Source: Rhodoferax sp. UBA5149 (lineage in GTDB: Bacteria > Pseudomonadota > Gammaproteobacteria > Burkholderiales > Burkholderiaceae_C). Taken from it: DNA of 46,550 nt. The stretch spans positions 1 to 46,550 of the forward strand of contig NZ_DHXT01000043.1 in assembly GCF_002413825.1 (NCBI RefSeq). The letters are read 5' to 3'. Positions within the stretch are counted from its first letter, which is position 1. Every line of letters begins with the position of its first letter. The position numbers and the translations under genes were made by a program. Positions 1-46,550 of this stretch are shown piece after piece. The notes under the pieces are model-generated. The model searched no databases. It was not told where the DNA came from and saw only the letters and a program-made list of their open reading frames with translations.

Positions 1-168
1 GATCAAGCCATGGCCCGGGAAGTACTTCGTGTCTTGCAAAACCCCGCTATTGCCGCGAGTCTGCGGCAGGCGGGGTTGGTCGAGGCAGAGAAATATGCTT
101 GGCCGCAGGTACGCGCCAAGTGGCTGGATGCCTATATCCGGTCTGCTACGCCAGGGAGGGCGCTATGA
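1..168 (+). CDS. Glycosyltransferase (GT4-like), C-terminal fragment, truncated by window edge
   Basis: Frame 1 open from base 1: DQAMAREVLRVLQNPAIAASLRQAGLVEAEKYAWPQVRAKWLDAY, typical GT-B C-terminal helices; TGA overlaps the next ATG (ATGA). Confidence 0.7.
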   Translation, partial: DQAMAREVLRVLQNPAIAASLRQAGLVEAEKYAWPQVRAKWLDAYIRSATPGRAL

Positions 169-1544
169 GTCTCTATACCGCACTATGTTCGAACTTATTC
201 TTCCCGCTCCATGAACGCCTCAAAGGCCATGAATCCGTGGCCTTGCGCAAGCGCCTGGAGGAAAGTCAGTGGTGGCCCGCTGAACAACTCGAGACTTACC
301 GTGCCAAGAGATTGCAAGAGTTCCTGGTCGATATCGGACAGCGTGTTCCCTACTACCAACAGTTGTTCAAACAACTCAATTTCGCGCCGAACACGGTCCG
401 CTCGACCGCCGCATTGCAACTGTTGCCATTGCTCGCTAAATCAGACATCCGGGAAAATGTTGAAAAGCTGAAAGCCGAAGGCCATGGCCCATTGACACGT
501 TACAACACCGGTGGTTCTTCCGGAGAACCCCTTGTTTTTTACATGGGCAAGGCGCGCAAATGCCACGACGTTGCTGCCAAGTGGCGCGCCACCCGCTGGT
601 GGGGCGTTGATATTGGCGACTCTGAACTGGTCGTGTGGGGTAGCCCGATGGAGATTGGTGCACAAGACCGCGTCAGGCGCCTGCGTGATGCACTGCTGCG
701 AAGCCGCTTGTTGCCAGCTTTTGAGATGTCGCCTCAAAATTTGGACCGGTTTGTGGAGACGATCCGCGTTACCCGTCCTTCCATGCTGTTTGGCTATCCA
801 TCAAGTCTTTCTCTTATTGCACAGCACGCACGGCGAAAAAGCGTCGCCATGAATAATCTGGGGATCAAGGTTGCATTCGTCACCTCCGAGAAGCTTTATG
901 ACGAGCAACGAGCGATCATCAGCGAGGTATTTGCTTGCCCGGTGGCTAACGGCTACGGTGCTCGCGACGCAGGGTTCATCGCACACCAGTGCCTTGAGGG
1001 TAGTTTTCATATCAGCGCCGAAGACATCATTGTGGAAACAGTGCGTTCAGACGGCTCTCCTGCGGCCGCAGGGGAGGCTGGCGAGATTGTCGTCACACAC
1101 ATGGCAACTGTGGACTTTCCTTTCGTGCGCTATCGCACCGGTGATATGGGGGTTTTGGACGACAAGCCATGCGCGTGTGGCCGTGGCTTGCCCGTTCTGA
1201 AAGAAGTGCAGGGACGCACGACCGACTTTGTTGTGGCCCGCGATGGCACGATCATGCACGGTCTGGCATTGATCTACACAGTGCGGGACGTGCCGGGCGT
1301 TGAACGTTTCAAAATTGAGCAGTTGTCGCTGGATCAAACAATCGTCAAGGTCGTGGCTGGACCAGCCTTTGGCGCAGCAGAAGAGGCGCGCATCATCCGC
1401 GACTTCAAAGCCCGGTTGGGTGAAGCCGTTGATATTCGCGTCGAAAGGGTGAGTGACATTGCCAATGAATCCTCAGGCAAGTTCCGCTATGTTGTGAGCC
1501 AGGTCAGGACTGTTGGAAATAGCAAGGAGGGAAAAAGTGCGTGA
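165..1544 (+). CDS. Phenylacetate-CoA ligase family / CapK-like adenylate-forming enzyme
   Basis: NTGGSSGEP P-loop, GYPSSL, NGYGARD, RYRTGD, CACGR, GRTTD, SGKFR motifs; start placed at the ATGA overlap. Confidence 0.85.
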   Translation: MSLYTALCSNLFFPLHERLKGHESVALRKRLEESQWWPAEQLETYRAKRLQEFLVDIGQRVPYYQQLFKQLNFAPNTVRSTAALQLLPLLAKSDIRENVEKLKAEGHGPLTRYNTGGSSGEPLVFYMGKARKCHDVAAKWRATRWWGVDIGDSELVVWGSPMEIGAQDRVRRLRDALLRSRLLPAFEMSPQNLDRFVETIRVTRPSMLFGYPSSLSLIAQHARRKSVAMNNLGIKVAFVTSEKLYDEQRAIISEVFACPVANGYGARDAGFIAHQCLEGSFHISAEDIIVETVRSDGSPAAAGEAGEIVVTHMATVDFPFVRYRTGDMGVLDDKPCACGRGLPVLKEVQGRTTDFVVARDGTIMHGLALIYTVRDVPGVERFKIEQLSLDQTIVKVVAGPAFGAAEEARIIRDFKARLGEAVDIRVERVSDIANESSGKFRYVVSQVRTVGNSKEGKSA

Positions 1545-2847
1545 TTTACTGATGCTGGGAATTGTTCTGGGCGCGTTGCCGTTTGCCCTGCGGCACACCT
1601 GGATGGGCGTGTTGTTGTGGACCTGGATCAGCATCATGAACCCCCACAAGCTGGCGTGGGGTTTCGCCCAAAACGCGCCGTGGGCAGCCGTAGTAGGCGG
1701 CGTCACGATTCTTTCTCTGTTTACTTCCCGGGACAAACTGAATATGCCGTGGGAACCTCCGGTCAAAGTCCTGTTTGCGTTTGTCATCTGGATGTGCGTG
1801 ACCACAGCATTCGCTATGTACCCCTCGATCTCTTTCGAGCATCTCACCAAGGTATTGAAGATACAGCTGATGACGGTCATAGCACTTGCTGCCTTGCGTG
1901 AGCGCAAGCACATTGAACTTTTTATCTGGGTGAATATTCTTTCAATTGGCTTCTATGGTTTAAAAGGTGGCCTTTTCACCCTCAGGGGCGGTGGTGCGGA
2001 GCGGGTATGGGGGCCGCCCGGTGGTTTTATTGAAGGAAACAACGAGCTCGCTGTGGCGATCGTCATGGTGATCCCGCTGATAAATTATTTGAGGGTAGTC
2101 GCAACGCGTCCGTGGATTCGCCACGGATTGTTGGCGCTCATGCTGCTGTGTGCAGTTTCGGTCTTCGGATCACAGTCCAGAGGGGCGCTGTTGGCTGTTT
2201 CCGCGATGGGCCTGGTTCTATGGTTGCGGTCTGAACGAAAAATAGTGACCGGTTTTTGGGTTGGTGTCATTGCTCTCGCCTTGCTTGCCTTTATGCCTGG
2301 CTCGTGGGAGCAACGCATGAACACGATCGGAAGCTATGAGCAGGACCACTCGGCGATGGGGCGAGTTGATGCATGGAAGATGACTATCAACTTGGCCAAC
2401 CGAAACTTCTTTGGTGGGGGTTTTGAAATTTACAGGCCCGACATCTACGCCATATTCGCACCCGATTCACCGCAGCACCAGGGGGCCCACAGTATTTATT
2501 TTTCGGTACTTGGTGAGCATGGTTATGTTGGGCTGATTCTATTTATTGCGATATGGGTGCTGGCATTTCGAACAGCCGGGAAGCTCAGGCAGGATGCGAA
2601 AAAGCGGGCCGAGTCACTATGGCTTCACCACTTGGCCGGTATGTGCCAAGTGTCGCTTGTTGGCTATTTGGTCGGTGGCTCTTTTTTGGCCTTGGCCTAC
2701 TTTGACCTGCCCTATAACGTTCTCGTCGTGCTGGTGGTCTCTTTGCGCTGGTTACAGGAAAAAAGATGGGAGAGCGAACCACAAGGGGCTTTTGGTGCGG
2801 CAACGGCCTCGAGTTCAATTCCGACGATCGTCCGGAAAAGGGCATAA
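1537..2847 (+). CDS. Putative O-glycosylation ligase / Wzy-like polymerase, exosortase A-associated (TIGR03097-like)
   Basis: Multi-TM protein; MNPHKLAWGF, GPPGGFIEGNNELA, SRGA, AHSIYFSVLGEHGYVG motifs; GTG start overlapping the upstream stop. Confidence 0.85.
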   Translation: MRDLLMLGIVLGALPFALRHTWMGVLLWTWISIMNPHKLAWGFAQNAPWAAVVGGVTILSLFTSRDKLNMPWEPPVKVLFAFVIWMCVTTAFAMYPSISFEHLTKVLKIQLMTVIALAALRERKHIELFIWVNILSIGFYGLKGGLFTLRGGGAERVWGPPGGFIEGNNELAVAIVMVIPLINYLRVVATRPWIRHGLLALMLLCAVSVFGSQSRGALLAVSAMGLVLWLRSERKIVTGFWVGVIALALLAFMPGSWEQRMNTIGSYEQDHSAMGRVDAWKMTINLANRNFFGGGFEIYRPDIYAIFAPDSPQHQGAHSIYFSVLGEHGYVGLILFIAIWVLAFRTAGKLRQDAKKRAESLWLHHLAGMCQVSLVGYLVGGSFLALAYFDLPYNVLVVLVVSLRWLQEKRWESEPQGAFGAATASSSIPTIVRKRA

Positions 2848-2849
2848 CA

Positions 2850-3812
2850 ATGGTTATGAAAGGTCTCTTTGGCGCGCTATCTCCCGGTGGACCGAGGGCC
2901 CGCCTGCCCATTTTTGTATTTCACCGCGTGTTGGCGCAACAAGACCCGTTGTTTCCCGGCGAGCCTGATGCCCGCCACTTCGACGAAATTATGGGTTGGG
3001 TGGCCAAATGGTTTCAAGTACTTCCGCTGGACACGGCGGTCATGCAGCTTCGCGCCGGTACGCTGCCTGCACGTGCTGCCGCTATTACATTTGATGATGG
3101 TTACGCGGATAACGCCACCAACGCACTGCCGATACTGCGGCGACATGGCTTGCATGCCACCTTCTTTGTGGCCACATCGTTCCTGGATGGCGGGCGGATG
3201 TGGAATGACACACTTATAGAAACAATACGGGCTTGTGAAGTGGACGCACTGGACTTAAGCGGTGCAGGTTTTGGGCACTTCAAGCTGACGTCTGCCGTAG
3301 ACAGACGTCTTGCCATTGAGTCCTTGCTGGGGCGCGTCAAGCATCTTCAGCCGGACCAGCGGAGTGAAGCGGTAACACAGGTGCAAAGAGCAGTGCCGAT
3401 TGCTTTGCCTGACGACTTGATGATGACGTCCGGACAAGTCATTCAGTTGCGCGATGCAGGTATGCAAATTGGTGCGCACACCTGCAACCATCCCATTCTG
3501 GCGAACTTGACTGACAGCGAGGCCATGGCAGAGATAGCGGACAGCAAGATGGCACTTGAATCATTGTTAAATGAACCGGTTTCCTTGTTCGCTTACCCCA
3601 ACGGTAAGCCGGGCACGGACTACTGTGGAAAACACGCCGAGATGGTCCGCCAAGCCGGCTTTGCCGCAGCGGTATCGACGGCCTCAGGCGTGTCATCGGC
3701 GGCCACAGATGTCTTTCAGTTGCCACGCTTCACGCCGTGGGACCGGACGCGGCTGCGGTATGGCATTCGGTTGATGCTCAATCTGCGCGCCGCGGCGCCG
3801 CAGGTGGCGTAG
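2850..3812 (+). CDS. Polysaccharide deacetylase (CE4/NodB)
   Basis: FHRV, ITFDDGYADN, GAHTCNHP, FAYPNG, LPR motifs. Confidence 0.9.
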   Translation: MVMKGLFGALSPGGPRARLPIFVFHRVLAQQDPLFPGEPDARHFDEIMGWVAKWFQVLPLDTAVMQLRAGTLPARAAAITFDDGYADNATNALPILRRHGLHATFFVATSFLDGGRMWNDTLIETIRACEVDALDLSGAGFGHFKLTSAVDRRLAIESLLGRVKHLQPDQRSEAVTQVQRAVPIALPDDLMMTSGQVIQLRDAGMQIGAHTCNHPILANLTDSEAMAEIADSKMALESLLNEPVSLFAYPNGKPGTDYCGKHAEMVRQAGFAAAVSTASGVSSAATDVFQLPRFTPWDRTRLRYGIRLMLNLRAAAPQVA

Positions 3813-3871
3813 CGGATCAATCGGCTTGGCCGCCAAGGACCATTGTTGATGTTGAAAAAGGAGAGTTCGTG

Positions 3872-5359
3872 ATGTTGAATAGATTGAGTCACCTGCTGGT
3901 CTTGGTTGGCTGTCTTGCCTGTGGTTCAGCCGCGATCGCGGTATCGGACGCTTTTGTACTCGGTGACGGCGTGGCTGGGCCGACCTGTGCGAACTACACG
4001 AGCATGGGTCCTATGGCATGGAGCCGTGCTGGCGGTGACTGGGTCGATGCCGCGGGAAAGCTATATGGCGACCATCCTTTTGCCACGCAGTCAGTGCCAC
4101 CGGGCACAGGGCGCCAGGCGGAAGACTGGGACGTTACCGAGCTGGTTCGGGCTTGGCTTGACGGGCGTTATCCCAATGCCGGTATGCTGCTGCGGGTCAA
4201 GCCGGGGGTCAAAAACGGCGTGGTGGATTTTCACAGTCGAGAGTCGCCAGATCCAAGCGTTCGTCCAGTGCTCAAGTTGCAGTGGTCGGACGGCTCGCAG
4301 AGCAGGCTGTCTCCCGCTGCAGATACGTTTCTCGACTGCACCTCGCTGTCCAGTCTGGGCGAAAAACCGAGTATGAAAGTGAGTGGTTCACAAAGTGCGC
4401 TGTTGCGATTTGAACTGAAAAGAACGGAGGCGCGGCTGCAGCAGGCGGTTCTCTATCTCGTCTCAGACATACGGTATGCGAGTAACACTCAGATTGGAGT
4501 CTACCGCGTTGCCCCGCCTTACGCGCGGATGTCAGGCGATGTTGTGATGGGCTTGGCGAAAGACTACGCTCAAGATGTGGGCGTTGAAAAAAACCCTGAT
4601 GTTGTGTTTGCAACGGGCTTCGAAAGCCCGGTCTGGCTCACCGAGTGGGGTTATTTTGGTCCGCGAAGTACAGCCGAGGCGATTGCCGAAGACGCTGCCA
4701 GACGATTTGAGCCGCTTTCTGGGCGGGCATTGCGCGTTCGTCTGGTTAAGGGACAAAACCTCGGCCTCGATTTGCGCTACCTGTTTGCCAAAGGGGGCAA
4801 GCCTGAGCCAGAGGAAATCTATTTCCGGTACTACCTGCGGTTCGCCGATGACTGGAACCCGTACGCTGACGGTGGCAAGATGCCTGGCATTGCCGGAACC
4901 TATGACCGCGCTGGGTGGGGCATGCGCAAGTCGGACGGGTACAACGGTTGGTCTGTGCGCGGCGGTTTTGCGCCCCGACCACCTGTGGACAAGTCTGTGG
5001 CCCGCCTGACTGCCATGGGCTCCTACGCCTATCACGCAGATGCGGCGGGCGTGTCCGGAGAGTACTGGGGCTGGAATGAAGGCCCGTCAGGCCTGCTGGA
5101 AAACAATCGCTGGTATTCAGTGGAGCAATATGTCAAGCTGAATACTCCTGGTGCCCGCGACGGCATATTTCGGGCCTGGATAGACGGTCGCCAGGTGCTG
5201 GAAAAAACGACAATTCTGTTTCGCCACACGCGCGATTTGAAAATTGAGAATGTCTGGATGAATATCTACCATGGAGGTACGACGCCCGCGCCCCAAGATA
5301 TGACGCTGTACATTGACAACGTGGTGATCGCCCGACGCTACGTTGGCCCGATCAAATGA
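3872..5359 (+). CDS. Secreted protein: DNRLRE-like domain plus PL14-like polysaccharide lyase domain
   Basis: AAGGAG upstream; signal peptide; WDVTELV...FHSRE...RPVL; C-terminal YFRYYLRF..DW...GGKMPG, DGIFRAWIDG, YHGG, YIDNVVI. Confidence 0.7.
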   Translation: MLNRLSHLLVLVGCLACGSAAIAVSDAFVLGDGVAGPTCANYTSMGPMAWSRAGGDWVDAAGKLYGDHPFATQSVPPGTGRQAEDWDVTELVRAWLDGRYPNAGMLLRVKPGVKNGVVDFHSRESPDPSVRPVLKLQWSDGSQSRLSPAADTFLDCTSLSSLGEKPSMKVSGSQSALLRFELKRTEARLQQAVLYLVSDIRYASNTQIGVYRVAPPYARMSGDVVMGLAKDYAQDVGVEKNPDVVFATGFESPVWLTEWGYFGPRSTAEAIAEDAARRFEPLSGRALRVRLVKGQNLGLDLRYLFAKGGKPEPEEIYFRYYLRFADDWNPYADGGKMPGIAGTYDRAGWGMRKSDGYNGWSVRGGFAPRPPVDKSVARLTAMGSYAYHADAAGVSGEYWGWNEGPSGLLENNRWYSVEQYVKLNTPGARDGIFRAWIDGRQVLEKTTILFRHTRDLKIENVWMNIYHGGTTPAPQDMTLYIDNVVIARRYVGPIK

Positions 5360-5389
5360 TGACCCGTACAACGGTGAGAGTGCAATTGC

Positions 5390-7660
5390 GTGGAAATTAG
5401 CCTTAGCCCAGGCAAAGCGCGCGGTGTGGCCGGTGCCCCTGTGCGAGCCAGGTTTCTTTATTTTCTCTGGCGATGGACGCTTCCCCTCGCGCTTGTGTCT
5501 GCTGTATGGATGCCGGATTTTTTGCACTATCGAATTGATCGTAGGCCAGTCTCTCAGGCGGCGCTACAAGCCTGCGCACAGGCACCTGCTTCCGCTGTTT
5601 TGGATGAGATATCCGGCATGGCACTGGGTGCACGGCTCGGCATTCCAGATGGAAAAGTCATTGGGGTCGCCGAACAAATACTGGCGGGAACTATCCCCGT
5701 GCGCGGCTTCCTGGAAGCGCCTTTGGCCCTGCAAGGCTATCCAATAGACTATCAACGTGGGCCGCCATCGCTCCAGCTTGCCATGGCCAGCCTGGAGGTT
5801 GAACGTGTCTTGCTCAGTGCCTTCGAGCAAACGCATAGCCGGCGTTTTCTGGATTTGGCAGCCAGTCGCGTCCTCGATTTTGCAGCGCATGAGGCTGGGC
5901 AAAGACACGGGGAGGGGTTTCTGTGGAACGATCATGCGGTGTCGGGCCGAATCTCCGTATTGATAAAGCTGTGGCGACTGGTGCGCGAAAGTCCTGACTT
6001 CCCAGTTTCGTCGTCCCGTCAGATACTTTCGCTGGTTGAACGTAGCGGTCGTCTGCTGGCAAAACCAGGTCAATTCACGGTCAGAACCAATCATGGCGTG
6101 GCACAAAATCTCGCACTTCTGCAGATTGCTGCTGCATTTCCGGCGTTTCCTGAATCCGACGCGTGGCGCAGTCTCGCGCTGGAAAGGCTGATGGTCCAAC
6201 TGCCTTTTTATGTCTCGCGGGAAGGTGTCGTCCTCGAACACTCGGCCGGTTATCAATTGTTTGGCGCTGAATTGCTGGCCATGGCGGGCCGTCTCAGCGC
6301 ACTTAACGGCCTGGTGCCTGCGCCATCGCTTGTTGATGCCGCACGAAATTCGCGTCTGGTGCTGGCTGTCATGATGCGCCCGGATGGAACTCTTCCACTA
6401 CTCGGTAATACTGGCAGCGGCGGTGGCAACGCAAGGCTAACAAGCCAGAGCACCGGCATCGCCCCCATTCGACACTTGTTGCCACCCCATCCAGACCCAG
6501 TGATTGGAAACAGCTTGTTTCCAGCGGCGGGCTACGCGATCTGGTGGCGAGCCAATGAATTGAAGCAGCTTTCCCAAACACTCATAGCCTGGGCCAAACA
6601 CGATGGACATGGCCACAAGCACGCGGATGAAGGATCGGTTCTTCTCTGGTCTGGCGGCGTCGATTGGCTCACCAATACGGGCTACTGGCCTTATGGGGAG
6701 CGCAATGAGAAGGCAGCCTACTCCTGGACTGGCTCCAATGCACCTCATCAACCGGGGGAAGAGTTTTCTATCCCACGTTCTGTCCAACTGCTGAAAACTG
6801 GTAACGCATCGGGGGTCAGCTTCATTGAAGTCCAGCGGCGCAATCTCGACGGTGCGCAGTTTCGACGTCAGGTTTTGCAGATCGATAGTCAGACCTGGCT
6901 GGTTCTGGATTTCTCCCAGGACGTCCCAAAGGGTACGGAAATGATCTGGACAGTTGACCCCGTACTTCGATTATTGCCAGGCGCGACGACGCATAGTTTT
7001 ATCAGTACTCCGATATCCGATGGACGGCATTTGACGATCAGTTACGCGACCCAAAGCGTGGCCAAGCTTCAAATTCGCCGTGGTTCTGTGCGACCGTTTG
7101 CGGGCTGGGTGGTTGTTAATGGCAGGCCCACGCCGGCGGATGCTCTGCAAATTGTTGATCCGGCAGCCAATTCGGCCAACGCCATTCTGTTTCGGGTTGC
7201 GTCAAGCTCAAGCGGCACCACACAAAAAATATCGATGGAAATGGGGGCAACGGCAGACCACTGGGCAGTCTTGCTGGAGGGGGCAGGGGAACCCAGGCGA
7301 ATCACCAGAAACGACACGACGATCACGATTGGCAACGTAGTGACCGGGCCAAGTCTTGCCGGTGCTTCCTTGCTTGTGCCGTTGCGACCTGCGCCAGACA
7401 TCGCCACCGAGCAGGCGGCCCTGAAGAGCGCCTATGCGAGTGCCATCAGTAGCTATCCGCCTTGGCGGGAACTGTCGCGCTACAGACTTCGGCTGTCTTA
7501 TGCGCTGGCTATCCTGGCACTATTCGTTGAGGTGGGGTGGTTTGCCATGTCAAAACAGGTCGGCGTCATAACGACGCGCCAGTCTTTGCACGCCCACATG
7601 GGGATCACGCTGGGTTGGGCGGCCATTGCTGTGTGGACATTTCAGTTCTATTTAAGGTGA
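5390..7660 (+). CDS. Heparinase II/III family protein, membrane-anchored
   Basis: WNDHA, TNHG, EHSAGYQ, PDGTLPLLGN, GHKHAD, TGYWPY motifs; one N-terminal and two C-terminal hydrophobic helices; start approximate. Confidence 0.75.
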   Translation: MEISLSPGKARGVAGAPVRARFLYFLWRWTLPLALVSAVWMPDFLHYRIDRRPVSQAALQACAQAPASAVLDEISGMALGARLGIPDGKVIGVAEQILAGTIPVRGFLEAPLALQGYPIDYQRGPPSLQLAMASLEVERVLLSAFEQTHSRRFLDLAASRVLDFAAHEAGQRHGEGFLWNDHAVSGRISVLIKLWRLVRESPDFPVSSSRQILSLVERSGRLLAKPGQFTVRTNHGVAQNLALLQIAAAFPAFPESDAWRSLALERLMVQLPFYVSREGVVLEHSAGYQLFGAELLAMAGRLSALNGLVPAPSLVDAARNSRLVLAVMMRPDGTLPLLGNTGSGGGNARLTSQSTGIAPIRHLLPPHPDPVIGNSLFPAAGYAIWWRANELKQLSQTLIAWAKHDGHGHKHADEGSVLLWSGGVDWLTNTGYWPYGERNEKAAYSWTGSNAPHQPGEEFSIPRSVQLLKTGNASGVSFIEVQRRNLDGAQFRRQVLQIDSQTWLVLDFSQDVPKGTEMIWTVDPVLRLLPGATTHSFISTPISDGRHLTISYATQSVAKLQIRRGSVRPFAGWVVVNGRPTPADALQIVDPAANSANAILFRVASSSSGTTQKISMEMGATADHWAVLLEGAGEPRRITRNDTTITIGNVVTGPSLAGASLLVPLRPAPDIATEQAALKSAYASAISSYPPWRELSRYRLRLSYALAILALFVEVGWFAMSKQVGVITTRQSLHAHMGITLGWAAIAVWTFQFYLR

Positions 7661-7726
7661 CCACCCTTTTGGTTTTGGGGTGGGCGCCCGTGTTAACTTC
7701 AAATGCTACTAACCTGGGACTCTAAA

Positions 7727-9055
7727 ATGCAAGAAGTGACGGAGTGTTGCCACCACGCTGAACCCTCGACCATAAACGGCACATCGCCCAATCGGAGAGG
7801 ATTCCTGCAGTCTGCCGCGACGGCTGCGGGTTCTGTGGCCTTGTTGACTGGTGCTGGCATCGCGGCTGATCGCGTACGGGCCGCGTCGGCGTCGATCCCT
7901 GGCTGGGTACCCGCCAGCGGTGGCACCGCCAAGGCGGTTGCAACGGCGAATACCTTTCTTTCGCAGAATGGGAGACTCGTCGGCTGGGAGTACGCCTTTG
8001 GGAAGATCATTGACGACTACTCAGGGGGTGTCTTCAATCCGTACTGGGGTCCATTGGGCGCGATGGTGTTCCACGGTGGGGGGCATGCGGCCACGTTCGA
8101 TAACAGTGTTGTGATACTCGATTTCAACGACGTGACCTTCAAGCGCTTGTCGATTCCGACGCCCAGCAACAAAGGCGAAAACTGGATTTCAACGACCGGG
8201 TTGGCGCAGAAAGTCGATTCCGCGTTCAATTCATCCTATTGCGAATATGGTGATGGCCAGCCCGGTTCGGGTCACACTTATGACACGCTCGCCATATTGC
8301 CCCCCGCCGATGGCGGGGCTCCTTTGGGGTCATTGATCCGCGTTTCCAGCTTTGCCGTTCATGTCAATTTGTCGCGCAGCACAGGCTGGGCCCATCGATT
8401 TGATTTTCAATCCATGGCGATGCGCAATGGCAAGTGGGTGCGCTGGTCGGTGAATGGGCCGACCAATTATTTGTTTCCCGGGGCCTGCTCCGCGTACGAT
8501 TCGCGTCGCAAGCGGTTTTGGTGGATGGCTGCTCTGTCGTACCTCCCGCCGATGATCCGTTACCTTGACGTCGCAACGCAACAGCAACTGGAAACACCCT
8601 ATGCGCGTACGGCACGATTGGCCCCTGCGGCGGACTCAGGTAGCATGACCCTGCGATACGACCCGGTGCGCGACATTCTTGTTTTGACATGCACCTTGGG
8701 CGGCAAACTGGTGCTCGCCTTTCTTCGTTGTGCATCGCCTGAAATGGGTTGGGTGGTGCCCCCCTTGTCGGCGAGCATTCCAGCGCAGTCCGGTGCATCA
8801 CACGCATTCGATTTTGTACCCGAAGCAGACAAGTTTGTGTTGCTCACGGGTGCCGACAACTCGGCGCTCTATGACATCAGGGCTCCGCAGGATCCAACGC
8901 TCGTATGGACCGTGACACGCCGACCACTGGTCGGTGTTGCAATTGCGACCGCCCACATTGCCGGAAAGCGATGGAGCTACGCGCCGGCGGTCAAGTCGTT
9001 TGTTTGGATGGCGAGTAGTTCGTCCGGCGTCATCGCGTACCGTCCGTTCGTGTGA
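7727..9055 (+). CDS. Tat-exported hypothetical protein (probably beta-rich/propeller)
   Basis: NRRGFLQ twin-arginine motif plus hydrophobic stretch and AxA; GGGH and HTYD motifs shared with the next gene; start approximate. Confidence 0.7.
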   Translation: MQEVTECCHHAEPSTINGTSPNRRGFLQSAATAAGSVALLTGAGIAADRVRAASASIPGWVPASGGTAKAVATANTFLSQNGRLVGWEYAFGKIIDDYSGGVFNPYWGPLGAMVFHGGGHAATFDNSVVILDFNDVTFKRLSIPTPSNKGENWISTTGLAQKVDSAFNSSYCEYGDGQPGSGHTYDTLAILPPADGGAPLGSLIRVSSFAVHVNLSRSTGWAHRFDFQSMAMRNGKWVRWSVNGPTNYLFPGACSAYDSRRKRFWWMAALSYLPPMIRYLDVATQQQLETPYARTARLAPAADSGSMTLRYDPVRDILVLTCTLGGKLVLAFLRCASPEMGWVVPPLSASIPAQSGASHAFDFVPEADKFVLLTGADNSALYDIRAPQDPTLVWTVTRRPLVGVAIATAHIAGKRWSYAPAVKSFVWMASSSSGVIAYRPFV

Positions 9056-9087
9056 ACGTCTGCCGTCGCATATCTTCCGCGTCGCCC

Positions 9088-9183
9088 CGTAGGAAAAGTT
9101 TACAGATCAGCCGCAGCGCGCAGGTCGAACATCGCTAACCCCTTGTTTCAATTGGCTTCGGGATAGTGCGCACGAAAATTGCG
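9088..9183 (+). promoter_or_regulatory. Putative enhancer box + IHF site + degenerate sigma54 promoter
   Basis: CGTAGGAAAAGTTTACA (9088-9104); IHF-like TAACCCCTTGTTT (9136-9148); CG-CACGAAAATT-GC (9169-9182) with CG instead of GG at -24. Confidence 0.5.
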
Positions 9184-9271
9184 TACTGCGTGATGGTCCA
9201 CCACAAAACGGCCATCGCTCATGAATCAGTTCTCCCCAATCTCTTGGTGCTGTCAGGCGGCATTTCAAAAA

Positions 9272-12200
9272 ATGAGGTGCCTAGGCTACTGGCTTACGTT
9301 TGCAGTGTTGGCTGGCCTGACGGCCTGCGGTGGAGGCACCGATACCCCAGATAAATCGTCACCGACCCCGTCCAGCCTGCAGCAGACTCCGGTCAATTTG
9401 GTGATTGACACGACAAGCCCGGGGCTCGTGATCGAAGGTAGTTTTGACCAGGTTCCCGGCTACCTGGCAAAGAGCCAGCAGGTCTTGCGCAGCAATGGTG
9501 CCGCGAGCGCGCGCTTTGTGTTCCAGGTGCAGCAGGCAGGTCAGTATGAAGTTTTCGCCTGGTGGCCGCAGACTTTGGCTGATGCCGGTACGGCGGATAT
9601 CACGGTCGAATACCACGGCGGCCAAAACACAATTTCCCGGAGCCAGCGCAGCGGTGGCGGCGCATGGCAATCAGTTGGCACCTATCCGTTCGACCCGTCG
9701 ATCCCCGGGGCGGTGGTGCTGCGCAGCGCAAACGGCGCACCCTTGTACGTGGATGCGATGCGTCTGCAGTACGTCGGACGACTGGCGCCCGTTATGGTGT
9801 TTGCGTCCGACAAGCTGCCGGTCGGCCTGAAGGATGAGCCGTACATCGCGCAACTCGGTATGGCGGGTGGCATGCCGCCTTACAGCTATGCGATTGTGGA
9901 TGGCGAGTTACCTCCGGGTTTGGCACTTGATGGGGCCACCGGTGACATCGCTGGCCGCCCGGCTCATGCCGGCGAGTTCACTTTCACCGTGCGTTCGCAG
10001 GATGCCAAGCGTCAGTTGGCGTCACAGACGATGACCCTTTACGTCGGAGAGTCGGCAGGCACGGCCAGCACTGTGCAGGGTTTGTCCCCGCGTCCGCTTG
10101 ACGTCCTCAATGCACGCCGACAATCGGCTGTCACGCCTGCCAGCGCTCCGGACGTCTCCAACCTGCTCTCCATCGTGGCCGGCATGGCCGAAGGGGAATG
10201 GCGCCGTGTCAATCTGAACGCTTTCTCATCCGTCTGGACCCCCGCCGACCTGCGCCCTTTATTGTCGAAAAGCAACCCTGACCCCTCCCGCCTCATTCTC
10301 GCGTGGAGTAGTTTTGCCTGGGACTCCAACCGTGCTGCGCTGCTACTTTATGGTGGCGGCCATGCCAATTACCGTGGCAACGATGTCTACCTGTGGCGCG
10401 CCAGCACACAGATGTGGGAGCGTGCATCGCTCCCAAGCGAGATGGTCCAAACCCCTCTGGGCTACTGGAATGCGATTGACGGTGTCGACAAGGCGCCGGC
10501 TTCCGCGCACACTTACGACAACACCATCTTTCTTCCGATTCTGGATCGCATGCTGGTGCTGGGCGGCGCCGCCGACCCCAATGGCGGACCTTACATTACC
10601 CAGGACACTGCAACAACAGCGCGCGTCACCGGACCCTACCTTTTTGACCCAAGCCGCGCGAACGCCGACAGGGTGGGCGGCAGCACCGGGTCGCATGTGA
10701 AGCGCGTGGCGCCCTACCCTGAAATTGTCGGCGGCAATATGTGGTCAAACCGCGAGTCGTGGTTGAATGCATCGGCGTCATCAGTACCTCCTGTCGAAAC
10801 CCTGTCCAACGGGTGCACGGGCTATGCCGTGGAGGCCGGCCGTGACGTGGTCTATTTGCGCACGGCCAGCCGCCTGTACCGCTATGAAATAAGCGACTTG
10901 GCCAATCCTGCCGCCGATGTCTGGAAGCAGGTCAATAGGTATTACTACGGCGGTTCTGGTGGCCAAGGCACCTGCGGTTACGACCCGCTGCGCAAGATAT
11001 TCCTGTCGACGCATCTGAAGACGCCATTCATCTTTTGGGACCTGTCAAATTCCAATCCGGGCAACCTGGACAAAATGATCACACCTGTCGACCCAAGTGG
11101 CGAGTTTCCGACACTGCTGTCAAGCGGTGAGATCCAGATGCGCAACTGTGGTCTGGAGTTTGACCCCGTTCGCAATGATTTCAAGCTCTGGTGTGGTGAT
11201 GGTCGCGTCTGGACCGTGACGCCACCGCCAACGCCGGTTGCCACGGGCTGGACTATTGTCAAGGCTGCGTTGCCTGCGAGTGCCGTTCCGACCGAAAGCC
11301 TGGGTACCGGCATTTTGGGCAAGTGGAAGTACGTGCCGAACCTGGATGTCTTCATGGGTCTGGCCGATGCGGTGCAGGGCAACATCTGGGTTTATAAGCC
11401 GCATGGCTGGGTGAACCCCGCGGGGGGCAGCAACCTGCCACCATCAGTGTTGATCACCGCACCCATTGATGGCACAAGCGCCACGGTAGGGGCGAGCATC
11501 GCGGTGTCGGCCACTGCGACGGACGTCGATGGCAGTGTTGCCAAGGTCGAATTCTTCGCCGACAACCACAAGATTGGCGAAAGTCTGGTCGCGCCCTACG
11601 GCATGATGTGGTCTGGCGCGACTGTCGGCGCGCATACGCTCACAGCAGTGGCCACCGACGACCAAGGTGGCAGCGCCATCTCGGCGGTGGTGTCCGTGAC
11701 CGTCGCGCCTGCCTCGGACGGCACAGTGTCGATCACCTTGCAACGCGGCGCGGGTCCGTTCGTCGCCGCCGACACCTATCTGTCTGCGTATCACACGACG
11801 TTGAACTTCGGAGCAACGAGCAATGTCCAGGATCAGTACAGCAACTACTCGTCGCTGATGCGCTTTGCGATCTTCCAGTCCGAAGGCGGCCCTGTTCCGA
11901 ACGGCACGAACATCAAGTCGGCGACCCTGTCGTTGTACAAGTACTCGTCTTACAACATGGTCTTTGCCGTGCATCGTGTGTTATTGGATTGGTCGGAGAG
12001 CTCCGCCACCTGGAATCTTCGCCTGCCGGGTTTGCCCTGGACCACAGTCGGCGCCAACGGACTGGGCACCGATATCGCCTTGACACCCGATGCGTTGGCA
12101 AGCACCGACTTCAACCCGGGTTGGATTGACTTTGACGTGACTGCAAGCGTGCAGGAAATGAGCCTGGCCTCGTCGCTCGCCAACTACGGCTGGCGCCTCA

Positions 12201-12301
12201 AGGGGGTGAGTGGCTACACCAGTGCGCTCAAGAAAATTTATGCGAGTGAGTTCACTGGCGCGCCGTCACTGCGTCCGAAGCTGGTAATCACCTACAACTG
12301 A
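9272..12301 (+). CDS. Large multidomain lipoprotein: golvesin/CBM-like, putative Ig, unknown GGGH/HTYD domain, bacterial Ig, C-terminal DNRLRE
   Basis: Lipobox LTAC-GGG; YEVFAWWP...WQSVGTY...DAMRL; GGMPPYSY..LPPGL; NLPPSVLITAP..VAKVEFF..LTAVATD; ADTYL..FDVT..RPKLVITY. Alternative start 9221. Confidence 0.8.
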   Translation: MRCLGYWLTFAVLAGLTACGGGTDTPDKSSPTPSSLQQTPVNLVIDTTSPGLVIEGSFDQVPGYLAKSQQVLRSNGAASARFVFQVQQAGQYEVFAWWPQTLADAGTADITVEYHGGQNTISRSQRSGGGAWQSVGTYPFDPSIPGAVVLRSANGAPLYVDAMRLQYVGRLAPVMVFASDKLPVGLKDEPYIAQLGMAGGMPPYSYAIVDGELPPGLALDGATGDIAGRPAHAGEFTFTVRSQDAKRQLASQTMTLYVGESAGTASTVQGLSPRPLDVLNARRQSAVTPASAPDVSNLLSIVAGMAEGEWRRVNLNAFSSVWTPADLRPLLSKSNPDPSRLILAWSSFAWDSNRAALLLYGGGHANYRGNDVYLWRASTQMWERASLPSEMVQTPLGYWNAIDGVDKAPASAHTYDNTIFLPILDRMLVLGGAADPNGGPYITQDTATTARVTGPYLFDPSRANADRVGGSTGSHVKRVAPYPEIVGGNMWSNRESWLNASASSVPPVETLSNGCTGYAVEAGRDVVYLRTASRLYRYEISDLANPAADVWKQVNRYYYGGSGGQGTCGYDPLRKIFLSTHLKTPFIFWDLSNSNPGNLDKMITPVDPSGEFPTLLSSGEIQMRNCGLEFDPVRNDFKLWCGDGRVWTVTPPPTPVATGWTIVKAALPASAVPTESLGTGILGKWKYVPNLDVFMGLADAVQGNIWVYKPHGWVNPAGGSNLPPSVLITAPIDGTSATVGASIAVSATATDVDGSVAKVEFFADNHKIGESLVAPYGMMWSGATVGAHTLTAVATDDQGGSAISAVVSVTVAPASDGTVSITLQRGAGPFVAADTYLSAYHTTLNFGATSNVQDQYSNYSSLMRFAIFQSEGGPVPNGTNIKSATLSLYKYSSYNMVFAVHRVLLDWSESSATWNLRLPGLPWTTVGANGLGTDIALTPDALASTDFNPGWIDFDVTASVQEMSLASSLANYGWRLKGVSGYTSALKKIYASEFTGAPSLRPKLVITYN

Positions 12302-12364
12302 GAGGGGAAGTCGTGTGCGCAAGAGCCGCACGCAAGTCCGGGATCACGGGTAAAGTTTGGCTCC

Positions 12365-12425
12365 CAAGTGTTTTTGCCTCTAAGCCCCCGTATTATCTTC
12401 ATAGTGTGCTATATAAACAATAGCA
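12365..12425 (-). repeat. ~61-bp dispersed element, copy A (intergenic)
   Basis: Minus strand: TGCTAT-TGTTTAT-ATAGC-N15-TACGGGGGCT-TAGAGGCAAAAACACTTG; same spacing as the copies at 26399 and 44514. Confidence 0.7.
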
Positions 12426-12428
12426 ATT

Positions 12429-14102
12429 TCAATCGATGAGCCTGAACTGCGGCGCCTTGGTCGCAAGCCACTGCTCCAGCATCATCAAGATCCACACCAT
12501 CTCGCCAAAGTAGCCCGGGTGCTCGGGCAGGCGTTGCGTCAACAGGGTCTGGACGAAATCGGCGCGCACCACGCCGCGGCGCGCCAAGCTGTGCAGTGAG
12601 TCGGTAGCCAGCGCCTTGAGGGCCGGGTGGGTGTTGGCCCATACGCCAAACGGCAAGCCGAAGCCCTGCTTCTTCTTGGTGATGATCTCGTCGGGCAGAA
12701 AGCCGCGCAGCGCCTCCTTGAAGAACCAGCGCAGTTGCAGGCCTTTGAGCTTGTACGCGGTCGGCAGCTTGAGTGAGAACGCCAGCAGCCGCTCGTCGAG
12801 CATCGGAAAACCTACGCCCACCCCGGCACAGCCGGTAGCGCCCAGCACTTTGGGCAAGTCACTCTCGGCGAGGGTAAAGCGCCAGTCATAGGCCAACTCT
12901 CTATTCAAATGGCTGCAGTTCTGGGGCATCTGCCATACCGCGCGTTCCAGTCGCAGTGGCGCCGCAGTGTCAATTTGTGCCATCAGTTTTGGCGTGAGCA
13001 CGTCGCCGGCACCCAGGCGCATGATCAGGTTGTACATCTGCAGTCGGTCGGGCATGGGCGCGCGGGCTTGCTCCACGTAGCTTCCCGCCTTGCGGGTCAG
13101 GGCGAAGGCCGCCGCGGCACGGGTGCCCAGCAGCGGTTCCATCAGGCCTTTTTGAAGGAAACCGGGAACATGGTTGTACCAGCCAAACACCCGCTGCTTG
13201 GCATAGCGGGAGTTGCCGCCAAACAGTTCGTCGCCGCCATCGCCCGCCAGCAGCTTGGTCACGCCGTCTTCACGCGCCATCCTGGCGCAGTAGTACGCGG
13301 GTAGGGCAGACGAATTGCCAAAGGGCTGGTCGTAATGGGCTGCCACCGCCGGGATGCTGCGCACCAGGTCATCCGGCGTGACGTAGTACTCGTGGTGCTC
13401 GGTCTTGAAGTGCTTGGACGCGAGGCGGGCATATTCCATCTCGTCATAACCCTGCGCGTCAAAGCCGATCGAATAGGTGGCCGCCGTTTTACCATTGGCC
13501 AGTGCCGCCATGCCCGCTACGGTAGAGCTGTCGGTGCCACCGCTCAAAAAGCAGGCTGGTTTGCTGCCGTCGAGCTGGGTCGCGACCGAGTCCAGCAGCA
13601 GTTGCCTGAATTCATCCTTGAGCACATCAAACGAGGGGTTGCGTTGTTCCTCAAAGCTGGGCACCCAATACGGTGCGACCTTGAGCTGGCCATTTTCAAA
13701 CAGCGCATAGTGTGCCGGCGGTAACCTGTAGATGCCTTTGTAGATCGTGCGTGGCGACGGGATGACGTGAAAGTAAAGGTAATCAAAAATCGCCTGCGGG
13801 TCAATCTCGGCACTGGTGTCAGCCAATTCATCGGCGCGCTCGGCAAAGCGCAGTTGCCCGTTGTCCACTCTGTAGCACAGGGTGCAGATGGCAAAGCGGT
13901 CCACCGCCAGAAAAATGCCGCCATCGGGCAAACGTAGCCCCACGGCAAAGTCGCCAGAAACCCCCAGAGCGGTGTCAGGGCCGTTTTTGGCAATTGCTTC
14001 GCGCCAGGCCGATACGGCGCCGGCGGTTCGTGCTAATTCGGCCAAGCGTGCATCTGTGAATTTGGGGGAACCAGAGGTCAGTGAATTATCGGTTGCGGCC
14101 AT
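12429..14102 (-). CDS. Asparagine synthetase-like ATP-dependent amidoligase (EPS-associated), lacking the N-terminal MCG
   Basis: FLSGGTDSS, GDGGDELFGG, KKQGFGLP; residual Ntn-like GDFA..DRF segment; start approximate. Confidence 0.85.
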   Translation of the reverse strand: MAATDNSLTSGSPKFTDARLAELARTAGAVSAWREAIAKNGPDTALGVSGDFAVGLRLPDGGIFLAVDRFAICTLCYRVDNGQLRFAERADELADTSAEIDPQAIFDYLYFHVIPSPRTIYKGIYRLPPAHYALFENGQLKVAPYWVPSFEEQRNPSFDVLKDEFRQLLLDSVATQLDGSKPACFLSGGTDSSTVAGMAALANGKTAATYSIGFDAQGYDEMEYARLASKHFKTEHHEYYVTPDDLVRSIPAVAAHYDQPFGNSSALPAYYCARMAREDGVTKLLAGDGGDELFGGNSRYAKQRVFGWYNHVPGFLQKGLMEPLLGTRAAAAFALTRKAGSYVEQARAPMPDRLQMYNLIMRLGAGDVLTPKLMAQIDTAAPLRLERAVWQMPQNCSHLNRELAYDWRFTLAESDLPKVLGATGCAGVGVGFPMLDERLLAFSLKLPTAYKLKGLQLRWFFKEALRGFLPDEIITKKKQGFGLPFGVWANTHPALKALATDSLHSLARRGVVRADFVQTLLTQRLPEHPGYFGEMVWILMMLEQWLATKAPQFRLID

Positions 14103-14353
14103 TTGGAAGTGACAAGTGATCGTGTTCAGCGCGATTCGCTGTTCTTTATGTTGTTGGTGGATTATGCGCAACCGCGTGGGGCTTCACGGCGCGCTGAATA
14201 TGAGAATCATCAAGAACAGGCGAACAAATTGTCAACTTGCGCAATCAGTCGCCTCGGTTGTCTCGAATTCGCCGGGCAATTGATATTTCACATTTATGAT
14301 GGCGATCCCACTCTAGCGGGCGTGCCAGCGCCGCAACAACGACCGGAATCCAC

Positions 14354-15640
14354 TTGAAGCGAATCCTGATGATTGCCTACCACTTCCCGCCGCTGGCGGG
14401 CAGTAGTGGCATACAACGAACGTTGCGGTTTGTACAGCATTTGCCGTCACTGGGATGGCAACCGCTGGTGCTTAGCGCCCACCCCAGCGCTTATGAAAAA
14501 ACCAGTGACGATCTGCTGGCCGATGTGCCCGCCGGCACCGTCGTGCGCCGGGCCTTTGCACTGGACACCGCCCGTCACCTGCAAATTGCGGGACGCTATC
14601 TGGGCTGGATGGCGCGACCCGACCGCTGGATCAGCTGGAAGTTTGACGCCATCCGACAGGGGCTCAAGCTGATTGAAGAGTTCAAGCCGGATGTCATCTG
14701 GTCCACCTACCCTATCGCCACCGCGCATGTGATTGCATCAGCGCTGCACCGCAAAAGCGGTATTCCCTGGATTGCCGATTTTCGTGACCCCATGGCGCAA
14801 GAGGGGTACCCTGCTGACCCCCTCACTTGGCAGCGCTACTTGGCGATAGAGGCTGACGCCGCAGCGCTGGCGCGCTACTGCCTGTTCACCACGCCTGGCG
14901 CGGCACGGGCCTACCAGCAGCGCTACCCGGCCGCGGCCAGCCGCATGATGGTGCTGGAAAACGGTTATGACGAAGAGAGCTTTGCGTCTGCTGCGCTGCA
15001 GCCCAAGGTGGCAATGCCAGGAGTCGACGAGTTGGCTCTTGGTCTGCGCCCGCTGGTCATGCTGCACAGCGGCATTGTTTACCCATCAGAGCGCGATCCA
15101 ACACAATTGTTTGTGGCGCTTGGCCGCTTGCAAGAAGCGGGTGCACTGGGCCCGGATGAGTTGCACATCCGCTTTCGCGCATCGGTGCACGATGACTTGT
15201 TGCAAAGTCTGGCACTGGCTTATGGTGTGCAGGACTTCATCGAGCTGTGCCCAGCAACTCCATACCGCGAGGCGCTGGCAGAAATGATGGCCGTCGATGG
15301 CTTGTTGGTCATGCAGGCCAGCAACTGCAATGCGCAGATTCCGGCCAAGATATACGAGTACCTGCGTGCTGGGAAACCCATTTTTGGGCTAACTGACCCC
15401 GACGGCGACACGGCTGGCGTGCTGCGCGGAGCGGGGCTGAATGACATGGCACGCCTTGATTCGGCGGATGAGATTGCGCATGCGTTGCCTGCGCTGGTGC
15501 GTGACTGGCGGCGGGGCAAAGCCGTGCTCGCGCACCCATTGGCTGTTCAACAAGCGTCCCGGCATGGACGGGCACGAGCCCTGGCGGCCTTGCTGGCACA
15601 GGCGACGTCTTCGCAGGGCTTTGCAGCCAGTAGGCGCTGA
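14354..15640 (+). CDS. Glycosyltransferase family 4
   Basis: ILMIAYHFPP..SSGIQR, WIADFRDP, ENGYD, IPAKIYEYL. Confidence 0.85.
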   Translation: MKRILMIAYHFPPLAGSSGIQRTLRFVQHLPSLGWQPLVLSAHPSAYEKTSDDLLADVPAGTVVRRAFALDTARHLQIAGRYLGWMARPDRWISWKFDAIRQGLKLIEEFKPDVIWSTYPIATAHVIASALHRKSGIPWIADFRDPMAQEGYPADPLTWQRYLAIEADAAALARYCLFTTPGAARAYQQRYPAAASRMMVLENGYDEESFASAALQPKVAMPGVDELALGLRPLVMLHSGIVYPSERDPTQLFVALGRLQEAGALGPDELHIRFRASVHDDLLQSLALAYGVQDFIELCPATPYREALAEMMAVDGLLVMQASNCNAQIPAKIYEYLRAGKPIFGLTDPDGDTAGVLRGAGLNDMARLDSADEIAHALPALVRDWRRGKAVLAHPLAVQQASRHGRARALAALLAQATSSQGFAASRR

Positions 15641-15645
15641 ACCGC

Positions 15646-17088
15646 ATGTCAACCCGTAAATCGCTGTTTTTTTCCTTTTTGGATCGTTATGCGAGTCTGG
15701 CGATTTCCGTCGCGTCTTCCATGGTGATTGCGCGCCTGCTGTCGCCCACCGAGATCGGGGTGTTTTCAGTCACCATGGTGCTCTTGATGTTTGTGGCCAC
15801 CGTGCGGGACATGGGGGCCGGCCAGTACATGGTGCAGGAAAGAGAGCTCACGACCGAACGCATCCGGGCCGTGTGGGCCGTGCAATTGGGCCTGGGCCTC
15901 GGTCTGGCTTGTTTGGTGTTGCTGGCCAGTTATCCCGTCGCGGTGTTCTACAACGAGCCGCGCATGCGCAACATCATGCTGGTGGTTGCTTTGAACTATG
16001 CCATTAATCCTTTTGGCTCGCTGACTTATGCGTGGCTGATGCGGGAAATGCGTTTTGAGAGCGTCGCGCTCATGCGCTTTTCAGCAGGCCTTGGCGGGGC
16101 GCTGGTTTCAACCTGGCTGGCCTGGAAAAACTATGGCCCCATCAGCCTGGCTTTTGGCTCACTGGCTTCAACCATGGTCAATGCAGTGATCGCAGTTTAT
16201 TACCGGCCAAAGTCCTTTCCATGGTTGCCGGGCGTGGGCGAGATTAAACGCGTTTTGCTGTTTGGCTCACAACTCACGGCCAGCACCGTGGTCACCGTGA
16301 TGTCAAGCGGCGCGCCGGAGCTTTTTCTTGGAAAATTGCAAAACCTTACCGCTGCGGGGCTGTATTCGCGTTCCAACGGCTTGGTGCAGATGTTTCACCG
16401 GCTTTTTGTCGATGCGGTGGGGGCCGTGTGTCTGCCCTGGTTCGCCAGGCAATCGCGCGAACGGGGGGGGGTTGTTGACCCCTTCCTCAAAGCCACTGCG
16501 TACGTGACGGCATTTGGCTGGTCGTTTTGTTTGGCTGTCATTTGCTTGGCGCAACCCATTGTGCGTGTCTTGTATGGCAACCAGTGGGACCAGTCTGTTG
16601 ACTTGACGCGTCTGCTGGCAGTGGCCATGGCCTGCAGCGTGCCAGCTGCTTTGTGCGAAATCGCATTGCTGTCATCCGGCGCGGTTGCCACCATTGCCCG
16701 TGTGACCATTTTGGGAATGATTCAGAGCGTCGCATTCGTGGCCTTCGGTGCCCTGCAAAGTCTTGTTGTGCTGGGTATTTCCATGATCGCGGCTGCAGCA
16801 GTCAGCGCCGCCCTTTGGCTGCGAGCAACGTCCAGACATATTGACCTGCCAATACTTGGTCTGCTGACCACCTTGCGCAAGAGTGCGGCGGTTGCCTTGA
16901 CGGCGGCCATCGGACCGGTGCTCGCCTTATGGATTTACGGTCCCTATCCTGACCGTTTGGTGATGCCCCTTGCGGTGGGCGGCGTCGGCGGTGTGGCCGG
17001 TTTTGTGGTGGGAGTCATGGTGTTTCAGCATCCGTTGCAGGAGGAATTAAGGACGATCTGGTCCAAGATAAAGCGACAAGCAGCTTGA
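15646..17088 (+). CDS. wzx: Wzx-type polysaccharide flippase (WzxC-like)
   Basis: ARLLSPTEIG, FYNEP, GLYSRS, LYGNQW; about 12-14 hydrophobic segments. Confidence 0.85.
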   Translation: MSTRKSLFFSFLDRYASLAISVASSMVIARLLSPTEIGVFSVTMVLLMFVATVRDMGAGQYMVQERELTTERIRAVWAVQLGLGLGLACLVLLASYPVAVFYNEPRMRNIMLVVALNYAINPFGSLTYAWLMREMRFESVALMRFSAGLGGALVSTWLAWKNYGPISLAFGSLASTMVNAVIAVYYRPKSFPWLPGVGEIKRVLLFGSQLTASTVVTVMSSGAPELFLGKLQNLTAAGLYSRSNGLVQMFHRLFVDAVGAVCLPWFARQSRERGGVVDPFLKATAYVTAFGWSFCLAVICLAQPIVRVLYGNQWDQSVDLTRLLAVAMACSVPAALCEIALLSSGAVATIARVTILGMIQSVAFVAFGALQSLVVLGISMIAAAAVSAALWLRATSRHIDLPILGLLTTLRKSAAVALTAAIGPVLALWIYGPYPDRLVMPLAVGGVGGVAGFVVGVMVFQHPLQEELRTIWSKIKRQAA

Positions 17089-17177
17089 GTGAGCCATGGC
17101 ATCGACTGAGGTCGCGTCTGTTCTAGCCTTACGGTCGCAGAGTGAGCCGCGCGCGGGACCGTCCAGAGGCGACCTGT

Positions 17178-18236
17178 TCAGACTTCACTCAACACGCGGA
17201 TTAGCTTAGTTGCCTGTTCCTTCATTGAATATTTTCTCGTCACCGAAGCGCGCGCGGCTACGCCCATCTCTCGCCGCCGCTCAGGATCACGCAAAGCTGT
17301 CAGGCAGGCCTTCCAGTCGTGCGTCGAACGGGCGAAGAAGCCGTTGACGCCATGCTCAATCACGGGTTCGTAAGATGGGATGGGCGTGGCGATGACCGGC
17401 AGTCCGATGGACATTTTCATGGTGAGTCTGTTCTCGGACTTGACCTTCCAGGGCGGTGATGCGGTCGAGTCCAGCGCAGCAGCAGGCTGGTCAATTGGAA
17501 TAACAGCAAGATCCGCTTGCAGCATCTCTTTGTACACGCCTTCTTGATCCCAGGGCAGGCATTCAATGCGGCGATTTGCCAGGAAACGCAGGTAGTCAAA
17601 TCGCTCGTCGCGTGTTTGCATTGCCAACGTCCAGCGAGTTTCTTGCCATCTGCGCAGGCCGCGCGCATAACGCCCAACAATGCCAACTTTCAGCCACCGT
17701 GGCGGTTGGTCGATGAACGGCAAATGATCAAGAGTCGCCGATGTCACCAATACCGCCTTCAACGGATTGAGCCAAGTGCCTGTGTTGTTGCCCCATTCTT
17801 TTTTTTCCATGACGGGCCGCTCGATACCGTCATGCACGACGTGAATGCGCGACTGTAATTGCGTCGGGTAAAGCGATTTCAAATACTCGGTGACGACGGT
17901 TGTCGCATCCGTGGCCCTTGCCATTGACGCATCAACCAGGTCGCAGACACAGTACACGGTGCCTACACCCGCCGCCGCCAATTTATGCGCCAGTGCTTCG
18001 GCTCCGGGTCCGCGAATCTTCTGCAAAACCACCACATCACATTTCGCCTCGATCGCACGTTCGGCGACACCTGTGAGGTCCGGTGTTTCGGTTGGCTCAG
18101 CGGGCTCAAATAGTATGCGCGTATCTATCCCTGCGGCCGACAGGAACGGCAGCATGTTGAGCACGGCAATACGGGAGCTGGGAAGCGGTCTTGATGAAGG
18201 CGAGCACAGCACGAAGCCGACACACTGAACACTCAC
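17178..18236 (-). CDS. Glycosyltransferase (GT-B, GT4-like)
   Basis: PSSRI, KSENRL..MSIGLPVIATPIPSY..IEHGVNGF; GTG overlaps the methyltransferase TGA. Confidence 0.8.
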   Translation of the reverse strand: MSVQCVGFVLCSPSSRPLPSSRIAVLNMLPFLSAAGIDTRILFEPAEPTETPDLTGVAERAIEAKCDVVVLQKIRGPGAEALAHKLAAAGVGTVYCVCDLVDASMARATDATTVVTEYLKSLYPTQLQSRIHVVHDGIERPVMEKKEWGNNTGTWLNPLKAVLVTSATLDHLPFIDQPPRWLKVGIVGRYARGLRRWQETRWTLAMQTRDERFDYLRFLANRRIECLPWDQEGVYKEMLQADLAVIPIDQPAAALDSTASPPWKVKSENRLTMKMSIGLPVIATPIPSYEPVIEHGVNGFFARSTHDWKACLTALRDPERRREMGVAARASVTRKYSMKEQATKLIRVLSEV

Positions 18237-18940
18237 GGTGCGCCCTCGGCGCGCAAGCACATTTGGTAGGTGAGAAACTCACGTACCGGTGCCCATTGCA
18301 TGATCGTTGTTGGCAAGCGGTTGAGCAGCCTGTTCCAACGACCACCGCCCTGATCGCCCCAACGCAGTGCAAAGCTCATGGCGCTGGTCTTGAAACCACA
18401 GGCCCCGAGGAGTCGCTGCGCATCGCCCACCGTAAACCAGCGCAGGTGCGTGCTATCAAAGATGCCGCGCTCATTTTGTGGGAAACGACCGCTCACAAAA
18501 ATGGCGCGCAAAGCGGACAGGTGACGAATGTTGGGTAGGCTGACAATAATGCTACCACCGGGCTGCAGGTGCTCGCGTGCCTGCAGCAGGCTGCGTTTCG
18601 GATCAACCAGATGCTCCAGTACATCGGCAAAGATGATGCAGTCAAAACGGCGACCAGCCATGGCCTCGGACCAGTTCAGCAGATTGAGGTCTGCGTTGAG
18701 CACCTGATCAAGATGCGTTCCCGCTTCTTTTGCGAAAAGCGCGTCAAATTCAATCCCGAAAACAAATCGATCCGGGCGCTGAATTTTCAAACTGCGACCC
18801 AGGGCGCCGCTGCTGCAGCCTACGTCCAGAATCTCCATCGAACCGGTTGGTACCATCGCCACCACATCCGGGCGCGGTGTGGTGTATGCGGCGTCTCGCA
18901 GGGTTGCGGTGGTTGGGTTGATTGACGAGTCGGTTGACAT
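18233..18940 (-). CDS. Class I SAM-dependent methyltransferase
   Basis: ILDVGCSSG, FDCIIFADVLEHL, SLPN, THLRWFT. Confidence 0.9.
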   Translation of the reverse strand: MSTDSSINPTTATLRDAAYTTPRPDVVAMVPTGSMEILDVGCSSGALGRSLKIQRPDRFVFGIEFDALFAKEAGTHLDQVLNADLNLLNWSEAMAGRRFDCIIFADVLEHLVDPKRSLLQAREHLQPGGSIIVSLPNIRHLSALRAIFVSGRFPQNERGIFDSTHLRWFTVGDAQRLLGACGFKTSAMSFALRWGDQGGGRWNRLLNRLPTTIMQWAPVREFLTYQMCLRAEGAP

Positions 18941-18956
18941 GAGGGGATGATGCGGG

Positions 18957-19664
18957 CTATTTTTTTAACGTCACCGGTGCGCTTGCCGTAGCGGCGGGTG
19001 GCCGCGGCAAGTCTGCCGGCTCGCGCCATTGGCCGACGCTCTTCAACTCGTCACGTAAAGCCGACTGAAGAAATCCAAGCGCAATGGCTTTGTGGGCCTG
19101 AATCAGGGCTTTGTCGTACTTCTTGAGGTCGAAATAGATCAGGCCTATGTTGTAATGTGAAAAGCCATTGTCTGCGGCCTCCACGGTGGCCAACTCAAGT
19201 TGTCGAATGGCTTCTGGCGTGCGTGAGTTTTTGGAGAGAAACGTGGCGTAGAGCATTCTGGCAATCGTGTCATCGGGGCGAAACCGCACGGCCCGTTCAA
19301 AATAACACGTCACCGAGTAGCCAGTGCCTCGCGGTTGCGGGGATTTCATTTTTTCACCGTAGCGCATCATGGACATCAACGCTCGATGGTGGTTGGGAAA
19401 GGCCCGCAGGGTGTAGTCAAGGTCAGGTCCTGGAAGGACGTTGGTACTGCCCCGTATCAGCGTTTCGACCGCAGGCGTGAAGTGGTATCGCTCAACGATA
19501 CCTAATTTGGACTTGTCAGTACGGTAATCGTACGGGCCATAGCCATTGGCGAGAGACCCGCAAGCCAAATCGCCTGTTTGGGCGTACCCCGGCATAACGC
19601 CAAAAATGGCTATTGACAAGCCGATCAACTGGCAGACGAATCTTTGACTGGGATTGAAATGCAT
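18957..19664 (-). CDS. Exported TPR-containing protein
   Basis: Signal peptide ending GYA; YGPYDYR, DLDYTLRAFPNHHRAL; TPR-like HYNIGLIYFDLKKYDKAL; start approximate. Confidence 0.7.
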   Translation of the reverse strand: MHFNPSQRFVCQLIGLSIAIFGVMPGYAQTGDLACGSLANGYGPYDYRTDKSKLGIVERYHFTPAVETLIRGSTNVLPGPDLDYTLRAFPNHHRALMSMMRYGEKMKSPQPRGTGYSVTCYFERAVRFRPDDTIARMLYATFLSKNSRTPEAIRQLELATVEAADNGFSHYNIGLIYFDLKKYDKALIQAHKAIALGFLQSALRDELKSVGQWREPADLPRPPAATASAPVTLKK

Positions 19665-19841
19665 CAAAGGTGGCTCCCCTTGGTTGAGTAATTGGACCAT
19701 CTTGCAAGTGTATGGGGCTGGCCGTGGGCGAGCGTTTACGGGCCACGCCCTGAATCCTGGGCATACAGACTTTCAAGCTACCATAGCCTACTGATGAAAG
19801 CAATCTGCCAAAGTGATAATCGTCAAGGAACTCGTTAAACA

Positions 19842-20540
19842 ATGAGTCTCTCCGTTTGGCAACGCCTGAATTTTCTGGTTCGCGAATTGGGCATCTCCAC
19901 CGCATTTTTGTATTTATTGGATCGTCTATTGCGTCGAATCAGCAGCACATGCGGTCTTTGCTACTACCTCTTCGTCGCTCAACCTTTGGCCGATCAGCCC
20001 CGCCTGCCGCCGATGCGCGGCAAGTCATTCACATTTCGGCTGCTACAAGGCCCCGCGCCTGTTTTGAATCGCTTGGATCGTCCACCGGCGGTGATAAACC
20101 AGCGCTTTATCCAGGGCGCCCAGTGCCTGGTTGCGACCAAAAATGACCTGCTGGTGGGCTGCATCTGGTTCATTCGCGGTGCTTACGTTGAAGATGAAGT
20201 ACGTGTCGATTATTTGCTGCAGAACGACGGGCGCTGTGTCTGGGATTTTGATGTTTTTGTGGCCGAGTCGGAGCGTCTGGGTTTCCTCTTTGCCAAGCAA
20301 TGGGATGCTTTTGATGCGTTGCTCAAGCCGCAAGGTATACGTTATACCGTGAGCCGAATCAATGCGTTTAATCAGCGCTCTATTGCATCGCACCGCAGTT
20401 TGGGGGCAAAAGACTGTGGGCGCGCACTGTTTTTGCGGCTGGGGCCGTATCAATGGATGCTGTCCAGCCAACGCCCATTCATTGCTTTCGGGGGGCGTCC
20501 AAAACTGCACATAGGCCCGAAAGGACCACCAGAGTCTTGA
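19842..20540 (+). CDS. GNAT-like acyltransferase
   Basis: LVGCIW, WDFDVFV...RLG, SRINAFNQRSIASHRSLG resemble GNAT motifs A/B. Confidence 0.6.
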   Translation: MSLSVWQRLNFLVRELGISTAFLYLLDRLLRRISSTCGLCYYLFVAQPLADQPRLPPMRGKSFTFRLLQGPAPVLNRLDRPPAVINQRFIQGAQCLVATKNDLLVGCIWFIRGAYVEDEVRVDYLLQNDGRCVWDFDVFVAESERLGFLFAKQWDAFDALLKPQGIRYTVSRINAFNQRSIASHRSLGAKDCGRALFLRLGPYQWMLSSQRPFIAFGGRPKLHIGPKGPPES

Positions 20541-20543
20541 GGT

Positions 20544-21410
20544 TCAAGCTCTCTGGTCGGGTTGTTGCAGACTTTTTGTCAGCGTCAATTCTTCTGCCTT
20601 GGTGCGAGAGGCCAGGCTGGAAAATGTGTGGTCCGCATCCTGCAACTCATGGCGAACCAAACGCGGATGCGTTAATGCGTTGGTCCAGGCGGCGTCCGTG
20701 TGCACGTACTCCAGAAATTCTTTGGCCGTGTAGTCGTCGCCACTCAGGAGTAGCAAAATATTGCCATTGAAGGCATCCCAAGCGGCCGCCATGCGATGCT
20801 GAAAGGGCATGAGAGATGTCGTTGCTCCGGAATGCCGCGCACCTGTCAACGCGACTCGAATAGTTTGCATCAGGCCAGGCAGGGCTTGCAAAGTGACTCC
20901 CCCGTGAAGCAGCTTGGTCCAAAACTCTTTTTGCCTCAATCTCCGGGTGTAGTAGTGCTTGACCTGGGTGCGCGCCAGGCTGGTCTCGGAGCGCACCCAC
21001 GGGTTCAACAGGCACAGGCCACTGACGCGCGGGTCATGGGTTTCGTGGCAGTAGAGCAGGGCGGCCGAGGCGCCGTCACACAGGCCCCAAAGCACCATTT
21101 GTTTGATGGCGGGCAGGCGCTGTTGCAGTGCGTCAATGGCGGCGGCAATGTCGGCGCTCACCGCTTCAAAATTTCGCGGTTCACCTTCGCTGTCACCCAT
21201 GCCCCGGTAGTCAAAGCGCAGCACCGCGTAGCCAGCCGCGGCCAGCGTGCGCGACAACAGTACAAACTGCCGGTGGCTGCCGACCCGGTACTGTGGTCCA
21301 CCCACGATCACGACCACACCGACCTCTGACGGTATTTCAGGTTTGGCCAGAATGCCCAGCAAGGTGTCGCCTTCGCAGGCGAAGAGGGTGGTCTCTTCGG
21401 TGTAGGTCAT
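20544..21410 (-). CDS. Hydrolase 1, exosortase A system-associated (alpha/beta fold, TIGR03100-like)
   Basis: VVGGPQYRVGSHRQF, FDYRGMGDSEG, WGLCDGAS, LLNPWVR, ADHTFS. Confidence 0.92.
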   Translation of the reverse strand: MTYTEETTLFACEGDTLLGILAKPEIPSEVGVVVIVGGPQYRVGSHRQFVLLSRTLAAAGYAVLRFDYRGMGDSEGEPRNFEAVSADIAAAIDALQQRLPAIKQMVLWGLCDGASAALLYCHETHDPRVSGLCLLNPWVRSETSLARTQVKHYYTRRLRQKEFWTKLLHGGVTLQALPGLMQTIRVALTGARHSGATTSLMPFQHRMAAAWDAFNGNILLLLSGDDYTAKEFLEYVHTDAAWTNALTHPRLVRHELQDADHTFSSLASRTKAEELTLTKSLQQPDQRA

Positions 21411-21620
21411 GTCGGAAAATTTTAGGGCGAGGCCTTATAGAAATTGATGCCGAATGTTAGAACCAATTCGGGTTTTGGCCATTTGTGTACCCAATTCGAT
21501 AACGGCAGATTGTCAGGCAACCGCACTTGACGCATCAAACGTCCTTCTCTTTTTGCAAGGCGAACCAGGAGTTGGTTGGGTCCAGCAGAGAGGACTTGCA
21601 CCCCCGCAGGGAGCACCTTG

Positions 21621-21648
21621 AAAAAAGGCCCGCAATGGCGGGCCTTTT
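21621..21648 (-). terminator. Rho-independent terminator of the PEP-CTERM gene
   Basis: Perfect inverted repeat AAAAGGCCCGC-AATG-GCGGGCCTTTT with a T6 run on the minus strand, 17 bp after the stop. Confidence 0.9.
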
Positions 21649-21665
21649 CACGGCGAGGCCGAAGC

Positions 21666-22418
21666 TCAGACCTTGCGTCGACGGGATACGGCCAGAGCGG
21701 CAAGGGCCAGGCCGAAGAGGGCGAGGGAGGCGGGTTCGGGAATGGCATTGCCGAACACCTGTACATTCACGTCTGAGGACTTGTCCCAGCCTCCACCTGG
21801 GTCGCTCGAACTCCACGCCCCGACACTGAGCGGGTCGACTACACCACCAAGAACATTTGCGAAAAGCATCAGGTTGTCTGCCCCATCTTGCGGCGATCCA
21901 CTCAATGCGGCGTTGGACGCATGAACAAATGGAACAGAGGTACCTTGCCCAGAGGCGGCAGAACCAGTTCCATCAAGGAAGAAGTCATAAGTTTGGCCGG
22001 CTCCCAATGTAATATTGACGGCAAAATCGATCTGGTGCATGGCAATCATCGAGCCAGAGCTGCCTTGGTACAGGCTTGAGCTTGGATCCGCGTAAGTTGC
22101 GTCCGATATGACGCCAATGGTTGAACCATCAACGCCACCCCGAAGAACCGTCGTGTCAGTTTTGCCTACCGTCCACAGCCGAATCAAGTCGATGTTCCAT
22201 GTTTGCAAGCTTGTATTTGTAAAAGTATCGCCAACCAACCAGTAGTCAGGCGACGTGTATGCCGAAAATGCCCAAGCAACATTGGAGCGGTTGGAGCCGG
22301 CGACGTTGTTCAAGTTGGCCGTCGGCAAACCCCGATCCACGAGCAACGGCGCAGCGATGACGGTGCCGGAGAGCGCGGCGGTCAGCAGCGCGACAGTAAT
22401 ACATGATGATCGAAACAT
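21666..22418 (-). CDS. PEP-CTERM protein-sorting domain protein
   Basis: Signal peptide; Ser/Thr/Gly-rich body; C-terminal IPEPASLALFGLALAALAVSRRRKV; CAGGAG RBS. Confidence 0.95.
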   Translation of the reverse strand: MFRSSCITVALLTAALSGTVIAAPLLVDRGLPTANLNNVAGSNRSNVAWAFSAYTSPDYWLVGDTFTNTSLQTWNIDLIRLWTVGKTDTTVLRGGVDGSTIGVISDATYADPSSSLYQGSSGSMIAMHQIDFAVNITLGAGQTYDFFLDGTGSAASGQGTSVPFVHASNAALSGSPQDGADNLMLFANVLGGVVDPLSVGAWSSSDPGGGWDKSSDVNVQVFGNAIPEPASLALFGLALAALAVSRRRKV

Positions 22419-22471
22419 TGAGGTCTCCTGGTATGGGTTACCCAAAAAATAGGGGTGCCGTAACAAAATGT

Positions 22472-22518
22472 TGCACGATGTGTGCCACATATTCAGGAAA
22501 ATCTGCAAGTCATTGTTT
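22472..22518 (-). promoter_or_regulatory. Sigma54 promoter and IHF-like site of the PEP-CTERM gene
   Basis: Minus strand TGGCACACATCGTGCA (GG-N10-GC, 22487-22472); AAACAATGACTTG (22518-22506) resembles WATCAANNNNTTR. Confidence 0.8.
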
Positions 22519-22761
22519 TCATTGAATTAATTTGTGAAATTCACCATTTTTTAGCCGCCGACCGTCGCCCTCGGTATCCACCTGTCAGCCTTGCAATCCC
22601 CACACATTGGCGGGTGACAAATTCCAGTAATCCGTCAATCGGCCCTCCAAGAATCGCATGATCTCCAATGCAGGCAATTCCAGCGGAATTTTTGACGCGA
22701 TTTCAGCCGAGACACCCAACACAATGCGGGGGGTGGCATTTCTCAACCTTCGGCGCGCAAG

Positions 22762-22778
22762 TGTAAAAAATCCCGACA
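22762..22778. promoter_or_regulatory. Candidate PrsR enhancer box
   Basis: TGTAAAAAATCCCGACA (TGT-N11-ACA), related to the boxes at 9088 and 37710; assignment to PrsR is inference. Confidence 0.55.
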
Positions 22779-22811
22779 ATTTGGCCGAAATGGGCCTGCT
22801 GGGACGCGCCC

Positions 22812-23669
22812 TTAGCGCTGCGTGACGCGGCGCAGTACGACCAGCAAGCCTCTGCGATCGGGTACGCCGGTGCGCTGTTCCAACGCTGCCAAATGCTCAT
22901 TGGCCGTGTGGCGCGAGATGCCCATCGCCCGTGCGGCACCTGCCAGAGTCTGGTCCGCCAGCAAATGGGCGGCAAGTTCGCTTTGGCGTGGTGTCAGTCG
23001 CAGTTGTTCGGCCAACGCCAGGGCGAGTTCCATCGGGTCCGGCGCGTCCAGCAGCGCGGTGACGGCGATGTGCGTGGCATCGGACAGCGCCCGCAACATA
23101 AAGCTCACGCGCCTGCCGTTGCCGTCGGTCCAGGGAAGTCGCGTGCGTGCACCCGCTTTGGCTAGTGCCTTGAGCAACGCGCGGGCCCCACCCGGGCCCG
23201 CCAGCTCCAGCCGCGTACCCACCAGGCTGACGCGCTCGCCAGACTGGGTTAGCGCCTTGGCCGCCGTGTTGGCCTCGCGCACCTGGGCATTGCGGTCAAC
23301 GATCCAGGTGGGTGGCAGCTGATCAAACAGCCCGGCCTGCAGCGTCTTGTGGGCCGCCGCCGCCGCAGTGTGCATGTGCGCCGCGAATGCCGCGCAGAGG
23401 GCGCCATTGAGCGACGCGTCGTCACCACATTCATCGCCGTAGTTGGCGCAGTGTGTCAGGCACCCCGCCAGCGCCGCCAGATCGTCAGGGCCCAGTGGCG
23501 CGTCAGGCGCCAGATCGAGCACGCCATGGCACGGCGTGCAATCTTGAAAGGCCAGCAGGGTTTCGCGCCAGACATCCGGATTGGCGCGCGCTGTGTGCAG
23601 GCGCGCCGCCAGTTGCAGCAACATCGGCACCTTTTCGAGTGAATGACGATCAGGCTGATTCGATTTCAT
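22812..23669 (-). CDS. LuxR-type HTH transcriptional regulator with PAS-like segment
   Basis: C-terminal LTPRQSELA...AARAMGISRHTANEHL; IVDRNAQVREAN PAS-like; start uncertain (23693/23669/23624). Confidence 0.75.
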   Translation of the reverse strand: MKSNQPDRHSLEKVPMLLQLAARLHTARANPDVWRETLLAFQDCTPCHGVLDLAPDAPLGPDDLAALAGCLTHCANYGDECGDDASLNGALCAAFAAHMHTAAAAAHKTLQAGLFDQLPPTWIVDRNAQVREANTAAKALTQSGERVSLVGTRLELAGPGGARALLKALAKAGARTRLPWTDGNGRRVSFMLRALSDATHIAVTALLDAPDPMELALALAEQLRLTPRQSELAAHLLADQTLAGAARAMGISRHTANEHLAALEQRTGVPDRRGLLVVLRRVTQR

Positions 23670-23722
23670 TGGCACTTTTTTTTGCTCCCTCATTAGGCAT
23701 CACAGTGAGGTGTGCCAATTTT

Positions 23723-24595
23723 TCAATCGTTACAGACGGCGGCCGTGGTGGCGGTAATCAAGGCCGGAGCATCTTCCATTTCGGTGGTTTGCCAGAACGC
23801 CGGACCATGCACGATGTGGCTGCCAACCCTGTAACCCGCTTGCTGCCACTGGGTGATGGTTTGGGTCGAGACTGGGCTCAAGCCTGCATCCTCGCGCGTG
23901 GACAGTTCGAACCATTCCAGTCGCTGTGTCGGGCCTCGGGCGGCAGGTGGCACCAGAGCCGCTTGCTCCAGGCCAGATGCAAGTCCAGGTGAAAGCAGGT
24001 AGCCCGCAATTTCTACCGGTGAGCCATTGGCCAGCTGCTGGCGCATGCCTTCCATGACGCCCTTGGCCTGGCCGCCCAGCAGGTCGCCCGCCACTTTGAG
24101 GCGCAAGAACTGTTGCAGCAGCGGCTTGCCGGCAGCGGGCGGCTGCCAGAACAGAAAGTTGCAGGGCGCGCCAAGCTGCCTGGCCGCCTCCACCGCCAGC
24201 AGGCAGCCACCGCGCAGGCCCCACAGCCACAGCGGCAGTTGGCCCGAATCCGCGCCAGGTGTGTTGCTTTGCTTGCGCAGCCAATGGCAGCCTTGCAGCA
24301 CGTCGCTCACCCAGCTTTGCCAGCTGGCGTCGCCAAAGTCGCCCGAACTGTCGCCACAACCGAGCAGGTCCATCTGCAGCACCGCGTAACCCGCCCGAGC
24401 CAGCGCACGCGCCTGCAAGGCCGCCATGTGGCGGGCCTTATTCATCTCTTCGGCAAAGGGGTGGATGTACAGCACCAAGCCGCGGGCTGCACCGCCACTC
24501 GCGCCACATTCAGCCGGGTAAAACAGGCAAAAACGCTGGTCGTTTTGAGTGGTCTGCGCCGCCCCGGCAGGCAGAAAAAAAGCCTCCGGCTGCAC
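23723..24595 (-). CDS. Hydrolase 2, exosortase A system-associated (TIGR03101-like)
   Basis: PFAEEMNKAR, DLLGCGDSSGDF, LWGLRGG, QQFLRL, EIAGY, GPAFWQT. Confidence 0.92.
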   Translation of the reverse strand: MQPEAFFLPAGAAQTTQNDQRFCLFYPAECGASGGAARGLVLYIHPFAEEMNKARHMAALQARALARAGYAVLQMDLLGCGDSSGDFGDASWQSWVSDVLQGCHWLRKQSNTPGADSGQLPLWLWGLRGGCLLAVEAARQLGAPCNFLFWQPPAAGKPLLQQFLRLKVAGDLLGGQAKGVMEGMRQQLANGSPVEIAGYLLSPGLASGLEQAALVPPAARGPTQRLEWFELSTREDAGLSPVSTQTITQWQQAGYRVGSHIVHGPAFWQTTEMEDAPALITATTAAVCND

Positions 24596-24607
24596 AGGCG
24601 GGCCGTG

Positions 24608-24859
24608 TTAAGTAGCCAGTTTGCTGCTGACAAAGTCAGTCAGCGAGCCCACCGTGGCAAAGGTTGATCCATCGATGTCGTCATCGTCAACCACCAGGCC
24701 AAACTGTTCTTCGAGGGTGGTGATGAGCGTCACGACGGCCATTGAATCCAGCTCCGGGATGGCGCCCAACAACGGGGTGTCGCGCGTGAAGGTGGCCGTG
24801 CGCCCCTTCAGACTTAGAACTTCGTCAACAACGCGAAGTACTTCTTGTGATATGTTCAA
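24608..24859 (-). CDS. Acyl carrier protein
   Basis: 83 aa, acidic; PELDSMAVV phosphopantetheine-attachment Ser; TTG start with GGGAG RBS. Confidence 0.92.
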   Translation of the reverse strand: MNISQEVLRVVDEVLSLKGRTATFTRDTPLLGAIPELDSMAVVTLITTLEEQFGLVVDDDDIDGSTFATVGSLTDFVSSKLAT

Positions 24860-24986
24860 TTAAATCTCCCTGGGAGGCAATTTCGCCGATCAGGATTATT
24901 CTAGGGTTCAAAAGCGCGTGCGGGTTGTGTGATGTCTTGTGTCCGCATGGTTTTTCTCAATTGGCATGATTTTTTCTTGAATTTCT

Positions 24987-26603
24987 ATGACCGAATCCAC
25001 ACTCCTACCCGAACTGATAACCCTGGCGGCCCAGCGCACGCCGCAGGCGATTGCACTGACCAGTGGCACCTCACATTTGAGTTACGCAGAGCTCAGCACC
25101 AGCGTCAGCCAGTTTGCCGCTGGCTTGTTGGGCCTGGGCCTGGCTCGCGGTGAGCGGGTCGCCATTTATCTTGAAAAACGTTTCGAAACTGTCATCGCCA
25201 GTTTTGGCGCCCCGGCGGCCGGGGCGGTGTTTGTGCCAGTCAACCCGCTGCTGAAACCGGAGCAGGTGGCATTTATTTTGCGCGACTGCAATGTGCGCGT
25301 GCTGGTGACGTCGCCGGAGCGTCTGGCCTTGATGAAGGAGGTGCTGGCTGAGTGCCATGACCTGCGCCATGTGGTGGTGACCGATGCTGTGGCTCCTTCA
25401 ACCCCAGCCGACTTCACCCTGCCCGGCCCGTTGGCCTTGGTCTCCTGGCGTGACTTGCTCAACAGCCCGGCCCGGCCTGGGCACCGCGTGATTGACGTCG
25501 ACATGGTGGCCATTCTTTACACCTCGGGCAGCACCGGCAGGCCCAAAGGCGTGGTGCTGTCGCACCGCAACATGGTAGCGGGTGCCAAGAGCGTGGCGTC
25601 TTACCTGGAGAACAAGCCCGAAGACGTGCTGCTGGCGGCGCTGCCTTTGTCGTTTGATGCGGGCTTCAGCCAGCTGACGACGGCATTTCATGCGGGTGCG
25701 CGGGTGGTGTTGCTGAACTACCTGATGCCGCGCGATGTGCTCAAGGCCATGGAGCGGGAAAAAGTGACCGGTCTGACCGCCGTGCCACCCCTCTACATCC
25801 AGTTGACACAACTGGAGTGGCCCGCGTCTATCAACGGGAATTTGCGCTATTTCGCCAACACCGGCGGACGCATGCCACGTGAAACGCTCACCTCCTTGCG
25901 CCAGCGGGTGCCCAAAGCCAAACCATTCCTGATGTATGGTCTGACCGAAGCTTTTCGATCAACCTACCTGCCGCCGGACGAAGTTGACCGGCGCCCCGAT
26001 TCGATCGGCAAGGCCATTCCGAATGCTGAAATTTTGGTGCTGCGGGAGGATGGCTCCCCGTGCAGTCCGGAAGAGCCTGGTGAGCTGGTGCACCGCGGCG
26101 CGCTGGTCGGCATGGGTTACTGGAACGATGCCGACAAGACGGCGGAGCGCTACAAGTTATTGGCGTCAGACGCGCCGGGGCGGCAGTCGGGCTTGCAGCT
26201 GCCCGAGTACGCGGTTTTTTCGGGCGACACGGTGCGCATGGATGCCGACGGGTTTTTGTACTTCATCGGCCGACGCGATGAAATGATGAAAACATCCGGT
26301 TACCGGGTGAGTCCCACCGAAGTGGAAGAAATTTTGTACGCCACTCAACTGGTAGGAGAGTGCGTGGCTTTTGGCGTGGATCATCCCACGCTCGGTCATG
26401 CTATACATGTGATAGCTACTCCCTCAGGTTCTACGCGGGCTACAGACCTAAATGTCTTGATGTCTGAATGCCGCACCCGGATGCCCGCCTACATGGTGCC
26501 AGCAGGCATTGAGGTCGTCGCAGGGCCGCTACCGCGCAATCCCAATGGCAAAATCGACCGGAAATTACTGTCAACCGAGTGGTTGGAGCGCCATGCACCT
26601 TAG
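24987..26603 (+). CDS. Acyl-CoA ligase (AMP-forming), exosortase A-associated (TIGR03098-like)
   Basis: YTSGSTGRPKG, LSFDAG, MYGLTEAFRS, SGD, GRRD, PNGKIDR. Confidence 0.93.
   Translation: MTESTLLPELITLAAQRTPQAIALTSGTSHLSYAELSTSVSQFAAGLLGLGLARGERVAIYLEKRFETVIASFGAPAAGAVFVPVNPLLKPEQVAFILRDCNVRVLVTSPERLALMKEVLAECHDLRHVVVTDAVAPSTPADFTLPGPLALVSWRDLLNSPARPGHRVIDVDMVAILYTSGSTGRPKGVVLSHRNMVAGAKSVASYLENKPEDVLLAALPLSFDAGFSQLTTAFHAGARVVLLNYLMPRDVLKAMEREKVTGLTAVPPLYIQLTQLEWPASINGNLRYFANTGGRMPRETLTSLRQRVPKAKPFLMYGLTEAFRSTYLPPDEVDRRPDSIGKAIPNAEILVLREDGSPCSPEEPGELVHRGALVGMGYWNDADKTAERYKLLASDAPGRQSGLQLPEYAVFSGDTVRMDADGFLYFIGRRDEMMKTSGYRVSPTEVEEILYATQLVGECVAFGVDHPTLGHAIHVIATPSGSTRATDLNVLMSECRTRMPAYMVPAGIEVVAGPLPRNPNGKIDRKLLSTEWLERHAP
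26399..26459 (+). repeat. ~61-bp dispersed element, copy B (in-frame inside the acyl-CoA ligase gene)
   Basis: TGCTAT-ACATGTG-ATAGC-N15-TACGCGGGCT-ACAGACCTAAATGTCTTG; encodes AIHVIATPSGSTRATDLNVL. Confidence 0.65.
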
Positions 26604-26644
26604 CCGCATGGCCCTGACCTGAACTTCAAAGCCGAATCAAATTT

Positions 26645-27889
26645 ATGTCAGTTACTGAACGCCAATTGCCTGTGCATGCCCCCATGAACCAGTTCTCCGT
26701 CAGCGATGGAGAACTGGTGGTCGGTGGTGAGCGTTTGTCATTGCTTGCCGCCAGAGTGGGGCAAACGCCTTTTTATGCCTACGACCGCTCGCTCTTGCGC
26801 GCACGGGTGGCCGAGTTGCGCCAGGTGCTGCCTGCCCGGGTGAAGCTTCACTACGCGATGAAGGCCAACCCGATGCCAGCGCTTGTCGGCTTGATGGTCA
26901 GTTTGGTGGATGGGATTGACGTGGCCTCCGCGGGCGAGTTGAAGGTCGCACTGGATGCCGGTGCCAACCCGCTGGAAGTCAGCTTTGCCGGGCCTGGCAA
27001 GCGCGACGCCGAGTTGCGCCAGGCGGTGGCGTCCGGCGTGCTGATCAATGTTGAATCGTTTCGCGAAGTCGTGGCACTGGAGGCGATCTCCAGCGAACTG
27101 GGCCTGCGGGCCCGGGTGGCGGTGCGCGTCAACCCGGACTTTGAACTCAAAGGTTCGGGCATGAAAATGGGCGGGGGCCCGAAGCAGTTTGGCGTCGATG
27201 TGGAGCAGATGCCTGCGCTGCTGGCGGACATCGGCCGCGCCGGTCTGGCCTTTGAAGGTTTTCATTTGTTCGCCGGTTCACAGAATTTGCGGTCAGAATC
27301 CATCTGCGAAGCGCAACAAAAATCCTACGAACTGGCCGTGCGGCTGGCACAGGACGCGCCAATGCCGGTGCGCTTCCTGAATTTGGGGGGTGGTTTTGGT
27401 ATCCCCTACTTTCCGGGTGAACAAAGACTTGATCTGGCGTCCATTGGAGACAACTTGGCTCGGCTCGTCCAACGTGCCCAAACTGAACTGCCCGAAGCTT
27501 CGTTGGTGATCGAACTGGGCCGTTACCTGGTGGGTGAGGCCGGTGTTTACGTGGCGCGTATTGTGGACCGCAAGATCTCGCGCGGACAAGTGTATTTGGT
27601 GACCGACGGCGGACTGCATCACCATTTGTCTGCGTCCGGTAACTTTGGACAGGTGGTGCGGAAAAACTATCCTGTCACGATTGGCAGCCAGGCCGATTCG
27701 CTGGACAAAGAAACTTCGTCTGTGGTCGGGCCGTTGTGTACCCCGCTGGACCTGCTGGCTGACCGCATGACCTTACCCGTGGCGCAGGTCGGTGATTTGG
27801 TGGTGGTGTTCCAGTCGGGCGCCTACGGTGCAAGTGCCAGTCCGCAGGGGTTTTTGGGGCATCCAGTTTGCCTCGAAGTTCTTGTTTAG
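26645..27889 (+). CDS. Pyridoxal-dependent decarboxylase, exosortase A-associated (TIGR03099-like; Orn/DAP/Arg decarboxylase fold)
   Basis: HYAMKAN PLP lysine, DVASAGE, LNLGGGFG, ELGRY, GPLCTPLD, GAYG. Confidence 0.93.
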   Translation: MSVTERQLPVHAPMNQFSVSDGELVVGGERLSLLAARVGQTPFYAYDRSLLRARVAELRQVLPARVKLHYAMKANPMPALVGLMVSLVDGIDVASAGELKVALDAGANPLEVSFAGPGKRDAELRQAVASGVLINVESFREVVALEAISSELGLRARVAVRVNPDFELKGSGMKMGGGPKQFGVDVEQMPALLADIGRAGLAFEGFHLFAGSQNLRSESICEAQQKSYELAVRLAQDAPMPVRFLNLGGGFGIPYFPGEQRLDLASIGDNLARLVQRAQTELPEASLVIELGRYLVGEAGVYVARIVDRKISRGQVYLVTDGGLHHHLSASGNFGQVVRKNYPVTIGSQADSLDKETSSVVGPLCTPLDLLADRMTLPVAQVGDLVVVFQSGAYGASASPQGFLGHPVCLEVLV

Positions 27890-27899
27890 GGGCAGTCCC

Positions 27900-29870
27900 C
27901 TGAAGAATCCAACTTGGCTGCTCGTGGCCCTGGGCAGCTTCTCTGCAGGAGTGGCGCTGGCGTGGCACCACCCTTTGTGGCCCATCGCGGCGTTCGCGGT
28001 CTTTGGGCTATGGTGCGTCATGGTGGTGTGGCGTCCGGGTATCTGGCTTTTTGTGGTGCCCGCCTGCCTGCCGTTTCTGAATTTTTCACCGTGGACGGGT
28101 TGGCTCGTTTTTGAGGAGTTTGACCTCCTGTTACTGGGGGCGTTGGCGGGCGGTTATGGCCGTTTGGCTTGGTCGTCCCGTGCCGGCGCGCAGACCAGAA
28201 TGCCAGCGGTTTTGTTGGGGCTGTTGGCTCTGATGGGGGGCTCGGGTCTGTTAGCCCTGTACCGTGGATTTTTGGATGCAGGTGGCTTTGCCTTTGACTG
28301 GTTTGCCGGGTATGTCGATGCGCTGAACAGTTTGCGCGTGTTCAAGAGTCTGGGTTTTTCGATGCTTTTCATTCCCTTGCTGCAGCAGGAAATTGGCAAT
28401 TCCAGAGCGCTGGCGGGTCAGCGTCTGGCGACCGGCATGGTGGCGGGGCTGACCGTGGTCACGCTGGCGGTTTTATGGGAGCGCGCGGCATTTCCCGGGC
28501 TACTGGATTTTTCTACGAACTACCGCACGGTCGCCCTGTTTTGGGAGATGCATGTGGGGGGCGCGGCGATTGACGGCTACCTGGTTTTGACGGCACCTTT
28601 TGTCGCATGGGCTTTGTTTTCTGCGCGTCGCCCCGTGGTCTGGGCCACCGCCGCCGCGCTCGCTTTGCTGACGGGCTATGCTTGCTTGACGACCTTTGCA
28701 CGTGGTGTCTATCTTGCCCTTGCGGCGCCGTTGGCACTGCTGGGCGTGTTGCTCTGGGCCCAAAAGGCTGACTTCAACGCGCGGGCTTTTTGGGGGCATG
28801 TAGGGCGACGCTACCGACCCGAGGGCTGGCGTGCGAAGGCCGGCCTGATGCTGATGCTGGCACTGACGGCAGAGTTGGTGGCGGTGCTCGGTGGCGGTTC
28901 GTTCATGATGGAGCGCCTGGCCAGCACGGATCGTGACTTCGGTAGCCGCGTTGCGCATTGGCAGCATGGCCTTGATTTGCTGGATGGCCCGGCCGACTGG
29001 CTGCTGGGAAAGGGCCTGGGACGTTTCCCGGCAAATTACGCGGCGCATGTTCCTCAAGGTGAATTTTCGGGTGATGTGAAGTTGCGCGATGAGTCGGTGC
29101 CGGGCGGCGGCGTAAACGGTTTTTTGACTATGCGCGGGCCTAACACCATGAAAATATTGGGGGGGCAGTTTGCCTTGACGCAACGGGTGGGTCAGGTGTC
29201 GAAGGGAAGACATAGGGTTAGTCTGGATATTCGGGTGCAGAAGGATGCCGATATTTACCTGGAGCTGTGCGAAAGGCATTTGCTCTATGACCGTAATTGC
29301 CAGTCGGTCTTCATTCGCGTTGTCGCGGACAAAACGGCGGGCACGACGTCGTGGCGCACCTTTGTATTGCCGCTCAAAGGTTCGACGTTGGCGGGTGGCT
29401 TCTGGCATGCACCCCGCTTGGGCATGTTGTCGCTGTCGGTGGTTAACGCGGGCGGGGTTGCTGATTTCGACAACGTGCGGCTGATCGGGCCGCGTCGTGA
29501 GTCATTGCTTGAGAATGGTGACTTCTCCAAGGGACTGGTGCACTGGTTCCCGGCCGCACAGGCCTATTTTTTGCCGTGGCATATGGATAACTTGTTTCTG
29601 GAAGTGCTGTTTGAACGCGGGGTGGCCGGTTTGCTGCTTTTTGCCGCGCTGATGGCGTATGCGCTATGGCATCTGGTGTTCGGGCGCGCCCGGGCGCTCG
29701 CATTGTCCCCCTACCTGGCCGCTTCACTGTGCGCGGCGTTGCTGGTGGGGCTGGTGAGTAGTTTGATGGATGTGCCTAGAGTGGCGTTTCTGCTTTATTT
29801 TTTGACACTGTTTTCGATTCAAACAGCGCAAGAAGTGGGATGTCAAAATCTGCCGAAAATCAAGGTCTAA
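27900..29870 (+). CDS. O-antigen ligase-like membrane protein with an inserted soluble beta domain
   Basis: Many TM helices; FWEMHVGGA, TFARG, LGKGLGRFP, HMDNLFLEVLFERG; soluble insert ending LLENGDFS; start probably CTG 27900 (uncertain). Confidence 0.7.
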   Translation: MKNPTWLLVALGSFSAGVALAWHHPLWPIAAFAVFGLWCVMVVWRPGIWLFVVPACLPFLNFSPWTGWLVFEEFDLLLLGALAGGYGRLAWSSRAGAQTRMPAVLLGLLALMGGSGLLALYRGFLDAGGFAFDWFAGYVDALNSLRVFKSLGFSMLFIPLLQQEIGNSRALAGQRLATGMVAGLTVVTLAVLWERAAFPGLLDFSTNYRTVALFWEMHVGGAAIDGYLVLTAPFVAWALFSARRPVVWATAAALALLTGYACLTTFARGVYLALAAPLALLGVLLWAQKADFNARAFWGHVGRRYRPEGWRAKAGLMLMLALTAELVAVLGGGSFMMERLASTDRDFGSRVAHWQHGLDLLDGPADWLLGKGLGRFPANYAAHVPQGEFSGDVKLRDESVPGGGVNGFLTMRGPNTMKILGGQFALTQRVGQVSKGRHRVSLDIRVQKDADIYLELCERHLLYDRNCQSVFIRVVADKTAGTTSWRTFVLPLKGSTLAGGFWHAPRLGMLSLSVVNAGGVADFDNVRLIGPRRESLLENGDFSKGLVHWFPAAQAYFLPWHMDNLFLEVLFERGVAGLLLFAALMAYALWHLVFGRARALALSPYLAASLCAALLVGLVSSLMDVPRVAFLLYFLTLFSIQTAQEVGCQNLPKIKV

Positions 29871-29989
29871 TAGCTTGATTTCCAGCACAAAGCCTAGGAT
29901 GGTTTTTTCTCGATTGCTTGAGAAAAATCAAGCGCTTAAGAGCTGGTCAAGGCAGACTCGATCTTGAGTGGGGAAAGTGGAGCTTGAAC

Positions 29990-31372
29990 GTGATAAAAAT
30001 ATTCAATCATTATTTTCATAAGCGTACGCTTTTACAAATCTTTTTTGATCTTGGCTTGGTGGTCGCTGCCGTGGTGGTATCTGTTCTGTCCCAGGTGGCA
30101 GATCCGGCTTCAGTCTCGTCCATGGTTGTGACCATGGCTGTCTTGTTGGCCGGTGCCATCGTGGTCATCAATGCGAGTCTCGGTTTTTACCAGCGCGTAC
30201 ATAGTTGCACGCTGGGGCAGACGCGTGCGCGCGCCGTGCTGTCGTTGTGCCTTTCGTTGCCCTTAGCCTACGGGATTTTTCATCTTTCGCCTCTCAGGTT
30301 GACGGATGAACGGGTTTTTACGTTGGCATTGGTGGCTGCGGTGATCGTTATGCTGATGCACAGGATTTATGTGACCCACGCCACGCCAAGGGCCCGGATG
30401 CGGCAACGTGTATTGGTCTTTGGTTCGGGTGCGCGTGCCAAACTGGTTGGTAAAATACTGAAAAATTCAGATCCCAACGTTGACTTGGTAGGGTATTACG
30501 CCAGCCCTAATGAGACCGTGACCGAGGTCTCCGCATGGGGGCTTTTGTCACGCGAAAAGTCGCTGACTGATATTGTGCTGGAAGAGCAGGTTGATGAGAT
30601 CGTGGTCGCATTGTCCGAGCGTCGCGGCGGCAGTATGCCTTTGCGTGAATTGCTGGATTGCAAGCTTCAGGGTGTGCGGGTAGTCGACATTGCAACCCAT
30701 TTTGAAAAAACATTGGGACAGATCAGGCGTGACTCAGTGTCTGCGGGCTGGCTTATTTTTGGTGACGGATTTGAACAAGGGCTGGTTCGCACCATGGTCA
30801 AACGCCTTTTTGACATTGTGTGTGGGACGATATTGATCGTGTTGGCATTGCCCATCATGTTGTTGACTGGGATTTTGATTTTTCTGGAGAGTGGGGGGCC
30901 CGTTTTGTACCTGCAGGAGCGCGTGGGTTTGAACGGACGACTCTTCAATGTGGTGAAATTTCGCAGCATGCGCACCGATGCCGAAAAAGACGGAAAACCA
31001 CGTTGGGCGTCGGCGACTGACGACCGCGTCACGCGGGTTGGCCGGGTAATCCGCAAACTCCGAATTGATGAGTTGCCGCAGCTGTTCAGCGTGCTGGGTG
31101 GCGATATGAGTTTGGTCGGGCCGCGTCCAGAGCGGCCTTATTTTGTGGACAAGCTAACGCAAGAACTTCCGTATTACGCGGTGCGCCAGAGTGTCAAGCC
31201 AGGCGTCACGGGGTGGGCGCAAGTTCGATACCACTATGGGGCTTCTGTCGAGGATTCGGCTGAAAAACTTCAGTATGACCTCTACTATGTCAAAAACCAC
31301 ACCCTGTTTCTTGACCTTGTCGTTCTTTTTGAAACTGTAGGTGTTGTCGTGATGGGCAAGGGTGCGCAGTAA
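29990..31372 (+). CDS. Priming sugar transferase, PEP-CTERM system (TIGR03013-like)
   Basis: KRLFD, QERVG, KFRSM, RIDELPQL, GDMSLVGPRPERP, KPGVTGWAQV, YDLYY. Confidence 0.95.
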   Translation: MIKIFNHYFHKRTLLQIFFDLGLVVAAVVVSVLSQVADPASVSSMVVTMAVLLAGAIVVINASLGFYQRVHSCTLGQTRARAVLSLCLSLPLAYGIFHLSPLRLTDERVFTLALVAAVIVMLMHRIYVTHATPRARMRQRVLVFGSGARAKLVGKILKNSDPNVDLVGYYASPNETVTEVSAWGLLSREKSLTDIVLEEQVDEIVVALSERRGGSMPLRELLDCKLQGVRVVDIATHFEKTLGQIRRDSVSAGWLIFGDGFEQGLVRTMVKRLFDIVCGTILIVLALPIMLLTGILIFLESGGPVLYLQERVGLNGRLFNVVKFRSMRTDAEKDGKPRWASATDDRVTRVGRVIRKLRIDELPQLFSVLGGDMSLVGPRPERPYFVDKLTQELPYYAVRQSVKPGVTGWAQVRYHYGASVEDSAEKLQYDLYYVKNHTLFLDLVVLFETVGVVVMGKGAQ

Positions 31373-31424
31373 TATGGTTTTCACTTCGGTCGTGGGGAGA
31401 CGCCAATGCCGCAGTTGTTGATCC

Positions 31425-33536
31425 ATGGATAGCGGTAATCTTGTCTTGAGCGCGTGGGGTTATGGCTTGGTGGGATTGGCCTATTCGGCTTTTGCGTTGC
31501 GGCTACTCCAACTCGGCTATTTGCGCTCCGCGCGTGAGTTGTCCAAAACCACGGTGCTCGCGGCGGTGACGTGGACTGCCCTGTGGGGGTGGTTTGGACT
31601 GGCGCTGCTATTTACTGGAAAGCCATTATTTTTATGGTTCAGCACCTTGTCTGATCTGCTTCGGTACGGTTGCTGGTATGCCCTTTTGTTAGTTTTGTTG
31701 CGACCGAATCGGACGCACGGAGCGCCCGCCGGCATGGCTTGGATGGCTCCTGTTGCTGTTGCCGTGGTGTTTTTTGGACTGCTGGCGCTTTCTTTCGCCG
31801 CGCTACGTATCAGTGTTTTGGGCGACACCTCAAGATTGATCCTGTTCAGTTCGATGGCTTCATCGGTTCTTGCCATGGTCTTGCTTGAGCAGGTGTTCCG
31901 AAATGTCGCGGAAGATTCGCGCTGGAACATCAAACCCTTGTGCCTTGGCCTGGCCGGTGCGTTTTTATTTGACTTGTATTTGTTTTCACAGGCCGTTCTG
32001 TTCAACCGCTTCGACGCAGATGCCCTCAGCATCCGTGGGGCGGTGCATACCTTAATCGCCCCGCTGTTGTTGCTTTCGATTACCCGGCGTAGCGACTGGA
32101 TATCAACCATCCGTCTTTCGCCCAGGGCGGCCTTTCATTCGGCAACACTGTTGATCGCGGGCATCTATTTGATATTCATATCGGGGGTCGGTTACTACGT
32201 TCGCTATTTTGGAGGCGAATGGGGGCGGGCACTTCAGTTGGGCTTGGTATTTTTTGCGCTGGTGATTCTGGTGGTTCTGGGGCTGTCTGGCTCCGTGCGT
32301 GCCAAGCTTCGCGTGTTTTTGGGTAAGCACTTTTTCCGCTACCGCTTTGATTACCGTGAGGAATGGTTGAAGTTCACGCGCACCTTGTCGGCCAAAAATT
32401 CCCCGCAGGAAATGGGACAGCAGGTGATTCGTGGCTTGGCGGACATGCTGGAGAGTCCGGCAGGGGGACTGTGGATGAAGACCAAAGGAGAGACTGCATT
32501 CAGTCAAACGGCTCGCTGGAATCTGGCACAAACGCTGGAAAAAGAAGATGCCAATTCGCCTCTGTGTCAGTTCATGATGACCAGCGGTTGGGTTATCAAC
32601 CTGGAGGAGTACCGCTCCTATTCCCGGCGCTATGGGCAATTGAAACTACCGACGTGGTTGCAGGAGCTGGCGCAGGCGTGGCTGGTCGTGCCGCTTATGG
32701 TGGGGGAGGAACTGATCGGCTTCTGTGTGCTGGCCAGTGCGCGCACGCGTGTGGACGTGAATTGGGAGGTCAATGACTTGTTGAAAACGGCGGGTCAGCA
32801 GGCGGCCAGCTTTTTGGCACAGATGCAGGCCACCGAGGCACTGCTGGAGGTGCGCAAGTTTGATGCATTCAATCGGATGTCGGCCTTTGTGGTGCACGAT
32901 TTGAAAAACATTGTGACGCAGCTCTCGCTGATGATGAAAAACGCCAAACGCCTGGGCGACAACCCGGAATTTCAACAAGACATGTTGATGACGGTTGAGA
33001 ATTCACTGGACCGAATGCGCCAGTTGATGCTCCAGTTACGCGAGGGGGCCACGCCGCCAGGGACGGCATTTGGTGTGAACTTGGGTGGAATCATTCAACG
33101 CATTGAGGCCGTCGCAGCAGGGCGGGGCAGAACGCTTGAGGTTCAGTTGTTGGAGTCGGTCGTTACGCGCGGCCATGAGGAACGATTGGAGCGGATCATT
33201 GGACACGTGGTGCAGAATGCTTTTGATGCCACGGATCCTTCTGGGCGCGTCTGGCTCAATCTTGATCGTTCAAGCGGGCAGGCCAGAATTGTGGTGGGTG
33301 ACACGGGCCAGGGCATGTCTCAGGATTTCATTCGGGATCGCCTGTTCAAGCCCTTTCAGACCACGAAGCAGGCCGGGATGGGCATTGGTGCCTATGAAAG
33401 CTTCCAGTATGTGCAGGAATTGGGAGGGCGAATTGAGGTTGACAGCGAACTCAACAAAGGAACCACCGTCAAAATGCTCTTGCCCTTGTTTGAAAATCAG
33501 AAGGAATCAGACCTTCACTCGCTGGAAGCCACATGA
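31425..33536 (+). CDS. prsK: PEP-CTERM system histidine kinase
   Basis: N-terminal TM bundle, KHFFRYRFDYREEW, GAF region, H-box FVVHDLKN, DTGQG, GMGIG. Confidence 0.95.
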   Translation: MDSGNLVLSAWGYGLVGLAYSAFALRLLQLGYLRSARELSKTTVLAAVTWTALWGWFGLALLFTGKPLFLWFSTLSDLLRYGCWYALLLVLLRPNRTHGAPAGMAWMAPVAVAVVFFGLLALSFAALRISVLGDTSRLILFSSMASSVLAMVLLEQVFRNVAEDSRWNIKPLCLGLAGAFLFDLYLFSQAVLFNRFDADALSIRGAVHTLIAPLLLLSITRRSDWISTIRLSPRAAFHSATLLIAGIYLIFISGVGYYVRYFGGEWGRALQLGLVFFALVILVVLGLSGSVRAKLRVFLGKHFFRYRFDYREEWLKFTRTLSAKNSPQEMGQQVIRGLADMLESPAGGLWMKTKGETAFSQTARWNLAQTLEKEDANSPLCQFMMTSGWVINLEEYRSYSRRYGQLKLPTWLQELAQAWLVVPLMVGEELIGFCVLASARTRVDVNWEVNDLLKTAGQQAASFLAQMQATEALLEVRKFDAFNRMSAFVVHDLKNIVTQLSLMMKNAKRLGDNPEFQQDMLMTVENSLDRMRQLMLQLREGATPPGTAFGVNLGGIIQRIEAVAAGRGRTLEVQLLESVVTRGHEERLERIIGHVVQNAFDATDPSGRVWLNLDRSSGQARIVVGDTGQGMSQDFIRDRLFKPFQTTKQAGMGIGAYESFQYVQELGGRIEVDSELNKGTTVKMLLPLFENQKESDLHSLEAT

Positions 33537-34894
33537 CATCCGAAAGAACACGTTCGTTGCTGATCGTTGAAGACGATCTGGCCCTGCAAAAGCAGATCAA
33601 GTGGTCGCTCGACCGGTTTGACTCGGTGACAGCCCATGACCGGGAAAGCGCCTTGCTGCAATTGCGCAAAAGCACACCTGCGGTGGTGACGATGGACTTG
33701 GGACTGCCGCCTGACGCGGACTCGGTGTCCGAAGGATTCAGACTGCTTGAGCAAATGATTGCTTTCGACCCGGACATCAAGGTGATTGTTCTGACGGGAC
33801 AGAACGATCAGGCCAATGCTTTGCGTGCCGTGGCCATGGGTGCTTATGATTTTTTCGCAAAGCCGTTCGAGCCCGAGTTGCTCAACCTGACCGTTGAACG
33901 CGCCTTCAGGTTGTTCGAACTGCAAAGCGAAAATCGGCGGCTGCACTCGCTGTATCAACCGGATGCCTTGTCGGGGTTGATGACGCGTGACCCGGAGGTA
34001 TTGCGCATCTGCCGCACGATTGAAAAAGTGGCAAGCAGCAACGCCACGGTCATGCTGCTGGGCGAAAGTGGAACGGGGAAGGAAGTGCTGGCGCGTGGCC
34101 TGCATCAGGCGTCACCCCGGCGGGCTGGCAAATTTGTTGCCATCAACTGCGCCGCCATCCCGGAGAATCTGCTGGAGAGTGAGCTATTTGGTTTTGAAAA
34201 AGGTGCTTTCACCGGTGCGGCGAAAATGACGCTGGGCAAGATCGAAACGGCCAATGGTGGAACCTTGATGCTTGACGAGATTGGGGATTTACCCTTTTCA
34301 TTGCAGGCCAAACTGTTGCGGTTCTTGCAGGAAAGAGTCATCGAGCGCGTGGGTGGTCGGCAAGAAATACCGGTGGACGTCCGGATCGTTTGTGCCACCC
34401 ATCAGGATTTGAATGCGTTGAGCAAGGAAGGCCGGTTTCGCGAGGATTTGTATTACCGACTGGCTGAGATTGTCGTCAACATTCCGCCGCTGCGTGCCCG
34501 CGTGGGCGATGCGGCGTTACTGGCGCATGCCTTTGTCCGGCGTTTTGGACAAGAGCAAAATCGATCTTCCATGACGCTCAGCGAAGACGCTGTCAGGGCG
34601 GTTGAATTGCACCCGTGGCCAGGCAACATTCGCGAGTTGGAAAATTGCATCAAACGCGCCACCATCATGGCGGAAGGTAGCCAGATTTCTTGCGAAGATC
34701 TGGGTTTGAAAAATACGGCCTTGGATGAAGTTGACGGTTCACTGGATCTGCGCCTGATTCGTGACAACGCCGAAAAACGGGCAATTATTGCGGCCTTGGG
34801 TCGCGTCAACGGAAATATGGTCAAGGCGGCTGAATTGCTTGGGGTGAGTCGGCCCACGCTATACGATTTGATGCACCGGCTGGCTTTGAAGTAG
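33533..34894 (+). CDS. prsR: PEP-CTERM-box sigma54-dependent response regulator
   Basis: Receiver MDLGLPP, GESGTGKE, GAFTGA, WPGNIRE, Fis-type HTH GVSRPTLY. Confidence 0.95.
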   Translation: MTSERTRSLLIVEDDLALQKQIKWSLDRFDSVTAHDRESALLQLRKSTPAVVTMDLGLPPDADSVSEGFRLLEQMIAFDPDIKVIVLTGQNDQANALRAVAMGAYDFFAKPFEPELLNLTVERAFRLFELQSENRRLHSLYQPDALSGLMTRDPEVLRICRTIEKVASSNATVMLLGESGTGKEVLARGLHQASPRRAGKFVAINCAAIPENLLESELFGFEKGAFTGAAKMTLGKIETANGGTLMLDEIGDLPFSLQAKLLRFLQERVIERVGGRQEIPVDVRIVCATHQDLNALSKEGRFREDLYYRLAEIVVNIPPLRARVGDAALLAHAFVRRFGQEQNRSSMTLSEDAVRAVELHPWPGNIRELENCIKRATIMAEGSQISCEDLGLKNTALDEVDGSLDLRLIRDNAEKRAIIAALGRVNGNMVKAAELLGVSRPTLYDLMHRLALK

Positions 34895-34931
34895 TTTGCT
34901 TCAGCCCGATATTTATTCTCAGGGTACAGAT

Positions 34932-37706
34932 ATGAACTCCAAAAAATCAAAAACTCGCATGACCCTGTCGGCTTTGCTGGTGTCATTGCTGCTGGTCGCT
35001 TGTGGCGACAAGCCGGAAGCCATGCTGGTCTCGGCCAAAGACTATTTAGCGAAGAACAATAGCAAGGCTGCGATCATTCAGATCAAGAATGCGTTGCAGA
35101 GCAATCCGAACCTACCCGAGGCACGCTTTTTGTTGGGTAACGCGCTTCTGGATGGTGGAGACCCGGTTGGCGCGGAAACTGAGCTGCGCAAAGCGCTTGA
35201 CCTGAAACACCCGCAAGATGCGGTGGTTCCACAATTGGCCAAAGCCCTTCTCGCGCAAGGGCAAGCTAGGAAACTGACGGATGAATTTGCCAAAATTGAA
35301 TTGAGCCAAAGCGCCGCCAAAGCCAGTCTCCAGATGTCGCTTGCCTCTGCCTATGCCATGCAGGCGAATACTGAGCTTTCACAGGCGGCCTTGAACGCTG
35401 CCTTGCTGGCTGTGCCTGGCTATGCGCCGGCCCTGATCATGCAGGCCCGACAGAAGGCCGGACGGCGAGACTTTGATGGCGCGCTAGCGACGGTAGATGA
35501 AGTGATTGCAAAGTCTCCCCAGAGCTATGACGCCTGGAAACTCAAGGGTGACATATTGCTGTTTGCGAAAAATAATGTCAGTGATGCATTGGCGGCCTAT
35601 CGCAAAGCGGTTGAAATCAAGCCAGATTTTCTGGCGGGCCATGCAGCCGTGACAACGATGTTGCTGCAACAAGGCAATCTAGCCGAAGCTGCAGTGCAAA
35701 TTGAACAATTGAAAAAATTTGCTGCCAATCATCCACAAACCAAATACCTTGAGGCCCAACTGGCGTTTCAAAAGAAAGATTTCAAATTGGCCAGAGATCT
35801 GGTGCAGCAGGTTCTGAAAGCTTCCCCAACGAACATTCAGGGATTGCAGTTGGCCGGGGCAGTGGAGCTTCAACTCAATTCACTGCTGCAGGCGGAAGGC
35901 TTTTTGAGCAAGGCCGTGCAAGCCGCACCCAAGCTGGCGTTAGCCCGTCGCTTGCTGATCGTGACCTATCTGCGCTCAGGGCAACCGGCCAAGGCGATGG
36001 CGACCTTGCTCCCGGGCCTGAACCGAGAGAACGTCGATCCCGAGTTGATTTCGGTGGCCGGCGAGGTTTATCTGCAAAATGGCGATGTCAAGAAGGCAGA
36101 GGAATACTTTACGAAGGCCAGCCAGCAGGCGCCTGCGGACGCAAGAAAGCGAACATCCCTGGCGTTGACCCATTTGATGACCGGTCCGGCGGACGCTGCT
36201 TTCGAAGAGTTGGAGGGAATTGCGGTTTCTGACACGGGTACGACCGCAGACCTGGCCCTGATTAGTGCGCACTTGCGGCGGCAAGAGTTTGATAAGGCTT
36301 TGAAGGCCATCGATGGTCTTGAGAAGAAGCAGCCTGACAAGCCGTTGGCAGCCCAATTGCGGGCCAGAACACTGTTAGCCAAACGAGACATTGCCGGTGC
36401 GAGAAAGAGCTTTGAGCGTGCTTTGACGATTGACCCCACTTACTTTCCGGCAGTGGCCAGTCTGGCAGGGCTGGACGTGGCGGACAAGAAGCCTGAGGAC
36501 GCAAAAAAGCGATTCGAGGCCGTGCTCACGAAAGATCCGAAAAATAGCCAGGCGTTGTTGGCGCTTGCTGAGATCGCGGCCAGCTCGGGGGCTGCAAAAG
36601 ATGAGGTTGCCAAGCTGATTGGCAATGCGGTGTCGGTCAACCCTACTGACGCGGCTTTACGTTTGTTGTTGATCGATTTCTACCTGCGCAATCAGGATGT
36701 CAAAGCCGCTTCTTCGGCCGCCCAAAATGCATTGGCTGCGCTGCCAAACAGTCCCGAGGTGCTCGATGCGTTGGGCCGCACTCAACAAGCGTCTGGGGAA
36801 TATAACCAGGCCATTGCCACCTATAACAAGTTGGCCAGCATGCAGCCGCTGTCACCGCAACCTTATATGCGCTTGGCGGATGTCCATTTGGCTGAAAAAA
36901 ACAAGGAAGCCGCGGCCCAAAGTCTTCGCAAAGGGCTTGAGATCAAGCCGGATCTTCTGGATGCGCAACGCGCCTTGATCGCGCTCGACCTGGATGCGAA
37001 GAGAGTTCCGGATGCGCTGACGACTGCGAGCACGGTGCAAAAGCAACGGCCTAAGGAGGCAGTGGGCTACGTGCTGGAAGGTGATATTTACGCCGCGCAA
37101 AAGAACTGGGATGGCGCTGCAGCGGCTTATCGTGGTGGACTGAAGCAGTCGAATTCGTCTGAGCTGGCGTTGAAGTTGCACTCTGTTTTTCTTGCCTCTG
37201 GCAAGGGAGCGGAAGCGGACAAGTTCGCATCTACCTGGCAGAAGGACAACCCCAAAGATGCGGCCTTTCTGCTTTATCTGGGTGACGGCGCTATTGCGCG
37301 CAAGGACTACGGCAATGCCGAAAGGAATTATGCGGCAGTGATCAAGTTGCAACCCAATAACGCGGTTGCGTACAACAATCTGGCATGGGTAAGCGCAAAG
37401 TTAAGTAGGGGGGGCGCTATCGCCTATGCCGAGAAGGCAAATACCCTGGCGCCAAATCAGGCGGCTTTCATGGACACCTTGGCGATGTTGCTGTCTGACA
37501 AGGGCGACTATGCGAAGGCGGTGGAACTCCAAAACAAAGCGTTGGCGCTGCAGCCGCTGAACTCATCGTTGAAACTCGACCTGGCAAAAATCCATATCAA
37601 AGGCGGGAAGAAGGATTTGGCGAAGAAGGAACTGGATGAGCTGAGCAAACTGGGCAATAAGTTCCCGGCACAAGCTGAAGTTACAGCGCTCTTGGCGCGG
37701 CTATAA
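34932..37706 (+). CDS. prsT: PEP-CTERM system TPR-repeat lipoprotein
   Basis: Lipobox LVAC; AIIQIKNALQ; TPR repeats throughout; position after prsK-prsR. Confidence 0.93.
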   Translation: MNSKKSKTRMTLSALLVSLLLVACGDKPEAMLVSAKDYLAKNNSKAAIIQIKNALQSNPNLPEARFLLGNALLDGGDPVGAETELRKALDLKHPQDAVVPQLAKALLAQGQARKLTDEFAKIELSQSAAKASLQMSLASAYAMQANTELSQAALNAALLAVPGYAPALIMQARQKAGRRDFDGALATVDEVIAKSPQSYDAWKLKGDILLFAKNNVSDALAAYRKAVEIKPDFLAGHAAVTTMLLQQGNLAEAAVQIEQLKKFAANHPQTKYLEAQLAFQKKDFKLARDLVQQVLKASPTNIQGLQLAGAVELQLNSLLQAEGFLSKAVQAAPKLALARRLLIVTYLRSGQPAKAMATLLPGLNRENVDPELISVAGEVYLQNGDVKKAEEYFTKASQQAPADARKRTSLALTHLMTGPADAAFEELEGIAVSDTGTTADLALISAHLRRQEFDKALKAIDGLEKKQPDKPLAAQLRARTLLAKRDIAGARKSFERALTIDPTYFPAVASLAGLDVADKKPEDAKKRFEAVLTKDPKNSQALLALAEIAASSGAAKDEVAKLIGNAVSVNPTDAALRLLLIDFYLRNQDVKAASSAAQNALAALPNSPEVLDALGRTQQASGEYNQAIATYNKLASMQPLSPQPYMRLADVHLAEKNKEAAAQSLRKGLEIKPDLLDAQRALIALDLDAKRVPDALTTASTVQKQRPKEAVGYVLEGDIYAAQKNWDGAAAAYRGGLKQSNSSELALKLHSVFLASGKGAEADKFASTWQKDNPKDAAFLLYLGDGAIARKDYGNAERNYAAVIKLQPNNAVAYNNLAWVSAKLSRGGAIAYAEKANTLAPNQAAFMDTLAMLLSDKGDYAKAVELQNKALALQPLNSSLKLDLAKIHIKGGKKDLAKKELDELSKLGNKFPAQAEVTALLARL

Positions 37707-37709
37707 ATA

Positions 37710-37803
37710 TGTCGATATTTCTTACATTCGTTGATCTGCTTGCGCATATTTAAAGAAATATTTATACAAATCAATAACTTAATTCTTAGGCATGAAATAT
37801 GCG
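37710..37803 (+). promoter_or_regulatory. Enhancer box + IHF site + sigma54 promoter for the downstream operon
   Basis: TGTCGATATTTCTTACA (37710-37726); exact IHF consensus AATCAATAACTTA (37769-37781); GG-CATGAAATAT-GC (37789-37802). Confidence 0.75.
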
Positions 37804-37955
37804 TATGTATTGCATCATGGGGGTAAGGCAAGCTCAGGATGCCTGGGAACTCCTTTGGAAAAGGCCGACATGGATATCTGTCATGTGGTGCATGTGTGCG
37901 AGCGGAGAGTTCGATCGGATTTCATCCCGCGGACATGAATTAGTGAGGTAAGTTT

Positions 37956-38684
37956 ATGAGCGAAATTGAAAAAAAAATAGATGCGGGGTTTGACGAGGTG
38001 ACCGTGCCCACTACGGCTTTGCCTCCTATTGCGTCTCCGTCCCGGCGTCGACTCATCAAGTTGGGGACAGCGGCTGTTCCTATTGTGGCCACGCTGGCTA
38101 GTCGACCAGCTCTCGCTTGGCATTGCCAAAGTCCGTCGGCTTGGGGATCCGAACAGATCAATCCCAATACCAGTCTGAAGCATGGTGTCGCGCATAAGTC
38201 GTATATCGATGAAACATGGACGATAAATAATTGGAAAACGAACACACCACGAACTTCTGTTGATCTTGCGACTGGTGTTGATGCTGGAGCGCCTTGGAAC
38301 GAACTGTGCGTTGCGTGCCCCACGCTGTTGACTATCCCTGCGTGCAATTCAAAGCATAGAAACAAGAGTGTTTTTGACTACACAAAGGTGACAGTGGGGC
38401 ATCTTGTGACTTGTGGCTTTATTAATCCTGGATTTTCCACTACCTTGCTTGTGAAAGATGTGCCAACCGGCACCTATGGCACGCAGCCCAAGACTTACGC
38501 CCTTATTGGCCAGTTGAACTATGCTGTACTGAAGAAAGCCAGGTTCAAAAATGACATCGATAGTTGTCTTAGAGACGGTCAATTGGAATCAATGATCGCA
38601 GGGACCTTCGATGGGGGTGACGGGAAGTGGACTCTAACGAAGGTAAGTGAGTATCTTTTCAATAACTGGGTTGTGACCCCTTAG
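37956..38684 (+). CDS. Hypothetical protein with Tat-like leader, 6 Cys, Thr/Ser-rich
   Basis: GAGG RBS; SRRRLIKLG...PIVATLASRPALA-WHCQSPSAWGS. Confidence 0.75.
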   Translation: MSEIEKKIDAGFDEVTVPTTALPPIASPSRRRLIKLGTAAVPIVATLASRPALAWHCQSPSAWGSEQINPNTSLKHGVAHKSYIDETWTINNWKTNTPRTSVDLATGVDAGAPWNELCVACPTLLTIPACNSKHRNKSVFDYTKVTVGHLVTCGFINPGFSTTLLVKDVPTGTYGTQPKTYALIGQLNYAVLKKARFKNDIDSCLRDGQLESMIAGTFDGGDGKWTLTKVSEYLFNNWVVTP

Positions 38685-38722
38685 CGGAGCTTGGTGGTGA
38701 GAATCAAACATTACTGGGTGTT

Positions 38723-39025
38723 GTGGAAAAAGGCCAATTGAATTTCTGGTCTTCTTTGTCCAATGGGGTGTTGCAGTTCTGTGGTTGGGATGATGATGAA
38801 TTGTCGGTGGTATACAACATTGTCACAGGAGATACGCACCTGATTAGTTCAATCGACGTTGAATTGTTACAACGACTCTCAAAATCATCGTGTACGACGG
38901 GGGCGCTGGCGGGAGAGCTTGCCGGGTTGTTTTCGGAAGCGGAACATGCAGTGGTCGTGGAGTTCCTTGATGCCACTTTGCTTCGGTTGCAAACGGTTGG
39001 CCTCGTTACTGTCTCTCCACATTGA
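38723..39025 (+). CDS. HPr-rel-A system PqqD-family (RRE-like) protein (TIGR04353-like)
   Basis: 100 aa; WDDDELSVVYNIVTGDTHLIS beta hairpins followed by helices ending LQTVGLV; directly upstream of the kinase. Confidence 0.8.
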   Translation: MEKGQLNFWSSLSNGVLQFCGWDDDELSVVYNIVTGDTHLISSIDVELLQRLSKSSCTTGALAGELAGLFSEAEHAVVVEFLDATLLRLQTVGLVTVSPH

Positions 39026-39936
39026 AAATAGCTGAATTCACCACGTCGCAACTCGCCAGTTCGCTTCGTCGAAGCGAACTCCTGTTAACTGTGGGCCCCT
39101 TTGTCGCACGAATTAAGAGCAATGTGACGTCTCTTGCCACCGACATCGCACTGATGTATGCAGATTTTGACGTTTGTTCAGTTGACGCGTTTGCCGATTT
39201 CCACATAGAGGTTGCCCGTGAAACCGGCTTGCGACGCTGGATCAAACCCCAAGTTCGGTTTTTCTTTGATGGCCAACCTTCCTTCATTCCCTTGCCTGCT
39301 GCCCAGGCATTTGCCATGCTGGAGTGGGGGCTCAACTGGTGTGTGGCTGCCCATTGCCACCAGTATTTGATCATTCACGCGGCAGTGATCGAAAAAGAAG
39401 GGAAGGCTGCGTTACTACCCGCCCCACCCGGGTCCGGGAAAAGTACTTTGTGCACTGGCTTGGTCATGCGGGGATGGCGTCTGCTTTCGGACGAATTGGC
39501 TCTTTATGACATGGAGGGTGGCATGATCTATGGCATGTCTCGGCCGATCAATTTGAAAAATAAATCAATTGACGTCATTAAACAATTTGCACCATCTGCC
39601 GTGATGACGGCCTCAGTGCCCGATACCACCAAAGGCACGGTGGCTTTGTTGCGTCCGCCATTGAACAGCGTCTTGCGTGCTAACGAACCGGTGCGGCCTT
39701 CATGGATTATTTTGCCCAAGTATTCACCTGATGCGCGCCCTGATCTGGCGCCGTATAGCCGCGCGCGCACATGTATGCTGATTGCTGAGCAGTCTTTCAA
39801 CTACGACGTCCAGGGCGTGCGCGGCTTCGAGGCGATTGGGAAATTGGTAGACCAAAGTCAGTGTTACCAGTTGACTTATAGCCAGCTTGACGATGCCCAA
39901 CGAATTTTTGAAGAACTACTGGCGGGAGGGGGATGA
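39022..39936 (+). CDS. HprK-related kinase A (TIGR04352-like)
   Basis: LEWGLNW, IIHAAVIE, Walker A APPGSGKST, LLSDE, RPINLKN, TTKGTV. Confidence 0.9.
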   Translation: MKIAEFTTSQLASSLRRSELLLTVGPFVARIKSNVTSLATDIALMYADFDVCSVDAFADFHIEVARETGLRRWIKPQVRFFFDGQPSFIPLPAAQAFAMLEWGLNWCVAAHCHQYLIIHAAVIEKEGKAALLPAPPGSGKSTLCTGLVMRGWRLLSDELALYDMEGGMIYGMSRPINLKNKSIDVIKQFAPSAVMTASVPDTTKGTVALLRPPLNSVLRANEPVRPSWIILPKYSPDARPDLAPYSRARTCMLIAEQSFNYDVQGVRGFEAIGKLVDQSQCYQLTYSQLDDAQRIFEELLAGGG

Positions 39937-41051
39937 CTCCAAAATGTGATTCGATTGTCATGGCTCTGCTGAGTCCGCAATCACTGTGTCACTTGTCTGC
40001 GCTGGAATGGGACTTGCTGATTCGTCAGGGACGACGTGCAAATTTGTTGGCGCGTCTGGCGCACAAATTGACTCAAAACGGCTTGATAGATGCTATTCCC
40101 CTGGCTCCTCGCCACCACCTGACCTCTGCACTGAAAATGGCGCAACGACAGGAAACCGCCTTGCGCTGGGAGGTTGAGTGTATTGGCCAAGCCTTGACGG
40201 ATGCCGAGGTAAAGGTCGTTCTGCTCAAGGGCGCTGCGTATGTCATGGCCGATCTTGCCGCTGCGCATGGGCGGACTTTTTCGGATGTTGACATCATCGT
40301 ACCTAAGAAAAGACTGGGTCGCTGCGAAAGCGAGTTGATGATTCATGGCTGGCAGGGTTCACATCACGATGACTATGACCAGCGTTACTACCGTCGCTGG
40401 ATGCACGAAATACCTCCGATGCGTCACGTCAAGCGGGGAACGACCATTGATGTGCACCACACCATCCTGCCTGAGACCGCGCGCGTCAAAGTAAATACAA
40501 CGGCCTTGTTGACGGGCGTGGTTGCATTGCCGGGCCATACCAATTTGTATGTCCTGCAGCCCACAGACATGCTGCTACACAGCGCAACTCACCTTTTCCA
40601 TGAGGGAGACTTTGAGAAAGGACTTCGTGACCTGTTTGACCTGGACAGCCTGCTCAGGCAATTCGGTGACATGCACGGCTTTTGGGAGCAGCTCGTGCCG
40701 CGGGCGGCGGTGCTGGGATTGACACGACCACTGTATTACGCGTTGAGGTATACCACCTTGATGCTGGATACCCCCGTCCCCAGTCATGTGCTGGAACTGG
40801 CCCGAATTGGAAAACCGCCGCCGTTGGTAGGCCAGTTGATGGATGCCTGCTATTTGCGGGCTCTGCGACCAGTGCATGCAAGCACCAGCTCGCTGGGGAC
40901 CTGGCCCGCACGTTTCGCGTTGTATGTCCGATCACATTGGATCCGCATGCCATTCTTTTTGCTGGCCTACCATTTGGGGCGAAAGGCATTTATTCGACCA
41001 GAATCACACGATTTGGAAAAATCGATTGCTGACGTTGATTTGAAAGCCTGA
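39933..41051 (+). CDS. Nucleotidyltransferase family protein (NTP_transf_5-like)
   Basis: LLKGAAY...RTFSDVDI, YYRRWMHEIPP, IDVHH, RSHWIRMP; ATGA overlap. Confidence 0.88.
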   Translation: MTPKCDSIVMALLSPQSLCHLSALEWDLLIRQGRRANLLARLAHKLTQNGLIDAIPLAPRHHLTSALKMAQRQETALRWEVECIGQALTDAEVKVVLLKGAAYVMADLAAAHGRTFSDVDIIVPKKRLGRCESELMIHGWQGSHHDDYDQRYYRRWMHEIPPMRHVKRGTTIDVHHTILPETARVKVNTTALLTGVVALPGHTNLYVLQPTDMLLHSATHLFHEGDFEKGLRDLFDLDSLLRQFGDMHGFWEQLVPRAAVLGLTRPLYYALRYTTLMLDTPVPSHVLELARIGKPPPLVGQLMDACYLRALRPVHASTSSLGTWPARFALYVRSHWIRMPFFLLAYHLGRKAFIRPESHDLEKSIADVDLKA

Positions 41052-41129
41052 TGGCATGCGTGCACAACGTGTGTCGTCGTGGGTAGGGCAACTCGTGTCC
41101 CTTGACTCGATTGCATGGAGGGTGAAAAG

Positions 41130-41900
41130 ATGAAATCCAGGCTGCTATTCATTGTTGTCGTGAATCTCTTTTTTGTCGGCCCGCTCAAGGCCGACATGTC
41201 CAGCACGATTGCCAAAGTCAAACCGTCGGTGGTCATAGTTGGCACTTACAAGAGCACAAACAGTCCGCGATTTACTTTGCGGGGCACGGGTTTCATTGTG
41301 GGCAACGGCAACCTGGTTATCACCAATGCCCATGTCCTTCCGCAACCCACAGAAGAGGGCGCCCAAGCCGCTTTGGTGATCCAGATCAGGGTTGGCAAAA
41401 ATGAACTTGAAATGCGACCAACGACGGTGCTCGAAGTGGACCCGATTCATGATCTGGTCCTGCTGCGTTTTGATGGGCCTGCAGCACCTGCGCTCAGCGT
41501 GCGTGATTCGGGCTCGGTTCAAGAAGGGCAAGCCATTGCCTTCATGGGGTTTCCGATTGGGGGGGCACTTGGTTTTTCCCCCGTGACGCACCGGGGTATG
41601 GTTTCTTCCATTACAGCGGCTGCGCTGCCCACCCCTTCCGCACAGCAACTCAATGAAAAAACAATACGCAGCCTGCGGGGCGGGGGCAGTTTCGATATCT
41701 TTCAGCTGGATGGCACGGCCTATCCCGGAAACAGTGGCGGTCCTTTGTTTGATCCGGACACGGGCGAGGTGCTTGGCGTTGTCAACATGGTTTTCATCAA
41801 AGGAACCCGGGAATCGGCGTTGACTCACCCGTCGGGGATCAGCTATGCCGTTCCATCCGTATTCATTCTGCAATTGTTGCAACGGGACAAGGCCAACTGA
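41130..41900 (+). CDS. Secreted trypsin-like (S1) serine protease
   Basis: Signal peptide; catalytic triad TNAHV / HDLVLL / GNSGGP; no PDZ domain. Confidence 0.9.
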   Translation: MKSRLLFIVVVNLFFVGPLKADMSSTIAKVKPSVVIVGTYKSTNSPRFTLRGTGFIVGNGNLVITNAHVLPQPTEEGAQAALVIQIRVGKNELEMRPTTVLEVDPIHDLVLLRFDGPAAPALSVRDSGSVQEGQAIAFMGFPIGGALGFSPVTHRGMVSSITAAALPTPSAQQLNEKTIRSLRGGGSFDIFQLDGTAYPGNSGGPLFDPDTGEVLGVVNMVFIKGTRESALTHPSGISYAVPSVFILQLLQRDKAN

Positions 41901-41923
41901 CCCGAATTGAATGATTGAAACCT

Positions 41924-43237
41924 TCAATCCGTCAGAAATCGCGTGGCATTGTCCAGGTCTTCATGGGTGGTCCCCGACTTGAGCACGCTGACAAGTTTTC
42001 GCCAGGATAAATCAGATTCAACCAGCTTGAAACCGTAAAACCCGTGAGAGCCCTTGTGATTGCCACGTACGACCATGGCCTTCACGATCGATTTCTCCTC
42101 ACTCCCGAGTCGAATACTGGCTTCACCCCAAACGTTGGTGGGTAAGGGTGCTTTGGAATGCGCCAGAAAGCCATCGTCGGAAAACTCGACCACCCGCAGT
42201 GCATAGACCTCCGTCTTTTCAGGACTGATGACCGAGAAACTGCCCGGGCATTTGAGTGAATAGCGTTGATGCCTGCGCTGACGGATGCGGAAGTTGGACT
42301 CGGAAAAAATAACCGGCAGCACCTCTTTGTACTCGGGGAGGTTGTAGATGGAATGCAGCAGCCCCTTCTCTCTTTCATTTAAATTTTGAAAAGTATGGGT
42401 GCATTGGTTGAAAAAATAGTCGAGCAGATCCGGCGTCATCACCGGATCATTGGTTGTGAAGTAACGCCGACTTGGCATCACAATGTTGCGCAGCCTGGTC
42501 CGCAAAAAATACAGATAGAGATTCTTTCGCCTCGGCTTCTTCCCATAAACCCGTTTGAAGATTTCAGGGGCGACGTGCAGGTCAACGGAGGCCCCTACCG
42601 CCGGTGCGCCATTGGCGAAATCGTAGTTTTCAACTTCGTTTTCCGCCAATCTCTCAAAGAACAAAAGAGACTCGTACATTTCAATCCGGTTGGGATTGAC
42701 GGCGATCACAAGATGCCGGGTATCGAAGAACGTGGTGCAGTATTCATACATGAATTTCATCAGCGGAAACAGGATCGTCCCTCCGGTGTTCCTGAATTTT
42801 GGATGCACGGCAAGCGCAGACACCTCCGCAACCCGGCCTTTTTTCTCGCGAACTTCGTGCAAGTCAAAAATGGACTGCAAGGGAAAACCGAACACACTTT
42901 CGCGAATCAGCGAGATGGTCCCCACCACCTCGTCATCGTATTTGGCGCAGAGTGTGGTCGTGGTAGGCAGAGCGTGGTAAATGGTGACGCGCATGCCTGA
43001 CGGGTCGGGCCGCATGAAGCCGCTGCCAACGTAGGCATCATGCAGGAGCTTGAAACACGCTTGCAACTCTTCCCTCGTCTCCGCGATCTTGAGGACCAGG
43101 CGTTTGTCGGGTCGGGGGTCACAATCAACAAAAGACCGGTACACCGCAAATCGCAGGCTTCGCGGGAAGAAAGAAAATGCTTTCCGAAGTGTTTGATGCA
43201 AGAATCTTCTGGCGTCTGATGCACGTGGATTTTTCAT
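41924..43237 (-). CDS. FeeM-like N-acyl amino acid synthase (GNAT) fused to a C-terminal PilZ-like domain
   Basis: LLHDAYVGSG, VVGTISL, AEVSALA, LVIAVNP..YESLLFF, NGAPAV; then RRHQR and EFSDDG followed by a beta-barrel-like segment. Confidence 0.72.
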   Translation of the reverse strand: MKNPRASDARRFLHQTLRKAFSFFPRSLRFAVYRSFVDCDPRPDKRLVLKIAETREELQACFKLLHDAYVGSGFMRPDPSGMRVTIYHALPTTTTLCAKYDDEVVGTISLIRESVFGFPLQSIFDLHEVREKKGRVAEVSALAVHPKFRNTGGTILFPLMKFMYEYCTTFFDTRHLVIAVNPNRIEMYESLLFFERLAENEVENYDFANGAPAVGASVDLHVAPEIFKRVYGKKPRRKNLYLYFLRTRLRNIVMPSRRYFTTNDPVMTPDLLDYFFNQCTHTFQNLNEREKGLLHSIYNLPEYKEVLPVIFSESNFRIRQRRHQRYSLKCPGSFSVISPEKTEVYALRVVEFSDDGFLAHSKAPLPTNVWGEASIRLGSEEKSIVKAMVVRGNHKGSHGFYGFKLVESDLSWRKLVSVLKSGTTHEDLDNATRFLTD

Positions 43238-43352
43238 TCAACTTTTTGCAGCGTTACCGCTTTGCTCGTAGAGTCAAGAAATGGGTGGCATTCTTCGGTT
43301 CATCTTCTGTTGTCCTTCATTGCATTGCATTGACGAATGACAAGTTGGACAG

Positions 43353-44831
43353 CTAACGCCCGTACACATCTTCAAACCGGACGATATCGTCTTCGCCCAA
43401 ATAGGCGCCTGATTGCACCTCAATCATCTCCAGCGCCACGCGGCCGGGGTTTTCCAGGCGGTGCGTGGTGCCCAGTGGAATAAAGGTGGATTCGTTCTCT
43501 GACAAGAGGAAGGTGCTGTCGCCCCGCGTCACTTTGGCCGTGCCGCTGACCACAATCCAGTGTTCGGCGCGGTGGTGGTGCATTTGCAGCGACAGCGTGC
43601 CGCCGGGTTTGACCACAATGCGTTTGACCTGAAAACGGGCGCCCGTGTCCACACTGTCGTACCAGCCCCAGGGGCGAAACACTTTGCGATGATTTTGCCC
43701 CTCGGTTCGTCCGGCCTGTTTGAGCTGGTCGACAATTTTCTTGACGTCTTGGGTCTTGTCCTTGTGAGCCACCAGAATGGCATCCGCAGTTTCCACCACG
43801 ACCAGGTCGCTCACGCCCACGCAGGCGATGAGCCGGCCTTCTGACAGGGCCAGCGTGTCATGACAGTCCTGCAGCAGCACATCGCCTTGGGCGACGTTGC
43901 CCGACTCGTCTTTGGGCAGCACCTGCCACAAGGCGTCCCAGGCGCCCACGTCCGACCAGCCCGCGGCGAGCGGAATGACCACTCCCGGCGGCAGTGAACC
44001 CGCCCTGGTGCCGGACTCAGCGCCACTGGCGGCAATGCGTTCCATCACGGCGTAATCGATCGAGTCAGGCGGGCAACCGGCAAATGCTTCTTTGCCAACC
44101 CGAACAAACTCACCGTCGGTTGAGCCCTGATCCCAGGCGCTCTGGCAGGCCGCCAAAATGTCCGGTCGGCAGACCCCGACGGCGGCCAGCCAGACCGAGG
44201 CGCGCATCATGAACAGGCCGCTGTTCCACAAGTATGAGCCCGCATCCAGATAAACCTGTGCCGTTTGCCGGTCTGGTTTTTCAACAAAGCGGGCGATCAG
44301 CTTGGCCGGAGAGGGTTTTTTTTCGTCGGGCGCCCCGGTGTAAGTCGCACCCGACTGGATGTAGCCGTAGCCGGTCTCCGGCGCATCGGGTGTGATGCCG
44401 AAGGTAACGATAGCGCCGCCTGCGGCCAGCAAGGCACCCTGACTGACAACGCTCTGGAACGCCGCGGTGTCGAGGATGACGTGATCCGCCGGCATCACCA
44501 GCAATACCGGGTCTGCTCCTATTTTAATAGCTGACAATGAAGCAATCGTGAGGGCTGGCGCCGTATTTCTACCTACGGGTTCGAGCACGATGGTGCCGGG
44601 CTTGCCCATCAGGCGCAGTTGCTCGGCGATGACAAAGCGATATTCCTCGTTGCACACCACCATCGGGGGCGCCAGCTCGGCGCCTGCGATGCCGTCTACC
44701 CGGCGCACCGTGGCCTGCAGTAGGGAGTCTTCGCCAATCAGCGGCAGCAGTTGCTTGGGGTATTTCTCGCGTGACAGAGGCCACAGACGGGTGCCGGAGC
44801 CGCCAGACAGAACAACGGGTTGAATCAACAT
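43353..44831 (-). CDS. manC: Mannose-1-phosphate guanylyltransferase / mannose-6-phosphate isomerase
   Basis: LSGGSGTRLWPLSR..PKQ, RNTAPA, FVEKP, WSDVGAW, RPWG, HHHRAEHW cupin. Confidence 0.97.
   Translation of the reverse strand: MLIQPVVLSGGSGTRLWPLSREKYPKQLLPLIGEDSLLQATVRRVDGIAGAELAPPMVVCNEEYRFVIAEQLRLMGKPGTIVLEPVGRNTAPALTIASLSAIKIGADPVLLVMPADHVILDTAAFQSVVSQGALLAAGGAIVTFGITPDAPETGYGYIQSGATYTGAPDEKKPSPAKLIARFVEKPDRQTAQVYLDAGSYLWNSGLFMMRASVWLAAVGVCRPDILAACQSAWDQGSTDGEFVRVGKEAFAGCPPDSIDYAVMERIAASGAESGTRAGSLPPGVVIPLAAGWSDVGAWDALWQVLPKDESGNVAQGDVLLQDCHDTLALSEGRLIACVGVSDLVVVETADAILVAHKDKTQDVKKIVDQLKQAGRTEGQNHRKVFRPWGWYDSVDTGARFQVKRIVVKPGGTLSLQMHHHRAEHWIVVSGTAKVTRGDSTFLLSENESTFIPLGTTHRLENPGRVALEMIEVQSGAYLGEDDIVRFEDVYGR
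44514..44574 (+). repeat. ~61-bp dispersed element, copy C (inside manC, antisense)
   Basis: TGCTCC-TATTTTA-ATAGC-N15-CGTGAGGGCT-GGCGCCGTATTT; AT-rich patch in a GC-rich gene; more diverged than A and B. Confidence 0.55.
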
Positions 44832-44880
44832 GGGGAAATCAATCTCAAAGCGGATTGGTGGGTCAAATGGGTGCGCGCTT

Positions 44881-45984
44881 TCAGGCTCTGGCATCGCCCC
44901 AGCGCAGCTGGGCGGTATCGTCGCCGCGGTACAGGGTCTCGCCGTGGCGGTCAACACAGTAATCGGGCGAGACAATCATCTCGCTGAACCGCATGTCGGC
45001 GGCGATGCGGGTGTACTCAAACAAAATGCTGCGGACCACCTTGGCCCCCGTGCGAATGTGGCTGCCATGACCGATCCAGGCTGGGCCCGTGATGGTGGCG
45101 CCGGGCTCGATGCGCACGCTGGAGCCGATATACACCGGCCCTTCAATCTTGACTTCATCCCAGGGAACGGAGGTATTGAGACCGACCCAGATACCCGGCT
45201 TGATCTGGCGCCCGGGCATGTTCATCTGGGCCACTTCGCCACTTAGCACGCGCTGCAAGACCGACCAATAGTCGCTGACCCGGCCGATATCGATCCAGTT
45301 GAAGGGGCGGTTCTGGGCAAAGAACGGCAGGTTTTGCTCGACCAGCTGGGGGAACAGCTGCGAGCCGATGTCATAGACCTTGCCCGACGGCACCAATGCC
45401 AGCACCTCGGGCTCGAAAATATAGATGCCGGTGCTGGCCAACGTGGATTTAGCCTCTTCGGGCTTGGGTTTTTCCTGAAATGACTGAATGCGCCCGTCAG
45501 GTGCCGCCACCACAATGCCGTAGGCTTGGACATCTTTCAGCGGCACGTCAAGCGCCACCACACTGGCGATGGCACCCTTGGCCTTGTGCTCCGCCACGGC
45601 CGCCGTGATGTCCAGATCAATCAGGGCATCGCCGCACAGCACCAGGGTGGTCTCATCAAAGAAGCCGCTGAAGTCCTGGATGCGCCGCATACCGCCGGCC
45701 GAGCCCATGGGGCGGGGCAAGATGTCGCCATGGTCGCGAACACCTTCGTAGGAATAACCGATCTGCACACCCCAACGTCTGCCATCGCCAAAGTACTCTT
45801 CAATTTTCTGATGATGCCAGGCGACGTTGACCATGACCTCGGTGATGCCGTGGCGCGCGAGGTGCTCAATCAGGTACTCCATCACCGGTTTTCCCAAAAT
45901 CGGCACCATCGGCTTGGGCAAGTCGCGCGTTAGCGGCCGCACGCGGGTGCCTTGCCCGGCCGCCAGAATCATGCCCTTAGCCAT
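44881..45984 (-). CDS. NDP-sugar synthase (sugar-1-phosphate nucleotidyltransferase with left-handed beta-helix tail)
   Basis: MILAAGQGTRVRPLT..PKPM, FQEKP, WIDIG, hexapeptide-like C-terminus. Confidence 0.9.
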   Translation of the reverse strand: MAKGMILAAGQGTRVRPLTRDLPKPMVPILGKPVMEYLIEHLARHGITEVMVNVAWHHQKIEEYFGDGRRWGVQIGYSYEGVRDHGDILPRPMGSAGGMRRIQDFSGFFDETTLVLCGDALIDLDITAAVAEHKAKGAIASVVALDVPLKDVQAYGIVVAAPDGRIQSFQEKPKPEEAKSTLASTGIYIFEPEVLALVPSGKVYDIGSQLFPQLVEQNLPFFAQNRPFNWIDIGRVSDYWSVLQRVLSGEVAQMNMPGRQIKPGIWVGLNTSVPWDEVKIEGPVYIGSSVRIEPGATITGPAWIGHGSHIRTGAKVVRSILFEYTRIAADMRFSEMIVSPDYCVDRHGETLYRGDDTAQLRWGDARA

Positions 45985-46034
45985 GGTTGACCTCGTTTTT
46001 GCTATTCATTTTCCACTCCCTCTGTTGTTGATAG

Positions 46035-46550
46035 TCAAGCCACGGAATAGCCGTTGGGGTTGCCGATTTGCCAGCGCCAGGCGTCCGCGCACATGGCCTC
46101 CAGCCCACGCTCAGCGCGCCAGCCCAGCGTCGCGAACGCATGGGTTGGATCAGCGTAACACGAAGCGATATCGCCGTCCCGGCGTTCCGCTACCTTGTAG
46201 GGCACGGGTTTGCCGCTGGCTTTCTCAAAGGCGCGCACCATGTCCAGCACGCTGTAGCCAACGCCCGTGCCCAGGTTGACGGCCAGGCATTCGGTCTGCT
46301 GTTGCAGCCGCTCCAGTGCCTTGACGTGCCCCAGCGCCAAATCCACCACATGAATGTAGTCGCGCACGCCGGTGCCGTCGGGCGTGGCGTAGTCGTTGCC
46401 CCAGACGTTCAGGAACTCGCGCCGCCCCACGGCCACCTGGGCCACAAACGGCAGCAGGTTGTTGGGCACGCCCTGCGGGTCTTCGCCGATCAGGCCGCTC
46501 GCGTGGGCCCCCACCGGGTTGAAGTAACGCAGGATGCCGATGTGCCAAGT
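46035..46550 (-). CDS. galE: UDP-glucose 4-epimerase, C-terminal part (5' end outside window)
   Basis: [51 protein letters not shown]. Confidence 0.96.

Follow-up and report, generated by a model that had tools for sequence, protein, structure and literature searches.

The window analyzed here, i.e. the whole 46,550-nucleotide stretch of Rhodoferax sp. UBA5149 DNA, harbors five co-oriented genes on the + strand, in agreement with the initial annotation: P1 (37956-38684), an ORF of 242 residues; a gene for a discrete RRE/PqqD-family chaperone of the HPr-rel-A type (38723-39025; TIGR04353); an HprK-related kinase A gene (39022-39936; TIGR04352); a gene for a Pol-beta-like transferase of the NTP_transf_5 family (39933-41051; PF14907); and a gene for a trypsin-like, secreted-type protease (41115-41900; Trypsin_2), which we regard as a neighbor rather than a core member. 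The overlapping stop/start codons described earlier for the middle three genes were found as 4-nt overlaps (TTGA and ATGA) between the RRE, kinase and transferase ORFs, and a GGAGG site favors an ATG at 41130 as the start of the protease. NCBIfam profile matches place prsK, prsR and prsT 5' of P1, and the flanks comprise prsT, the trypsin-like protease and a FeeM-like gene. The promoter proposed to follow prsT is present with all three of its elements on the + strand: a 17-nt PEP-CTERM box of the TGT...TTACA type (37710-37726; Haft motif 1, the predicted PrsR site), an IHF-like site (37769-37781), an exact match to the IHF consensus, and a GG-N10-GC sigma-54 -24/-12 site (37787-37804). A sigma-70 promoter scan returned 0 sites, terminator-like sites occurred at chance level (9 vs. 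7.7) and no RNA holder is listed for the region. The spacer between box and sigma-54 site is 62 nt, the mean given in Haft 2006 (PMC1569441) being 62.8, and the same type of box plus sigma-54 site precedes 2 PEP-CTERM genes of this genome. A strict box was also found 5' of 55/109 P1-like genes (shuffles 0.2%) and an IHF-like site in 17/109 of these upstream regions (shuffles 1.9%). Here, the cassette is predicted to be under PrsR/sigma-54 control.

P1 matches no NCBIfam or Pfam model, neither collection holding a model of its family; it has 191 homologues, and 3717 cluster representatives match at E<=0.001. The AF2 pLDDT is ~50 at residues 1-80 and mostly 70-98 at residues 81-242, and the C-terminal domain is predicted to be folded; Foldseek gave no match at E<=0.001 and the best Z was 2.8 (VIA), which does not imply a new fold, while the ESM Atlas search retrieved unnamed clusters only. 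The most conserved block of P1 is the leader (64% in the broad alignment, in which the mature domain reaches 22-38%), the core of which (residues 28-54; 38037-38117, + strand) consists of RR-x-L-I-K, a hydrophobic stretch, P-x3-T-L-x-S-R-P and A-x-A. Residues R30, R31, T46, L47, S49, P51 and A54 are 98-100% conserved among 120 homologues, which is the unbiased figure, since the presence of RR in 112/112 leaders of a second set is circular, RR having been the anchor there; this second set was counted after removal of seven duplicated loci and of four ORFs that were broken or mis-started (L049, L054, L080, L096). P-x3-T-L is kept in only 64/112 leaders. A Tat rule (RR-x-hydrophobic, uncharged stretch, A-x-A) is passed by P1 and by 98/112 and failed by 14/112; P1 matched neither TIGR01409 nor a Pfam Tat model, and TatC is present in 5/5 genomes tested, including this one.

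Residues 55-65 of P1 (38118-38150, + strand) carry C57-x3-S61-x3-S65, each of the three being 97% conserved in the 71-row alignment A1, and the two serines are candidate phospho-acceptors. In distant clades, conservation of P1 is reduced to the leader plus a few Ser/Cys residues, and the leader is common to three mature parts that do not resemble one another (116-270 aa, counted from the RR). A [ST]-[ACG]-hydrophobic-x-S motif lies directly post-leader in 77/112 and C-terminally in 23/112, with 98/112 carrying it at either position (shuffled 6%), as judged by an expression devised after viewing the sequences and failed by 14/112; poly-Gly spacers sometimes separate leader and motif. The description of the first gene as Thr/Ser-rich holds in a mild form, these residues making up 18% of the mature part.

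The RRE scored 51.2 bits on TIGR04353 (cut-off 35), and its profile weakly matched solved RREs over most of the length (TbiB1 5v1u, E 0.085; 9x90; TfuB1 6jx3). Characterized discrete RREs use [YW]xxP, a motif found in 0/112 P1 leaders, an observation that, together with the limited retention of P-x3-T-L, runs against the mechanism set out below. A complex prediction of the RRE with P1 residues 24-75 gave no verdict (score 0.02, mark 0.32, controls not folded) and is left out of the argument. The kinase scored 411.6 bits on TIGR04352 (cut-off 200) and weakly matched HPr kinase 1jb1 (E 0.03), with H119, G137-x-G139-K140-S141-T142 and D157-E158 conserved at 98-100% in 119 rows. In the transferase (203 bits on PF14907; AF2 pLDDT 92.9), K99, G100, D118, D120 and D173 are invariant in 99 rows; as read from these alignments, the catalytic motifs of both enzymes are intact. 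Neither Foldseek at E<=0.001 nor a PDB sequence search returned a match for the transferase; by structural comparison its nearest fold was MenT1 (Z 12.8, rmsd 2.9, 177 aligned), with ANT(2'') 4xje (Z 10.4, rmsd 3.6, 161 aligned), LnuA (Z 10.1) and FKRP (Z 6.2) scoring lower.

The first gene travels with the enzymes, as the initial annotation had led one to expect. Among 120 kinase loci, the counts for which are not independent owing to relatedness and a bias toward near relatives, the transferase was present in 116, an RRE directly upstream in 109 and a P1-like gene in 108. Six of the 12 loci lacking a P1-like gene end at a contig boundary; five of the six uncut loci were searched, and a P1-like gene was found elsewhere in 5/5 of these genomes, with an RRE gene immediately following it in 3. 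On the opposing side, P1 lies ~163 kb from a kinase that has its RRE alongside in genome G429, and P1, RRE and kinase occupy three separate contigs in G248. In the family sample, a P1 match at E<=1e-6 lies next to the kinase in 30/32 kinase-positive genomes; of the remaining two, P1 was located by hand in one and the kinase is at a contig edge in the other. The best score of the P1 profile in 119 kinase-negative genomes was 7.6e-5, and f50-type P1 was found in 0/4 f50 genomes that are PrsK-positive and kinase-negative. The P1 classes also fall together on a quick 102-row tree of the kinase, with 3 changes vs. 45.5 after shuffling, which speaks for co-inheritance only. By gene content, the unit consists of the four genes P1, RRE, kinase and transferase. 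That P1 is the substrate of the other three, as previously proposed, is supported by the co-travel, the leader as the most conserved part of P1, the intact enzyme motifs and the direct precedent for RRE-guided Ser phosphorylation with a subsequent transferase step, and is probable.

Based on the gene linkage, profile matches, conservation, intact active sites and promoter sequence, we infer the following biochemical steps, export and role. The RRE likely binds the twin-arginine leader of P1, and the likely target of the kinase is a conserved serine of P1, S61 and S65 being the best candidate acceptor sites here; the transferase probably caps the phosphate with a hexose before export, and P1 is predicted to exit via Tat, with the housekeeping signal peptidase cleaving at A-x-A. 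The leader would then have a dual role as export signal and RRE tag, and we propose that export consequently waits for modification. What results would be a periplasmic or matrix protein that carries phospho-glycosylation and is produced alongside exopolysaccharide. We judge this sequence of binding, phosphorylation, hexose capping and Tat export to be slightly on the probable side. The nearest solved folds of the transferase transfer NMP, not sugar, which does not sit easily with the capping step.

These folds bear on a rather unlikely alternative that retains the substrate and its phosphorylation, with the transferase adding NMP or a phospho-polyol to the phospho-serine, or only making the activated donor used by an EPS-locus glycosyltransferase. 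The best matches, MenT1, ANT(2'') and LnuA, are NMP transferases and outscore FKRP; donor-making by PsmN was left open by the pseudomycoidin authors (PMC6993621), and a partner from beyond the core LPP cluster is suspected by Popov et al. (2026, PMC13381572). Against this, the one mass shift given for this enzyme type in the literature consulted is +162/+324 Da on phospho-Ser (PMC6993621). It is improbable that kinase and transferase act instead on a sugar or small molecule for the exopolysaccharide, with P1 and RRE as a separate Tat passenger and its chaperone. The cassette does lie amid EPS genes, and kinase-transferase and P1-RRE are encoded apart in 3 genomes, but the P1 and kinase profiles agree genome by genome, unlinked cases included; 20/44 PrsK/EPS genomes are without the cassette; published RRE-linked HprK-like kinases, in the sources available, act on peptides; and the Pol-beta-like fold of the transferase is unlike that of the nearby sugar-1-phosphate nucleotidyltransferases.

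The initial annotation presented the cassette as wired into the PEP-CTERM regulon. XrtA-type EPS genes are found in the window and account for most recurrent neighbors of the kinase loci, and the cassette is widespread in slime-polysaccharide loci of bacteria; f50 loci have phoR/pst and glmU-glmS as neighbors rather than XrtA-type EPS genes, and an ABC-transporter group occurs in 10/120 kinase loci only. With the PEP-CTERM/exosortase A regulon (Haft 2006, PMC1569441; floc genes of Aquincola, PMC9850573), as portrayed in the available text, the cassette promoter has in common motif 1, the sigma-54 site and the typical spacer; PrsK, PrsR and PrsT are encoded in this genome, with prsK-prsR-prsT adjoining the cassette. 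However, PrsK is absent from 28/52 kinase genomes and exosortase from 3/3 Magnetococcales-group genomes tested, on which grounds the regulon was rejected as what defines the cassette, and P1, unlike PEP-CTERM proteins, has no NCBIfam match to a PEP-CTERM tail, though window positions 21666-22508 match TIGR02595. Somewhat more improbable still is that the enzymes modify other envelope proteins, e.g. Ser/Thr-rich PEP-CTERM proteins, with P1 as an adaptor or regulatory partner: P1 and PEP-CTERM genes do have the PrsR box in common and PrsK is encoded in 31/32 family-sample genomes with the kinase, but the cassette is kept in the Magnetococcales-group genomes without PrsK or exosortase, and no second leader-bearing ORF was found in this genome (83% complete).

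The protease, earlier counted as part of the cassette, is rejected as a core member, as its distribution follows PrsK rather than the kinase: protease-positive genomes are PrsK-positive in 23/23 cases, 7 of these being without kinase, and the protease is absent from 36/52 kinase genomes. Only 1/28 protease genes is preceded by a strict PrsR box. We read it as a neighbor that tracks PrsK, and least likely of all is that exported, modified P1 is cut by this adjoining secreted protease, perhaps releasing a short modified peptide, since its position 3' of the transferase, its signal peptide and intact triad (His, Asp and Ser invariant), its presence somewhere in 29/32 family-sample kinase genomes and the predicted flexibility of P1 residues 55-80 are set against a location immediately downstream in the same orientation in just 6/120 kinase loci, its absence from the fetched flanks in 90, and, in 17/34 family genomes, a place 4-6 kb downstream of prsK without an intervening cassette (in 4 the cassette intervenes).

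The closest known systems are the linear polyphosphorylated peptide (LPP) clusters of Bacillota, in which an RRE, an HprK-like kinase and an NTP transferase have been shown to work (PMC13381572). LppK, labeled TIGR04352 in the supplement, polyphosphorylates Ser3; the clusters lie in capsule loci, and deletion of lppN was without effect in a heterologous host. As far as the accessible text goes, likenesses to the cassette include: 1) a discrete RRE together with an HprK-like kinase and an uncharacterized NTP transferase in one cluster; 2) a precursor whose N-terminus is conserved and whose C-terminus varies (LPP, 35-200 aa); 3) a conserved Ser near the core start with signal-peptidase-type cleavage, predicted here; and 4) a site in polysaccharide loci. 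In contrast to LPP leaders, which use YxxP, the P1 leader is of the twin-arginine type; the cassette is without the SipW-like peptidase (none among 43 annotated recurrent neighbors of kinase loci) and the MsbA-like exporter; and it differs in its predicted folded domain, Pseudomonadota host and sigma-54/PrsR promoter. Filing the cassette as LPP was rejected for want of YxxP, dedicated peptidase and exporter. Tailoring of lasso peptides by PadeK, PsmK/PsmN (PMC6993621) and BsfK/BsfB1/BsfN (PMC10368454; reviewed in PMC8498205) likewise involves an HprK-like Ser kinase, a kinase-boosting RRE, BsfB1 strongly raising BsfK activity, and a Pol-beta-like transferase with DxD and an ANT(2'')-like fold, PsmN having been modeled on ANT(2'') 4xje, with an essential DxD, and being required for hexose on phospho-Ser. 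Lasso systems have a macrolactam synthetase, a B2 peptidase and a short precursor, whereas P1 is a 242-residue protein ending in Thr-Pro; none of the three lasso components was found among the five genes or flanks, and assignment as a lasso peptide cluster was rejected on the absence of synthetase and peptidase. The cassette is a member of the NCBIfam 'HPr-rel-A system', with TIGR04352 and adjacent TIGR04353 above cut-off, which holds no model for the P1 family. Our literature search, with subscription papers mostly outside its scope, found no paper naming TIGR04352/TIGR04353 in its main text or assigning a Pseudomonadota substrate. The word 'undescribed' requires a qualifier, as the same enzyme trio has been shown to work in LPP clusters.

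The analysis puts forward a specific predicted substrate, with candidate serines, for two cataloged, uncharacterized families, the kinase occurring in 52/401 sampled Pseudomonadota genomes, many carriers being floc- and biofilm-forming bacteria. To the picture of the cassette the analysis adds the exclusion of the protease, a relocated serine motif and a sister leader that combines RR with YxxP. Tentatively, and as a possibility short of probable, we surmise a widespread, proteobacterial system wherein a Tat signal doubles as RiPP leader, the RRE holds this signal, gates export and recruits kinase and Pol-beta-fold transferase, and a phospho-sugar is placed on a folded matrix protein at an acceptor motif post-leader or C-terminal, with sister RR/YxxP leaders linking Tat to lasso-type leaders. 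If true, RiPP logic would extend to folded, Tat-exported proteins; the cassette would be a tractable system for what NTP_transf_5 enzymes transfer and would add a phospho-glycoprotein candidate to the matrix that bacteria of activated sludge and sediment form; and a portable leader that tags and exports cargo could serve as an engineering tool. The sister cassette comprises a PqqD gene and a distant HprK-like kinase, with a PF14907 gene shown in 2/3; its precursors, of 50-74 aa, carry RR and the same P-x3-T-L spacing as the P1 leader, with YxxP present in all 3, and score 25.6-33.5 bits against the profile of the P1 leader, on which no other ORF of this genome exceeds 18.0.

The five co-oriented open reading frames recognized in the initial annotation are present in the window sequence with their two 4-nt overlaps, as is the promoter ahead of the first. 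This first gene (37956-38684, + strand, as are the other four) encodes P1, a 242-residue protein with a twin-arginine leader (core residues 28-54) and no family match in NCBIfam or Pfam; it is followed by genes for an RRE (38723-39025) passing the NCBIfam model TIGR04353, an HprK-related kinase A (39022-39936) passing TIGR04352, a transferase (39933-41051) matching PF14907 and, by Pfam search, a trypsin-like protease (41115-41900). The cassette (P1, RRE, kinase and transferase) lies after prsK-prsR-prsT within an XrtA-type EPS locus, and the box at 37710, with a sigma-54 site 62 nt further on, agrees with motif 1 and the spacer of Haft 2006 (PMC1569441). The same box was found ahead of two PEP-CTERM genes of the Rhodoferax sp. 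UBA5149 genome, and its strict form upstream of 55 of 109 P1-like genes vs. 0.2% in shuffled sequences, with none at 12 P1-like genes of the Magnetococcales group (named after its P1 proteins) or at four in the f50/f88 family loci. Elsewhere in the window, a PEP-CTERM protein gene (21666-22508, - strand; TIGR02595, weak PepA-like match) is preceded by a TGT-N11-ACA box, though a strict sigma-54 match is missing at the spacing typical of such promoters; an FeeM-like N-acyl amino acid synthase gene (41924-43237, - strand) is convergent with the protease gene and also occurs near the cassette in 7 loci; and 37001-39000 is the G+C minimum (about 0.50 vs. 0.51-0.64 elsewhere).

Judged by gene content, the conserved unit is four genes: P1, RRE, kinase and transferase. 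Among 120 kinase loci (80 chosen as the most similar of at least 537, 38 out of the 51 further positives in a phylum sample, and 2 from genomes of the family), the transferase gene was found in 116, an RRE gene directly upstream of the kinase in 109 and a P1-like gene in 108. Six of the 12 loci without a P1-like gene are contig ends; genome-wide searches for five of the other six (L067 left out) recovered one elsewhere in all five. It directly precedes an RRE gene in G545, G466 and G296; in G248 it lies on a different contig, and in G429 the RRE-kinase-transferase trio is about 163 kb away. In a family sample of 151 genomes, whose relatedness makes counts from them non-independent, 30 of 32 kinase-positive genomes had a P1 match (E<=1e-6) next to the kinase (P1 was found by hand in G031, and G094 is cut off), while the best P1 profile score in the 119 kinase-negative genomes was only 7.6e-5. 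The cassette is real and widespread, and its functional steps are predicted. Variants include two P1-like genes in tandem (G077, L154:2535-4553), a second P1 and RRE pair on a different contig (G300, L172), and, behind a P1-like ORF and RRE fragment, an apparently decayed second kinase gene that is broken into several pieces and interrupted by stops (G052 C2, L157).

The protease, counted as a fifth member in the initial annotation, does not belong to this unit: 6 of the 120 kinase loci have it immediately downstream in the same orientation, and in 90 the flanks retrieved do not contain it. Across the phylum sample (401 genomes, 52 kinase-positive), it tracks PrsK and not the kinase, as every one of the 23 genomes with the protease also encodes PrsK, 7 of these lack the kinase, and 36 of the 52 kinase-positive genomes lack the protease. 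In the family sample it is encoded in 29 of 32 kinase genomes; it lies 4-6 kb downstream of prsK without an intervening cassette in 17 of 34 genomes, and the cassette sits between the two in 4 of 34, including Rhodoferax sp. UBA5149. Most simply, insertion of the cassette would have separated a PrsK-linked protease gene from prsT. This protease family, often right after prsT and with no PEP-CTERM-specific NCBIfam match, is probably an uncatalogued component of PEP-CTERM loci.

The proposed wiring into the PEP-CTERM regulon holds strongly within the family (PrsK in 31 of 32 kinase genomes, kinase in 31 of 38 PrsK genomes) but not generally across the phylum, where 28 of 52 kinase genomes lack PrsK. 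All but one of these 28 belong to the Magnetococcales group, in which exosortase was absent from the three genomes tested and the cassettes still lie among XrtA-type glycosyltransferase and amidotransferase genes. The constant association of the cassette is with polysaccharide loci, f50 loci excepted; in the latter (L122-L128, L130) it is found between phoR/pst genes and phosphoglycolate phosphatase-glmU-glmS, and no PrsR box was found in those scanned.

P1 resembles a leader-directed substrate. In a broad alignment the leader is its best-conserved block (64% vs. 22-38% for the mature domain), a pattern opposite to that of an ordinary signal peptide, and R30, R31, T46, L47, S49, P51, A54, C57, S61 and S65 are 98-100% conserved in 120 unbiased homologues. 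P1 belongs to a large family (3717 representatives at E<=0.001), whose distant clades keep the leader on shorter, dissimilar mature parts. The AF2 model has 80 disordered residues followed by a folded domain with no structural match in fold searches. The motif [ST]-[ACG]-hydrophobic-x-S occurs just after the leader in 77 of 112 sequences and at the C-terminus in 23, at either place in 98 vs. 6% of shuffled sequences, a placement that is only a lead since the pattern was written after inspecting the sequences; in 13 Magnetococcales-type proteins the C-terminus carries an invariant S-C-W-x-S. We consider it probable that P1 is the substrate of the cassette enzymes. Large proteins also contain the C-terminal module of P1-family members, which no Pfam family matches: a 1295-residue ORF with SdrD_B repeats (L155:2-3889) has it twice, and P0130 (808 residues) has six matching stretches.

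Both enzymes look active from their retained residues, namely the P-loop and D157-E158 pair of the kinase, which aligns weakly to HPr kinase, and K99-G100, D118, D120 and D173 of the transferase, whose confident model has MenT1 (Z 12.8), ANT(2'') 4xje (Z 10.4) and LnuA as nearest folds. For the pseudomycoidin transferase PsmN, 4xje served as the modelling template, the DxD is essential, and the gain of +162 Da on phospho-serine depends on the enzyme (PMC6993621). In the mechanism that we consider most likely, the RRE would bind the P1 leader in the cytoplasm, the kinase would phosphorylate S61 or S65 (S59 is less conserved), the transferase would cap the phosphate with hexose, and P1 would be exported by Tat (TatC is present in the genome) and cut at A54; as a full chain, we favor this only slightly. 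The main rival is that the transferase adds NMP, or makes a donor, in place of hexose capping. Separately, an XrtA-system amidotransferase (TIGR03108) lies near the transferase in 10 Magnetococcales-group loci, directly after it at L104:8198-10108; it has an asparagine-synthase fold and scores far below the lasso cyclase cut-off.

The cassette would work like the linear polyphosphorylated peptide (LPP) clusters, which, in Popov et al. 2026 (PMC13381572), combine RRE, HprK kinase and NTP transferase in capsule loci of Bacillota, with signal-peptidase-like leader removal and Ser3 polyphosphorylation; the supplement labels LppK as TIGR04352, giving no score, and the main text mentions neither Pseudomonadota nor twin-arginine leaders. 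However, [YW]xxP is absent from all 112 P1 leaders examined and the cassette lacks a dedicated peptidase and exporter; since YxxP and these two genes define LPP clusters, we do not class it as a member. A literature search, with most subscription papers outside its reach, found no paper on the cassette. Three family genomes carry a sister cassette of PqqD, a 50-74-residue peptide (L148:6786-6938, L149:2453-2677 and L150:4140-4313, all - strand) and a distant HprK-like kinase scoring below the TIGR04352 cut-off, with a divergently read PF14907 gene alongside in two (L149, L150). Its hybrid leader has RR, YxxP, the P-x3-T-L spacing of P1, A-K-A and Ser at +2, and the P1 leader profile scores these peptides at 25.6-33.5 bits vs. 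at most 18.0 for other ORFs of Rhodoferax sp. UBA5149 and 20.3 for an unrelated RR-bearing protein of another genome (G015).
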